A stretch of DNA of 64,000 bases from Magallana gigas (Eukaryota), in the NCBI RefSeq assembly GCF_963853765.1, contig NC_088855.1, positions 2,418,001 to 2,482,000 on the forward strand, read 5' to 3'. Positions within the stretch are counted from its first letter, which is position 1; every line of letters starts with the position of its first letter. The notes under the pieces are model-generated. The model saw nothing but the letters and a program-made list of their open reading frames with translations. It made no database searches and had not been told where the DNA came from. The position numbers were made by a program, and so were the translations under genes. Of this stretch, positions 1-64,000 are shown one piece after another.

Positions 1-3000
1 TCCTCCCGCGCCTAGGATAGAGAGATAGAAATTGATCTATAAAATTATATTACATTCAAATTTACCGTTGGTTAAAAACAGTGCCAGCACTGATCAAATG
101 CACTTACAAGCTTCTCAGCCTCCAGGGCCTCGATCTGTTCTTGGAGACGCAGTTCATCCTGTCGATGGCGCTAGAAATCAAGATAATACCTCAATTAATT
201 TTTGCAGAATATATTATAGATACTTGAAAACAATTTACTTGTACGATTTCCCGCGGAAATGACGTGGTGCGTACCTCGTTGTACTCTTCCTGTAGACGCC
301 GGAGAGTTTCCTCGTCCGCCATCTTCTTCTGCACCTCTTCCTGTTCCCGTTTCTTCTTCTCCCGCCGTTTGGCCTGCCTCTGTTTGGACTGATGTTTGTG
401 GTAGTGGAAATCCGGGTCCTCGCACTTACCGATGGCCAGGTTTAAAGCTACGACAACAGCAAACGTATACTTTATTCTTTATTGGCTAAAGGAGCGATGT
501 GGCTCATAGATAAACATATCACAGATATATATATACTTACAATAAAAATTGAGAATTCTACATGATACCGGAATATATCAAATTAGCTAACTACATGTAC
601 TAATATATATAAATGATATATATACAATCCAAAATGAGTAAAGTTAATCCACACAAGTAATAAATAATACAAAATAACAGAAAGCCGATTCAAAACTCTA
701 CCGGTTCCATTATAATCTTCAGGAGTAAACTCTACCGGTTTCATTATAATCTTCAGGAGTGTTCTCCTGAAGATTATAATGAAACCGGTAGAGTTTTGAA
801 TCGGCTTTCTGTTATTTTTTATTATATATATAGATTTTTTGTAGTAGTAAGGTTTTAAGTATTTTTCTCGAATATTCAAAATTGCAGGGCAAAACAAGAC
901 GAAATTTGCCTTTGATCTCTTGAGAATTGCACAATGTGCATTTACAGTCACTTCTAGACAGGATGGTCGGATTTTTACCTTCCGTTTTCAACGTTTAATA
1001 ATTGTGTTGAAATTCTATATTTAAATGATAAAGACTTTCCTTTATGCAACAACCGTTTCAAAACCGTTTCAAAAGATATTTTTGTAAACACAATTTATCA
1101 GCTATTTCCTGATAAACAATACATTTCGAAGAATTTTCAAAAACACTATACATTAACCATGTAGTATAAACGCGTCCGTAAGGCGATGTTTAACTGTTAG
1201 AACAAAGTATTAAACAATTGCTTTTTTATATTTAACTGTTCATTATGAATACTGAAAATGCCAAAACAAAGCTGTAGAATTTCCCTGTAAATCTTAATCA
1301 GATATTAGGTAATTTCTGTTAATATTTTTAGGCTATGCATACTGTATATATGAGCACATCCTCATAAACAAATGGAATCAATTAGAATCCAAATTTTCTA
1401 ACAATTGACAAACAACCTTTTTTTCCGTAAACAACGATCATACCCCCCCTTCCCCCCCCAAACACTTTAGTGATTTAATTTGTAGGACGTGCACTGACCT
1501 GAGACCCACTCGGCGCGTGTTCGACTGTCGGCGGCGCTACACTCGTACGGCTTGGAGCTGGTGTGGATGATGAAGCGGTTGGGCTTGGTTACACCCTTGT
1601 CCGATACAACCTACAGATCACAGAACATGTAGGTAGGTCAAACACAGCCATCATTAGTGCAACAGGGAATTCTTAATTTAACTTAACATGTTAACTTATC
1701 GCTACTAAAAATAAAGTAGGAGAATAAAATAAAAGAGCGCCCAATCTCATAAAGATTCCTATCAAACTGGTCTAAGATGATGACAATGTTGGTCAACACC
1801 ATCAGCCCCCCCCCCCCGCCCCGTCGGTCGGTAGTGACGGACGTCAGTCAGCCTCACCTCTATCCTGCAGTCCTTTACGATGTTAATACAGCCCTTCAGT
1901 TCCTTCTCTTGCATGTTCGTGTAGTACTTAAGGCAGTTCTTCCTCAGGACAAACCAGCGGTCCTTCCAATGTTTCACCTGGTAGCCCCTCTTACAGAGCA
2001 TGCCCTGTTCAATGATAAATAAGGCTGAGGTCAGCAAATACAAAGCCGCTCTTTTTTCTCACTAGATACCTAGATAATGTTTGGTCACTTTTTTTTATAA
2101 ACAGACATAAATAACATATTTATACACGAAAAGAAATTTACTCAAATAATATTTATCAATCTGATTTTCAAAATTGATTACTCGACATTTTCATGTACAA
2201 TAACAATGCAATAGTTAGTATGTACCTTTTGAAAAATATCGTTGATATAAAGCTCAAAGACTTTGGTAAGGTAATATTCAAAATCGCTATCTCCTAATTG
2301 GGAACCGAATAGACCAATGAACATATCCTTAAACTCGACAAATCTTAAATTCCCTGAGGCCGCTTCTAATTCTTGGATCTTGTCTTCGAGTACTGTCAGA
2401 CCGGATATTGACACAAAAGACCGGAACAAGATGGCCATTTCCTCTCGATCGATTTCCGGGGGTCCAATTGGAACACCGTTTTCATTGTCTTCTGACAACA
2501 AAATAAAAATCATCCACATCTTGAAAAGATTTTGTTCACTTGTTTTGTAGAGATTGAAGTCCGATTTTGTGAAGTGATGGTCATGATAGATATTCCAACA
2601 CAGTCGGTACAGTTCATACGGGTCCTCCACACTGTCGGTAGGGGGCGCATTTCTGATGACTTGTAAAAGTTCATGGTCGATGATATCACAAAATAGAGGA
2701 AAGTCTATGTTTGTTCGCCCTTCAATATTCAGAAGCTCTTCTGATTTTTGAAATCCCAAAACTCTCCCAAGACTTGATATCAATACCTGAAATATTGATA
2801 TCAATTATTAAAACAAAAATGTCAGTGGCAGACTTTCTTCATGCAATTGTCATTTAAAGTTAATTTTAAATTTTCTGTGTTACTGTAAATACAAATTAAA
2901 ACGCCTTTTTGCCTCAACAAGACGAATTCGATTAAATCTCGGAAATGGAGATGTTTCTCACAAATCAAAATGCATATTTTAATGTATTTGTATTATGTTT

Positions 3001-4392
3001 TTAACATTGAAACTATTTACACTTTATTCTATAAAAATTTACACACATTATTAATTAGCAATTTTATGGAATGTGACCCAATTATTATATAGGATGTTAT
3101 CAACAAAGCTCAAATGTCTCATAAAACATGCAGGTTTTTTTTAAGCCAAATCGTGGATCGGCTCTTTATTTTTGAAGTGGTTGACATGGTGATTGTATCC
3201 GTGTAGCGGTGCTTCAGATTATGTCAATGCCCGAGGACTACTCCAATCTTAATCTTGACAACATTTCCTGTTTTCAATGGCTGCACATTTAATATCACAG
3301 GTGGGTTTTATTTCTCAACAGACTGTGAATTTCCTCAAAAATAAGGAAATTAAACATGTCATATAAAAATTCGCTGACAAAGATAGGGATTTATAGTTCA
3401 GAGGATATTTTATCAAGTAGTCAAGTTATGAGGCTAATACCCAATCTTAATAGTATTTTGATTTTGTATAATACCCGCTTTTTTGAATTTGAACAAGCCC
3501 CGACCAAAATTATCACATCAGAATACTCTAATAACTATGTATTCCTTATTCATTAAATATGAATAGTCAGTGCGGAATAAACATATCTTACAATTAGAAT
3601 CTTTGCAGTTTAATGATATTCCACTACCCATGTCAAGACACATTTTGATGCAAAGAAGACTGACCGAGTAGAATGGCCGAGTGTCCGATGAACCAATACA
3701 ATCGAGTTCACATGAAACGTCTTTGTATACATTATAATTCTAGCATCAATAAGAAAGTAACAAACCTATGTAACAGCATCACTCCTGTAAAAATATTCAG
3801 AATTTAACACCACAACCATTAAACCCATTACCTGGAGCAAGTCTATGTCACAGTCAACATCATCCGAGTAATGTCCTGTAGAACCGAGTACGACTGTTTA
3901 ACAACAATAACATTACCTGAAGCACCGAATTTGAGTAACTCCGGTAACATCCTCCATCTTAATTAGAGTCTAGACTGTTCAACTCTTATATTACCTATAT
4001 AGAAAGTACACAGTGACTATGTAACTCACTCGTCAAGCTGCCTGTAGAATCGAGTGCACCTTTGTAACTCATCCTTTTTAACCCAAAATCGAGAACGACC
4101 TACATCACTTGTAGATTTGTAACTTATCCATTCTGACTCGAGTCAGAACGAATGCGACCTACAAACCTGTAGAACCGAGTAAACCTGTTACCTGTGTATC
4201 TCATCCTCACTGAACCGAGTACGACTTGCATTACCCGTAGAATCGAGTACACCTATATGTCTCTACAGTACTGTTTACCTTCAGTGTGGATATGTGCGCG
4301 GTGCCGTCGTGCGAGTCCACCAGTGTGTTGAAGGTGTACCATAGCAGCTTGTTGACCTCTGTGGCGGATCTAAGTACAAACTCTCCCACCAT
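1..4392 (-). CDS. SWAP70/DEF6-like protein (EF-hand-like N-terminus, PH domain, coiled coil); 3' part lies beyond the left edge of the window
   Basis: Exons with GT-AG ends and continuous frame: 4392-4279 (MVGEFVLRSATEVNKLLWYTFNTLVDSHDGTAHISTLK), 2786-2226, 2004-1858 (GMLCKRGYQVKHWKDRWFVLRKNCLKYY, PH), 1610-1499 (NRFIIHTSSKPYECSAADSRTRAEWVS), 447-275 (charged coiled coil), 170-108, 11-<1. Motif order matches SWAP70 (LW.AF..LD, LKVL, W.IF..LSED, PH, coiled coil). Confidence 0.85.
671..817. repeat. Near-perfect intronic inverted repeat with a tandem duplication of part of the left arm
   Basis: aaaataacagaaagccgattcaaaactctaccggttccattataatcttcaggag pairs with ctcctgaagattataatgaaaccggtagagttttgaatcggctttctgttatttt; a second aaactctaccggtttcattataatcttcaggag lies between them. 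Confidence 0.9.
3656..4260. repeat. Degenerate tandem repeat in the SWAP70-like first coding intron
   Basis: Recurrent cctgtagaa(c/t)cgagta and accgagta motifs at irregular spacing. Confidence 0.6.
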
Positions 4393-5339
4393 TTTGTCGC
4401 TTGAAGCTAATGATAGATGCTTAGTGAGTCTTTTGTTTTTTAACATTTTGTCTGACAGCCCCCTGGAAAACAAAAAACGAGAAATTGTTTTCATAACACA
4501 AAAGATTATGTTTGACATGATTTCTTTATCATTTTTCAAAGCTGTATAATTATTGATCCGCCTCTTCAATAATAAACATTGGAGTAACTTCCCTTGGCTC
4601 CGCTCGAACATGTGCTCTCTTCTAACAGAACTGTCTATTTTCTATCAATCGCAAAGAAAGGTCACATTCTTCACAAAGGTAAAAAATTTACATGCATTGG
4701 ATTCTTAATCAACGAACTGTTTCTAATCTAAACCTCGTAACAAACGAACTTTTATCTTTTGTCACACAGGTAACACCAAGCATTAACCAGCTGTTAACGG
4801 CTACTTATTTAGGCGGATCAAAGGTATAAATTCCTGGTGGATTAAAGTTACTCAATAAAGGTAATCTCATAACTCGAAATAATAAACAAAGGAACCGTCT
4901 GACAGCAGGCGAATAATTGACATAGACATGGGCGTGCTTATACATGACGTACATAGTAAATAAATATATCTGATTACATAGACCTGTAAATATATTCACT
5001 TTATAATACTGCCGTAAGAGTTCCTTCTAAGCTACTGATACAAAAAATTAGATGACAATTTTAACTGAGCTGACAACACTTCAAAATTAGAAGTACTCAC
5101 GGGCGTAAATGGACACACAGTTAAAACGATTTCCACTAGTAAACTAAGTATCCGTTCATGAGTATTTCCTGTTTGGGTCCTTACAATAGAAGCCAGTCAA
5201 CACTCGCTGGTAAAATAAAACCTTATCTGTTTATGAACTTCCTCTTTCCCACCTAATGCCGACTGTAAGCTGTATAACCCCACCTGGTTAATTCGACCTC
5301 CGAATCACAGTGTCGCCATTTTTTACCATTCACTTTTAA

Positions 5340-5790
5340 ACCTTACCTTTGTGAGATGAAATTAAGCATGGCGTAGTGTGTCTAATTCGCAAGCCAGCCG
5401 TTAAGAAAGATTTATTAAAAGGCACCGTAACATCAAGTCACTGGTCCGACGAACGCAAATACTTACCGGGCGGATGTTACAACAAGGCTTACGACATCTT
5501 GTTATTTTGAATCATCGAAAAGTTTATCCACTAAAAATATCTGTATTTTCACACAATCAAGTCCGTACCACGATGTCATTGAATGCGTCAAAGCAGACGC
5601 ACGCGCTATTTATTAATGGCCCCAGGTGATGGAATCCCGCCACACTGTCAAACATCGCTGCATCTATTTACGACTATAATTTATTTGTTAAAAGGTTATT
5701 TCTCCGTACAGTTCTCGATTCAGGTCATGGCCCATTCAATCTTTTTTATTTTATTTCAGATGATGTTTCCATTTCAAGTATAGGTACGAA
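5340..5790. promoter_or_regulatory. Probable shared bidirectional promoter and 5'UTR exons of the SWAP70-like gene and ETFBKMT
   Basis: CpG-richer segment between divergent genes; minus-strand donors (gtaagt near 5467, gtaagg near 5346) and a plus-strand polypyrimidine-ttcag acceptor just before the ETFBKMT ATG. Confidence 0.5.
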
Positions 5791-7200
5791 ATGCCGATAG
5801 TTTTTACACCTTTACGCTTGAGGTGCTCGTCGGTGGAACTTAATTCCGCCCGAAGATGGTTCTGTTCAGTTTCAAGTAACTCTGAGCAGCTAAGACAGCT
5901 CATTCGAACACACACGGAAGTCACGAGAGATCACATGACACCGGAGATCCAGCTTCACCTAATTACCCCGAGATGTAGCCTCTGGTCAGCCAAAGGAGAT
6001 GACGCACCTTTTACTGACCCCTTCTGGGCATTTTATTGGCCCGGAGGACAGGTGCTATCCAGGTATAAATGACTATCGATGTTTGTCTAACACAGTCAGG
6101 TAAATTTTCCTCAATATTGTCACCTTACCTTCCTCCTTATTATATACCTCACCAATAGGACATATCAAAAAGTGTTCAACATTATCAAAGCCGAACCAGG
6201 AAGTAGAACACAGCATAACATTGCTCCAATTTCGATAACATGCAATTTCTAATACATATGTTCTATACAAATACCAATCATACATTCATGTACGAAAAAA
6301 AATACTAGTTAAACATCAATTTTGATTTGTAAGCAGATATTAGTAACACAAATATTGTTCACTTTGATTGGAGTCTATAGATTACGATCTCGCCTTACTT
6401 ACGTACCATGTTGAGCGAGAGCAGCCCCTTCATGCTGTGTAGATGAGTAATCCGGAGTCTCGTGATTTATAGGTTCGTCCTGGACAGACCACGATTGTTT
6501 CACAACAAGAAGGTCCTCGACGTTGGGAGTGGATGCGGGGCTTCCGCTATCGCCAGCAAGCTGTCAGGGGCGCACACTGTCTGCGCTAACGATACAGACC
6601 CGGGTACATATATAAAATGCATCTAAATTATACTTCCTCATCTAACATAATTTTTCGTTGAATCCATAAAAATCTTGATTGGGTAATTGTCGAGGGTCAA
6701 TATTTCCCGCTATCATATTGACATATGTTATATGACAGCCGATGATAACACTTTAAAACTATTTTTGAACTTTAAATGATTCCGCGATTTATTCATCTTT
6801 TTTCATAAAGTGTCGGTATGAAGTTGACTTACAATATATACGGTAATTTTTTTTTATTTCAGTAGCCTTGGAGGCAATCAAAATGAACTGTGAACTGAAC
6901 GGAGTCTACTTAGATACGTCATCTGATGACGTCATCGGTAGCAAAATTGGTGACTGGGACGTTGTATTTTTGGGTGACATGTTCTATGACTCGGATTTCG
7001 CGGACTTATTCAGCCAATGGCTCCCCTGGCTGTCACGGAGCGGTGTGAATATATATGTGGGGGACCCCGGTCGTCTGCCGTTGGTCAATCATCCATTAAA
7101 AAGGAATCTGGTCAGCCTCTTCCGGTGTCCACTTCCGGAAAACTGTCTCCGAGAGAACAGTGGGATGTCTACGGGCACCGTGTGGAAACACACCGGATAG
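5791..7200 (+). CDS. ETFBKMT: Electron transfer flavoprotein beta subunit lysine methyltransferase (METTL20)
   Basis: Exons 5791-6062, 6473-6603 and 6863-7200 splice in frame; motifs TPEIQLHLITP, DPFWAFYWPGGQVLSRFVLD, VLDVGSGCGA (SAM-binding), NDTDP, GDMFYD, VGDPGR. Confidence 0.92.
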
Positions 7201-7745
7201 AACACACAGTGAAATACACCGAATAGTGACATACACATGATAGTACACACAGTGAAATACACCGGATAGTACACACAGTGAAATACACCGGATAGTACAC
7301 ACAGTGAAATATGCCGGATAGTACACACAGTGAAATACACCAAATAGTACACACAGTGAAATACACCGAATAGTACACACAGTGAAATACACCGGATAGT
7401 ACACACAGTGAAATACACCGGATAGTACACACAGGGAAATACACCGGATAGTACACACAGTGAAATACACCGGATAGTACACACAGTGAAATACACCGGA
7501 TAGTACACACAGGGAAATACACCAGATAGTACACACAGTTAAATACACCGGATAGTACACACAGTGAAATGCATCGGATTGTACTTACAGTGAAATATGC
7601 CGGATAGTACACACAGTGAAATACACCGAATAGTACACACAGTGAAATACACCAGATAGTACACAGTGAAAAACACCGGATAGTACACACAGTGAAATAC
7701 ACAGGATAGTACACACAGTGAAATACACAGGATAGTACACACAGT
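7182..7745 (+). repeat. 26-bp minisatellite (about 21 copies)
   Basis: Unit gtgaaatacaccggatagtacacaca repeated head-to-tail, beginning inside the last ETFBKMT codons. Confidence 0.95.
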
Positions 7746-9413
7746 TATAGTTTGAATTAGTTTATTTTATGCTATGTCTCAAATTTTTTTGATGTGACCC
7801 ATACTTGTTTTACTTTTAAATGAAACATTAAATGTATGTCTATTTGTATGCAAAGTTTTGAAAAGATGACTTCACTATATTTTTTTTTAATTGCGTGATA
7901 ATTTGATTACTCCAAAATTGTGTAACATCTGTTGTTGTGTTCATTATGTACTGGCCTTTGAAGCCACCAGTGTGGCAAGAACTTTTAAACTTTGACTTAG
8001 ATTTTACTTTTATAGTCACTACATGTGTTCAATTAACTGCATACTGTATTAAAATCATAACTAAATAATTTTTCAAATTATAAATATTTGTTTGATTTCT
8101 TCAAATAATCAATTTCCATGTCAAATTTTAGCAAAATTTCAGGAAAATTATCATTTCTGTTTGGGGCGCCCGGCCCGGCCGTATATTTCCAAAAAATGGC
8201 ATTTGACATGTGTCACAAATAAAATAAATGAACAGTCTAGGTCCCCATCTTTAAATTCAAGTGGTTTTCGGATGATTGACGTTACTTTTATTTCAGGTGC
8301 CTACACCCTTAAATCAAACGGACAATGATATTAGTAAGTTGCATTGCAAGTGCAAATGCATACGTTTGGGATTTTTTTTTTTATCATTTTTTGTTGTTGC
8401 TATTTTTGCACAGAGAAAACCATGGATACCCCTTTTTTCAATTCTATTTCGTAAATAAAAATAAATCTGGGTGAGACTCTTTTTTTTTAATTTTTGATAT
8501 GCAAAATATTTCAGAGATTATGTAACTAACATATATACATATATATTACAGCTGTAATTTGATTATGTATCAAAACTCTGTTTTTGTTCTTTCCTTGGAT
8601 AATATTTTACAATATGAAATGAATACCGGTATATACATATAAACATGTACACACTTCCGTTTATCCACATTATTTCAGGTTGATTCATCGCTAAAAATGA
8701 TGACTGAAATAACAAAATAAATAAATAAATAAAACCACAAGAAAAAAAAACAGTCAACGAGAAGTATAGAAAGGGGATCCAATTGCACATTCTTTTCGCA
8801 CTAGTAACATGTAGCATACTAAAACTTTAAATCACATACACTTGGAACTATGTGATGTACATGCGCAGTCGCCAATTATGGAGAAATTTATATGCTTTCG
8901 TTTGAAAATATGAAAGAAATTGGGATAAAGGAAAAGAGGGACAAGAAAATATATTCTTAGGGTGAATTTGCCCTCCATGTTAATAAAGAGACACACCTAG
9001 CCACTTTGATTTTATGCTGTATTCGAACGTGTCATTTAAAATCAGAATTTTGAAATAAATCATTGATAAGTTAAGCATTACACAACCTGGTTAAATATTA
9101 TGTATTTGATATAACAACACAGGCCACAACAGATCTAATAATGAGTAGATTTTTGTTCATTTATTTTAATATTTTTAAACAATTTTTATATACAGTTCAA
9201 AATACATGTATGTTATTGACAACTTGAACAGTACAAAAGTGCTGAAAACGTACAATGTAACCAGTCGTCTCTTGAAATAATAAAATATAACATAGTCAAT
9301 TCGTCACATATGCTATTGTACACATATAACTCAGTTATACGTGTATACTACTTGAAAAAAGTACACAGTGTCAATGATAAAGAAATGAAAGATACACATT
9401 CTTGAAAAAAATT

Positions 9414-9445
<32 letters not shown>

Positions 9446-9799
9446 GGGGTATTTATAATATTACCTACTAAGTCTTATAAGTATAATTAGTATGTCATAA
9501 TAATAAGTCACATATTTTTGATCATTTCCAATATTCTAAAACATTGTAACAACAATATTAGAAATCCCATGAAACATACATTAAAATTAATGTTTTCTAC
9601 AAGTATTTAAACACCACAGATAGAGGCTGGGTGTATTTTTACAGGATTAAGATGTACCGCATCGAAACAAAACTTGTATAATGAATTAGGTTAGGTACAA
9701 AACACTCGAGTTCAAACTACTGAGTAGGTTATGACTGGACTTGGTTCACAAGTTTCACATATTTCAATTTTTTAACCTTATGCAGTGATAATTTGTACC

Positions 9800-10400
9800 A
9801 TAACGAATCAACAGAATATAGCATAAGTTACAGCTTTTCTGGCTGATCAGTTTCAGAGAAGCTCCCATGTAAAAATTTAACCCTCACTGTGGCCCCACCC
9901 AAACCCCGGGGATCATGATTTGAACAAATTTAAATTTTCACTACCTGTGGATGCTTCCACACAAGTTACAACTTCTGTGGCTGATCAGTTTCAGAGAAGA
10001 AGATTTTTAAAGATTTACTCTATATATTACTATGTAAATTTGACCACCTCATTGCGACCCAACCCTACCCCTGGGGATCATGATTTGAACAAACCTCAAT
10101 CTACACTACCTGACGATGCTTCCACATAAGTTTCAGCTTTTCTGTTCAAATAGTTTTTGAGAAGATTTTAAAATACCAACAAATTTTTATTGATATTTTA
10201 ATTATCTCCCCTTGAAAGAGGATGTGACCCTTCATTTTAACAAATTTGAATCATCTTCGCCTAAGGATGCTTTGTGCCAACTTTCGTTGAAATCGACCTG
10301 TTGTTCTGGACAAGAAGTCCAAAATGTAAAAGGTTTACAGACAGACAGACGGACGTACATACGGACGCCGACAAAATGTGATCAGCTCAGGTGAGCTAAA
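9800..10400 (+). mobile_element. HINE/Helentron-type (pearl-like) non-autonomous element, 5' truncated, with tandem core repeats
   Basis: Core repeated about twice (ggggatcatgatttgaacaaa...gatgcttccaca..aagtt); acag/acgg tetranucleotide tract near 10337; terminal hairpin agctcaggtgagct followed by an A-run. This layout is the one described for oyster pearl/HINE elements. Confidence 0.75.
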
Positions 10401-10907
10401 AAAATATATATATATATAAAATGTTTGTATTTTAGGATGATATTTACTCAGAATGAAAAAATACTCCATTGATGATGATGAAAAACCATCTATTGTATGT
10501 TAAAGACCTTTAATTGTAGTGTTATTTATAAATGTAAATGGCCAGCAATTGGATATTTTGTGAAAAATCAAGAAAAATTCCATAAAATTTTACACTACGA
10601 ATGAGATTTTCTTAATTGTGAAAATATTACAAAATATTTACATTCCAAATATTTTTTGCATGTAAAGTGTGTGAAAAGACACTGTAACACACACTGGGTA
10701 CTCAAAGGTTAGAATGACTAGTTTTATTATGACGTCACAAACGTTGAACGCTGTAAAATGCAACGTCACAATCGAGAATCAAAGTTCACGCTTTTGGCTG
10801 TTACAATGGCTCTTCAATTAATTTGAACTTACCCTAAGGATAAAACAGACGTTTTGACGTATAAATCACATTTGCAGACAAGGCAAGAAGTTAAAAAAAT
10901 GTAAATA

Positions 10908-11068
10908 TAAGCATTGAATCATTATTTTTTGAAAGATATAGTCTCATAACTGCAGCGGTGTGTGCATACAAATTTTCATAACGCTCTAGCGCGCGTTACT
11001 CAATTTGTATGCATACACCGCTGCAGTTATGAGACTATATCTTTCAAAAAATAATGATTCAATGCTTA
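10908..11068. repeat. About 67-bp-arm near-perfect hairpin with a CG-rich inner mini-stem
   Basis: taagcattgaatcattattttttgaaagatatagtctcataactgcagcggtgtgtgcatacaaatt versus its reverse complement ending at 11068, one mismatch seen; centre taacgc...gcgtta. Confidence 0.92.
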
Positions 11069-14000
11069 ATGATAAACACTTAACAAAATGAAATACAGTT
11101 ATTGAATGGTAGTGGCATTAAATAGATACAAAGCATTAAGTTTACGCAACAATTTTTAACATTATTCCAGTCCGAATTTCCTCCATCAGTTTTCAAATTC
11201 CTACCCTTTTTGATCCAGTTTTACAAAAATTGAAAGATGATAATACCAAAACATTTAAAGCATTTAAAACTGCTTGGTCCGATTTTTTTGTAATTAAAGT
11301 ATCAAATTTTTTTTCATACAAATCATTTATCCTAGAAAGTTATGGACTTTCTCCTATTTACACCAGCAGAATCAGTTTCCTTTCAAAGTTAGAAATATTC
11401 AAAGTAAAAAAAATAATTTCTCTTTGGGCAAACGAAAAAACAAACCAAAATGCATCACGGGAATGTTTAGAAAATGAAACCGCTTGGTTTCGTCCCCCGA
11501 ATGATTGGGGTTATTCAACCCGCATGCTATGCATCCATTGTAAAGAAAGCAGACTTTGGAAATATATGCGAACAAAAGGTACACATGTTTATTTGTAATT
11601 TGTCTGATCATTTCGACCTTTATTTAAAGCGATGTCAAATTCGTAATACAACCATACCTGTCTCGGCGTCAGGGGTTATATTTAACATGAGGCGAAATAA
11701 CGCGGTACCTTTTAACGTCGTTTGTTTTGTTAGCAAATTTTGTACGTATTTTTCTTCATTGAAATTTGGCATAATTGACGGGTATAACTACTGCAATGTC
11801 TATTATTATACATATACTAAGCATAGCCATCGTTTAAAAGCGTGCATAAAATTTGATATAAAATCGGACCAAGCAGCTTTAACTACTTATATTGCCTTAT
11901 TCTGTTGGCATAAAATTTATATGAATTCAGTGATCAAATGTTTGAGATCTTGTGTCTCTCTAACAACAATAAATATAATGGTTCTCTTTAAGGGATATAT
12001 AATTTTCCTAAGATACTCTGCCTGAGTATTTTGATTAATTCGATTGTAAAAAGATTTTTTCCTCTACTTTTCCTGAGTTTTAATGATTTGCTTCTATTAA
12101 AATGATTTATCAGAGACTTTACCAGGTATTCTAAAGACTGAGTATACTATCACCGCAGACTTTCCGGTACTGGGTTCCTATTAATATTGGGAACCACGTG
12201 CCTCAATCTTATGCAGATTTACTACGGCCTGATTCCCAAATCAATTCCCCAGATACCAATACTGCTGGTGAAACTATTTCTAATTCCCACGCTAGCCTCC
12301 ACTTTCCTGACTATTGCCTTCCTAATATTTTTCTTCTTCTGCTCAGGCTTCTCCAATGTGTCGCCTTCGAGCTTCTCAACCAGACTGCCTCAGCTGCAGG
12401 CTGCGCTCACTTATATACCCTTGGAACAGTTCATTTTAAGGGGCATCAGGTCATACCATTTTTATGGGTACGTTCAATTCGTTTTGTAACGTGCTCGAGA
12501 TAGAATCGGATAGCCCGATTCACCCCTGCAAATGTGTTCGGAATGTTTTCTTTATCGTTACTAAGTATATAATAAATCCAGAGGTGCTCGAATGAAAGTT
12601 CACGAGACTTCACCGGGATTTGTTCAGTTCCTGTGAAATTTCGAGCGAAAGTATAAGTGTTCGGATAATATTCTCAAAATACGTAAGTACTGGTCGATTT
12701 TCATATCATATCCTACTTTGATTTATGTTAAAACATGAACATCTTTTAAGATGTATGTCTTATTTCACCATCTAGCGGTTTTTTTTATATTAAACGATGA
12801 TAATCAGAACAGAGTTATCGTTCGTGTTCAACCACGTGTAGAGGGATTGATAATATAAACATTTGGTTGCTTAATAAAATCATAGCCATGTTTGATGCTT
12901 GTGGTGTGCAATACTATGTTTTTAAAAAAAATAATGGGTGAATGTTTTGCATTAAAACTTAGTATATCGAGCCATTTTCAAAGAACATTCTGCATAAAAT
13001 AGTACAGTCTGTTTCACTATTGATGTTATTACTAGGTCAGGCGCGGATCGAAAATTAATTCATGATGGGGATGTCTACTACGCATGTTAATTGTCGCAAC
13101 AGCAGAAAAAAAGCTATTTTTTGTATCGTCACATTTATTTCTAGGACACATTTTATCCACCAATTAAGGAAGATAAAGTTTAAAATCAATAAACCTCTAG
13201 AATTTGTATTTGACGACAAGTACCTAGATTATCTAAAATAGACTATAAACACGAGGCACGATTTTTACTGCGAAACTGAAAGGGTAAAATAAAACCACGT
13301 GATTTAAAATTTAAATGACAATAACATTCGCAGGGGTGTGATTGCTGCCAATATTTACAAGTGCAGACTTTAATCACCGCTCCTGCACATATAGGGACTC
13401 GACTAACGTTACGCAACCAGGAATGACCACACACCCACAAACTCAACAGGTACCAACGATAAAGCTGACATGAATTCATAAAAGCGTTTGGTCGCCATAT
13501 TGGTTTTGATCGCTCCTCTACTGCCACTGGGGTATATATACCGGTCGAGAAAGTTACGGTCGGTTGCTTTCCGATCGAGGCATTCAAGTTACACGGACTT
13601 CTAAATGCATGAACAACATATTGTAGTAAAATCTTTGTAGTAAAGAATAAAAGAAACAATAATCAATAAAATACAAAATATATTTATTCTTTGAAAGAAT
13701 TTCCAAGGTATCCGTACTATTTTGCACAAAAAGTGCTGCCTTTCTTCACATGCACATCGAACACGTGTGTCGTTCATACAAAGTGCATAACGTCTGCATC
13801 TTTTTGAAAACGCCGGCGGCATTCCATTCAACACATTAGATGAATGATAGTAAATCTAAGAAAGTAACAACGTTAACATCGTTACCATCGGTTTCTACAA
13901 AAAAAAATCCATGCGATCATTGACAATGCTCGATCTGCCACAGTGTGTGATTGCGCATGTGCAATGTTATAACATACACAGGAAAACGGTCTACTACAAT

Positions 14001-14304
14001 TATCGAGGATTTTTGAAGTATCTGTGTCTGGATTTTAATTTGTCTTGTTTCGTCGTTCATTGGATATTCCTTGCCAGTGCAGTGGTTGTTTTTAATTTTT
14101 GTTCAAAACGCGTTTCTACACGTCTTTTCGTCCAAGGTAACGTGTTCGGAGGAATGAAATACCTGAATGCGGTGAAGCATGAATACTGTTTTCGGACTTA
14201 TATAGGGGGTGTGTAGCGATGAGCAGAACAATCGAAATCGACCATTAATATGGCGGTAGTCGGAGATAAAAGGGAAATAATTGGTATTATTGAATTCATG
14301 TCAG

Positions 14305-14475
14305 CTTTAACGCAAGCAGGGATGACTGCACACGTGCGCCAACAATGCAACCTAACGCAAGCAGGGAGTGCCGCCCACTTGCGCTATGAAGGCCAGAACA
14401 CCAACAGGGATGATCTCACATTAGCGCTCCGCGGCAACCACCTCCAATACAAGCAGGGATGACCGCCCACTTGTC
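14305..14475 (+). repeat. Degenerate 46-48-bp tandem repeat, 4 units
   Basis: caagcaggga(tgac/gtgc)cgcccactt-like motif at about 14309, 14355, 14401 and 14449. Confidence 0.6.
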
Positions 14476-15330
14476 ATACTGCGACACAGAGGGGGAACGA
14501 CCGCACTTTCTTTATCGAAGGTTAACCTGTTCAAGTCTAACCCCAATCAGTCGTGCAACGGGTTGCGTTTGGCAATGTTGCTATATATGTGCCGGCCAAA
14601 AATAATTTGAAGTATCTTAAAACAGGAAATCAAAAATAACAGACTAATCCGAATTTATCTAAAACTATTTATGCATAACACCTTATTTACATATACTATT
14701 TATTATTGTATAAAAATAATTTGCAAACTCATTGGTCATTATTGGGAACATTGATTAAATTGTCAAAAATCAATAAATAAAAGGGGAATAACTTTAACCA
14801 AAAATACAGTAATAAGCTGCCCGCTTCAGTTTCACTTTTATCGTTTTTAAGCATTTTTCAATATGTTTGCAATTCGTGGCAAACGATTAATTTAATGAAT
14901 AAGTGAGCTAAAACCAACAGAAAATATGCAAAGTTATTTAGACTTAGATATAAAATCTTAACGTTTAATGTTAGAGTTCTGCTAAAAATGCTTTAGCGGA
15001 AAAGAAAATCTGCAAAATTTAGTCCAAATTTCCTCTGTTTGGCAAAATTTCTATTTTTGTTTGAGCTTAATTATATTATAAAGTAAAATACCGAATGTTA
15101 TGTCAAGAATGATTCATTTCATAAATACTTTTTGTGTTTCGAACAAATATTTTTCATGACATATGTGACTTTTTAACAATCCGAATATGAGAACTCAAAC
15201 CCTGAGTAAACAACACCCTTAAACAAATTTAAAACTTCTGTATACATAATGCACAATATGCACCAAATCTCGTCATCTGTAAAACAATGTCATTGCTTAT
15301 AGTGTTTTATATATTAGATATTATAATTTA

Positions 15331-15629
15331 GATATTTACCTTTAAAAACTATATCCCATAGGGGAATAATAAATCCCATAGGTAAAATTTTCCAACAGGA
15401 TCTATCGACAATCGTATAGTTCATGTAGTAGAAAAGTATTTCCTGGAGGAATTTGATTCAAGGTAATTGAAATTTCCCATCGGAAATTTTAAAGTCCTAT
15501 GGAAGTTTGGTTCAAATCATAACGAAATTTAAATGCCCATAGGAAGTTCTTTTATTCCGGTTAGAATGCTAAATATCCTATAGTAATTTATATTTATAGG
15601 TAAATTATATATAATTATCCGGCACAGTG
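15331..15629. mobile_element. Partial (right-end) copy of the CACTG-terminal element found at 47899-48488
   Basis: Shares gatatttaccttt.aaaaa and the terminus taattatccgg.acagtg, plus ataggaa-type internal repeats. Confidence 0.6.
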
Positions 15630-16340
15630 TTCAATTTTTAAAACATTCTACTGTAAAGGTAACGAAAAGGGACTTAAACATATTTTATCAGGTTAAACAT
15701 ACTGTTCCCTTTCATAATATTTTTAATTTATGTAAATGACTTGAAATATACGTAAAACTTTCATATGAATACTTTATGGGGCGACTCACACCTAATTTAC
15801 TTATGATTCCCTTTTATGAAAGCAATCATACGATCTTCAAATGATACAAATATGTTGAGGTTGCCTGTGTTAAAAACTGCTGGTAACAACTGTCAATTTC
15901 TGTACAAAATTTATTATGACTCTAACAGTTTCACATGCAGTCACTTTATATATTTATGAATAAACAATCAATAAACATTATTGAATTTCACGTAAACGTT
16001 TTCGTAGAAAACAAGCATACATACGTACTTGACATTGGAATAACAATAGGTATGCATAAGACCTCCTGCTAAGCTAGAATAAAATTAATGTGATCTTGTA
16101 TTTTATTCTAAAGTAATAACATCTTTACCTGTATAACTCAATATAAAACATCCAGTTCATGCAAAAATAATCGCAGCCAGACCTCACCCCGTCTCTTTCC
16201 CCGACACTGGTTCAAAACACGCCGTTCTAGACTTTCACATCACACGACACTTGACTTTATTGTGATATTTCGCGGTGTGATCACAATTGTTTTTGATTTT
16301 CTACACTTTTAAACAACATAAAGCGTGGATGACTAAATTT

Positions 16341-19300
16341 TACGGAAGCCCATATAGGACCTATCAAAAAATATTTTTGAATTTGATATAACGAATTCTT
16401 GAATTTGTTAAAACGAATTTAAATCGTTATAACGAATTGTTGAATCCGTTATAACGAATTAAATTTGTTATAACAAATTTTAGGAATACGTTATAACGAA
16501 TTTAATCTGTTATAACAAATTCGCTGAATTCGTTATTTCAAATTTTAAAATCTGTTTTAACAAATTAAATTAGAAATATCGAATTCAAGAATTCGTTATT
16601 TCAAAGTTTTAATTCGTAATTTCGTTTTTTTTAAATCGGTTAAAACATATTTTCATCCAATTTGTGGTAACAAATTTCATGTTTTGGGGAACAAATTAGA
16701 CGGGGCGGACTTCCTTTGTCCCATATCGGCGAACGACGAAATGCGCCGATCAATTGATCGGCGTTAAACGGCGAAATGGTAAATGAAGTAAACTGGCCTA
16801 AAAACAAAAGTGGAGAAACATATTGTCACAGCTGTTGCTGTAACCATGGTAACAGATGTAACAATTCCAAAAGACACCTTGTTTTATCAGCTTTGCTAGA
16901 ATTCCTACATAGATAGAAACAAAATATTTAAGAATTGTTATATATTGAGCAATGCAAATTCACCAAAAATACAATATATACAGATTTGTTTTGACGGGTT
17001 TCTGTGCAAAATTCCAAAAATTTGTTTAATTAATGCTATCATCAGTGAGCATGCTGATTTATTAACATATATCTGCATTTTTCATCTCATTACATCACCA
17101 AACCGTGAGATTACGCCATACTTAAAAAAATACCGGTCTGCAATTGATTTAAGAATAAGGAATCATTCTTTGAGTATTACTAGTTTCAGGTGATTTTGGC
17201 CGGGACATGTTCAAATCAAATAAAGCTCAAAGGGATTTATGATAGATTTGACCACGCTCTGACCGAAATTATCAACTCATAGTATTCAAAGAATGATTTC
17301 TTTTTACTCTAATACTTATATTATTTCCAATTTCTACACTTTAAAATAACATTTTAAAACCACTGTTTTTTAATGAATAACACATGCTATGTATTATTAC
17401 GCAGCGCAGCCAATACTGTTTTTCGGTTTTGCTGTAGGACACGCCCATTTTGTGTCGCTCGTTTTTTATGAAATTATTGGGCTGGGTTATCACAGTAAAG
17501 GACACTTAAAAATATAAATATAATATTTTATATGATGTAGCCAGGCATTATAACCAGGATGTGCGCATGCGTGAACCAACTTTCCATCAGAACGATGTAT
17601 CTAGAATAGGTTATTCTTTTATATAGTACAACCAGGCACTATTACCAGAATGTGTGCATGCGTGTATCGACGTTGGGAGGAAATTCGAAAGCTGTTTTGG
17701 GGAACTTCGAACTGATATTTGCGCAATTTAAAAACGTATAGGAAAATTCATCCGATTTTTACATTATAAATGTTAATTAAAAGAGATAGGAAAGTTGTGT
17801 ACATTAGATTCACACCTAAATGATGAATAAATATTTGTATTTGAGAGAACAATAAAGATCAATGTTACAATAAACAATAGGCACTATAAGCATCGGAGTG
17901 GGGGGGGGGGGGGGGATGTGGAGTGGAACAGGGGCAGGGAGACGAGACTACCCCCTTCAGCACACATTTTCTAGCAGCAAACATTTTTCTTAAATTTACA
18001 TATAAAAGATGAATTCCCCTCCTCCCCCCCCCCCCCCCCCGCCCCCCAATGTTTTTGGGACCAGGTAAAAACTGAAATAAAAGGGAGGAAATAAACTGTA
18101 GAATTGAAGTTAAAGGTACGCCTTACCCCATACCCCCACGGATTAGGATTTTTAAATGTTTTAATAGCATAGTGTATGTATCACTAGGGTCAGTGTTCGT
18201 ATCACCAGGATGGCCATAACCTGGGTCAGTATTACGATTATCAGGATGTCTACATGTATATCTCTTACCAGGGTCAGTGTACGTATCACCAGGGTCTGTG
18301 TGCCCATCATCTGGGTCTCCAAACAAATAACCTGGGTCAGTGTACGTATCATTAGGGTCAGTGTATGTATCACTAGGGTCAGTGTTCGTATCACCAGGGT
18401 CTGTATACCCATAACCTGGGTCAGTATTACGATTTACAGGATGTTTATATTTATTACCGAGGTCAGTGTACGTATCATCAGGGTCTGTGTGCTCATCACC
18501 AAGTCATTAGACCCATCGTCAGGGTCTTAATGCATATCACCAAGGTCAGTATACATATCACCAGGGTCTGGGTGCTCAATACCAGGGTCTCAAAACTTAT
18601 ATTGTTATAGGTATTGAGACCCAGGTGATGGGTATACTGGATCTGGTTACGCGTATACATGTACACACACTTGTAATTGGGTACAATAACCTTGGATATA
18701 TGTAAACTTACGCTGGTGATGGGTATAGTATACTGATTCTGGATATGGGTATATAGACGCTTGTGATGTGCACTCTGGCCCTATTAATAATAATAGTGTA
18801 CAGACCCTGGTGATAGGCATATAGACCCTAATTAAACGTACACTGACCCTGGTGATAGGCATTGAGACCCTGGTGATGGTTACGTGGCTTTAAGTAAACA
18901 GACCCTGGTGATGAGCACAAAGACACATTGACCCTCGGGATAAGTATTGAGACCCTAGTGTCCTTGTGATGGTTATACTGAATCTGGTTATGCGTATACA
19001 GACCCTGGTGATATGTACACCGACTCTGGTAGTACTTACTGACCCTGGTAATATTTACTCTGACCCTGGTGATGGGTATACAGAACCTGGTGATGGACAC
19101 ACAGACCTTGGTGAGGAGTTATGGATAGAGCTACATTGGGTCGGTGTTCTGACTACCCCTATCACTCCTAATAACCCCTAAAAAAAGAAAAACAAAATAA
19201 ATTATTCCTCTCCTCCTAACCTTAATTTTTTTTTTTATATTGAATCTAAGCGTTTATAGAACCTGGTATATTGTATGAGATACAGTAATATTGGTTTATA

Positions 19301-21087
19301 TATAAACCCAATTTTTTTTACTGGTATATGTAAGGAAACTGTGATATTTTGTTCAGGCATGTGGCATCGTAAACAAGTTAAAAAAGGGGGGGGGGGGTGG
19401 GAGAATCGCCAAACAATTCTTGACATGCAAAAAAAAAGTTCTTTCAAAAATCGTACACCGTGGGAGTAGCTATAGAAATGCTAAGTTAACATCAAACTAA
19501 AATTTCACTGTTTATTTCCTCCCAGTCACTTTCAATTGTTTACATGCTCTGAAAATGCTAGGAAAGGGGGGGCAACTGCATGGGGACAGGCCTCTCCCTG
19601 TCACCCCCACCCACCCACCCGTTTGAAGCTACGTGTCTATTGTTTTCCTGAAGCATTGCCTTTATTGTCCTCGCAAATATTTATTTAACTTTTTATAGTG
19701 TTAACCAAAGGTACATAACATTCCTATCACTTTTAATGACTATAAGATATAAAAGTTGTTTTTTTTGTTTTTGTTTGTGGGTTTTTTTTGCACCTATCAT
19801 CAGTTCGAAGTTTCTCCAAGAAGCTATCGAATTTCCTCCAAAACGTTTACTAATCCCGATGGAAAGTTGGTTCACGCATGCGCACATCCTGGTTATAATG
19901 CCTGGCTATGTCATATAAAATATCATATTTATATTTTTCAAGTGTCCTTTACTGCGATAACATTGCAATTCAATTTGGAAACCTATGGCCTAATTATTTC
20001 ACCAAAAAAAATGAGCGACACAAAATGGGCGTGTCCTACAGCATAACCGAAAAACGGTATTTGCTGCAATAATACATAACATGTGCTATGCATGAAAAAA
20101 AAACCAGTGGCTTTGAAATGTTGTTTTGAAATGTAGAATTTAAAAATAATATTAATATATAAGCAAAAAGGCATCATTCTTTGAATATTATGAGGTGATG
20201 ATATTGGTCGGAGCGTGCATATCAAATCTATTATAAAGCCCTTCAAGCTTTATTGGATTCGAACACGCACCGACCAAAATAAATAGGAACAATGAACATA
20301 AATATGCCCATGCATGCGTTTAAAGATATCCTATCCATCGATAAAAGGCGATTCGAAAAGCAAATTTTAAAATCGTATAAAAAGAAATCATGACGTCACT
20401 GAAGCCTCGTTATCGCTTTGAAGAGGCGTAACTCCATTATTTTTGCATCAATTTCGATGTAGTTTTTGCATTAAATTCTGGTAAATACAATGTAAATTCT
20501 ATGACATAAATTCGACATTGGCTGAGCTGCAGGTACCCTTATAAAAATCAACATGCTCAATGATTAATAGCATTGACTAAACAATTTTTGGTTATTTTGC
20601 GCAGAAACCCGTTGAAACAAAACTGTATATCCTGCATATTATTTTTGGTAAAAATGCGTTGCTACATATATAGCAGTTCTAAATATTTCGTTTCATCTAT
20701 GTAGAAAATCTAGCAAAGCCGATAAAGTAAGGCGTCTTTTGGAATTGTTTCATCTGTTTTCACAAATTGGATGAAAATATGTTATAACCGATTTAAAAAA
20801 AACCGAAATTACGAATTAAAACTTTGAAATAACGAATTCAAGAATTCGTTATTTCAAATTTAATCTGTTAAAACAGATTTTAAAGTTTGAAATAACGAAT
20901 TCAGCGAATTTGTTATAACAGATTAAATTCGTTATAATGAATTCCTAAAATTTGTTATAACAAATTTAATTCGTTATAACGGATTCAACAATTCGTTATC
21001 ACGATTTAAATTCGTTTTAACGAATTCAAGAATTCGTTATATCAAATTCAAAAATATTTTTTGATAGGTCCTAAATGGGCTTCCGTA
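16341..21087. mobile_element. 4.75-kb non-autonomous foldback DNA transposon, IS3EU-like termini (TAC..GTA, 6-bp TSD)
   Basis: Ends tacggaagccca / tgggcttccgta, flanked by aaattt at 16335-16340 and 21088-21093. About 340-bp outer TIRs built of ataacgaatt subrepeats; inverted homology continues inward to the centre; no transposase ORF. IS3EU assignment rests on recalled superfamily signatures (TAY..RTA ends, 6-bp TSD). Confidence 0.8.
18165..19115. repeat. About 21-bp minisatellite in two opposite-orientation blocks
   Basis: tcaccagggtcagtgtacgta-type units at 18165-18590; gaccctggtga-type (reverse complement) units at 18615-19115. Confidence 0.9.
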
Positions 21088-21117
21088 AAATTTAGACTGT
21101 ATAAGATTTTGATCAAA

Positions 21118-22920
21118 TCAGTAAACCGCCGACTGCTTTATTTGGTATGGTTTAAAATGATTTTCAACTGACTTGTCTTGTTTTTTATTCTGAGTTTGGA
21201 ACGACTGGCGTTTTAGCCTTACTTTATTTTTGTCGTTGAAATCACTGAATGTGGAGGCTATGATTGCAATAGGCATAGCAATGATCAAAACACCGGACAG
21301 GGCGCACACCGTACCCACGATCCTCCCAAGCAACGTCTTGGGATACTCGTCGCCATAACCAACGGTCGTCATGGTGATGACCGACCACCAGATTCCCGTG
21401 AACACACTGGGGAAAGTGGTCGGTTCTTTGTACTCCGCGTAGTAAACGAACCCCGCGAAAAAAGTGGAGAAAAACATGAAGGCCATCATCAACAATCCAA
21501 TCTCCCACTTACTGTTCCCCATCGCCAAGAAGAGCATGTTCAGACCATTGTGTTGCCGGATAAGACGGAGCAAGCGGAAAGGACGGAACACAGAGCACAG
21601 CTTGAATGTTATGTACACGGTTCCTGCAATCTTTCCGGCACTCCATATCTCGACGAATTCCATCACGGTGGTGGTCCACATGGAAAAGACAAGGAAGGCG
21701 TCCAGGACATTGAGAGGGGACCGGAAGAATTGCTTTTTGACAGGACATGTTGCAAAATGAAGAATCAGATCTGTCGTGAAGAAAGCAAGACATGTCACCT
21801 GGAGGTGATACAACGAGGGCTTAACAACTGTGGTCACGAAGACGATCTCTTTGGGGTTATCCATATTGACATCGTCGAAAAGGTCGGTGAAGTTCATCAA
21901 TCCCAGAATTTCGTCCTTGGTTTGGACCTGTTCCCTGAAGAGGGGGTGGGTCTCCATGCAGAACAGCGCTACAGACAGGACGGTCACCAGCATAAAGAAG
22001 ATGCTGTAGATCTGGAATGGAGCATGCGCGTTATTGTTCCATAAATTTATGTAATACAAATAATGTTGACCTTCTTTTAAGAATTCTAACCATTTTATAT
22101 AAAATAGGTACCATGTGGTACATTAGAAAATTAATAGACAAGGCTGAAACGACGCTGTGCTGACTATTCTATTCTTAATGTAGCCCATTTATTTTATCTT
22201 ACTACAAAATATACTTCTCGTGACATCACGTGCATTTACAATAATGAAAATGTAAAACATATCACTTTTATACAAAAGAAGAAGTCATTTTAATTCAAAA
22301 TTTGCAATTCGTATATGAATATTTGTAATCTTAGTCTATTTAAAAGTAAATATATACAATATTAAATGAATAAATTAAAATTAAATAAATCAATGCTACT
22401 AGTATATGTACCACGTCCTTCCAAATTGTGTGCTATTTCTCTAAACGTTAACCAAGTATATACTTACAAAGGCTGGCTTGGAGGAGTTCGGACGATCAAA
22501 GAAAAGCCAGGTCTGCCTGAGGAGCTGTTTTGCTTTGTTTTCACTCACTTCCTTAGAGTTGTAGTCAATTTCCACGTCGTCTAGACGCCGTTTCAGCTCC
22601 ATGTGCTTTTTGACGCTCTCTTCGTACTCAGTGATGATCTTCAGACAGCATTCAGCAATGTGGCTCTGGTGGATGTCCCAGTACTCCAACTCTTTGAGGG
22701 TCGCGGCAGCACACACGTTTTGTGGGAGGTGTAGTTCGCCGAGTCTGTAAAAGTCCAGGATGTTGGAGAAGATGGTGTGGTTCCTGTCTATAATGACGGG
22801 ATCCTCGCCGTACGTTTCCTGTGCCATCTTCCCTAGCCGGGTTGACGGGTAAGTCAGTAAGTTTTGACGCTTCGTCTTAAAGGTCATTCCACCAACGTCA
22901 AAGGTCATGAACTCCATCAT
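21118..22920 (-). CDS. Voltage-gated potassium channel subunit, divergent Shaw/Kv3-like (T1 domain plus six transmembrane segments)
   Basis: Exon 22920-22468 (T1: FDVGGMTFKT, YPSTRLG, DRNHTIFSNILDFYRLGELHLPQNVC, ELEYW) joins phase 0 to exon 22011-21118 (S1-S6, pore WWSVITMTTVGYGDEYPKT). An upstream in-frame extension cannot be excluded. Confidence 0.9.
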
Positions 22921-24231
22921 GTTAAAGCGCTCAATATTAAAAAATTTCAAATTTATTTTTTAGTTAAATTCTGCTTAGGTCATACAGCTCAAAAACTTGT
23001 CTTTTACTAAAAGAACCACAATATCTGCTTGAAAAATACCGACAACCAAAAGAGTTCGATATCTGAACGTTGAAGGGGGTGTTGTCCAAAATCAGTTCTC
23101 GTGAGAGGATGTAGAAAACGTGGAAACTTCCGATTTAGACTGAATACATGTATTAAATAATGTCCGTCTGATACTCGCTGTCTTAATTATCGATTGCCTG
23201 CCGACATTTGCATTGATATGTGCAGCAAAACTGAACAATGCGTATACAAATCTGGTCCATGTTTTCTTTCAAGCTACCCTGTATAGACATCCCTAATGAG
23301 GATGCTTTCGACAGGTATTTACTTTCATTCAACACAATGCTGGTGCTCTAACAATGGATTGATTAGGTTTTATCAATTTTTCGCTACATCTTTTTGTTCT
23401 CTAATTGATTTCGTATCAAAACAAATCAAATTCCAAAACCACAACACAGTATTTTCTTTTTGGTTGGCTGGTTAGATAAATTAGAACCTATATAAGGATT
23501 CATTGGTTGAATCATTTTTTTCATGACAGCAAAGTTTATAAAAATCGTTCACTCATTGATGGATTTCTATCGATCTCATATCATACATGCACTGTTACTA
23601 ATTGATGAACAATCAAATGTACTCATGATCACTGCGTTTCAGACTCGGGATACAATGTACTTACGTATTTAAAATGCAGGGACTCAATACACCTAATTTC
23701 CGTAGTGATTTGTTTACATTTTACCCTTCCATTAGCGCACACAATACAAAAAGTCATATCTAATGTTTAAAGAATGGGTCAATTAAAGTTTCATTATAAT
23801 TTGATCGAATATCACTCTCTGATAATTGAGGGTATTTTCTGATATCGCATTGTCTTAACTCGGGTGTCTACCGATTCTTGCATCCATCTCTTTGTGCAGC
23901 TGCATGTAGCAATAAATATCAATACGCTAAGTAGCGTGTCTCCAAATTAATTCGATGATTTTGAAATCAATAATGTCATTCTGTCAGCAGAGAACACTTT
24001 ATATGGTGAAGGGTTTATAGTATAAACATGCATGTCTTTGGATTTTAAAAAGTTCAATCGAAAAATCTTTAACAACTTTTAGAATGATTAGTAAAAAGCA
24101 AAAAAAAAAATCGTCTCCAATATTTCAAAAGTATAAATTATTACTAAGCATTTTTAGAAAACAATACATTAGCGTAAAATTTGCAGAACACAATCATTTG
24201 GAATCCCTCCCCCCTTTTATCACAGTCTCAA

Positions 24232-25089
24232 CTATATGGGCGAAATTTCTTCAAGGAAAGGTGTTTCACCAGGGACGGACGTCATTGGTCCGTTGAGAGA
24301 GACATCCGTTTCCGGATTCTTGCATTTCTTTTTGTCCTTTTTCTTCTTTTCTTTTAACGCAGCCGCATCAACATATTTTATTCTCATTTGAAAATTCCTT
24401 TTCCTGGGTTCGGCCTGTAGCTCCAGACTCTTAATGCTAGACATGATCATACAATAATACAGATTGTCGCACAAGGAATTTTTGCAATTCTGGCTCCGAA
24501 TCCCAAGGCAATTTTCCATGTCGCCATCGATATGTGATGACTCAAACCGTCTCACTACTTCGACCAGATCTGGATTTTCCTCTCCAGGGTTAATGTAAGA
24601 AAGACCTTCAGTTGCATAGTTAATCATTATTAAGTGTTGTCCCTTCATTGGGTCTGTTACAGATGACAGGTATGGGGACCAAGTCGTTGCGCGTAGGGAC
24701 AGACGACTCTCGGGGTGGGATTTTTTGAACACCTCTGTCAGTCGGTTCCAATTAACGGGAGGTTTATTGATCAAATAATTCCCTGTATTAAGAAAATCTG
24801 CAAGGATGCTCAAGATTTTGCCAGTTTCATTGGTCAAAACTATCACCAACTCTTCATCTTTGGCTGTCTCCTTTGCAATCAAGGCATCTTCTGATCCACA
24901 CATTAAGAAAACTGGGATAGTGTCGGCGAAAAACTCTAGTTTTCCAGTTTTTGTCCTCTTTACTTGGACTACACCACATGACATTTGTAGCTTTGTTTTA
25001 GACACCCTTACCACATCCACAGAATCCCCTCCGCATGGCTTGTATGTCTTGTCTTCGGTTTGGGTTTCATTGAGTTCCATGGACAACAT
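24232..25089 (-). CDS. Uncharacterized 285-aa protein (first in-frame ATG at 25089)
   Basis: 858-nt open frame in AT-rich DNA, globular-like composition, lysine-rich stretch near the C-terminus; no family recognised. Confidence 0.7.
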   Translation of the reverse strand: MLSMELNETQTEDKTYKPCGGDSVDVVRVSKTKLQMSCGVVQVKRTKTGKLEFFADTIPVFLMCGSEDALIAKETAKDEELVIVLTNETGKILSILADFLNTGNYLINKPPVNWNRLTEVFKKSHPESRLSLRATTWSPYLSSVTDPMKGQHLIMINYATEGLSYINPGEENPDLVEVVRRFESSHIDGDMENCLGIRSQNCKNSLCDNLYYCMIMSSIKSLELQAEPRKRNFQMRIKYVDAAALKEKKKKDKKKCKNPETDVSLNGPMTSVPGETPFLEEISPI

Positions 25090-25094
25090 GATCT

Positions 25095-25625
25095 TCAGTC
25101 CAATGGATAACACACTGTTCCGTCACTGATTAGTTTCCTTGGTTTTACGACGATAAGTCTTTCTTTGTACTGGAATACTAGCTGTAGCCTAGAAATATTT
25201 GATATTATAACGTTACATGTAAATATTACAAAAAGGAAAATAAAATTTAAGTGCATTGTCCGTTTATAATAAACTGTACAGTTTAGGTAAGTTATTCATG
25301 ATTCATTTCTGTGTGAATTTAGTTAATTTTTTTTCTTTATCATGGTTTTCTGGTTTTCGCTTTTAAACTGGGAGGGGGGGGGGGGGGTCAGACAATTCAG
25401 TATGTTCTTTCTGTTATGTTATTTCGACATAAACATCTTAAGGCTTGTTCATTGTACAGAAAAAATGTGTAACTGCAATTGAATAGAAAGAAGACGCAAT
25501 ATAACTTACATGTACTTGCAAATGTCCGTCGTCTTGGGTAGGTAAACATCTGCACAATCGTCTGCTATTGTTATTGTAATCACATCGGGATCGAGGTACA
25601 TGTCACCTAAAATGAAAGTAGACAT
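25095..25625 (-). CDS. Spliced 69-aa upstream ORF, or the frameshifted N-terminus of the 24232-25089 gene
   Basis: Exon 25625-25510 (donor gtaagt) plus exon 25188-25095 (acceptor tttctag) reads MSTFILGDMYLDPDVITITIADDCADVYLPKTTDICKYMLQLVFQYKERLIVVKPRKLISDGTVCYPLD*. Confidence 0.45.
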
Positions 25626-25674
25626 CGTCACATGATTATGATGATAGATGTAAGGGACGGACAAACTTAACACC

Positions 25675-28600
25675 ATGAACTATATCCGTACTGGCATCGG
25701 TCTGTTTTTTGAGTATGACACCCCAAGAATCGTTCACATACAGAGCAAAAAGGTCGGGGTGATCAATCGCTTCATTCAGTTCTGTATCATTGGATATGTC
25801 ATCGGGTTTGTATCATGAAATGTCCTATATTTTTGTTCCATCAGAACACTGATTTTAATGATATACATATGATATACATGTTTGGACATAATAACATTCT
25901 AATTAACAGTGAATAATACAGTTACTAAAACCAAAAGAATTTGCCAATGTATGATTGGACATTTTTGGAATATACTTGTATTTACTTTATTCATGTGAGA
26001 TGTTAGACTCCATTAAATTTTATTCTCTATTTAAAATGTGATCTTAATGAAAATTTCATCTCTCATATTTATGCGTGGTGTTAAACCATATCATGTTTAT
26101 ATAGGGCATAATTTTTTTTAAATGGTACCACTGAATTTAGGTACCTCCATGCATGATTAGCAAACAGAAGACTCTTTTTTATTCAGCACTTTCATATAAC
26201 TTTAGGAAAGCTTCTGTACATAAAAACAGGGTTCTTTTTTAGTATTTTACTTATGTTTCTTAATAAATAAGCTTAATTAGAGAGGGATTCAAAGAGGGAT
26301 ATTTTAATGTGAAAAGCTTGATTGCATGCTTATATTTGGATGGGTATAATGAACATATAGTGATCATTGCAAAGAAAGCTAACATTGATATTTTTTTGTT
26401 TTGCAACATGAATTAATGTGATATAGATTCTAAAATTTTAAATTACAATGTTTTAATAGAGTTTGCTTTGTTTTATAATTTTATATTTTAGAGAAATACC
26501 TTTATTTTTTGCAAATGTTTACATTAATCTGTTTTGCTCTCCCTCCATTGAAAACATAATTTGGTTCTCAACAGCTTTGCCATCATTTTCAAAAAAGGCT
26601 ACCAAGACTTTGACAATGTGCAAAGTGTTGTTACTACGAAAGTTAAAGGCATCGTCATGGTGAACACCACAGTCCACCCTGATATCCAGCCCATCTGGGA
26701 CGTAGCTGACTATATTGTACCACCCCAGGTAATTTATTGTATTATATAATATTGGAAAAGAACTATATATGATATTAGTCAAATTTGACCCCCATAATTT
26801 GCCATTTTTTTAAAGTGTTTCTGGTACATTAATTGTTATGTTATATTTTAATTAGAAGAGTTGATATAAATTATATTTTCACCTATTAATTTATTTATAT
26901 GCACCCACTGGCAGAATTTGATGTCAAAAGTAGGCTATTTTTAGAATTCAATCAAAATCAGTCATTATTTGACATTTTTCATTGTCAATTTTTGAATGGG
27001 AAATATAGAGTGGCGCTTTGAACAAGAACAAACTTTTTGTCACATATAAGTACTGAATAGATACATCTTTGGTGAAAATATTTTGTTTGTTCAAGCAATC
27101 GCTCAATGTTTTATTAAAGAAAAACTGCTTGAAAACCAGCTGTTTTATGCTGTAAATGCGAAAATGGAGGGAAAAGGTCAACTTTATGATGTCATATTTT
27201 TAAATTGGGGACATTAAAATCAAAATTAAAATTATGAAAAAACTACAAATGTGTATTTGTACAAATAAAACAAAGAATTACAGTATAATGATGATGTTCA
27301 TTTAAGGGGGCCATATTAAACTCAAACCATATATAGTCCTTTAACATTAATTTTTTCATTAGATTACAGTAAATCACTAGCAGAAAAATGCCAACTGTTA
27401 TTTGAAAATAAACATTACTTCAGTTTATTTAATAATTAATATATAAACACTAACTACATTGCCTTCTATTGGTGAATATTTCCTTTCTGGGCTAGCAAAA
27501 CCCTTTTTAAGAATTCATTCATTTAATGATATTGTTTAGTTATTGAAAGCCGGATTATATATATGATGCATTTAAAATACGAAAATACAAATTTTAATCT
27601 AGATAGATTTCATTTGTATTTCTCTTTTTTTGCAGGAGAACAATGCTTTTTTTGTTATAACCAATCTCATAGTCACCCCAAACCAATCAATCGGAATCTG
27701 TCCAGAGGTAGGCCTTATTTCAGTTGTAGCGATTTCATACTGATTAATCACATCTCATCAATATCACTCATCAAAATTAATATGATCATCAGCATACTTG
27801 ATCTGTTTTGTAAACATGTAAAACTTGATCCAACTATTTGTGTTTTATATCCTATTAAAAAACAGAGAACATAGAAAAATACTATTAAAAAAAATTCATG
27901 TGTTTTGCCAAATGACAATGCATTAAACCATGACAATTAATTTTAATGAAGCACTCAGCAGGTGTGTATCAGTACAGTGTGTATTTTATAACACTCTTTA
28001 TACTGATAACACTTTAAAACTTTCAGTATACATGTGCTCAGTAAATTCACTTGAAGTTTTTGATAACCATCAATTGTTATATATGTTCAAGCAATGAAGA
28101 ATCAAACACTGCTTTTTCTATAGGACAGCACTGTATATGGTTCTAATTGTACTGTGGACAAAGACTGTCCGGCAGGTACCTCACTTCCTGTTGGCAATGG
28201 TGAGCCACCACTTCAGTTAGTTATACATCATAAATCTAACGCTGACAGAACTTAGTTCTTCTCTGAAAAACAATCTACAGAATTTATCAGTAAATAACTG
28301 ATTTGAACATTTTGTACTATGTGAGATCATAAACACCTGAAAAGATGTGGCTTTGCTTTGGTACAAAATCCAAAGTATTGGGTGACTCCTTAAGAAATAT
28401 AAATTCAGAGCAGACAGAACTGTGAATATCTGAAACCTACATTTTAGATTTTTTTCAGCTGCAGGTCTGTACCTCCCAGTCTGAAAAAATATAGATGGAT
28501 GACCTTGGAGCTACAGTGCCACCCATTGAAAAATTATGTATTTATTGCACCCAAAAATGTGTGCTATTTTTGGACTGATTAACCTTATTGATACACAAAT

Positions 28601-31600
28601 TCTGTGAAAACAAATAGTACCATTCAATTCTTCATGCAGTTTACTACTATTCTCGTCTTGTTACTTGCTTCAGATAGTCTTTTGAACACCATCACTAGCC
28701 CTGTAAAATGAAGTTGTGATGTTTGTTAACATGTTAAAATAACAACTCTAGATCTCAATGTAAATTTAACATACTTGATTTTCTGAGGTCAGTAGTGTGT
28801 TCATAAAGAATTTAATGTTACTAATTGTTTTCACAGAATTTGCTGATAAATAAGGTTGATCAGTTTTTTTCAATGGGTGGCACTGTAGCTCTCAGGTCAT
28901 CTGTCTAGATTTTTTCATACCAGAAGCTACAGACCTACAGCTAGATCTTTTTATGAAACTTTTTTTATTGCATCGATATATGCTGCTATATCAATAACAT
29001 GTATTTGAAGAATGAAGAGGATGTTTGATATACATCTCTTTTTCGTTTTACAACAGGTGTTTTAACAGGAAAGTGTGACCCTGATGTCAATAGATGTGAA
29101 ATCCATGCATGGTGTCCCGTGGAAAATGGGACCACCAAAGCGTATGGACTTTTCTCATTTTTACATATCACACTTGAATGTCTTTTGTTTTATTTTTTAT
29201 TAAGGCTGGGATGTACATACTATCATGATATGCAACTATAGCAAGCACATATTTTTGTAGGTCAATTTTAACGTCCAATATTTATTTTGTAATAATTGAA
29301 TAATACGATACAAAATTCTTTATCTCAATATAACTACAACAAGCACGTTACATAATAACCAAGGTAATTTTTCTACTTATCTAAATAAATGATTAAACAT
29401 TTGTCCAAAAACGATCCCTACTAGAAAGAGGTAATGTAAATAAATTAATCAAAAACAGTATATTTTACATGGGATTAAAAAGTGTTCTAAAATATTGCCA
29501 TGTCTCATTGGATATTTTTAAAAGTAAGTACAGTCATGTACAGCAAATGTAAAAGAGCCGATCCTGTTAGCATTTGCATCTTTGAGAAAGTGAACTTTAT
29601 CTACTAAGTGCAATCATTGTTATAAACACCACAAAAATCAGTAGATGTGATGATGGATATCATCTGCAAAAAAAGTACATGTGTACTAAATTAAAAAAAA
29701 TTAATAAAATCTAGACCTTTTACCTATTACGAATAAAAAGCAAGTATTTGCTCTCAACAACAAAAATTACAGTATCACAAATTCCTTGTGTTAAAAAAAT
29801 TAAAAAATTACTTATAAATTCAATATATTTTTTTTTATTTCAGACCCAAACCAGCTATTTTAGAGGAATCAAAAAAATTTACTGTATTTATAAAAAATAA
29901 TGTAGAGTTTCCAAAGTATAACGTTAAAAGGTAAGTTTGATATGGACATGCATATAACTTGCTTGTTTTGTATATATGTTATCAGTTTCTGGTTTGTATA
30001 AAAAGATATTATTTTGTTTGGCATCTGAATTAGTTTATGAGTACTAAAAATTCATATAAACATGCATGAGCTACAATTTTTTATGATTTATTGAGACTCA
30101 TTCCTGAAAATGACCTCTAGTGATGCTTTGCCATATTGAATCATATATTAATTTGTGAGACTTTCAAAAACATCCTCATAAACTTTAATGTAGCATGATG
30201 AATATTGCCTATATTCTTACTGATATTATTTTTCTTGCAAACAGAAGTAATTCTATGTTAGCAATATAGTCTTAGAGAATTGTTGAAAATACTAACAATT
30301 ACATTTTAGTTGCCCCCATCTTGAAGGTGGACAAATGACATTTTTTTTTACAAGTTTGTGTATAAATTAATGACGTGTATGGTAATTAAATAATAAATTT
30401 AAACAGGCGAAACTTGCCGGACAATGTGAGTAACGACTATCTCCAGAACTGTAGGTATGACGGCGGGGCCAACTCAAGGTGTCCTATCTTCACTCTCCAG
30501 TCCATTGTAGAGGGGGCAAATAGTGGATCCTATGGAGAAGTAGCGATGGAGGTACGGTTTGACCTAGTGTAATAGATAAGGGATATGTAAAAGTAAAGAC
30601 AGAGGTATGGTTAGACCTAGTGTAATTGATAGGGGATTATTCTGAGAAGTAGCAACAGAGGTACAGATAGACCTAGTGTAATAGTAAGGGGATTGTAGGG
30701 AGGAGTAGAGACAGAGGTACGGTTAGACCTAGTGTAATAGGTAGGGGATTGTAGGGAGGAGTAGAGACAGAGGTACGGTTAGACCTTGTGTAATAGGTAG
30801 GGGATTGTAGGGAGGAATAGAGACAGAGGTTAGGTTAGGAATAGAGACAGAGGTATGGTTAGACCTAGTGTAATAGGTAGGGGATTGTAGGGAGGAATAG
30901 AGACAGAGGTTAGGTTAGGAATAGAGACAGAGGTATGGTTAGACCTAGTGTAATAGGTAGGGGATTGTGCATAGATCTAGCAACACTACAGCTAGTAGCA
31001 GGTTAGACCTAGTGTATTGAATATATGAACCCAAAGGGAATTAGTTAGAGGTATGATTAGACCTATTTTGATAAATAGTGGGTAATATAGAGAATAAGTG
31101 TTAGAAGTATAAAAGCAGTGTAGGTAATTTTTAATGGGACATAGAGAGAATTAGTATGAGATACATGTATAAGAACTAATATAAAAATTTATAGTGGGAT
31201 CATCACAGAGTTAGTAGTGGAGGATCAATTGATCTAATGTAATATGCATTGAAATCTTCAGAGAAAGATTGAGATAAGATATAGATCATACAGCTTGCAC
31301 AGATAAAAAGTATTAGAGGAATTATAAGACCAAAGGGTAACATGTGTGTATATGTATATAATTATATGAACTATCATAGTTTGTGATGGTACATGATTTT
31401 TATTCAACAGGTTATGTGATTTTTATTCCCCAATCTAAACTAACCTACTTTTTTGTATTCAATCAGTGTAGTGAACACAAGATCTATCATTTTATATACA
31501 TCATTCTGTATACATCAGCAGCTTTACCAACTAAAAAAAATATAAGAATGTGACTGATCTTATTCCGATATGCTTTAATGCATGTTAAATGTTTGTGTTT

Positions 31601-34437
31601 TTGATTAATTTAGATAAGTTCTAAAATCATGCATGTTATTTTCTGTTTGGCCTTTTCATCCATTTTCTTGCAAATGCACATTTAATATTTTCACTGCTTG
31701 AAATGCAGATTTTTTTCTTTATAATGTGATTTTTGTTTTTATTCCTTTGAATTGTAAACACAACAATAATTCAAATTTTTTGTACATCAAACATCAAATT
31801 GTTTATAATCTCTGCCATTGTCAAGGAGACTGGTAACAAATCATGATAATAAGTTTATTTATTCTTAAATCATAAAATTTTTCTGTATAATCCTGACTCA
31901 AAATGGCACGACAAGTTTTAATGATCCTCTTCCTTTTTTTAATCCTTATCAAAGGAAACTAATTGTGCATTTGCAGGAGAAATATCTTTTATTTGAAATC
32001 GAACGAAGACTTGTCAAACTGTCGATTTAATCCTGATGGCCCTGCTGACAAGTATTGTCCCATTTTTGTGTTGAAGGACATTGTTAGTGGCACAGGAAGT
32101 AGATATGATGAGTTGTCCGTCCAGGTACATTGATAAGTTTTACCTGTCATATAATGATGTAAATTACAATTGCATTGGTTTGCTGATAAATTTTACCTTT
32201 GAAAGGTCCTCCAGGAAAATCAAGGCATTAATTTTCAAAAGTATTGGTTTTCAGTCTGCTCATTATTGTAATACCGATGGATAGACTCCTAACTGTGTAT
32301 ACTATTTTTGGTTTGCTATAGGGAGGAGTTATTCAGATCCGGATCAAATGGAACTGTAATCTGGATCTGTCGGTAGATAAATGCCTTCCGGAGTACAGTT
32401 TCAAAAGACTGGACAGCAGCACTTACAAGATATCAAAAGGATACAACTTTCGGTACATACTGTGGATTATTATAATTTATTCACAGTCTCATAGGTTTTG
32501 TGAATCTTCAACAAATTTTGAACTATTATTTTTTAAATGAATCCATCAAATTACATTCTGATAAACTTATAAAAACAAAAACTGGCAATGTTTTGCCAAT
32601 TGGCCCTCAGAAATGTTAAAAAAAATTTACATAATGCTTTTACATCAAGAACTTTGAAAGAAAAACTTTGATAAGATACTTGTAATGATTATGTATGGAC
32701 ATACACAGGTTCTATTTCTTTCACAATTGTCTTCTTTTCTACATGCATTTCAGATATTCAAGAAATTTCAAAGATGCCAATGGGACAGAGTTCCGAACCC
32801 TGTATAAAGCCTATGGGATCAAGTTTGTAATCTCTGTGTCAGGACAAGCTCGGAAATTTGCCCCTGTTCCATTCTTAACCAACGTGGGAAGTGGCCTGGC
32901 TCTGTTGTCCATTGTAAGTCTCATAAAAGCTACCTCTGTTTGGGTGCAGTATACTACACACCTGTACCTTTGTGAATATTATTAAGTGGCCTTGCAGGAT
33001 CAAAAGTCAAATTTCTAACATTTATATGATTACTGTCTTCATATACCATAATAAATGTACTCTGAGAGCTTATCTGTTTTTATCTGTTTGTAATCTGGTT
33101 GTTTTTTTTAAGACAGACAGGTATGCATGTACCATATCACATAAAATCCACGGCAAAAATTATTAAGTTCTTGGATAAATCAAATGGATTTTTATTTCAT
33201 GAGAAATTCACCAGAAATGAATTTAGCAATTAACAAATAATGTACTTCAATTTTTTCTGGAAACTAGTTTGTATGCTCTTTCATTATGAAATTCGTATGT
33301 GACATTATTTTGTGACATTGTGACATTGTTTGTGACATTGTTTGTGATATTATTTGTGATATTGGGACATTATTTAGGACATATGTGACATTATTTGTGA
33401 TATTGTGTCATTATTTTGAACATACGTGACATTATTTGGGACAATTGTGACATAAATTGTGATATTGTGACATTGTTTGGGGCATTTGTGACATTATTTG
33501 TGACATTGTGACATTATTTAGGACATATGTGACATTATTTGTGATATTTTGATGTTATTTGTGACATTATTTGAGACATTTGTGACACTATTTGTGATAT
33601 TGTGTCATTATTTTGAAAGTACGTGACATTATTTGGGACACTTGTGACATAAATTGTGATATTGTGACATTGTTTGGGGCATTTGTGACATTATTTGTGA
33701 CATTGTGACATTATTTAGCACATATGTGACATTATTTGTTATATTTTTGTTATTTGTGACATTATTTGAGACATATGTGACATTATTTGTGATAGTGTGA
33801 CATTGGTGACATTATTTGTGACACCGTTACATTATTTGTGCCATTGTGACATTATTATGGACATATTACATTATTTGTGATACTTTGATATTATTTTGAA
33901 CATATGTGTCATTATTTGGGACAATTGTGACATAAATTGTGATATTGTGACATTGTTTTGGACATTTGTGACATTATTTGTGACATTGTTACATGATTTA
34001 GGACATTAATTACATTATTTGTGACATTATTTGTGACATTGGGACATTATTTGGGAATTATTTTGGACATTTGTTACATTATTTGTGATATATGTGACAT
34101 AATTTGTAACATAATTACATGATTGTGGGCATTTGGCACATTATTTGGGACATTATTTGTGACATTGTGACTTTATTTGTGATATTGTGACATTTTGGTA
34201 TTTGTTAATGGTCCACCAGTCTCTTATACTATGCACAGTTTTCAATTTGACAATTGAAGAAAGTGTAGCATATAAGAAATGTTGACAACCAAACATCCAC
34301 TGAAAACATTGATCTGAATTTACTCTTTGCTACAGGCAACAGTCATCTGTGACATTGTGGTCCTATACATGCTGAAGGCCAGGGCACTGTACAAAGAGAA
34401 GAAGTACCTGCAGGTGGTGGGCGATGATGCTTACAAG
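25675..34437 (+). CDS. P2X purinoceptor (P2X4-like); terminal coding exon not resolved
   Basis: Exons 25675-25805, 26575-26728, 27636-27707, 28124-28199, 29057-29141, 29844-29930, [30407-30551 or 31977-32124], 32322-32452, 32754-32913, 34336-34437. Motifs [76 protein letters not shown]. Confidence 0.95.
30407..30551 (+). CDS. P2X alternative exon 7a (dorsal fin region)
   Basis: cag acceptor, gtacgg donor; [48 protein letters not shown]; phase 2 in, phase 0 out. Confidence 0.9.
30520..31070 (+). repeat. About 58-60-bp minisatellite containing repeated copies of the exon 7a donor junction
   Basis: Units like aggggattgtagggaggagtagagacagag|gtacggttagacctagtgtaatag resemble the real junction agtggatcctatggagaagtagcgatggag|gtacggtttgacctagtgtaatag. 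Confidence 0.9.
31977..32124 (+). CDS. P2X alternative exon 7b (dorsal fin region)
   Basis: ttgcag acceptor, gtacat donor; [49 protein letters not shown]; phase 2 in, phase 0 out. Confidence 0.9.
33295..34200. repeat. Intronic tgtgacattatt-based satellite with higher-order repeats
   Basis: 9-13-bp tgtgacat(tatt) subunits; the block gggaca(a/c)ttgtgacataaattgtgatattgtgacattgttt recurs at about 33437, 33635 and 33918. Confidence 0.9.
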
Positions 34438-36059
34438 GTAACTTTATTATTATAATTGCTCCCTGGTCGGTGTTAAACTCGACCAGGTAGAATCTGTAAC
34501 AAATCATTTTGGAAATAAAGTTATAATTAATTTATTACTTTATTACTTGAAAAAAAAACTTTTTTGTTCTTATTTCATTTAAGAAAATGGACATACTAAA
34601 CCCCTACATTCCCCACATTTAAATTTAAAGATCAACCAAACTCTTTTCATAATGAGTTTTTAATATAAATCGGTGCATGTTATATATTTCTCTTTGATGT
34701 AGTTACAAAATAAACTTTAATTTCTTCCCTTTTTTCTTTATAAGTTGTATTCTACACAGCACATACTCATAGGACCTTGGTGTCAACAATATTCACAATA
34801 CTTGGCATTAGGTTGAACATATAAACATATACATCCATATTGATAATGTTTCCTGTTAGACTAAATTTATTTAATTTCAAGGATGGTCATCTTAAAATTA
34901 AAAAAAAAGGTGAAAAATCAAGAAACCAAGAAGAAAAAAAACCAGTAAGATACTAAATTCAGCACATTTATTCTTGTGCTTTCAATTTGCAATCTAGTGA
35001 GTGATGAAAATATCTTGATAGTAAAATGCTGTATACATACCAAAAAATAATACTGTATAGTATTATTCTTGGTAAAACTGTCATTCTTCAAGAGGGGACA
35101 TCTAGCATCTTTTTTATTCCTGTCCTTTCTACAAAAGCTGAAAAAGCTGCAGACTCTTTTGTTTAATCAATTACCTGAAGAATACCAATGATTACCTCAT
35201 TGTAAGATAAGGATACTCATTTTAAATAAATTAATAGCTTTGAAATATTTTTAACTGACTTAAAACTTTGACATATCATATTTTTAGACACAAACTAACA
35301 TTTCGTAAAGAAAAAAACTTAATATTTTGCCTTTGAAATTTGAGCATTTTCCTCTATCTTAACACAAAACTCTCCTTCAGAAGGAGGTAAATATAGCATA
35401 GAAACGGCCACGACCATTGCGCCCCCTTACAACACTGGAGTTCTCACTTGTATGACTTCATTAACCAAACACCGTTTCGGCAAGTGTTAACTAGGATATG
35501 CACTCCAGCTACACGTTCACACTTTCTATGAAGTATACGAAACCTTTAAATGCTGCCGGTCTTGTAGTAAATAGTGATGTTAATTTGGTTTATGTGATAA
35601 CGCTGTATGAATTCCAAGCTGTACAACTATTTAATGGGCTGTTTATCCTTTTGGGTGACTTTTTTTTTACACCTTTTACTTAATTTTCAACTTTGAAAAA
35701 TCCATAAGGCCCCGTGGCGCCTCGCCGGGATAACGACAGTATACCATTAACGGTGTTTATAGATGCCACTTCTGTGGTTCGATCAACCATTGATCACGGG
35801 AGCTTTCCCTTTATGAGTTTGTTGCCCTCCAAGTAAAATTATTGATGTTTTGTTGTGTTGCATCGATAGCAAATATTGTGTATTGTAATAAGATGTATTA
35901 CAATATGGATTTACCTTTTTGAATCGGGGGATGGGTGTGTGGCCTTTTAGAGTGGTTAGATGTACTGCCGTGTTTAAAACACACTATCAATTGAAACCGT
36001 TATATTTTGAAAGAAGATTTGGATTAAATCAGTATAAATTACTACATCATGAAGGTTAA

Positions 36060-36787
36060 AGGGACCTAGACACAATTCGAGCTCAAAGATTTCAATTTAA
36101 TTACTCCATTTTTAATGTCTTAAATGGTTAATATTGGTATTTTTAATACTTTGTCAAATTTGAAAGTCAAATATTGAGTTACAAGCAAGATACACGTTTA
36201 AAATTCTTTGTTTTGTAAACAAAACTCGAGTCTTTTTATTGTTTACATATGCGTTGTATTGGTATAAGTTCCAAACAAATTTTGGTTGTTTTTTTTTTTC
36301 AATACTGTGGTTTCATCAATATTCGTTGAATACCAATTTTCGTGGATTTCATTGTTAAGTTGATCCACGAAATTAAATGTTCATTGAAGTGCAATTTCTA
36401 TTAAGATTTTGTATTGATATGGTCATTGGCCTTGAGTTTACGTATCCTTGAAACTGTGATTTTCACTTTATCCACGAAAATTGATACCCTTGAATATTAA
36501 TGAAACCACAGTAGTATTATTTATGAACACATTGAATCAGTTTATCTTGTTTGTCACGAGTCATTTTGTCAAAGAAATGGAAATGTCTCTACATTACACT
36601 ATTTGTAAACAAATTGAAGACTCAAGTTTTGTTTACATGACAAAAATTCAGACCTCTTAATGTCGCTTGTAACTTGACTTCAAACATTCAAATTTTTGTT
36701 AATCATTTAAAATGCACAAGTAAACCATTTTAAACATTAAATAAACGAAAAAATAAAATTTTAATATCAAATCGTGTCTAGGTCCCT
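36060..36787. mobile_element. Kolobok-like non-autonomous element (TTAA TSD) carrying a nested MITE
   Basis: ttaa|agggacctagacac ... gtgtctaggtccct|ttaa; purine-purine terminus with TTAA duplication is the Kolobok signature. Confidence 0.75.
36305..36511. mobile_element. Tc1/mariner-like MITE (TA TSD) nested in the Kolobok-like element
   Basis: ta|ctgtggtttcatcaatatt ... aatattaatgaaaccacag|ta. Confidence 0.75.
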
Positions 36788-36908
36788 TTAAAAGTCCTAA
36801 TCATAAAGCTATAAGGAATATTCTATTAACAATTGTTATTTCATTTGAATTCATTAATATTGACAGTACATCAAATGGATGACCAAGCAACGGTCTTCTC
36901 ACTGTTAA

Positions 36909-37420
36909 AGGGACTTAAACACGATTTGAGATCAAAATTTTTATTAATTTTTTTTGTATGAAATGGTTTACTGGTGCATTTTAAATGATTGACCAAAATG
37001 TTAAATAATGAAGTCAAGTTACAAGCGAGACATAGAGGTAAGTATTGATTATTATGTAAACAAAGCTCGAGTCTTATTGTTGTTTACAAAAAATGTAATG
37101 TAGAGAATTGCTCTTTCTTAGACAAAATGACTTGTAAAAAACAATTTTAACTAATTCAATATCTTCATAAATACTATCATCAACAAAAGAAAGTTATATT
37201 TTATTGAAACTTACACCAATACAACACACGTGTAAACAATGACAATAATCGAGCTTTGTTTACAAAACAAAGAATTATGAACTATGTATCTTGCTTATAA
37301 CTTGATATTTGACTTTCAGATTTTGACATAGCATTATAAACTTCTATATTTATCATTATAAACATTGAAAAAGAAAAAATAGAATTTGAAAATTTTAAGT
37401 TAAATCGTGTCTAAGTCCCT
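36909..37420. mobile_element. Second Kolobok-like element, related family
   Basis: ttaa|agggacttaaacacgattt ... aaatcgtgtctaagtccct|ttaa; internal tgtaaacaaa..ctcgagtc..ttgtttaca motif as in the neighbouring element. Confidence 0.75.
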
Positions 37421-38375
37421 TTAATAGAACCAGTCATCATCGATGGAGCGTATATAACAATATAGGGAACATCAAAAAAAGTGCCATCTATTTATATACT
37501 GAGATGACAAGTTTTGGCATCATTTTTTCTATCAATTAATGAAAATATTGAGTTTTTTTGCTGTTCACACCAACTAATCATGGTAACTTGTATTGCTTCA
37601 AAATAATTAATTGATAAAGTTAGCGGATTTTCTGTGATGTTGTTAACTTTGATGATTAAGTAACATTTCCTGTTCTTTGTTCTCTGATGTAAGAAATGAA
37701 GGTCCCTGGTTTTTGTTTAGGTTGCCGACTTTCATACCCTTTTTTCCCTAACGTTTGATACATATTGTAAGTGTTTTGTTTATCTAATTACGTTTTCATT
37801 TTCACAAATGTTTTCGTTGACCTGGTTCAGTAGAGAATAATTGGAAAGTAATATTGTTAGAAGTGATCGAGGGACCCACAGACATAAAATGCCGAGGTCC
37901 CGTGTCGTTGTTATGGAAATAAATTGATTAATTTCCTTAAAAAGTTCACATGTTGGTAATCTTTAATTTTGCTTGTTTGATAGATGATAGAAAATGGCAT
38001 CGTCAGTAAATTAAAGTTTTATACTTTCAAAAAATGTTTTATTCTTTAAGATGTGTGTTTCTTATAATTACAGTCAGGTACATGTACAGTAGACCGATGC
38101 GATGTTCCTCTTACTTTGAAATAGCGTATTTTTTTTTAAATAGCAAAAACGGTTGGTGTTTAAAATAGTGTATGAGGCAATGTTTGAAGTAGTCCTTTAT
38201 CTATCATGAACTTTCAATAATGTCACGTCAGTCAATTTCGCTTATATTGAAATAAGGATATATTGAAATAATTTGCATGGTCGCCTGAATTTCAATATAT
38301 CCGGAGTAGGCTGTATAGAATACGAATATCGAGGGACGTGAATTGAGTGAATTTGCAAAAGTTCCTGTTTCCTCA

Positions 38376-38460
38376 TCTTCGCTAGCCAAGTGTCCGATTC
38401 GTTTTTCTCATATTCTCTTCTCATATGAGAAAAAGGAATCGGACACTTGTCTAGCGAAGA
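38376..38460. repeat. 38-bp-arm hairpin
   Basis: tcttcgctagccaagtgtccgattcgtttttctcatat versus atatgagaaaaaggaatcggacacttgtctagcgaaga; two mismatches, short loop. Confidence 0.85.
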
Positions 38461-41131
38461 TAATGTTTCTTAGGAAAAGGTTGGACCACGTACTCGTAGA
38501 CCCATACTTGATTCTAACCTAGGCGGCAAAGATTTTTTAAAAAATTAGCAATATTTCATACTCAAGAAGTAATTTAAATAAATTTTTAACAGGGTATGGT
38601 AAACGAAGATTTGATACACAGACAGAACTATCAAACTATCTCTGATAATGAAAATGATTTATGATCTCTCTGGATATTCAAAGGTTTGTGTCTGACTGTA
38701 TCCCCATCCTTAAACAAATCCTTCCTTATTTAATTATTGAGAGGCATTGCATCCAATCCAACAAAACCTCACGTCTATTAAAAATATAAATAAATCACAT
38801 TTATTTAAATATTTATTATTGTTTTTGATGCTTTAAGCTTTTTTACTTCAAATGATGTAATATCACCTGTAATATCACCTGTTTTTTGTTCTCATCCTAT
38901 TATACTAATGATTATCCCAAAAATTAGGATGAATGGGTTTAAGGGAAGCCTCACAAATTGTTGCTTGAATAATTTAAAAGTTTTATTATTTAAACGTACA
39001 TGTATGAAGAATAACATGAAAGAAATATCGTACTGTGTGGGTTTTTTTGGCTATTAAAATACGCAGACGTTTGCTGATGGATGATATACGTATTTTTAAT
39101 TTTTAAGAAAAAAAAAACGACATCTTATGATTTAAGTTTTCTCAAGATTCTCAAATCTTCATTGTCATTAAGATTTTTCTATTTGTCTGCAAATTTTATC
39201 AGTTTCTTTTTAGAGGTTTGGAATCTTTTTATTATGGAGGAGATGTGTTTACTTGATGAATGCGATTTCGTAATAACAAATTTATGCATTCGTACGCGTG
39301 TAATGGATCCAAACCACTTTTTCCTAAATCGGGGGGGGGGGTCTTCTTGCTAAATGCAAATATATTAATATAATTATTAAACCGTATCAAATTCCTTTTT
39401 ATATAGAAGAATCTATTTTTAAGCGGGTTTTCCAAAGGAAGAATCTGGTTATTAAAATAGTGAAAATGGCGGGCGGCTGCCAAAGAGTACCCATATATGT
39501 ACGGCTAAATCTTTCTACAGTTTTCAAGATAAGAAGTTGTTGTTTTGCAAAATAATTGTTCATATATCGAAGATGTGCATACTTGGATTTTGATTTTTGA
39601 TAATGTATAAAATATATACCAGCCATTGAACTTCATATTCTCACAAAACACTAACGTATACAATATCCCTGGGTATCTCTGGATAGGTACAGGTAGTGTT
39701 TATCAATTCAGGGTTGACAAATGAATTATGGATAGTGTTCACACATAAGAGAACTCGTTTTGACTGCTTTTCTCTTTTTGTATTGTTTTGTAAAATACGA
39801 AAACTAGACTTTAGATGCAATCATATTAACGTGTAACCTATACAAAATTACAATACGGCTTGCATAATCAGGCTTGTTATCATGTGTACATATATCATTC
39901 CGAAGAACATAGCACAGATTATAAATGCTTCTGTATTTCCTGTAAATTGAAGCTTTACCCGCTTACTTCTGTTGGCATCAGAAGCAAATTTAAAATATAC
40001 CTCGTTTTAGTCTTTTGGATTTCTAATAAGTTTGAATATGTCTTAAGTTTGCACAACGTAATAGCCTCACAACTTTCGTACTAAGACGTATAGAACAAAG
40101 GATTAATGAATAAATTAATGTTAATAGCTGCAAGCAGTCATTTGTTATAAAAAGTTTATCATTTTCATATAGTACAATGTAGTTGTTTTTGTCGCATCAA
40201 GAGAACTTTCAGTGCTAATGTCTCATAAGTACATGAAATGCATGTGCATAGCATATCCGTTGATGAGGGGTTATTTCATCTAAGTCATCAGCACATTAGA
40301 TCCATATGCACCATTCCTAAAAATGATTTTGAATCTGCTGCATATACGTACAGATTCTCTCAATATTTGTTAAAGCTCACCTGGGCGAGAAGCCTTCGGA
40401 GCTTTGCTGATCAAGTTTTGTTCACTCAGTTTATTTTTATATTCATGCAACAGTTATAAAATGCTTGAATTTTTTGTAGGTGCTAGACTGAAAAATCCAT
40501 TCCTGACTATTCTGACGAGTGTGTAAGTGTTCATATTGTTTCAGTACAAGATATTCCCGAACTATTTAAACAATGCATGAGGCTTGGTAAAACGCAATAC
40601 TAATGTATCCCCTTTTATTTTGTAGTTGCTATGGGGAGATATGCAGCAGACAGACTATGTCCATTTTGATCATTAGGGTCCCTAGAAATGTATATTTGGT
40701 GGGAAATGTTTATCTGTTTACAAAATGACACACTTTTCCTTGTTTCACCTTATGTATTTTTGTATATTTACTTTTGTACGTTTTTCTTTAATTTGTTAAT
40801 TTGGTTAATTAGTTTATAAGGTACGAGGTAAGGTGGGTCTGTTTAGTTTTTTCATTATTGTAAAGATTTGAAGTAAGGTAAATGAATTAGAAGATGGACA
40901 AAAAATTAGTGACCTGAACTTCAAGTTAGAGAATGACACTTCATGTGTGACAATTTGTATTTCATTCAGATATTCTCTGTATCAGTTTGAATAAAGAATG
41001 GGTATGCAGATTACTCATCAGTGTTTGTAGTTTATTACATAACTATCATACGGGTTATATGTTCAGAAAATTCTAGACACAACTCAGTGTTGTTTTACCG
41101 ATACTTAGACACATTATAAAGTCCTCTTCCA

Positions 41132-41360
41132 GGGCTGCGATTTACAAAAGAACTCGCGACAGAGTCGTAAATGTTTTCAGTCTCATAGAATGGTCTTTAA
41201 TAAAAAAAAAAAAAAATTAAGCTAAAACCATTTATTTACAACTATTTTATTTTCCATAATATATTTTACAGCAATTCGAATAAAGCATTGATTAGTTAGG
41301 AATTAATTAGCATTCATTAATTTGGTCATAAGCCGTAAGTTCCTTTGTAAAACGCAGCCC
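41132..41360. mobile_element. Harbinger-like MITE
   Basis: gggctgcgatttacaaaag ... ctttgtaaaacgcagccc terminal inverted repeats; TSD not evident. Confidence 0.55.
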
Positions 41361-42797
41361 ATTATTCTATATTTTCTTAGTTTAAATCAGCTTAATTAAG
41401 GAATTAATTTTGTTCCACGTTATTAGGTCAGCGGATTCGATTATTAAAATCAATTCAGTCATTCAAATGAAGATTATCTTCAAATTATTCATTAATAGAT
41501 AACAAAGATGAGAAATCTAATTAAGTAGTAAATAGGATGTAGGTATCCACAAGCGTATATGAATTATACATGTATCTACCAGCGGGTACACAAACTCCAT
41601 GTATAGAAAAGGTCACGTTCCGTGCAGCCAAGGCTAATCAACTTGGCATTTATTTTATTTTAAATCTTCACAAGAATTACTTAAGCATATTTTATTAGTT
41701 TATTTAAATTTAAAAGTTAATTAGTTCTAATGTTGGTATGTTAGTTTCCCTTGTTTCTCTTTGTAATGTTAGTGAAATAGTTTTTTAAGCAAAATACAAT
41801 GACGGTTTGTAATCATGTTAAAAAATTATATTAATTAAATTATTGATTCTCTAAGTTCACGCGAGCACTGCAATTATCCTTGAATTTTGTGATCCTTTTT
41901 AAGCAGTAACGGTTCGTGTAAGGTACGTAAATTAAATCTACGTTTTGAAAATTGGTTGTCTCCCCTTTTTCGATCATGAACATCCTCTTCAGTTCTTTTC
42001 TATTTGTTTCAGCCATCATTTAAAAATGTTTTAATTTTTACTCTCCCGAAGGACAGACAAAAACGCACCCGTATTACATATCTTATTGTCATATAGAACA
42101 CAGTCGTTTGCATGACGTCTACATGTATTTTGAATTGAATCATACTTTTTTTTCAAATACAATTGTTCGTGAAATATTGAAAAACTATTCTGAAACTTGA
42201 TATTTTGAACATTTCAAAAAAATTAAATAGAGTTAAAATTCAATGTTAGGCACGAAGTTATGCATTGTTAATTAAACAAAAAAAATGTAAAAACAAATGA
42301 GCTTCGTTAAGATAAAAAGATGAGTAAACGTAGTTTGGATGCAAATATTGATTAACAGGCCGGTTTGTATTGGTTACAGAATATGATATTTAACACCCGG
42401 AAAAAATACATCAAAACGACATTAGCATCAAAATTCAGGCCTTTCCACCCGCAGGCAAGGGTAGACGCGGCAAGGATGAGGAAAACCTCATACGACTCTT
42501 CGCGATCGTCAATGGCATGACCAAAAAAAACCAAATCTAATACCAGTCTTCTGTGCACTGGAGAGGCAAAACATATATAAGTCCGTTTCGAGTTGTTTGA
42601 GAAAACAAAATGTGTATGTGCATTCCTTTTTAGTCAGAGGACATAAAAAGTGAATTTTAAGGCAAAACAATTATATTGCAAGTTAGTTGCAGCAGCAGAA
42701 ACAAAAAGGTATTCGATCCTATATTTGTTTCGGGACAGGTGTAAAGTTAGTGTGTGATTTCTTTTTAATTTTTTGCCTGGAATTCAGAACAAATTCC

Positions 42798-43021
42798 ATG
42801 TATTTTGAGACGATTGTGGTGTTGTGCTTCCTGTGGACAAGGGACTGTATGGGTGTCGTGATTGACAGCCAGTTTTCGTTTGTTGGCTGGCAGGATCATT
42901 CCATCGTAGCCCTGCTACCCACGGTGTATACACAGTCTCCAGATGGGTCACTGTCAACGTCTATCCTTTGTGCATCTAGATGTTTTCAGACTAGTCACTG
43001 CCATGTATATTATGTCTGCAG
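42798..43021 (+). CDS. Alternative (or orphan) first exon: signal peptide plus N-terminal half of a PAN/Apple-like domain
   Basis: MYFETIVVLCFLWTRDCMG...GWQDHSIV...LCASRCFQTSHCHVYYVC, donor tgcag|gtatgg in phase 2; clear paralog of 49151-49389; TATATAAG near 42575. Confidence 0.75.
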
Positions 43022-43047
43022 GTATGGACGTCATCAAGTCATTGTTG

Positions 43048-43050
<3 letters not shown>

Positions 43051-43121
<71 letters not shown>
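43051..43121. repeat. (TA)n microsatellite
   Basis: Direct reading. Confidence 0.95.
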
Positions 43122-43123
<2 letters not shown>

Positions 43124-43384
43124 GTTTTTAGTTATGTCTTCTATCAATGTTTCTTTGTAACAATGTTGTTGTTTTTTTCCATATGTCTGTCTTCTTGAAA
43201 ATATTCTGTCTTTCTTTGTTCTGGTTGGATTTTATTTGTTTGTGGATTTGGGTTAGGTTATTTTCAGGGGCTTTTTCATATATCTTTTTTTTATACTAAT
43301 GAAAGTTTAACTTCTCATTAAAAAAATTGATATATTAATTTATAGAAAAAGATAATGACACAAATTAATCTTTACAAAACCTAA

Positions 43385-43700
43385 TTTACAATCCGTCCGT
43401 CTGTCTGTCTGTGAAATCGTGTGCGGTCCTTATCATTTTATGGAGAAACATTGGAAGTTCGTACTTTAAACAAAGTTTGCATATGACCTGAGGGTGTGTC
43501 ATGATTTAGACCCAAAGTCATTTGGCCAAGTTCAAGGTCATTGGAAGGAAAAAGTGCAAAATACGTGCCCGGTCTATATCTTTCTTATAAGAAGATTGGA
43601 CGTTTGTACTTCACACACGATTGCTTATGACCTGAGGCCGTGTCATTAATTTGGACCTAGGGTCATTGTGCTCAATATTACTGAAAAGGAAAGTGTAAAA
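43385..43700 (-). mobile_element. HINE-like element fragment, reverse orientation
   Basis: ccgtccgtctgtctgtctgt tract followed by two copies of a core (tgcatatgacctgagggtgtgtcatgattt / tgcttatgacctgaggccgtgtcattaattt). Confidence 0.55.
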
Positions 43701-43899
43701 TTCGAGTCCAGTCTATATTTTACTTACCCCTGCCCCCCCCCCCCCCCCCCCCCCCGATGCTACGTGCCTGCAAAGTCACTAGTATAAAGGTATAAGAAAA
43801 ACAGTGCATCCATTATTTTCCAACAAGGAAATACATGTACTTGATTTATATTCTCGGATCAGCGGGAGGTACATTTGTTAGCTTGCTCATAGCTTATTC

Positions 43900-44460
43900 A
43901 ACAAGCATTCTGAGAGTATTGCATAAGCAATACACGTCCCCTACCGGTTTGTAGAAATTTGTGAAAACAATGCACTGTTAAGCAGAATATCATTTCTTAC
44001 CGTCTCAACAGACCAACCCGATAAGGAACCCGATTGTAATAATACAAAAAACCCTGTCGATTAAATTTACAACACAATGCTTGATACTATTTAACATAAC
44101 TTATTTGTTTGTTAGAAACAATAAAAGGAATGGTCCAAGTAATGCACGATATTATTACTGACAACATACTTTCCTCGTTTATTTGATACACACCGAACCC
44201 GAACATTAAACAATTGGAATATAGAAAATTTATTTTCTTGAAAATATGTCAACCAGACGCTACAAAAGTGTAAACTTGATCTGTAGTTTGATATTTTGAA
44301 GCTGCTCAGCAAGTTTCATATCATTCGTCCAACGCATAAAGAAAAAAAACAGTGGAAAACTGAAGTGTGTCCGGACGGACAGACGGACAGACGGACGGAC
44401 GGACTGACGGACGCAGAGGAAAGCTATAGTCCGCTCCGGTGAAACCGGTAGGGGACTAAT
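43900..44460 (+). mobile_element. HINE/Helentron-type element with subterminal inverted repeat and 3' hairpin
   Basis: 5' aacaag...gtcccctaccggtt; ggac/agac tetranucleotide tract; 3' tagtccgctccggtgaaaccggtaggggactaat. Confidence 0.8.
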
Positions 44461-46139
44461 TAAGGTGTGTTTTCTACTTATTGTTATTATAAACTTCGAC
44501 TCATTTTACGGCCCCTTCGGGTCATGATTTGAACAAACTTAAATATACCATATGATATATCAGAAAGCTAATGGCAAAGTTTGGAAAATACAGCTAGGCT
44601 ACTTGGTTCTTTAGAATAATGTTCTTAAACTACCCCACCCTATTTTCACTCTTTCCTAATTATCTCTGCATTAAAGAGGACATGGCCCTACATTTGAACA
44701 AATTGAAAAGCTGTACCTATAAGGGTGCGTTGTGCCAAGTTTGACTGAAAACAGTTAGTAATATCTTGGACTCCAAATACCAATATTTTCTCTGTAAGCA
44801 TTTCCTTTACATCATAACTTATTCTTTGTGCATAATTATTTAAATTTCATAATAAGAAACTCTACTTTTTAAATTGATTAAATTTCTTAAGTGCATCTAT
44901 GATGTAAAGAATTTTCGACCGATTAAAACTTATATGGGATATACGAAGTCTGGAATGTATATTTCGTTAAAAGTGTTTGGGTTTTTTTTTCTTAAATTAA
45001 CAAATTTACTCATATAATAGTAATTAAATAATTCCAGGCTCACTATTCAGTTTTGATTAAATTTTGTGGTTTCTTTGATTATGTCTCTGTAACGTGGAGA
45101 TGTGATGACTTCAGTGAATGGAACTCGTGGACAGAGAAAATGCTGGCAGTAGGCCTGGAGTACTGGAACTTTACATTTGCGTGTTTTATGATTCCTGAAA
45201 ATAGTAACAAATTACATTTCAAAGGAATACCAGAGATAACGTATCGTTCCCTGTATACACGGAATCGATTTCATGGCATGACAGACATATGTTAATCTGT
45301 GTTGCAATTATTAAATCCGGCGTGACAATGGTCTGTATAAACAAAAGGAGTTCTGACTGTGCAATATTTGATGTTTATATCGCTATGATTTCAATGCTTC
45401 GTGTGTATTTGTTTTTTGTTGTTCGATTTTTCGGTCTGTCTTTATCACAAATTTATCATATATGCATGCAGACTTTGCGAACCAAAATTTCCGTTTACTA
45501 CTGTATGAACGCAGAAAATTTTTGATTATCATTTTTCAATGGTGTTCGATAAACGGTAACGCCAACCTTTCCCGAAGAAAGGAAAAACAATTGACTGTGT
45601 TCACCCACTAAAAACGTGTTCCAATACACATACTCCTGTTAAATTTACACTTATATGCATGTTAAAGACAATTCTCAATAACATGGACAAGTGTAAGTTC
45701 GAAGTTAATGAATAAATTGATAATAACAAGTAAATTCATTCTAATGTTTCCTTTTCAATGAAAACTCCTTTTCCATACTCATCTTTATTCTGACCCACTT
45801 CTTCCCAAAAATTAAGAAATATATACATATTTGAAGAGCCATCAACAAAATTGTAATAAAGCACGCAGTCTTTCCTTATCAATAAATTTAGCGATATGTT
45901 TCTGTCTTTTACAAACTGCCTATTTATACATACAGTGCCCCCCCCCCCCCTTCTACGAGCGTGACTGTGTGTGCGATACGCGGTTGTAAGTTTGAAACAA
46001 CTTTCACAAATTTACTTTGTTCTGTGTATGTTTTGTTTGACAAAAGTTAATGTAAATATAAATATTTTGTAAATCTTTAACTGCGAGAGTACTTTAGTCT
46101 CTTGTATGTGAATTTACGTTTTTCAATATAAATTATAAC

Positions 46140-46275
46140 GGTTTATAGTTTGTAGAGATACCCGAGTACGACCTCCGTGATCGGTAGTGGTTGTACGTGA
46201 GAGGTTATGGTGTTTGTCCGCTCGGACACGTTGGTTCTTCCCGAATACTCCGGTTTCCTCCCAATGTTATACACT
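46140..46275 (+). mobile_element. Probable SINE remnant
   Basis: Contains ttcccgaatactccggtttcctccca, resembling the conserved gtactccggtttcctccca core of tRNA-derived SINEs. Confidence 0.4.
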
Positions 46276-47898
46276 GAATGGACTGTAAGAAGTCTACATT
46301 CTAGTGGGAACATACATTCAAAGGTTTTGAAATATCTTCTTTCGGGAACGATGGACGTTACCTTTTGCAATGCAATTGCTCAATGACAGGCGTAAAACTT
46401 TTGACCCAAAGAAATTCTACCACCTGTTTGAAATTGATTGCATTGTTTGCACTGGCAGCGTTCCCTGATGAAAGAAAGGTTGCTTGTTTTATAATTTACT
46501 GTTTGCCAGGGGCCTTATATTTTGCTAAGGGATAATTTCCGGACACAACATTCGGTATCAAAGATGGATGCACCCACGGATCCCGAGGATTGCCATGTGC
46601 ACCCCTGATTAAAAGTTAATATATTCATCATATACAGTTTCATACCGTGGAGGTAATAAACTCGACGTTGAAATCAAGAGTCCCGGGGTCACTACCGCCT
46701 TGTTTTTGTGTTTTGGTTTTTGGTTTATTTGTTTTTTAATTAATATCAATTTTTAATTTACGAATACTCTGAAAAGATTTGAACAAAACAAAAGTAATTA
46801 TTGTTCATCCATGAAGAAATAGCTATAGTCTACTAGTTTTCTGTTTATTTAACTCATGTACTTACTCTAAAACTGCATCGATCTCGTAAAATTTGTCCTT
46901 TAAAATACTGTGAAAATGAAAAATAATATTTTTGTCGTTTCTGTCATGCCGATAACTATAGCTTTTGGAGAAAACAAATTATTTTAAAAATTTAGAGGAT
47001 TTTGGATGCACTGGAATTCACTAGTAACTGACAAATATAATATAGTTAGTTGCAATTAAAACAATTCTAGTAAAATGAAGCTTTCACCACAACAATACAA
47101 CAAAAGAAACCACAACAAAATGAATCCAACAGGAAGAAAACAGTACTTGAAGCTTCAGTTGTACCGTAAATCACACAGCTTTACTTTCCTTTACATAAAA
47201 ACATAACATAATCTTAATATAAAAAACAAAATTTTTAAATCGTTTTTCTGCCCATGGGTTACAAAATACACAATGTTTATGGAAATAAAACCAAGGTTAC
47301 AGTTAGGGAGAATTAAAAGTAATAAATTAAACAGAATTAATATAATTTTTAGAGCCGGATAGGAAAGCGTCTTCAGTCTTCCGCTCAGTAGATAAACATA
47401 GAGGCTGGACTAGAGGTAAAGCATTGCATTACGTGGCTATGAGGGACTGGATATCTTAACAAATAAATCAATACAAAACCAACTCAGGGAGACATGCTCC
47501 TGAGTTTTGATCAAAATTAATATTGGACAAGACCAAAGAATTAATCCCATTTGGAGATTATCTGTTATAATTATAGAAATAGGACTTATAACGCATTCTC
47601 AAGCAATTTTTGCTCATTAGCATAGTATACTAGTAAATCAATTACTTTTTTCTATTTTGAAAATTATTTTAGTTCTGATTATATCAATATTTCAGAAACA
47701 AGAAGACTAAAGATTCAGTCATGTATATTTACCAAAATAATTAAAATTCTTTTTTTTCACCTAAAAGGTTGCAATGAGAAGAAGAAAACAATTTGAATAT
47801 ATTGTAAAACAATATTATGTTTTTTCATGTAAATTCAAAGCTATCCAAAGATGAACATATAAGCTTTAGAAACCTATGTGGATTAAAGTAGCATAGAG

Positions 47899-48488
47899 CA
47901 CTGTGCCGGATATTTATGCCAGTGTCAAGGTGGCATTTTTGCACCGATCGAAGCTGCATCTATCGAAAAATTCAAATATGCCATATTATAGACCATTGCT
48001 TATAGAGTTCACAACCAATTTTGTTATCATTGTATCTCACCTGTCAGGTGAGATATTTACCTTTCAAAAATAAATTCTTACAGGAAAATAATTTTTCCCA
48101 TAGGAAAAAAATATCACTATAAGAAATTTTAAATTTTCTATCGAAATACAAGAGCTTTCTGAAGAAATTTCAATTCTGATAGGTTTTGATAAAATCCGAT
48201 AGGAAATCTTTATTTCCTATAGGGAAACTACCTATCTGAATCAAATTCTTACAAGAAATATCATTATCCGATAAGAAATATATATATATATCTTACAGGA
48301 ATTATCATTTTCGTTTTGGATATTTTTCTAAAAGGTAAAAATCTCACCTGTCGGAAAAAACAAACTTAAAACAGAAGTGGTGTTATACTCTTCAGACAAT
48401 AGTCTATCATTATGTATATATGGATTTTTCCGAAACCGCATCTTCCAAAAATGCCACCTTGGCACCGGCATAATTATCCGGAACAGTG
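47899..48488. mobile_element. CACTG-terminal (EnSpm/CMC-like) non-autonomous element
   Basis: cactgtgccggatatttatgccagtgtcaaggtggcattttt pairs with aaaaatgccaccttggcaccggcataattatccggaacagtg; internal ataggaaa repeats; TSD not clear. Confidence 0.7.
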
Positions 48489-49150
48489 TTACATGTATAG
48501 ATTAAATTCAAAGTTAGAACAGTACAGTCATGAGAAAATATTCAATGCAATTCTAATGTTTAAACGATTGAAGTTTGAATACTAGTGTGTAATTTACTTT
48601 GAACGGGTGTTCCAAAAAGCTTTTCTAGTCAACTGAACTGTTTCCATTCTGAAGTCTGTATGAATGCTAATCATTATAATTATCAAGATTATTCTACCGG
48701 TTTATTCTTAAAAAAAGCGACAAAATCATGTAATTAAGTTTAAAACAAGTTTTCAATCACATATCTCCTTCACATCAGGACATTTTGTAAACAAATGCTG
48801 TGTAGCTCTGTTATTAGTTTCACTGAAGTATCCTTTGTAAAAAAAAAACAAACTTTAAACCACTTCCTGTACAGAAAATGATAAGGTTTTTTTGCACACA
48901 AATTATTGATGTTAATTGGGTTTTGCTGTTCAGCCATAGGGAACACAAATATCCATTGTGAATAAATTCAATATTGATCGTTACCCGTTCTACTGATTTT
49001 AAAATCAAAGGATTTTTTAATAATTGAGTTTAGTTCTGGGGTAACATTAATCACGTGAGACGTTATAGTTTCCATACAGTAGATATAAGTCATGATCTCA
49101 CCTTAAACTCTGACAATTTATAAAAAAAACACTTGGACTAAAGCACAACA

Positions 49151-52100
49151 ATGTATTTAGATAGTGTGACTGGTGTTTTGGCTGTGTTTTGTTGTCTTCT
49201 ATGCGGTGTTGTCTTAGGGGACACAGTGCTCGGGGGTGTATTTTTCTTTTACGGGTGGCAAGACAATGTGATCGTGTCCTCTGCGCCAGGAGTTGTCGTT
49301 CTTGGTGGAACTGGTTTCGGGAAAATATCTCCTTTCTGTGCTATCAACTGTATTCAAATAAAGCCATGTCACGCTTACTACATCTGCAGGTATTTGTCAT
49401 AACAATTGTCCTTAGAAAAAAAAAGATATGTGTTTACTATAAATTTTATCTTGATCGGAATATAAGAAGAAATATTTTGGCATATGAATGTTGATCATGT
49501 GTTTCTAGAAAAAAACAGCTGATCAAGCATCGTGAATTATTAGATCAAACTGTATGAAAATACATCATACTAAAATATCCTTGCAGTTTTAAAAATGTTT
49601 ATATTGAACAACATTTAATAATTTTATAATCCTTATTGACTTGAAGTAACAAATATAAAAAGCCCAAGTTTTTGGGGGTGTTTTACTAATGCGCTTTGTG
49701 CAACGCTGTTGGATATCAAAATAGTAAATGGAAAAGGTATATATGTATAAATATTGTTTATTTCGACAGAAAATGTAAGTCTTTATATGGGAGTGTCTCA
49801 ACCTCTTTTAGAATCTATTTTGTTTCTCAAATACAAATCATCATTTGAAATAACCATATCTTGAAACTTAAGGCTTAGATTAAAATTGCGTTTGATTGTA
49901 CACCTTGTTGATTTTACGGTACTTGTTACATTATTCTGTTTAAAAAAAGATATACGTACCGTAATCAATGTAGGTTTTTGATCTTGTTTTTTTGTTTTGT
50001 TGTTTTTTATTTGGTGGTTGTTTTGAAGGGTGTGTGTGATTTTGTTGTTTGTTTTGTTCTGTTAACTAATCTTCAATGTTATTGTTTTAAACCAGCAGCC
50101 TGTCAATTGTCATCTTTCAGAAGAAGAAAAAATTTTGGTTTTTGTTTTTTGATTTTTGTTTTGGCCTATTTGTCAGAACCTAAACTCCGTGTTGTTAACT
50201 ATCATGTCATCATAAAGAAGGAATAAGAAAAATATTACAATTTAAAGAAAAATAAACATTAAAAATCATCCCCACTGATCAATTACTTGTTGGATACTTT
50301 ATATATACACTGTATGTAGCTATCATTTTATGCTTCAAAATAATTTTTAATTTAGATTGGTAAACAATTTGCCTTTCGCAAACATCAATAGACTAGCTAG
50401 ACAAGCATCTCGCCTAAAAAAAAAACCCGGAAATTGGAAGTTGAAGTCTGTCATCCATGTCATTTTACCAGTTCTATCAAAGTTTGGTGAATAGCTTAAA
50501 TTAACTTTTGAATTCTGATTCACCAACTTAGTTCACCTGAAACAAATGGCCGAAATGAGTCTTTCTGATGACCTGAAGTCCATCGCATGGATAGACTAAG
50601 ATTGTTTGTACAACCGTATGTCTGTCCGTTTGGTCGTCTGTTAATATTTCACTTTTTACTTATTTTTACTTATTTGTCTTTATACCAATCAAATTAGGCA
50701 CAACGCGATCATTTGTAAATGGAAATTTAAATCAAAGGACCGAACTCTTTTCAAAGAGGGAATAATTTTTTTTATTGTGAAAAGAAACATCTCAAGAAGT
50801 CCCGGTAACAGAAATGCTGATATTAATTTACATCAGATCGTTTATGTACAGTGTATAATATTTCAAAATTGTTCAAAACATGCATAAGAAACCTCCTATC
50901 AGCAATACTAATATTTTCAACAAAGCGTCTACATTTATGTTCTGTGTTTATTCTACATTGTCCAAAACATGAGACTCGTACCAAAACCGGGAGCAAAAAC
51001 GCTTTAAAATTCATGTAGGAATACCAGTATACAAATAATTATTCAAACTGTGATTGCCGGACAAAAATCCAGGAGGTTTCAAAGCTCAGCATTGGCATTT
51101 AATGGGGAAGTATTTAAAATGTTCTTCTTAAGAATAACTATCATAGAAATGATATATACAACAAGGATTCTTTGTGTATTATAGATTTTGAATTGTTCAA
51201 ACCGTGACCCCGGGCCAATTCTGGGCCCCCAAGAAAGGTTTAAAGTTAAACATATGAATACATGTATATAGAAAAAAATATAGTGTAGTTTCTATGTTGT
51301 TCAAACTTTGATCCTTAAACAAATTCTGGGGTCCAAGGAGATGACACTTCAACATAGAAATCTTGAGAATTCATGATTTTATTTTTATTTTTTTTAAATT
51401 TTACATGCAATAATTATATTTTCCTTTTTATTTCTTTGTCTATTTTAATTTTACCCTTTGTTTGGTTCACATAAAAACAGCGTCTAGATTGTGTTAGTAT
51501 AAATTTATACATATCAGTATTGAAAGACATCAAATCTATCAATCCTACTTTATTTCCTTTATAAAGAGATTTGACAGCATGCAACTTAACTATAAAATAA
51601 ACAAAGCAAGCATGCCGGAGTCATGGCTTTTAAATACGGTACACATGAAAATGAAATTTGTAAATGGGCTGTTGATTTTACCAAAGAACACAAAAAACCT
51701 GTTTAATTCGCTGTTTTGATCATAGTTGAAACTGCTGCATTCATTTTAGAATCATGGGTTTGTTTTTTCTGACTATCTTTTGGTAATGATAACTTTTGGT
51801 AAAGATAACTTTCAAAGCTTTTTCGTTCAGGTTCAACGACCAAGAAATCTGTGTGTTGTCTCTTCTGTATGACCAAAACACCGCTCAAAATGGGTCGCTG
51901 AAATGCAAGGCCTACAAATTTGTAAGTACGGTTCGGTATCTATTGATTCGAAATATTTGTAATGTAAAATGAAAAAAAATAAATGAAAGATAAAAAAAAG
52001 AATATAAGGGTCACGATTTTGGTCAAAAATTTATTTTGTCGATTTTAATGTTAACAATGCTTTAGTAAGGCATTTTTAATAGGCAACCAAAAGAGTGTCA

Positions 52101-54766
52101 TTTGATGAGTTATAAGCGAGTTACAGAGATTACAATATTTTGCTATGTAAACAAAGCGTTTGTTTACATTTCGAATGTTGAAGTGAAAATTTCAGTTCTA
52201 GACCTTAAATAAATGTGTTAATCGTTAGGAACTGTTTATTTATGCTTTAAATGAATAATAAGATAGACAAACCAGCTTTAAAAAGATTTGTTACTGGTAT
52301 ATTGAACCTGTGTAAACAAAAACAGGGCATGAGCCTTGTTTACCTGATGAAGAATTGTGATCCCTGTATTTTGCTTAAAACTCAACGACTGGCACCCAAA
52401 TTTCATTTGATCATTAGAAATGCATTCCTAAAGCATTGCAAATAATAAAAACAGAAAAATAAAATTTGACCAAAATCGTGACCATGCCCCTTTAAGTTCA
52501 ACTTCAAGTTCAGAAAAAAACACCATTCGTTTACCTTGAACTAGTATGAATTGGCTTAGATATATGCATTATACTTTTCTTCTATATTTATGAATCAAAA
52601 CATATCAATAGTTCAACGTTACGTACAGGCAAGTGGCCTTCTACAGATCGTTATAGCACCACCATTGGTGCCAATTTTGGACAACTTTTGTAGAGGCGAC
52701 GACCGACTAAATATTTAGGTTTACATACAAGTAATCATTGCACTTCTTTATCTCTATGTATCTTACAGACAGTCGCATTTCACATGTAACAGTATATATA
52801 TTGAAAGAATAGCTTGAACAATTCCAACATTGATCTTCTTGTTAATTGAACTAAATTCTCTGTAATATAAATCCATGTAACCCTGACTCGGTCAGAGATC
52901 TGAATTTATTTTAAAACTACACGTGTTCGATTAGACCGAGAAAAAAAATGTACAATTGGTTTTTTTAACAAAACTTTCAATTCAAATGGTCAAAAGGGCA
53001 TGACCAATTTCATAACATTTGATTATTTAGCTACGGTTCTGTTTTAAGACCATAGGTAGATTTTGTCCCGAAGAATGAGAATGGTGATATGATTAAATTC
53101 GCTCCGTTGATGGTGTATGACTAAGGTTTCCCCTGTTAAGACCGTACTCTTTCTAAGTCTGCATGGTTATCTACTGTCTGTATTGGTCTGTCTGTTCAGA
53201 GAGGCGACTGTGACAGTGACGCAGTATCCAATAGATACAGCGGCGCATGTGTGAAATGTTCGCCAGACTGCATACACAAGGGTAAAATTAAATCTAAATT
53301 TTAAATGTGCTTATGATTTTACACTAAATCTTAGATTGCTCTCAATTGTCAGACTTAGTATGATAGGACTTTCTCTGTTCTCGATCAGATTGTGATGACG
53401 TAAGAATTACACATGGAAACGTCACGGGACATTACCCTCTGTCACTAGGCGGCAGCACCGTACCTGTAAGGTGTGATATGGACACGGATGATGGCGGATG
53501 GATGGTAAGATAGAACGCGACCTATTTATTAACAATCTCCTTTTGAATTAAATTATGACTATGGTGAAAAGTCTAACACTGAATAATAAAAAAAAATCAC
53601 ATTGATTTTTTAATAAGCAACTTACAAAGCTTAGAACGGTTGCTGATATTATTTGCTATTGTAGTAATATCACATCAAATATCATTTACCATTATAAAGT
53701 AGGTCACTGAAAGACACATACATTCATCCAATTTTATGGATTTATGTATTCTCTGATAGTTTATTCTGTTCAAATGGATTAGGGTTTTGTCACAGATTCC
53801 TTCTCTTTCTTTAGGTGATGCAGCGCAGATTGGATGGCGCCGTTGATTTTTTCAGAGGTTGGAGCGACTATAAGACAGGGTTTGGTAACCCCACGGGAGA
53901 ATACTGGCTAGGTAAGAAAATACGACATTATGTCTCTCTTATAATAATTTATATAATGTTATCGTTACACAAAATCCACACGAATTTCGAAATTTTTGAA
54001 TTCCTTGAATTTGTTAACATACGATAGATAGTTATTCTAAGGCTTTTTAATCCAACAGGGCTGGACAATGTCCATGACATTACGACTGGAGGAGACTATG
54101 TCCTCCGGATTGACATGGAATACTCCTCCCAGCAGTATTATGTTAAATACTCAGACTTCAACATCCAGTCCGAGGGTGACAATTATCGAATGAGCTTCTC
54201 CACCTTTTTGGGGGGTAACACAGGTGAGTTGTCATCATGATACTATAGATTTAGTAAATATTTTAGGATAATGGGGGAGGCCGGGGGGGGGGGGGTGGGT
54301 AAAATTACATATGATGAGTTTGGTGAGGATAGAGTGTTGTACTTATAAGGTACGAGGTATTTATATATACCATGTTTAAGGTCTCAGACTTAACCTTGGG
54401 CCTGACTTTGCCAATAAAAAAACTTGACTTCAATTAGAATAAACTTGACCATACAACGATACCCTGATTCTTGCTGGTATCACATATCATCTCCATGTTT
54501 TTACCTATACAGGCGATAGTTTGTCATGGCACAATGGGAAGGCTTTTACGACCTATGATCGGGACAATGACGAGAACGTCAATAACTACGACAGCCCGAA
54601 CTGCGCCATCGCTTTCTATGGAGCCTGGTGGTATTCAAGCTGCCACAACTCAAACCTGAACGGGAATTACCAGAATACTTCATTTGGCAAAGGCATAAAC
54701 TGGAATTACGTCACCGGCTACTACCAGTCACTGACCAAGGTGGAGATGAAACTGAGGCGGTCGTGA
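49151..54766 (+). CDS. Secreted fibrinogen-related protein (signal peptide, PAN-like domain, Cys linker, FBG domain; ficolin/MFAP4-like lectin)
   Basis: Exons 49151-49389, 51831-51921, 53200-53281, 53389-53504, 53815-53911, 54059-54223 and 54513-54766 splice in frame; FBG motifs [73 protein letters not shown]. Confidence 0.92.
50528..51360 (-). mobile_element. HINE-like element, reverse orientation, with tandem core repeats
   Basis: ttagttcacctga...gagtctttctgat terminus, tctgtccgt tract, repeated attgttcaaac..tga core. Confidence 0.55.
52007..52491. mobile_element. Kolobok-like non-autonomous element
   Basis: ggtcacgattttggtcaaaa ... tttgaccaaaatcgtgaccatgcccct|ttaa; left end degenerate. 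Confidence 0.7.
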
Positions 54767-55214
54767 AATCTACCTTTGATTGACGTGACCAATGTGTAAT
54801 GGATATAACTATCGGGATGATGTGTAGACGTTACACATTTCAAATTTGATATTCTGAAAAGAATATAAATATTTATTTTGTTTTCCATTATTGACCATTC
54901 ACTTGTGATCTTGTTCATCATTTTTTACCCGAAAGTTGAGGAAATGACGGCGTATTGAATAGGTCTACTTAACTTACAGCTTATAATTCATAGTTTCCTT
55001 GTATATAGTAGAACATAGTGAATTATTTCATTGTCATTTTATAAATCAGCACTCGCTTAGTTTTAATATAGATAAAGTAAGTACGAGTATGCATTTAACA
55101 TTATTATTCAAAGACTGGTAAATTAAAGTTTGCATATGTTTTTACCGTTTACATGAAAATTCTTATAAAGAACAATCACAAGATTGATTATCACAGATTT
55201 TAATAAATGAAAAC

Positions 55215-55217
<3 letters not shown>

Positions 55218-55266
<49 letters not shown>
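55218..55266. repeat. (CT)n microsatellite
   Basis: Direct reading; abuts the stop codon of CPTP paralog A. Confidence 0.95.
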
Positions 55267-55270
<4 letters not shown>

Positions 55271-56171
55271 CATTCCTCGGGAAGTGAATTCTAAGTCTAT
55301 AGCGTCAAACACTGGTTTTCCTGCCTCTGTGGCTCTTTGGACCAGAAGCGACGACTGTTCGTAGTCCTGTTTACACATCGTCTCAATCAGAGTCTTTCGC
55401 GAGGGAAGTGTATACATGGCGAATCCCGCCAATTTCTGGACAAGCCACGTGTCGTGTTTCGCCATTGTATTTTTGTATACTTCAGCTGCAATGTCTGACG
55501 TCCGTTCGTCGTCGGAACTTTTGGATAGCCGGGCCATAAACTGGAGGATGAGTTCTAGCGCTCGGTGGAGGCGCAGTAGTGCGCATGCGCCTGGTCTCTG
55601 ACTAGAGCTCGCCTCCTGAAGCATCAGGGCTTTAACTGTACAGTAAGCCTGGTTGTTTTTCTGCATGAGGTCCGTTATAACATTGATTTTTCCTTCCAAA
55701 TCTTTGGCAACAAAATAGAATAGTGTTCCACAAAGTCTGAAAAACCTACAATACAGTCCCTATACAATGAGGATGTTAATTCAATATCATAAAGATTTTC
55801 TTCTATATATATAGTTTATATCATGTAGGAAATAAAAATAAATTAATTCCATTGATTGTTTTCATATTTTAATATTCGTTGTGATCGTTTATGGGAAATT
55901 AATTAAAAAGGAATGGGGAAAGTACCATGCTTTACCGAAGAACACAGACTATGGAAACTTTGCATGCGATCATTTGAACTCATTGAATTTAGCTCCTAGT
56001 TTAATTTTACGTAATATACGCGTTAGGTTGATCTTACCTGGCCAGTTCACTGTAGGCTCGTAAGTAACATTTCAAGTCAACGTCATGATCCTCTTTCAAA
56101 CTTTCCCTAAAATTCACCTCAACCACCTCCAAGTCAAAATCCTTTTTCGTGTCTTCTTCAAACTCAGCCAT
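55265..56171 (-). CDS. Ceramide-1-phosphate transfer protein / GLTP-domain protein, divergent paralog A
   Basis: Exon 56171-56038 ([25 protein letters not shown]...[10 protein letters not shown]) plus exon 55745-55265 ([19 protein letters not shown]...LLRLHRAL...[17 protein letters not shown]). Confidence 0.88.
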
Positions 56172-56772
56172 GACTGTTTGTTGTTTATTGACGGCGTTTA
56201 AATCATTATCATAGCTCCCATCAGGATATGAGTTATAGAGAGGGGACTGGGTTCAAACAACTATGCGGAAGTGTTGAGACAGGCATGTTACATAGAGGGC
56301 ACATGACGAGTATTGTAGAAGACTCGTTATATAACACTTACGTACTTTTCATCTTTATTTCAATATTATAAAACAGTGTCCATTGTTATACTGCAGATTC
56401 CCTCGTATCAAACAACACTTATACATTGTATTCACTTTAAACATAACAATCACTTTACGTAACATACACGTACTTATCATTCTCTCTCGGCACACTGGAA
56501 AATGTAAATTCATATATGTACACGCTAACACACAAAATAGAGACTCACATCACATCAATAAACTTAGCTAGTCAAGAGTGCCAACCCATGGTCAGGTGTT
56601 TCTCTATTCACCCTACATCGTGGATCCCCACCCTTGGCTGGCGAAGATGCATATCAATATTCTAATAAATAGTTTTTCATTTACCCATTCAATCATATTA
56701 AATCATTGCTAAGAATTTATCTTCATACAGGTCAACTTGATTGTACTATTCTTATCCTATTTCCTCCGTCTT

Positions 56773-58851
56773 TTAGGGTAAATCCAATAAACCGTGATTT
56801 GCAAAAATGTTCTGCGTGTCTTCGTATACAGGCTTTCCCGCCTTTACAACAGAGTCCAAGAGTTCTAGCGCGTGCGCGTAATTATGCTTGCACATAGTTT
56901 CAAAGAGTTGTCGTCTGCTTGGCAACATGTACATTGCAAAGCCCGCCATCTTCTGGACGAGCCATGGATGATAATGAGCGAGTGTGTCTTTGTAAGTTTC
57001 AGCGGCAATCGTTGACGATCTATCGTCGTCTGAACTTTCACCCATACGCCTCATGAACTCCAGAATGAACTCGAGTCCTCTGTGGAGACGGAGCAACGAC
57101 CTTGACCCCGAGGGAAGTTTGTGTTTGACCTTTGTGATGTTATTCGCGACCTCGAAGTCGGTCATTGATTGGACGGTGACGTAGTGTCGGCCATTAGGTC
57201 CATCCAGATGGCTCTCCAGCACGTGGATTTTCTCCTCAAGGTCTTTGGCAACAAAAGCGAAAAGCCTACCAGTAAGTCGGAAGAACCTGATTAAAATAAA
57301 AACAAAAGGTGTACATCCAGGAAAATACTAATTCAACGGCCTTTTTTCAATGAGAATAGACATATGTACCGGGGTACACGTGGTTGACGGTAAAAGTATA
57401 GTTTATTCGCCCAAACCAAGCATACAAGTAAAGAGGACCAAATATACAGAATAAACATAGAAACAAATCGCTACAATCAGATACATGTCATGCACATCCA
57501 GGTAAAGGAAAAAAAACAGGAGTAAGATGGAAAACATTCATGTATAATAACTTCAATAATTTGATATAAAGGATCAGGTCAGAAGAACAATAAAGGGGAG
57601 CAGACAGCATCGAAATTTTTTTTAAAGGGGCATGGTTCGTCACGATTTTGGTCGAATTCTGTTTTTCTGTTTTTATTATTTACAATACTTTAGGAATGTA
57701 TTTCTAATGATCAACCAAAATTTGAGAGTCAATCGTGGAGTTACCATCAAGATACAGGGCTCACAATTCTATTTATTTCTTTACGTTTTTAATTTCGTTT
57801 ATTTCCGTTAGTTTTCGTATTATCTGGTTTACTTCAATACTGGTTATTTCATGCACGAGCACTTTCGCGCTCAGTATAAATAGATTTCCCGGGAAGTATT
57901 CGATTAATGCGACGTTCGTTACAAAGCAGTATAGGTTGTCTTTGGTTTTCCCTACCCGCCCTGACCCAAATATGTTATATGAGATTAACTAATATTTTGT
58001 GTTGCCATTTTTTTGTATGTCGAATGGATATTAAATGCGATTTGTAACGAACGCACCAATCCTAAAAAATCTGTTTTTGTTTTTCAACAAGTTAGTCAAG
58101 AAAATATTTATTTTCGGAGTGAAACGAGGGAGAAAATAATTGTTGCGTAAACAAGGCTCTTGTCCTGTTTTTGTTTACATAGCTTTAATACACCATTAAG
58201 AAATCTTTTTCGATTTGATTTGTTTGTTTTCTTATTCATTTAAAGCATAAATAAAAAATTCCTAATGTTTAACACATTTACTTTGGGTCTTAAACTGGAA
58301 TTTTCACTTCAACATTCAAAATGTAACAAAAGCCTTGTTTACATAGCAAAGAATTGTACTTATAGATCTAACTCAACAAACGACACTCAAATTTTGATTG
58401 CCTTTTAAAAATGTCTTACTGAAGCACTGTGAACATAGCATTAAAATCGGGAATATAATTTTTGACTGAAACAGTCACTGTGTTAAATCGTGACCATGTC
58501 CCCTTAGATACATACACATAGTTTTCTCAGAGACTTGGCATTAGGGTTCAGAAAACCTAGACTCGGAAACATTTGGTCTTCTACAATATCTTGTGTCTAA
58601 ATATTCACAGCTATGACGTTACTAACTGGACATTAACAAAAGACTGGTGTAACATCGTATGTTTTTTACTGACTGGTCGTTATACAAGCTGTCAATCACG
58701 TACACTATACTTCTTACCTGTTCAACTCGTGATAGGCCTCCAGGTAATTCCTCAGGATCAGCTGATCGCTGCTCTCTCGGCATTTCACGAACCCTTGGTG
58801 AACAACATCTAAATCAAAATCATGTTTGGCATCGTCAGGAAAATCCGCCAT
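56773..58851 (-). CDS. CPTP: Ceramide-1-phosphate transfer protein (CPTP/GLTPD1-like), paralog B
   Basis: Exon 58851-58718 (MADFPDDAKHDFDLDVV) plus exon 57286-56773; retains AKDLEEK, SGSRSLLRLHR, YHPW, LPSR and the C-terminal LLDLP of CPTP. Confidence 0.88.
57626..58504. mobile_element. Kolobok-like element in the CPTP-B intron; same family as 52007-52491, opposite orientation, with an internal insertion
   Basis: ttaa|aggggcatggt..cacgattttggtc ... aaatcgtgaccatgtcccct; internal segments are reverse complements of 52080-52330. Confidence 0.7.
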
Positions 58852-59256
58852 AACTTACCATAGGGCTCCCGCAATGTGCCGGGCGTGAGGACTCGTGCAC
58901 CTTGTGTTGGTAAACACGGGGCCGCTCACGTGTGTATATGTAATTATACAGGTGCCAGCGAGTGCCCGCCGACTGCTATTTAAATGTACACAACTGGCCT
59001 TGAACAGTAAAACATGGCCAGTCATTAATTGGGAGATTGGCCATGCAATTTGTCTATGTGTAAAATATAGTCTAGAGTCTACAGTACTTTTTTATCATAA
59101 GACTAACTGCAATCTGATCAAGAAGTTATTGAATCCGTTATAATGTAATCTTTTAATAGTGTAAAGTGAATAGTGTACTTCTCTTAGATCAATCTCTCCT
59201 AGGTCGTTGACTTGTTGTTTTTGATTTATTTTTGGGGGGGTTTTTTTGGGGGGGGG

Positions 59257-59402
59257 NNNNNNNNNNNNNNNNNNNNNNNNNNNNNNNNNNNNNNNNNNNN
59301 NNNNNNNNNNNNNNNNNNNNNNNNNNNNNNNNNNNNNNNNNNNNNNNNNNNNNNNNNNNNNNNNNNNNNNNNNNNNNNNNNNNNNNNNNNNNNNNNNNNN
59401 NN
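59257..59402. other. Assembly gap (146 N)
   Basis: Run of n. Confidence 1.
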
Positions 59403-61622
59403 AGCTGTTAAAAACAATGTGTAACCTTCCTTTAAATAGTATATAATCAGCCTGAGGGTAAATACGTCCCTGGTATAATAAAATGTCTTAAATATATTAA
59501 AAAAATCAAAATCATACTAATAATAGTATATATGATTGTTCTAAAACATGTTCAATACATTAATTGAGTTTGCCTACGGGATGAAGCATTATCAAAACGA
59601 GAACGAAGCATTATCAAAGGGAACGTGTGGTGCAACCAGGGACGTATATACGTCCCTGGTGCAACGCACTTTGAAAATTACTAACTCCAAAAAAAAAAAT
59701 TGGAAGGTGCCTCAACTGTTGGACCAAATCAAACGTACACGTACTTTCTAATAATTTAGAAACTACATATTGCCCCTATCCAACCTCAATCCGTGATTCG
59801 TACGCATTTCCTATATTTGCCCCCCCCCCCTTTTACTCTTTATTTGCATCCGCGCCGTCTCTTTATCCTTCGATCACGGTAATTTATTGTAGTAAGGGTT
59901 ACCCTTGCTCGGATCGAGAGATGGGCCCACTGACCAGACCTTATGAAAAATTCAAACTAATACAAAAATTCTACATCGTGAAATTACCAAAAATACCCCC
60001 CCCCCCCTGTTCTAGGGCTCTCTTCAGAAATTTTCTGTTATATGGCTTAAGCGACTTTCACATATATTAACATTGAGAATGAATTTTGAAATTATGAACA
60101 CTTTAAAAGTGCACAACCTCCCTTCACTAAGCAGTGTGCGAAAGTATTACAATGTACACGAAGCAATGCCAAATTGATTTGAATTTGTTTATAAATACTG
60201 AATACATGTACTACGGTACTTTTTGGTCACTTTTTAAATTCAAAACAAGGTTCAGATTACCTCTGACTTTACTTCCCTTTATGTATATCACGTAGTTCAG
60301 ATCATTGCTTAATAAATATTCTAAATAATCTATTTTCACATTGTGAAATTTTCCCTTCCATTTTGTGAGGTGCTTCAAGTCACATGGATGAATTATTTTA
60401 ACCGGAATCTTGTACATGTTCCCCATCTGTATCAGGAAAAGTGACCTGAGGTCATCTGTCAGATTTGAACACCTTCAAACAAGCGCGGATCCACATATTT
60501 TTTTTCCGGGGGGCGGGGGGCAGAGATATTTGATATTGCGGGGGGGGGGGGGGGGGTCCAAGGCATATTTTTTGTAATTTTACTATGTAAATTAAAGAAA
60601 TTTGAGTTTTCCAGAGAGGGGGCCCCACCCCCTCTAGATCCAATTAATTAATACTCACAAGCCCCTTACCTTCACCCAAAGTTGTTCATGTAATGACTGA
60701 ATAATATTGGCCAACTATTATTATTTTTTTAAACTCATGTACCCATCTTAGTTGAAGGCCTATACCTCCAATTCCTTTTTGGGAGTTGATTTTATTCAAC
60801 TCTCCTATGCAGTTACTCTGACAAACCGAAAGTGAAACAGTGTTTGGACCAAAGCACAAATCATCGCCGCTGACAAGAATTAGTTCTTGAGAATAATTGA
60901 TAAATTCGAAAATAATGTATACTAAAGCATTGTTTTTCAAGGAAATATATTTATAAATACCTTGAAAATAGTCAGATTTAAAATAGTACGAACAATTTAG
61001 ATACTTTTTGTAGTTTTATGTATTCTTACGCCAGAGTTCAATATAATCTCGTTCAACTCGACGCTCCGTAAATCTCCGACAAGCAGAAGGTCTCTCTTGC
61101 TTGTCGGGGATTAACGGCGACAGCCGACCGTTTGGTTGAACGAGACGAGAGTTCAATATTGCTTGGATCCTTAAATTCTCCAGAAATATTTCTATCAATG
61201 ATACATAGTTTGATTTTTATTCTATCTTTAAAAGTTTAAATACATGTATTACTTAACATGATTCATGTGGGGTTTTATCAACATTCTTGTGTCGAAAAAG
61301 TCCAAAAATTCATATTATAAAAATGTGCGTTATTCAAATACAGATTAGAAACTACCTGTACTTGTCTTGCAAAATAACATATCATTGATTTTAAAATATA
61401 TAACCATCGATAAAATCAACTCCCGTCAGTTCTTCGGTACTTTGATTCAGACTGGGAGTCAAAGGCCTGCATATGGTACCCATCAATGTCCATGTTTAAG
61501 AGATTAATTCATATAAACTTTTTACAGGTTTTCTCATTTATTTTTTCATTTTTTTATTATATATTTCTTTAAATGAAACAGATTACCTGTACACAAATGC
61601 AAATTAGATAAAATTAAATAAG

Positions 61623-61625
<3 letters not shown>

Positions 61626-61682
<57 letters not shown>
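61626..61682. repeat. (CT)n microsatellite
   Basis: Direct reading; just downstream of the XXYLT1 stop. Confidence 0.95.
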
Positions 61683-61686
<4 letters not shown>

Positions 61687-61720
61687 GGCACAGATGTATC
61701 ACATTTCAATAACTACAGAT

Positions 61721-63972
61721 CTACTGCCTTTCCCACTGTAAGGTTGGAATGTCACTGTTACAATTTCCATGATAAACTTTAATTTGTTCAGAACATGTGT
61801 AATACTGATCAAACACCTGGCCGTATCCATGATCCCGCCACCAAACACACAGCTGACGGTTCCAGGAACATGGCAAGATGTGGAACAGATCCTCGTGTTC
61901 CATGGAAACAAGAGTGTAAAAATCCTGATCTCCCAGGTGACCCTTGAACAGATATTTTTGAGTCAATGTCTCCAGTGTCTTAGGTGAATCTATCAGAGAA
62001 TTATACACTTGACTCTTTCTCATTTTCTCCAAGTCTAGGAGTAAAACTCCGCTATTGAATCCTGTCAAGCCATCAGGAGGCGGAGCGCCGACTCTAGTGG
62101 AAGGGTTTTTTCCACGATATTGATGAAATAAATGTCTGTAAACTGGCTGGTTCTCTCGAGCTATTCCAATGATAGATCTTTCTGAAAATTCATCAAAAAT
62201 ATTGTACAGCAGCCTAATGTCTTCATCAAATTTCAAGTCAACATCCAGCATTATCACTTTGTCAAGAGGAATAAATCTGTGTAATACTATGGACAGGAAA
62301 AACAGTGGGTCTCCATAGTAAGATTTTGAACTGTGGCTGAAGAAGGTCTGCATCTGAGAAATCTGTTCCTTTACCTTTTGTGTCATTATTGTAATGTCGT
62401 GAATGATAATCTGAAGAAAAAAAAACAACCACTTTTCAGCATGTGTATGTGTGTATAAGTCACTTTTATCAACCAACTCTCAGGCTCTGTTATCATTATG
62501 ATTTGATATTCAACATTGGTTTATTGATCTTTCATGGTTCTGCTGTAAATTTCTCAATTACATTGTATTACAAAATTGGCATTTTTCATAGTTTTTATAG
62601 AAAAATTGTACTATTTAAATGTAAACATTCCATTAAAAATACATTAAATATCCACTACTATACTACCTTGTAGCTAATTATAAGCTTATTTGAATCATTG
62701 AAATGCCCATTTCATGGTTAAACAAAATCTATAAGCCTATAGATAAGAGATCAGGAGTGATCTAAAAATTGATACGTTTCATTCAGATTAATCTGAGTTT
62801 ACATTGTCCAAGCATATAAACCTCTTGTCCCATTCGTTGAAAAGCACTTCCATCCACATTTAGAAATACATGTAAATTGTGTGTATGCCTAATACAGACA
62901 AGATTTTTATTGGGACATTTTATGACAAATTTACTTATAAAAATTTTTTTTCAAAGCTGTTCAAAACTAAATAGATGACAATGGAAAGGAATTTTGATTT
63001 TAAAAAAATTGTACATATTAAAAACATCTTGTGTCAAGTATCTTTTTTCAGTTTGTTGGGAGAAGATAATAATACAATATCTTATCCAACTGGTAACTTT
63101 TCATTGAAACTGTGATGGTCAGATTAGATTGTAAAGCTCACTAGGTAGAACACCTAACTAGAGATTCAGGAGGCCTGGGTTCGAATCCCAGTCTGATTTG
63201 TCAATATTTTTCCCATCCGGTTACGTTTGCAGTATACTTGCCAACCCCTGGAACTGACAGCATGGTTAAATCCTGTCAGGGAAAAAAACCAGACCAGACT
63301 GAATACTGACGCCAGATAGCTTAATAGATAGAGCACTTGATTAGAGATTAAAGGGACCAAGGTTCAAATCCCGGTCTTTATCATTACCCCCCCCCCCCTT
63401 CCTGTACATTATTAGAAGTGGATACACATGTACATGTAGTTTGAATTCAGGCATTGAACATGTTGTAAGAAAAAAGAACCAGGAGCAGTGTTCTAAATAG
63501 GACAGATTTTTCAATGAATTAGATTACAAATCTTGAATAATATCACCTGTGTTTCTGTTGGTGCGGCTCTTTCTATAACAGAAGTTGCTATTGTCTTTCC
63601 ATCCTCATCACAAATCACATGAAAACAGAGAGATATGGAAGATTTCCTGCTAATGGATTCTACGAGAACTTTAAATTTTGGATGTAAATTTGGGTTGTTC
63701 TTTGAATTTTTAATCACGATCACAATGTTGACATTTCCTTCCTTTCTCTTTAAGACAGTTGTCTCCCTTGACGCAATGTGAATGAAAGTGTCTTTCGTTT
63801 TGTTCTTTAAATGCTTGACAGTTCCTCTTCTAACGAGAAATTTTTCTTTTTTAATGTTTTTAGTCAAATTAAAAACTTTTGAGCTCCATAAAATGATCAA
63901 AATAACAAAAACAATACATAACAGGGAATATAGCTTCCTTGGAAAAGTGCGGAACAGTTTGTAGGATGCCAT
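61721..63972 (-). CDS. XXYLT1: Xyloside xylosyltransferase 1 (GT8 family, type II membrane protein)
   Basis: Exon 63972-63547 (N-terminal transmembrane anchor) plus exon 62410-61721, phase 0; motifs YYGDPLFFLS, MLDVDLKF (DxD), ARENQPVYRH, GFNSGVLLLDL, GHLGDQDFYTL, LPCSWNRQLC, YHGNCN. Confidence 0.92.
63135..63377 (+). mobile_element. Degenerate tRNA-derived repeat, two tandem tRNA-like heads, in the XXYLT1 intron
   Basis: A-box-like agctca..ggtagaacac / agctta.tagatagagcac and B-box-like gggttcgaatccc / aggttcaaatccc, about 180 bp apart. Confidence 0.6.
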
Positions 63973-64000
63973 GACAGTTCTCGCGAGATATTGGTTTTAA

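What the first reader, a model, noticed from the sequence alone, without database searches (positions are those of the whole stretch)
16341..21087. 4.75-kb transposon that is a palindrome end to end, with arm identity decaying toward the centre
Seen in sequence: TAC..GTA termini with a 6-bp aaattt duplication. By eye, the outer 340 bp are nearly identical in inversion; 16853-17065 pairs with 20545-20760; 17195-17740 with 19795-20285; 17760-18155 with 19440-19750 at clearly lower identity; and a central minisatellite flips orientation near 18595. No coding capacity is visible. Inference: an IS3EU-like non-autonomous element formed by fold-back or inverted dimerisation of one end, whose tips are kept homogenised (by transposase selection or conversion) while the interior drifts. 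Such a gradient along a 2.3-2.5-kb arm is unusual and could record repeated rounds of terminal repair.
Basis: partly seen in the sequence, partly recalled or inferred. Interest (0 to 1): 0.78.

Follow-up and report, generated by a model that had tools for sequence, protein, structure and literature searches.

The report
Palindromic non-autonomous IS3EU transposon in oyster
This 4.75-kb stretch is one still-polymorphic copy of a roughly 55-copy, non-coding "foldback" jumping gene of the IS3EU type in an oyster; its mirror-image arms are an old family trait and its near-identical tips are the part the transposase needs, so it is a clear example of a known kind of element, not a new one.

Summary
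Window 16341-21087 is a 4747-bp element with TAC..GTA ends and a 6-bp AAATTT duplication. It is self-complementary from end to end and has no coding capacity.

It belongs to a family with 113 termini in this genome, about 55 copies. Sixteen of 21 paired copies have a perfect 6-bp duplication.

A public-run contig joins 16334 directly to 21088 with a single AAATTT. The insertion is therefore polymorphic.

Two other loci share the outer 336 bp, then encode an integrase-core DDE protein. Its catalytic block matches the published IS3EU-1_CGi and IS3EU-1_DR cores. Together with the TA..TA ends and the 6-bp duplication, this supports the IS3EU/GingerRoot assignment.

The identity "gradient" is real but stepwise, and it is a family trait:
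- All copies share one interior orientation, and inner left and right arms are separate lineages. The roughly 20% inner divergence therefore predates amplification.
- The outer 0.3-0.8 kb shows no left/right differentiation and evolves in concert (tree, and permutation p of about 5e-5).
- This copy shows no sign of in-place repair.

Galileo foldback elements in Drosophila are a precedent. This scan also noted other palindromic IS3EU elements elsewhere in this genome.

Verdict: a new member of a known kind, of modest interest.

The parts
16335..16340 (.). Left target-site duplication, AAATTT
   Evidence: The empty-site contig keeps a single copy.
16341..21087 (.). Whole non-autonomous IS3EU-type element, 4747 bp, self-complementary end to end
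16341..16676 (+). Left terminal region of 336 bp. This is the only part shared with the transposase-bearing partner loci (96.7% between the family consensus and L039).
   Evidence: Identity between copies is 98% at the tip, falling to about 94% by 300 bp.
16380..16544 (.). Left array of 8 copies of an 18-bp palindromic motif (consensus AATTCGTTATAACGAATT), spaced alternately about 19 and 22 bp. Presumed transposase-binding sites.
   Evidence: 17 matches in the window, 16 in the two tips, against 0.12 expected by chance. The tip folds strongly as single-stranded DNA, z -9.9.
16660..16840 (+). Segment present in the left arm but missing from this copy's right arm. The family consensus has it in both arms.
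16841..17640 (+). Left mid-arm, pairing with 19845-20760 at 82-89%, with a 92-98% island at about 17441-17640
17143..17375 (.). High-copy repeat of about 230 bp, MITE-like, embedded in the left arm. Its mirror copy lies at about 20095-20330.
   Evidence: Depth peaks at 17158-17351 and 20068-20261. About 84% matches outside the family, 1576 first-look candidates.
17641..18146 (+). Inner left arm, pairing with about 19115-19844 at roughly 77-84% with many gaps
18147..18610 (+). Central 21-bp minisatellite, first orientation
18592..19113 (-). Central 21-bp minisatellite, opposite orientation. The axis of symmetry is near 18590-18610.
20752..21087 (-). Right terminal region, 95-96% complementary to the left one
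20843..21048 (.). Right array of 8 copies of the 18-bp palindromic motif
21088..21093 (.). Right target-site duplication, AAATTT

Best explanation
This is one insertion of a non-coding, foldback-shaped member of the IS3EU/GingerRoot superfamily of cut-and-paste DNA transposons. The insertion is still polymorphic in the population.

How it moves (inferred). An IS3EU transposase supplied from elsewhere in the genome mobilises it. That transposase recognises the outer roughly 336 bp of each end. This is the only part shared with the transposase-bearing partner, and it carries about eight 18-bp palindromic sites per end. Integration uses 6-bp staggered cuts.

How the palindrome arose (inferred). 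An old inverted duplication took one terminus together with about 2.3 kb of adjoining non-coding DNA. That DNA already held a MITE-like repeat and a 21-bp minisatellite. The duplication happened in the family's ancestor.

What happened afterwards. The inner arms have evolved independently and had diverged by about 20% before the family spread. The outer 0.3-0.8 kb has stayed alike for two reasons:
- Only copies with good ends keep transposing (selection).
- In the source lineages, one arm has repeatedly been used as repair template for the other. These repairs start at the tip and run inwards for variable lengths.

Together these give the step-like fall of identity with distance from the tip.

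Shown: family membership, duplications, polymorphism, shared interior orientation, concerted evolution of the outer arms, a partner with an IS3EU-type DDE core.

Inferred: transposase binding to the 18-mers, the fold-back origin, and repair as the homogenising mechanism.
For: Family size. There are 113 termini matching a 25-mer with at most 2 mismatches, and none for the control pattern.

Target-site duplications. Sixteen of 21 end pairs checked have a perfect 6-bp duplication, with no sequence consensus.

Polymorphism. In run X1, contig record 2 maps 16093-16334 and then 21088-21600 with no mismatches. That is an exact empty site. Runs X15 and X18 have contigs crossing the left junction, so they carry the filled allele.

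Ancestral arm divergence.
- All 18 full copies orient unambiguously to the window's interior.
- In the inner segments, left-left and right-right identity between copies is 0.83-0.94. Left-right identity is 0.78-0.88.

Conservation gradient between copies: 98% at the tip, then 95%, 94%, and about 90% in the interior.

Consensus arms: 98-100% alike to about 600 bp, about 90% at 600-1100, 97% at 1100-1260, and about 80% further in.

Variable TIR length. The near-perfect stretch differs among copies, from 300 to 800 bp.

Concerted evolution.
- In a tree of the 505-725 segment, left and right arms of the same copy or subfamily cluster together at least three times. The cases are L050 (100/98), C3_51.7M (99/95) and the L031/33/34/35 group.
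- A copy's own left-right identity exceeds permuted pairings. p = 8.5e-4 for 1-200, 5e-5 for 1-330 and 5e-5 for 331-700.

Partner element.
- L039 and L038 share the first 336 bp with the family consensus (L039 96.7%).
- They are colinear with each other starting exactly at the TAC terminus, and their outside flanks are unrelated.
- Both hold a 271-aa reading frame, intact in L039 and with one TAA stop in L038. The L039 frame matches Pfam rva_4 integrase core at 2e-23, and the IS3 and IS481 models at about 1e-5.
- The WHMDSYDKLKPYG..INGCIDGFSRNI..WLE, DRGTEN and RIESWW blocks match IS3EU-1_CGi and IS3EU-1_DR in the supplement of PMC10045372.

Superfamily definition. IS3EU elements have TA..TA termini and usually 6-bp duplications (PMC10045372; PMC6839031).
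Against: - The partner's second end could not be fetched. It is therefore not proven to be a complete element with a 6-bp duplication.
- Only two near-identical partner copies exist, and one carries a stop codon. Current activity is not shown.
- Only 18 of about 55 copies were analysed.
- The concerted-evolution signal in the outermost 200 bp is small, about 0.35 percentage points.
- Recurrent CpG changes could mimic some symmetric variants.
- Transposase binding to the 18-mers has not been tested.
- The motif comparison with Repbase IS3EU proteins was made by eye from supplement text, not by an alignment tool.
- An exact empty site could also be a rare precise excision.
Confidence: 0.78

Rival explanations
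1. The tips of this particular copy are kept identical in place, by repeated arm-to-arm conversion or terminal repair at this locus.
For: Some other copies have almost identical tips, for example L033 at 99.7% and L032 at 98.5%. The outer arms do evolve in concert across the family.
Against: In this copy the two 330-bp tips differ at 15 positions (95.4%). Three changes are private to the left tip, six to the right, and none is private and symmetric. Its left-right identity falls within the range seen between its tips and those of other copies (mean 92%). The step pattern is present in the family consensus and in every copy.
Confidence: 0.07
2. Selection alone explains the pattern. The tips look homogenised only because both ends must keep the same transposase-binding sequence, and no conversion takes place.
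For: The outer 336 bp are exactly the part shared with the transposase-bearing partner. They are the most conserved part between copies.
Against: The region from 337 to about 700 bp is not shared with the partner. Yet it is 96-100% alike between arms in several subfamilies and only 82-89% alike in this copy. Left and right arms of the same copy cluster together in the tree. A copy's own left-right identity exceeds permuted pairs.
Confidence: 0.12
3. The structure is an assembly artefact (a chimeric fold-back read), or two separate head-to-head insertions rather than one mobile unit.
For: Palindromes are a known artefact of long-read libraries. No single public contig spans the element.
Against: The arms are diverged rather than identical. 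At least 17 other loci have the same oriented architecture, each bounded by its own 6-bp duplication. A single AAATTT marks the empty allele.
Confidence: 0.01
4. The element is a derivative of another superfamily that also makes 6-bp duplications or uses an integrase-like enzyme, such as Polinton/Maverick or Ginger.
For: Polintons make 6-bp duplications, have long TIRs and encode an rve-type integrase. The two family termini that flank the partner on C7 lie 20.7 kb apart.
Against: The termini are TA..TA, not AG..CT. No protein-primed polymerase match lies near either partner locus; the nearest is about 170 kb away. The transposase core matches IS3EU sequence blocks. Ginger elements make 4-5 bp duplications.
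Confidence: 0.02

Closest known systems
[quoted passage not shown] 2019, PMC6839031; Kojima 2023, PMC10045372)
   Same: TA..TA termini, 6-bp target-site duplications and terminal inverted repeats. The partner has an integrase-like DDE transposase without an adjoining reverse transcriptase. The superfamily is already reported in the Pacific oyster.
   Different: Described GingerRoot TIRs are 100-150 bp. Here the inverted repeat covers the whole 4.7 kb, the tips carry arrays of an 18-bp palindrome, and the copy has no gene. I could not check whether this exact family is already in Repbase.
Galileo (P superfamily) and other foldback elements of Drosophila (FB, Tetris); Marzo et al. 2013, PMC3573991
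   Same: Very long, internally repetitive TIRs. The non-autonomous copies have the longest TIRs. TIR length varies between copies. Marzo et al. propose that TIRs are extended when one arm is used as repair template for the other.
   Different: The transposase superfamily differs (P versus IS3EU), and so does the duplication length (7 bp versus 6 bp). Here there is almost no unique middle domain, and the inner arms are old and about 20% diverged.
Other palindromic or long-TIR IS3EU-like elements noted by this scan in the same genome (s1-394908, s1-366393, s1-399391)
   Same: Same genome, same type of ends and duplication, long inverted arms. One of them was also found to be polymorphic.
   Different: They are other loci and probably other families. 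Those reports mention a pogo fragment or a HECT ligase as cargo, and none was seen here. I did not test their claims.

Membership tests
IS3EU/GingerRoot | 5'-TA ... TA-3' termini | tested here: met
   TACGG...CCGTA in the window copy and in 20 other end pairs. The criterion comes from PMC10045372.
IS3EU/GingerRoot | Target-site duplication of 6 bp | tested here: met
   Perfect in 16 of 21 end pairs, and one mismatch in 2-3 more. The empty allele has a single AAATTT.
IS3EU/GingerRoot | An autonomous relative that shares the termini and encodes an IS3EU-type DDE transposase | tested here: met
   L039 and L038 share the 336-bp terminus. Both hold a 271-aa reading frame (intact in L039, one TAA stop in L038), and the L039 frame matches rva_4/rve. 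Its DDE blocks match IS3EU-1_CGi and IS3EU-1_DR in the supplement alignment (comparison by eye).
IS3EU/GingerRoot | The partner is a complete element with a second inverted terminus and its own 6-bp duplication | tested here: inconclusive
   A reverse terminus lies 20.7 kb away on C7.
IS3EU/GingerRoot | The transposase falls inside the IS3EU/GingerRoot clade in a phylogeny | not tested
Foldback-type elements (structural class: FB, Galileo, Tetris) | TIRs that make up most of the element and are internally repetitive | tested here: met
   Arms of about 2.3 kb each. Arrays of 41-42-bp and 18-bp units in the tips, and a 21-bp minisatellite.
Foldback-type elements (structural class: FB, Galileo, Tetris) | TIR length varies between copies, with arm-to-arm exchange | tested here: met
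   The near-perfect stretch is 300-800 bp depending on the copy. Left and right arms of the same copy cluster together. Permutation p is about 5e-5.
Polinton/Maverick | 5'-AG...CT-3' termini and a protein-primed DNA polymerase B | tested here: not met
   The termini are TA..TA. No PF03175 match lies near the partner loci.
hAT | 8-bp target-site duplication | tested here: not met
   The duplications are 6 bp.

The most novel reading that the evidence does not exclude
Regenerating one end from the other, starting at the tip, could be an intrinsic by-product of IS3EU transposition. One route would be fold-back of a single-stranded or nicked intermediate, followed by templated synthesis or mismatch repair. 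IS3EU elements would then be systematically prone to turn into foldback palindromes. That would explain why several unrelated palindromic IS3EU families occur in this one genome.
Probability: 0.12. Interest if true: 0.6.

Novelty: new member of a known kind. Interest (0 to 1): 0.3.

Why it matters
The locus gives a clean example, with numbers, of how a non-autonomous transposon family evolves. There is a constrained 336-bp recognition end shared with its transposase donor. Next to it is a zone of concerted arm-to-arm evolution of variable length. Inside that is a freely drifting relic of an old inverted duplication.

It extends foldback-type architecture and Galileo-like TIR dynamics to the little-studied IS3EU superfamily in a mollusc.

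It also supplies candidate transposase-binding sites (the 18-bp palindromes) that can be tested directly.

Locally, the insertion is polymorphic and sits 24 nt downstream of the stop codon of a voltage-gated K+ channel gene. It may therefore alter that gene's 3' end in carriers.

None of this changes how these elements are understood.

Tried and rejected
- The longest end pairs were checked as possible autonomous copies. C1:16.9M (12 kb) holds a nested reverse transcriptase and a Harbinger-type DDE_Tnp_4 gene, and its flanks do not match, so it is not a partner.
- A genome search with the IS481 model put a 110-bit hit 4.7 kb from a family terminus on C10. The true partner protein scores only about 22 bits on that model. 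The C10 hit is therefore another integrase family, and I dropped it. It could not be fetched in any case.
- Open frames of 170-215 aa inside several copies are read-through of the 21-bp minisatellite (heptad repeats such as DPGDTYT). The one frame scanned, in L045, has no Pfam match.
- The supplement of the GingerRoot paper is not held, so its oyster DDE sequence could not be compared.
- Ten further full copies and the partner's far ends could not be fetched.
- All public runs were short-read contigs, so spanning by long reads could not be checked.
- The costly large protein searches were not used, because the family scans and the published alignment settled the transposase type.
Full report
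**The observation**

The element runs from 16341 (TAC) to 21087 (GTA). AAATTT lies at 16335-16340 and again at 21088-21093.

I aligned the 4747 bp globally against its own reverse complement. Identity of aligned bases, in 100-bp windows from the tip:
- 97, 98 and 94% for the outer 300 bp.
- About 180 bp (about 16660-16840) is present only in the left arm.
- 82-89% up to 17440.
- An island of 92-98% at about 17441-17640.
- 77-84% with many gaps from there to the centre.

The central 21-bp minisatellite changes orientation near 18590-18610.

No reading frame exceeds 106 aa. Ten frames reached no Pfam cut-off (one weak DUF3447 hit at E 0.06), and Rfam finds nothing inside the element. The window's only run of N is at 59257-59402, far from the element.

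The caveat is that the decay is stepwise and not monotonic. In the centre, two arrays of the same unit align at about 75-80% in any register.

**It is a mobile family**

The window is C3:2418001-2482000 of a 564-Mb genome.

The outer 320 bp recur at 93-96% identity at many loci. A 25-mer of the terminus, allowing 2 mismatches, is found 54 times forward and 59 times reverse. The control pattern is found 0 times. That makes about 55 copies, mostly 4.5-6.2 kb.

Of 21 end pairs inspected, 16 have a perfect 6-bp duplication. The duplicated sequences are unrelated and AT-rich. One of the pairs is a 167-bp miniature derivative.

**The insertion is polymorphic**

I laid public contigs on 15800-21600.
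- In run X1, an 864-bp contig maps 16093-16334 and continues at 21088-21600 with no mismatch. This is the exact empty site with one AAATTT.
- Runs X15 and X18 hold contigs that cross the left junction into the element.
- Three runs also show a second, more diverged haplotype that skips 16286-21100.

All runs are short-read contigs, so spanning by a single molecule could not be checked.

**Superfamily**

Kojima 2023 (PMC10045372) states that complete IS3EU families always have TA..TA termini and usually 6-bp duplications. GingerRoot has the same features and has relatives in the Pacific oyster (PMC6839031).

Two loci, L039 on C7 and L038 on C4, share the first 336 bp with the family consensus (L039 96.7%) and then have an unrelated interior. 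They are colinear with each other starting exactly at the TAC terminus. Identity is 96% over the first 712 bp and 97% over 3 kb. Their outside flanks are unrelated.

About 3.6 kb inside, both hold a 271-aa frame.
- In L039 it starts with ATG and is intact. In L038 it has one TAA stop.
- The L039 frame matches Pfam rva_4 (integrase core) at 2e-23, and rve weakly.
- It matches the IS3 and IS481 transposase models at about 1e-5.
- Its blocks around the three catalytic residues are WHMDSYDKLKPYG..INGCIDGFSRNI..WLE, DRGTEN and RIESWW. They match almost residue for residue the IS3EU-1_CGi and IS3EU-1_DR cores printed in that paper's supplementary alignment. I made this comparison by eye.

No protein-primed polymerase lies near either locus, and the termini are not AG..CT. 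A Polinton origin is therefore unlikely.

The partner's second end could not be fetched.

**The arm pattern is a family trait**

- All 18 full copies orient unambiguously against the window's interior. The left/right asymmetry is therefore older than the amplification.
- In the inner segments, left-left and right-right identity between copies is 0.83-0.94. Left-right identity is 0.78-0.88. These are two old paralogous lineages.
- Identity between copies falls from 98% in the outer 100 bp to 95%, then 94%, then about 90% in the interior.
- In the majority consensus (computed but not printed), the arms are 98-100% alike to about 600 bp. They are about 90% alike at 600-1100, 97% at 1100-1260 and about 80% further in.
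- Every copy shows a high outer step. Its length differs: about 300 bp here, 400 bp in L032, 600-700 bp in L031/33/34/35 and 800 bp in L050.

**Concerted evolution of the outer arms**

- In the outer 330 bp there are almost no positions that separate left from right ends across the family.
- A maximum-likelihood tree of the 505-725 segment has a left clade and a right clade. It also has at least three places where the two arms of the same copy or subfamily are each other's closest relatives: L050 (100/98), C3_51.7M (99/95) and the L031/33/34/35 group.
- A copy's own left-right identity exceeds permuted left-right pairings. p = 8.5e-4 for 1-200, 5e-5 for 1-330 and 5e-5 for 331-700.
- Differences in copy age cannot bias this statistic. 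It compares the same sums of branch lengths.

The window copy itself shows no such event. Its tips differ at 15 of 330 positions. Three changes are private to the left, six to the right, and none is private and symmetric.

**Anatomy of the tips**

Each tip holds eight copies (3 or fewer mismatches) of an 18-bp perfect palindrome, spaced alternately about 19 and 22 bp. The window has 17 such matches, 16 of them in the two tips, against 0.12 expected by chance. Each tip alone folds strongly as single-stranded DNA, z -9.9. I infer that these are transposase-binding sites.

Each arm also holds, at mirror positions, a MITE-like repeat of about 230 bp. That repeat has many copies outside the family. 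The duplicated arm was therefore ordinary repeat-bearing DNA, not transposon-specific sequence.

**Most likely history and mechanism**

1. An ancestral element was formed from one IS3EU terminus plus about 2.3 kb of adjoining DNA, duplicated in inverted orientation.
2. The inner arms then drifted apart by about 20%.
3. The family later spread through several source lineages.
4. In those lineages, selection for mobilisation kept the outer 336 bp intact.
5. Repairs that began at an end and copied the other arm for a variable length overwrote the next few hundred bp again and again.

Sites close to the tip were overwritten most recently, which gives the steps. Marzo et al. proposed the same mechanism for TIR extension in Galileo (PMC3573991).

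Steps 1 and 5 are inference.

**Novelty**

The superfamily, the foldback architecture and the TIR dynamics are each known. Earlier notes of this scan report other palindromic IS3EU elements in this genome (I did not test them). I found no paper describing a foldback IS3EU family in oysters, and I could not consult Repbase.

I rate it a new member of a known kind, with modest interest.

Noticed in passing
window 21118-22059 (minus strand), with 21251-21363: The element's right end lies 24 nt downstream of the TGA stop (21118-21120) of a voltage-gated K+ channel exon (Pfam Ion_trans 1.5e-34). The polymorphic insertion is therefore probably in or at that gene's 3' UTR. The exon also contains an Rfam K_chan_RES match, the potassium-channel RNA-editing signal (67.7 bits, gathering score 51).
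   Followed up: partly
window about 17143-17375 and about 20095-20330: A MITE-like repeat of about 230 bp, itself partly palindromic, sits at mirror positions in both arms. It has many copies elsewhere (about 84% matches outside the family, 1576 first-look candidates, depth peaks in reads).
   Followed up: partly
L059:301-467 (C4:17221324-17221490): A 167-bp miniature derivative made of 120 bp of one tip and 47 bp of the other, flanked by a perfect GAGAAG duplication.
   Followed up: partly
C7:36992153-36992782 and C7:36996645-36996866 (coordinates only): A 3.9-kb family copy (C7:36992762-36996644) splits the reading frame of a related IS3EU transposase gene. Four other related transposase genes (53-55% identity) lie within about 8 kb of family copies (C2:30225340, C7:16464346, C5:7448981, C7:49086173). 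This suggests clustering, or a preference for inserting into related elements.
   Followed up: no
window 16286-21100 joint: A second empty-site haplotype, more diverged around the insertion point and with a further 192-bp gap at 16048-16241, is present in three of the four runs.
   Followed up: no
L039:2791-3416: A repeat of about 625 bp with at least 38 further copies at 94-97% identity across the genome is nested in the partner element between its terminus and its transposase gene.
   Followed up: no
L051:4145-5890 and L051:6923-7792: A 12-kb interval between two family termini on C1 holds a reverse-transcriptase frame (RVT_1, 7e-35) and a Harbinger-type transposase (DDE_Tnp_4, 1.8e-37). These are nested or neighbouring insertions.
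   Followed up: partly
genome contig C1: Matches to the protein-primed DNA polymerase B family (Polinton/Maverick-type) are overwhelmingly concentrated on contig C1 of this assembly.
   Followed up: no
L045:3270-3914, L046:3287-3922: In several copies the 21-bp minisatellite stays open for 170-215 codons and would encode heptad repeats such as DPGDTYT. The L045 frame has no Pfam match. It is probably meaningless read-through.
   Followed up: partly

What the first reader, a model, noticed from the sequence alone, without database searches (positions are those of the whole stretch)
30407..32124. P2X receptor has two frame-locked, mutually exclusive dorsal-fin exons
Seen in sequence: two homologous but strongly diverged exons (7a, 145 nt; 7b, 148 nt), each with a canonical acceptor and donor, each entering in phase 2 and leaving in phase 0, each keeping RN..., the Cys pair and CPIF. 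Joining 7a to 7b shifts the frame to a TAA inside 7b, and skipping both also frameshifts, so exactly one must be used. Only 7a has an N-glycosylation sequon (NVS). Established: this segment forms the P2X dorsal fin and part of the lower body, and it contributes to the ATP pocket and gating. Inference: one gene makes two pharmacologically different subunits that could also co-assemble in trimers. I recall two splice forms being reported for the Aplysia P2X receptor but have not verified that they involve this exon.
Basis: partly seen in the sequence, partly recalled or inferred. Interest (0 to 1): 0.85.

Follow-up and report, generated by a model that had tools for sequence, protein, structure and literature searches.

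The report
Oyster P2X gene's alternative dorsal-fin exons
The only ATP-gated P2X channel gene found in this oyster carries two alternative copies of one exon, exactly one of which is spliced into each productive mRNA; this switch is shared by four classes of molluscs and was only partly noticed before.

Summary
Exon 7a (30407-30551, 145 nt) and exon 7b (31977-32124, 148 nt) are homologous (47% amino-acid identity). Both have AG/GT splice sites and the same phases. Using both exons, or neither, gives an early stop.

Transcript contigs from four public runs contain the joints 6->7a, 7a->8, 6->7b and 7b->8. None contains 7a->7b or 6->8. Two runs hold both forms at similar depth, one assembled only 7b, and one spliced only 7a.

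The pair is old. The same a-then-b tandem exons occur in the genomes of other oysters, a pearl oyster, a scallop, a chiton and an octopus. Automated RefSeq models list a/b isoform pairs in more than a dozen mollusc genera. The two cloned Aplysia splice forms differ in exactly this exon.

It is therefore a new member of a partly known kind. New points:
- the b exons share one origin;
- 7b is missing in Crassostrea virginica and frameshifted in one C. gigas-like contig;
- 7b is under weaker but real purifying selection;
- an intronic sequence conserved in oysters can pair with the 7b acceptor and may regulate it.

Functional differences between the two isoforms remain untested.

The parts
25675..25805 (+). 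P2X exon 1 (coding part, starts at the ATG)
   Evidence: ORF reconstruction; Pfam PF00864 positions 1-36
26575..26728 (+). P2X exon 2 (carries the TTKVKG ATP-binding lysines)
27636..27707 (+). P2X exon 3
28124..28199 (+). P2X exon 4
   Evidence: the letters that transcript contigs carry before exon 5 are the end of exon 4
29057..29141 (+). P2X exon 5
   Evidence: joint 29141->29844 in transcript contigs
29844..29930 (+). P2X exon 6, the common upstream exon; it ends with 2 bases of a codon
30407..30551 (+). Exon 7a (145 nt), the ancestral-like 'a-type' dorsal-fin exon with the NVS sequon
   Evidence: joints 6->7a and 7a->8 in runs X27, X7 and X25; matches P2X4 residues 203-247; groups with the a-type and outgroup exons in the tree
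30534..30968 (+). Minisatellite (56/80-nt units) that repeats the last bases of exon 7a plus its donor site
   Evidence: Tandem Repeats Finder; 'goes back' joints in X7 suggest the copy number varies
31662..31685 (+). Conserved intronic arm complementary to the exon 7b acceptor
   Evidence: inverted repeat I1; duplex -28 kcal/mol against -16.1 +/- 2.0 for shuffles; the same arm occurs in C. angulata, O. edulis and Saccostrea
31959..31982 (+). Exon 7b acceptor region (last ~18 intron bases, the AG and the first 6 exon bases), which pairs with the arm
   Evidence: a 20-base block TGTGCATTTGCAG|GAGAAAT is identical in three oyster genera
31977..32124 (+). Exon 7b (148 nt), the derived 'b-type' dorsal-fin exon without a sequon
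   Evidence: joints 6->7b (X25; loose end in X27) and 7b->8 (X27, X35, X25); groups with the mollusc b-type exons
32322..32452 (+). P2X exon 8, the common downstream exon
32754..32913 (+). P2X exon 9 (NFR...YGIKF motifs and the start of TM2)
   Evidence: joint 32452->32754
34336..34437 (+). P2X exon 10 (rest of TM2 and the YxxxK region)
   Evidence: the letters that contigs carry after exon 9 match this exon
40480..40491 (+). Last coding exon (VLD, then the stop codon)
   Evidence: pattern search; it matches the C-terminus ...DDAYKVLD of P0248

Best explanation
This is the only P2X (ATP-gated cation channel) gene detected in the genome of an oyster from the Crassostrea/Magallana group. An ancient tandem duplication of its seventh coding exon left two alternative cassettes, 7a and 7b.

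Shown:
- Each cassette is spliced on its own between exons 6 and 8.
- Both have lengths of 1 modulo 3, so an mRNA with both or with neither runs into an early stop.
- Different samples favour different cassettes.
- The a-then-b pair is present in bivalves, a chiton and an octopus at the genome level, and in gastropods at the level of protein models.
- The b-type exons share one origin.

Inferred:
- mRNAs carrying both or neither cassette are removed by nonsense-mediated decay.
- The cassette encodes the dorsal fin and adjacent lower body. That includes the Leu and Ile that touch ATP, which both cassettes keep, and the surface that touches the neighbouring subunit's left flipper, where the cassettes differ most. 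The two subunits therefore probably differ in gating, desensitisation or modulation rather than in the ability to bind ATP.
- In oysters, a conserved intronic sequence 0.3-3.5 kb upstream can pair with the 7b acceptor (about 18-24 bp). This probably hides that splice site unless a factor opens the stem, giving a switch between 7a and 7b.
For: Sequence and frame logic.

Transcript junctions:
- 6->7a in X27, X7 and X25.
- 7a->8 in X27, X7 and X25.
- 6->7b in X25, plus a 17-letter exon-6 loose end in front of 7b in X27.
- 7b->8 in X27, X35 and X25.
- X25 has two parallel contigs of 202 nt (depth 17) and 205 nt (depth 14.5). They are what two alternative paths between exons 6 and 8 would give.
- X35 has one contig running 7b-8-9 (depth 76) and nothing on 7a.
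- X7 splices 7a only.

Only one P2X gene: every Pfam PF00864 match in the 564-Mb assembly lies in this gene.

Conservation:
- a/b isoform pairs exist in Ostrea, Mytilus, Pecten, Argopecten, Mizuhopecten, Mya, Dreissena, Haliotis, Littorina, Pomacea, Gigantopelta, Elysia, Patella, Aplysia and the chiton Liolophura.
- The genomic order is a then b, with intact AG/GT sites, in C. angulata, O. edulis, the chiton and Octopus; their lengths are also 1 modulo 3.
- The same order was seen by tblastn in Saccostrea, Pinctada and Pecten.
- The nemertean Lineus has a single exon.
- In the tree, all 27 true b-type exons sit on one side of a branch with 98/96 support. The a-type and non-mollusc exons sit on the other side.

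Selection between oyster genera: dN/dS is 0.25-0.34 for 7b, 0.03-0.10 for 7a and 0.01-0.07 for exons 6 and 8.

The b-type is functional elsewhere: the cloned, ATP-gated Lymnaea receptor carries a b-type exon (PMC3510196).

Structure: the exon aligns to human P2X4 203-249. The roles of L217, I232 and the dorsal fin-left flipper contacts come from PMC4460280.

Stem:
- The inverted repeat was found.
- Duplex energies are -28 (window), -27 (C. angulata), -33 (O. edulis) and -35 (Saccostrea) kcal/mol. Each lies about 6-7 SD below dinucleotide shuffles, and no shuffle out of 60-200 reached it.
- The arm is an island of conservation in otherwise unalignable intron.
- The 7b acceptor is by far the arm's best partner in three genera, and the other splice sites sit at background level.
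Against: - No functional data exist for the oyster isoforms.
- Contigs show presence, not absence or quantity, so 'only 7b' in X35 and 'no double or skipped form' are weak statements.
- Three of the four runs are only guessed to be RNA, although their contigs are spliced.
- 7b is dispensable in at least one oyster: C. virginica has no 7b in its 758-nt intron between 7a and exon 8.
- One C. gigas-like contig has a 4-nt deletion in 7b.
- 7b evolves 3-5 times faster than 7a in oysters.
- In Aplysia, the b form gave small, unstable currents (PMC7943599).
- For the stem, the acceptor side never varies, so there is no two-sided covariation in the core. There are only one-sided G-C to G-U changes and some flank changes.
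- Pinctada, Pecten, the chiton and Octopus show no such stem. It therefore cannot be what makes the exons mutually exclusive across molluscs.
Confidence: 0.85

Rival explanations
1. Exon 7b is a decaying duplicate in oysters. Its inclusion would be splicing noise, or a way to make a poorly functional protein, and only the 7a isoform matters.
For: - 7b is absent from C. virginica.
- A C. gigas-like contig has a 4-nt deletion and extra changes in the 7b acceptor.
- RefSeq has no clean b isoform for C. gigas, C. angulata or C. virginica.
- dN/dS of 7b is 3-5 times that of 7a.
- window_b sits on a long terminal branch (0.49, against 0 for window_a).
- Aplysia AcP2Xb gave small, unstable currents (PMC7943599).
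Against: - 7b is intact, with good splice sites, in the window, C. angulata, O. edulis and Saccostrea.
- dN/dS of 0.25-0.34 at saturated dS is not neutral.
- 7b-containing mRNA is as abundant as 7a mRNA in two runs, and is the only assembled form in a third.
- The b-type exon has kept its ORF and frame in four mollusc classes.
- The functional Lymnaea receptor is b-type (PMC3510196).
- The conserved arm and acceptor imply selection on how 7b is regulated.
Confidence: 0.08
2. Both isoforms are real, but their channels are equivalent. The pair would be kept only because the two exons are tied to different expression programmes (regulatory subfunctionalisation).
For: - Both cassettes keep the ATP-contacting Leu and Ile, the Cys pair and CPIF.
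- Aplysia AcP2Xb currents were described as 'very similar' in kind (PMC7943599).
- Isoform choice depends on the sample.
Against: - Each type has kept its own signature across four mollusc classes: a-type RNLP..xxYL, b-type RNI(L/I)GFxNDx(E/Q)L...CPIF(V/I)LxDI. That is selection on the protein sequence of each cassette, not just on its presence.
- The differences fall on the residues that contact the left flipper, a contact tied to gating (PMC4460280).
Confidence: 0.2
3. The arm-acceptor complementarity is a leftover of an inverted duplication or a transposon's terminal repeats, with no role in splicing.
For: - The acceptor side is invariant, so the core shows no two-sided covariation.
- No such stem exists outside the oyster family.
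Against: - Synonymous sites between the oyster genera are saturated (dS about 1).
- The surrounding intron does not align, and the spacing varies from 315 to 3483 nt.
- Even so, the arm persists and stays complementary in three genera.
- In C. virginica, which lacks 7b, neither the arm nor the acceptor block was found in the 7a-8 intron.
- In the contig whose 7b is frameshifted, the acceptor side of the stem carries two substitutions.
Confidence: 0.2

Closest known systems
Aplysia californica AcP2X / AcP2Xb splice forms (NP_001191558.1 / NP_001191559.1; PMC7943599)
   Same: - It is the same exon position in the only P2X gene the Aplysia authors found.
- AcP2X carries an a-type cassette and AcP2Xb a b-type cassette.
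- The b cassette groups with the oyster 7b side of the tree.
   Different: - The paper describes the forms as differing by a '147 base deletion/insertion' with 92% identity. It does not describe them as mutually exclusive exons or place the difference in the dorsal fin.
- The first 17 residues of the AcP2X a cassette are unlike those of other sea-slug a cassettes.
- No acceptor-masking stem was looked for in Aplysia.
Lymnaea stagnalis LymP2X versus transcriptome contig FX193730 (PMC3510196)
   Same: - The authors noted a 150-nt (50-aa) stretch that differs and suggested an alternatively spliced exon.
- LymP2X carries a b-type cassette and is a working ATP-gated channel.
   Different: - It is a one-sentence remark that places the region in the 'cysteine rich head domain'.
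- The other isoform was not cloned or tested, and no genomic exon pair was shown.
Automated RefSeq isoform models X1/X2 of 'P2X purinoceptor 4-like' in molluscs (for example Ostrea edulis XP_048748540.1 / XP_056008746.1)
   Same: They contain exactly the a or the b cassette (385 against 384 aa in Ostrea).
   Different: - They are unpublished pipeline predictions.
- In C. gigas, C. angulata, Saccostrea cucullata, Batillaria, Sinanodonta and Mytilus coruscus, the models wrongly join both cassettes or parts of them.
Mutually exclusive exons in other ion-channel genes that rely on frame incompatibility (from my own knowledge, not checked here: voltage-gated Na+ and Ca2+ channel exon pairs, and reviews of mutually exclusive splicing)
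   Same: Tandemly duplicated homologous exons of the same phase, with only the single-inclusion mRNA keeping the reading frame.
   Different: This pair is in a trimeric ATP-gated channel, in the ligand-pocket and subunit-interface module. I found no report of such a pair in vertebrate P2X genes.
Docking-site/selector RNA pairing in arthropod mutually exclusive exon clusters (Dscam exon 6, 14-3-3 xi; from my own knowledge)
   Same: Conserved long-range intronic base pairing next to an alternative exon.
   Different: - Only one stem was found here. It covers the 3' splice site of one exon rather than competing for a shared docking site.
- No second conserved partner was found.
- It looks more like a splice-site-masking hairpin.

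Membership tests
P2X receptor (Pfam PF00864) | Sequence match to the P2X family profile | tested here: met
   Six exon-wise matches reach the curated cut-off (one only when counted with its neighbours in the frame), best E=3e-15, all inside this gene. Full-length relatives have E down to 1e-153.
P2X receptor (Pfam PF00864) | Conserved ATP-binding residues (zebrafish P2X4 K70, K72, N296, R298, K316, L217, I232) | tested here: met
   The rebuilt protein has TTKVKG, GYNFRY and LYKAYGIKF. The L of YL (7a) or DL (7b) and the I of CPIF are kept in both cassettes. The residue roles come from PMC4460280. I made the correspondence by eye and from my own recalled +3 numbering offset.
Mutually exclusive exon pair from a tandem exon duplication | Adjacent homologous exons with the same phase and a similar length | tested here: met
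   47% amino-acid identity; 145 and 148 nt; both enter in phase 2 and leave in phase 0.
Mutually exclusive exon pair from a tandem exon duplication | Each exon is spliced on its own to the same flanking exons in transcripts | tested here: met
   All four junctions are present in contigs from 3-4 runs belonging to 4 studies.
Mutually exclusive exon pair from a tandem exon duplication | No productive transcripts carry both exons or neither | tested here: inconclusive
   Both combinations give early stops, and no 7a->7b or 6->8 joint was seen. However, contigs drop rare variants and no raw reads were laid.
Mollusc P2X a/b alternative cassette (Aplysia AcP2X/AcP2Xb) | Orthology of 7a with the a-type and of 7b with the b-type cassettes | tested here: met
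   Tree of 69 cassettes: window_b lies with Ostrea and Saccostrea b (99/95) inside the b-type side (98/96), and window_a lies with the oyster a cassettes (100/98). The genomic order is the same in 7 other mollusc genomes.
Docking-site/selector RNA switch (Dscam type) | One docking site that pairs alternatively with a selector beside each variant exon | tested here: not met
   The arm has one strong partner only, the 7b acceptor. The next-best partners are weak and not conserved, and the 7a splice sites score at background level.
Splice-site-masking stem | Conserved base pairing that covers a splice site, stronger than chance | tested here: met
   About 18-24 bp cover the polypyrimidine tract, the AG and the first 6 exon bases. 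The duplex lies about 6-7 SD below shuffles in four oyster genomes from three genera. An effect on splicing was not tested.

The most novel reading that the evidence does not exclude
Since their common ancestor, molluscs have used one P2X gene with a swappable dorsal-fin cassette in place of a P2X gene family. The a and b subunits would differ in gating and could form mixed trimers. In oysters, the choice would be set by a conserved long-range RNA stem that hides the 7b acceptor until a tissue-specific factor opens it.
Probability: 0.3. Interest if true: 0.65.

Novelty: new member of a known kind. Interest (0 to 1): 0.45.

Why it matters
Vertebrates diversify ATP-gated channels with seven P2X genes. 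Molluscs appear to have one: the Aplysia and Lymnaea papers say so, and only one was detected in this oyster.

A cassette swap in the module that closes over ATP and touches the neighbouring subunit is a compact way to make two kinds of channel from that one gene. It could also give mixed trimers.

The swap offers a natural experiment on how the dorsal fin tunes P2X gating, with two versions refined by selection across four mollusc classes. It also explains why the cloned Lymnaea (b-type) and Aplysia (a-type) receptors differ in this stretch.

For genome annotation, several public mollusc P2X models wrongly contain both cassettes. The oyster-specific stem is a testable case of RNA structure controlling exon choice outside arthropods and vertebrates.

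Tried and rejected
1. A search for homologues restricted to the b-cassette region of Ostrea X1 found only 6 candidates and one hit. The word index is too coarse for a 60-aa region, so I could not survey b-type exons outside molluscs that way. The only outgroup genome I inspected, the nemertean Lineus, has one exon.
2. The flatworm Macrostomum fell on the b-type side of the tree on a very long branch (1.99). I treat this as unreliable.
3. My first rule for sorting a and b cassettes mislabelled Aplysia AcP2X, Mya X2 and Gigantopelta X1 as b. The tree and the alignment show that they are a-type.
4. P0002 looked like an ORF across 7b in a relative, but it reads a TGA as Trp. The DNA shows a 4-nt deletion and a stop instead.
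5. I looked for a second partner of the arm and for stems at the 7a acceptor, the 7a donor and the 7b donor. Nothing stood above background.
6. I looked for the stem in Pinctada, Pecten, the chiton and Octopus. It is absent from all four.
7. I could not name the species. The window's a-isoform is 96.6% identical to the C. gigas RefSeq protein and about as close to C. angulata. Intron identity to C. angulata is 83-98% in patches.
8. Earlier notes of this scan held nothing near this place.
9. The first attempt at the second sequencing-run search failed because the machine was busy. I repeated it unchanged.

Full report
**What is in the window**

The + strand between 25675 and 40491 carries a P2X receptor gene. 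I rebuilt its coding exons from splice sites, reading frames and transcript contigs. They are 25675-25805, 26575-26728, 27636-27707, 28124-28199, 29057-29141, 29844-29930, then either 30407-30551 (7a) or 31977-32124 (7b), then 32322-32452, 32754-32913, 34336-34437 and 40480-40491.

With 7a the product has 384 aa. Over the 381 aa rebuilt before the short last exon, it is identical to P0248, a 384-aa protein predicted from public transcript assemblies. A Pfam P2X scan of the whole 564-Mb assembly matched only this gene. That is a lower bound, but it agrees with the single-gene picture reported for gastropods (PMC7943599, PMC3510196).

Run labels ('oyster metagenome') and the nearest named proteins point to an oyster of the Crassostrea/Magallana group (C. 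gigas 96.6% identity, C. angulata about as close, C. virginica 88.7%). I could not name the species.

**Checking the observation**

- Both exons have AG acceptors and GT donors.
- Both start with the last base of an AGG codon and end on a full codon.
- Their lengths are 145 and 148 nt.
- Including both gives a TAA inside 7b, and skipping both gives a stop in exon 8.
- Only 7a has a sequon (NVS).
- The peptides are 47% identical and share RN, the two Cys and CPIF.
- Each matches residues 203-249 of solved human P2X4 structures.

**Are both exons used?**

I searched public runs for the region and for 7b alone and laid the contigs of four runs from four studies on 28900-33100.
- All four productive joints are present: 6->7a (X27, X7, X25), 7a->8 (X27, X7, X25), 6->7b (X25, plus a 17-letter exon-6 tail in front of 7b in X27) and 7b->8 (X27, X35, X25).
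- X25 has two parallel contigs of 202 and 205 nt, at depths 17 and 14.5. They are what two alternative paths between exons 6 and 8 would give.
- X27 is similar, at depths 18.3 and 17.3.
- X35 has a single contig running 7b-8-9 (depth 76) and nothing on 7a.
- X7 splices 7a only. It covers 7b only in contigs that run on unspliced across the intron between 7b and exon 8.
- No 7a->7b or 6->8 joint appeared.

These are contigs. They prove presence but not absence or level, and three of the four runs are only guessed to be RNA, although their contigs are spliced.

**How old is the pair?**

A profile of 7a and 7b found two classes of this exon in many species. A homologue search with names and cluster listings then showed a/b isoform pairs in many genera:
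- bivalves: Ostrea, Mytilus, Pecten, Argopecten, Mizuhopecten, Mya and Dreissena;
- gastropods: Haliotis, Littorina, Pomacea, Gigantopelta, Elysia, Patella and Aplysia;
- the chiton Liolophura.

I fetched genomic loci and found the exons in the order a then b in C. angulata, O. edulis, Saccostrea cucullata, Pinctada, Pecten, Liolophura and Octopus bimaculoides. Where I read the DNA itself (C. angulata, O. edulis, the chiton and Octopus), both exons have AG/GT sites and lengths of 1 modulo 3.

The nemertean Lineus has one exon. In a tree of 69 cassettes, all true b-type exons lie on one side of a branch with 98/96 support. The a-type exons lie with the single exons of other phyla. So b is a derived copy that arose once, at or before the base of the living molluscs. 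The a copy stayed close to the ancestral sequence.

**What was already known**

- The two cloned Aplysia forms are exactly this pair: AcP2X is a-type and AcP2Xb is b-type, and both are 434 aa. [quoted passage not shown]
- The Lymnaea paper noted in one sentence a differing 150-nt stretch and suggested an alternative exon. The cloned, functional LymP2X is b-type.
- My literature searches found no description of a conserved, mutually exclusive dorsal-fin exon pair in P2X genes.

**Constraint and loss in oysters**

Between oyster genera, dN/dS is 0.03-0.10 for 7a, 0.25-0.34 for 7b and 0.01-0.07 for exons 6 and 8, with dS near saturation. So 7b is constrained, but less so than 7a.
- C. virginica has no trace of 7b in its 758-nt intron between 7a and exon 8. 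Its RefSeq isoforms are both a-type.
- One public contig (L007) shares the peptide DELSGQ with the C. gigas RefSeq model. It has a 4-nt deletion in 7b that leads to a stop, plus two changes in the acceptor region.
- The RefSeq models of C. gigas (7a plus the last 48 nt of 7b) and C. angulata are odd, although the C. angulata 7b is intact in the genome.

The b cassette is therefore ancient but can be lost.

**A conserved stem over the 7b acceptor**

An inverted-repeat scan found that 31663-31684 is complementary to 31960-31981. The second stretch is the end of the intron, the AG and the first bases of 7b.
- The predicted duplex is -28 kcal/mol, against -16.1 +/- 2.0 for dinucleotide shuffles of the intron.
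- The same arm occurs in C. angulata (329 nt upstream), O. edulis (921 nt) and Saccostrea (3483 nt). The energies are -27, -33 and -35 kcal/mol. Each lies about 6-7 SD below shuffles, and no shuffle reached it.
- The arm is an island of conservation in intron that otherwise does not align.
- The 20 bases TGTGCATTTGCAG|GAGAAAT at the acceptor are identical in three genera.
- The arm's best partner is always the 7b acceptor, and the other splice sites score at background level.
- Pinctada, Pecten, the chiton and Octopus lack such a stem. Neither the arm nor the acceptor block was found in the 7a-8 intron of C. virginica.
- The acceptor side never varies, so changes in the core are one-sided (G-C to G-U).

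I read this as a probable splice-site mask specific to the oyster family. Its effect on splicing is an inference.

**How it most likely works**

Shown: there are two cassettes, each used alone, and a frame lock makes every other combination unproductive.

Inferred:
- Unproductive forms are removed by nonsense-mediated decay.
- Both alternative acceptors look weak, which fits regulated exons.
- In oysters, the stem keeps 7b hidden by default.

The cassette spans human P2X4 residues 203-249, which is zebrafish P2X4 206-252 by my own recalled +3 offset. According to PMC4460280:
- L217 contacts the ribose and I232 the adenine of ATP;
- R206, I208, P210, S214 and L217 contact the left flipper of the neighbouring subunit;

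Both cassettes keep the Leu, the Ile and the disulfide. They differ most in the first 12 residues (a-type RNLPDNxSDxYL, b-type RNI(L/I)GFxNDx(E/Q)L) and after CPIF. I therefore expect differences in gating, desensitisation or modulation rather than in ATP recognition itself. Mixed trimers are possible where both forms are co-expressed. None of this was tested.

**Verdict**

It is the oyster member of an alternative-exon pair already glimpsed in two gastropods and present in automated annotations. I file it as a new member of a known kind.

Five things are new here:
- the conservation of the pair across mollusc classes and its single origin;
- its loss in C. virginica;
- weaker constraint on 7b;
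- use that depends on the sample;
- the conserved stem over the 7b acceptor in oysters.

Noticed in passing
window 30534-30968: A minisatellite (56- and 80-nt units, about 5 copies) begins inside the last 18 bases of exon 7a. Each unit repeats the exon end plus a donor-like GAG|GTACGG or GAG|GTATGG. 'Goes back 301/248' joints in run X7 suggest that the copy number varies. No joint from these decoy donors to exon 8 was seen.
   Followed up: partly
L017 (Pecten maximus) 13027-15073: The intron after exon 8 of the scallop P2X gene holds about 15 tandem copies of the last 15 codons of exon 8 (RLDSGDFSLSRGFNF). It is a second case, in a bivalve P2X gene, of a minisatellite built from the end of an exon.
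   Followed up: no
L007 (Logan contig of SRR6063309), aligned to window 31786-32745: This relative or divergent haplotype (93% identical) has a 4-nt deletion in exon 7b and two substitutions in its acceptor region. It shares the peptide DELSGQ with the C. gigas RefSeq isoform X1. 7b may therefore be disabled in some C. gigas haplotypes.
   Followed up: partly
proteins P0120, P0121, P0128, P0137, P0243-P0246: Public gene models for Saccostrea cucullata, Batillaria, Sinanodonta, Mytilus coruscus, C. angulata and C. gigas (X1, K1QUL6) join both cassettes, or 7a plus part of 7b, into one protein. These look like annotation artefacts caused by the exon pair.
   Followed up: partly
protein P0231 (Aplysia NP_001191558.1), residues about 215-232: The first 17 residues of the Aplysia a-type cassette (RQTKPSKQRKRHVLKKC) are unlike the a-type cassettes of other sea slugs (RRNLPENEDDAYLSKC). 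This could be a frame problem in the deposited sequence or a real divergence.
   Followed up: no
proteins P0209 (sea urchin XP_011663299), P0007 and P0046: These models contain two nearly identical copies of the same exon-7 region in tandem. They may reflect recent independent duplications or assembly artefacts.
   Followed up: no
window 21118-22059, minus strand: A 313-aa open frame matches Pfam Ion_trans and Ion_trans_2 (E=1.5e-34). It is a six-transmembrane cation-channel exon or gene on the opposite strand, about 3.6 kb upstream of the P2X start codon.
   Followed up: partly
window 61721-62476, minus strand; window 59257-59402: A 251-aa open frame matches glycosyltransferase family 8 (E=1.4e-8). 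Nearby there is a run of 146 N, which I left untouched.
   Followed up: no
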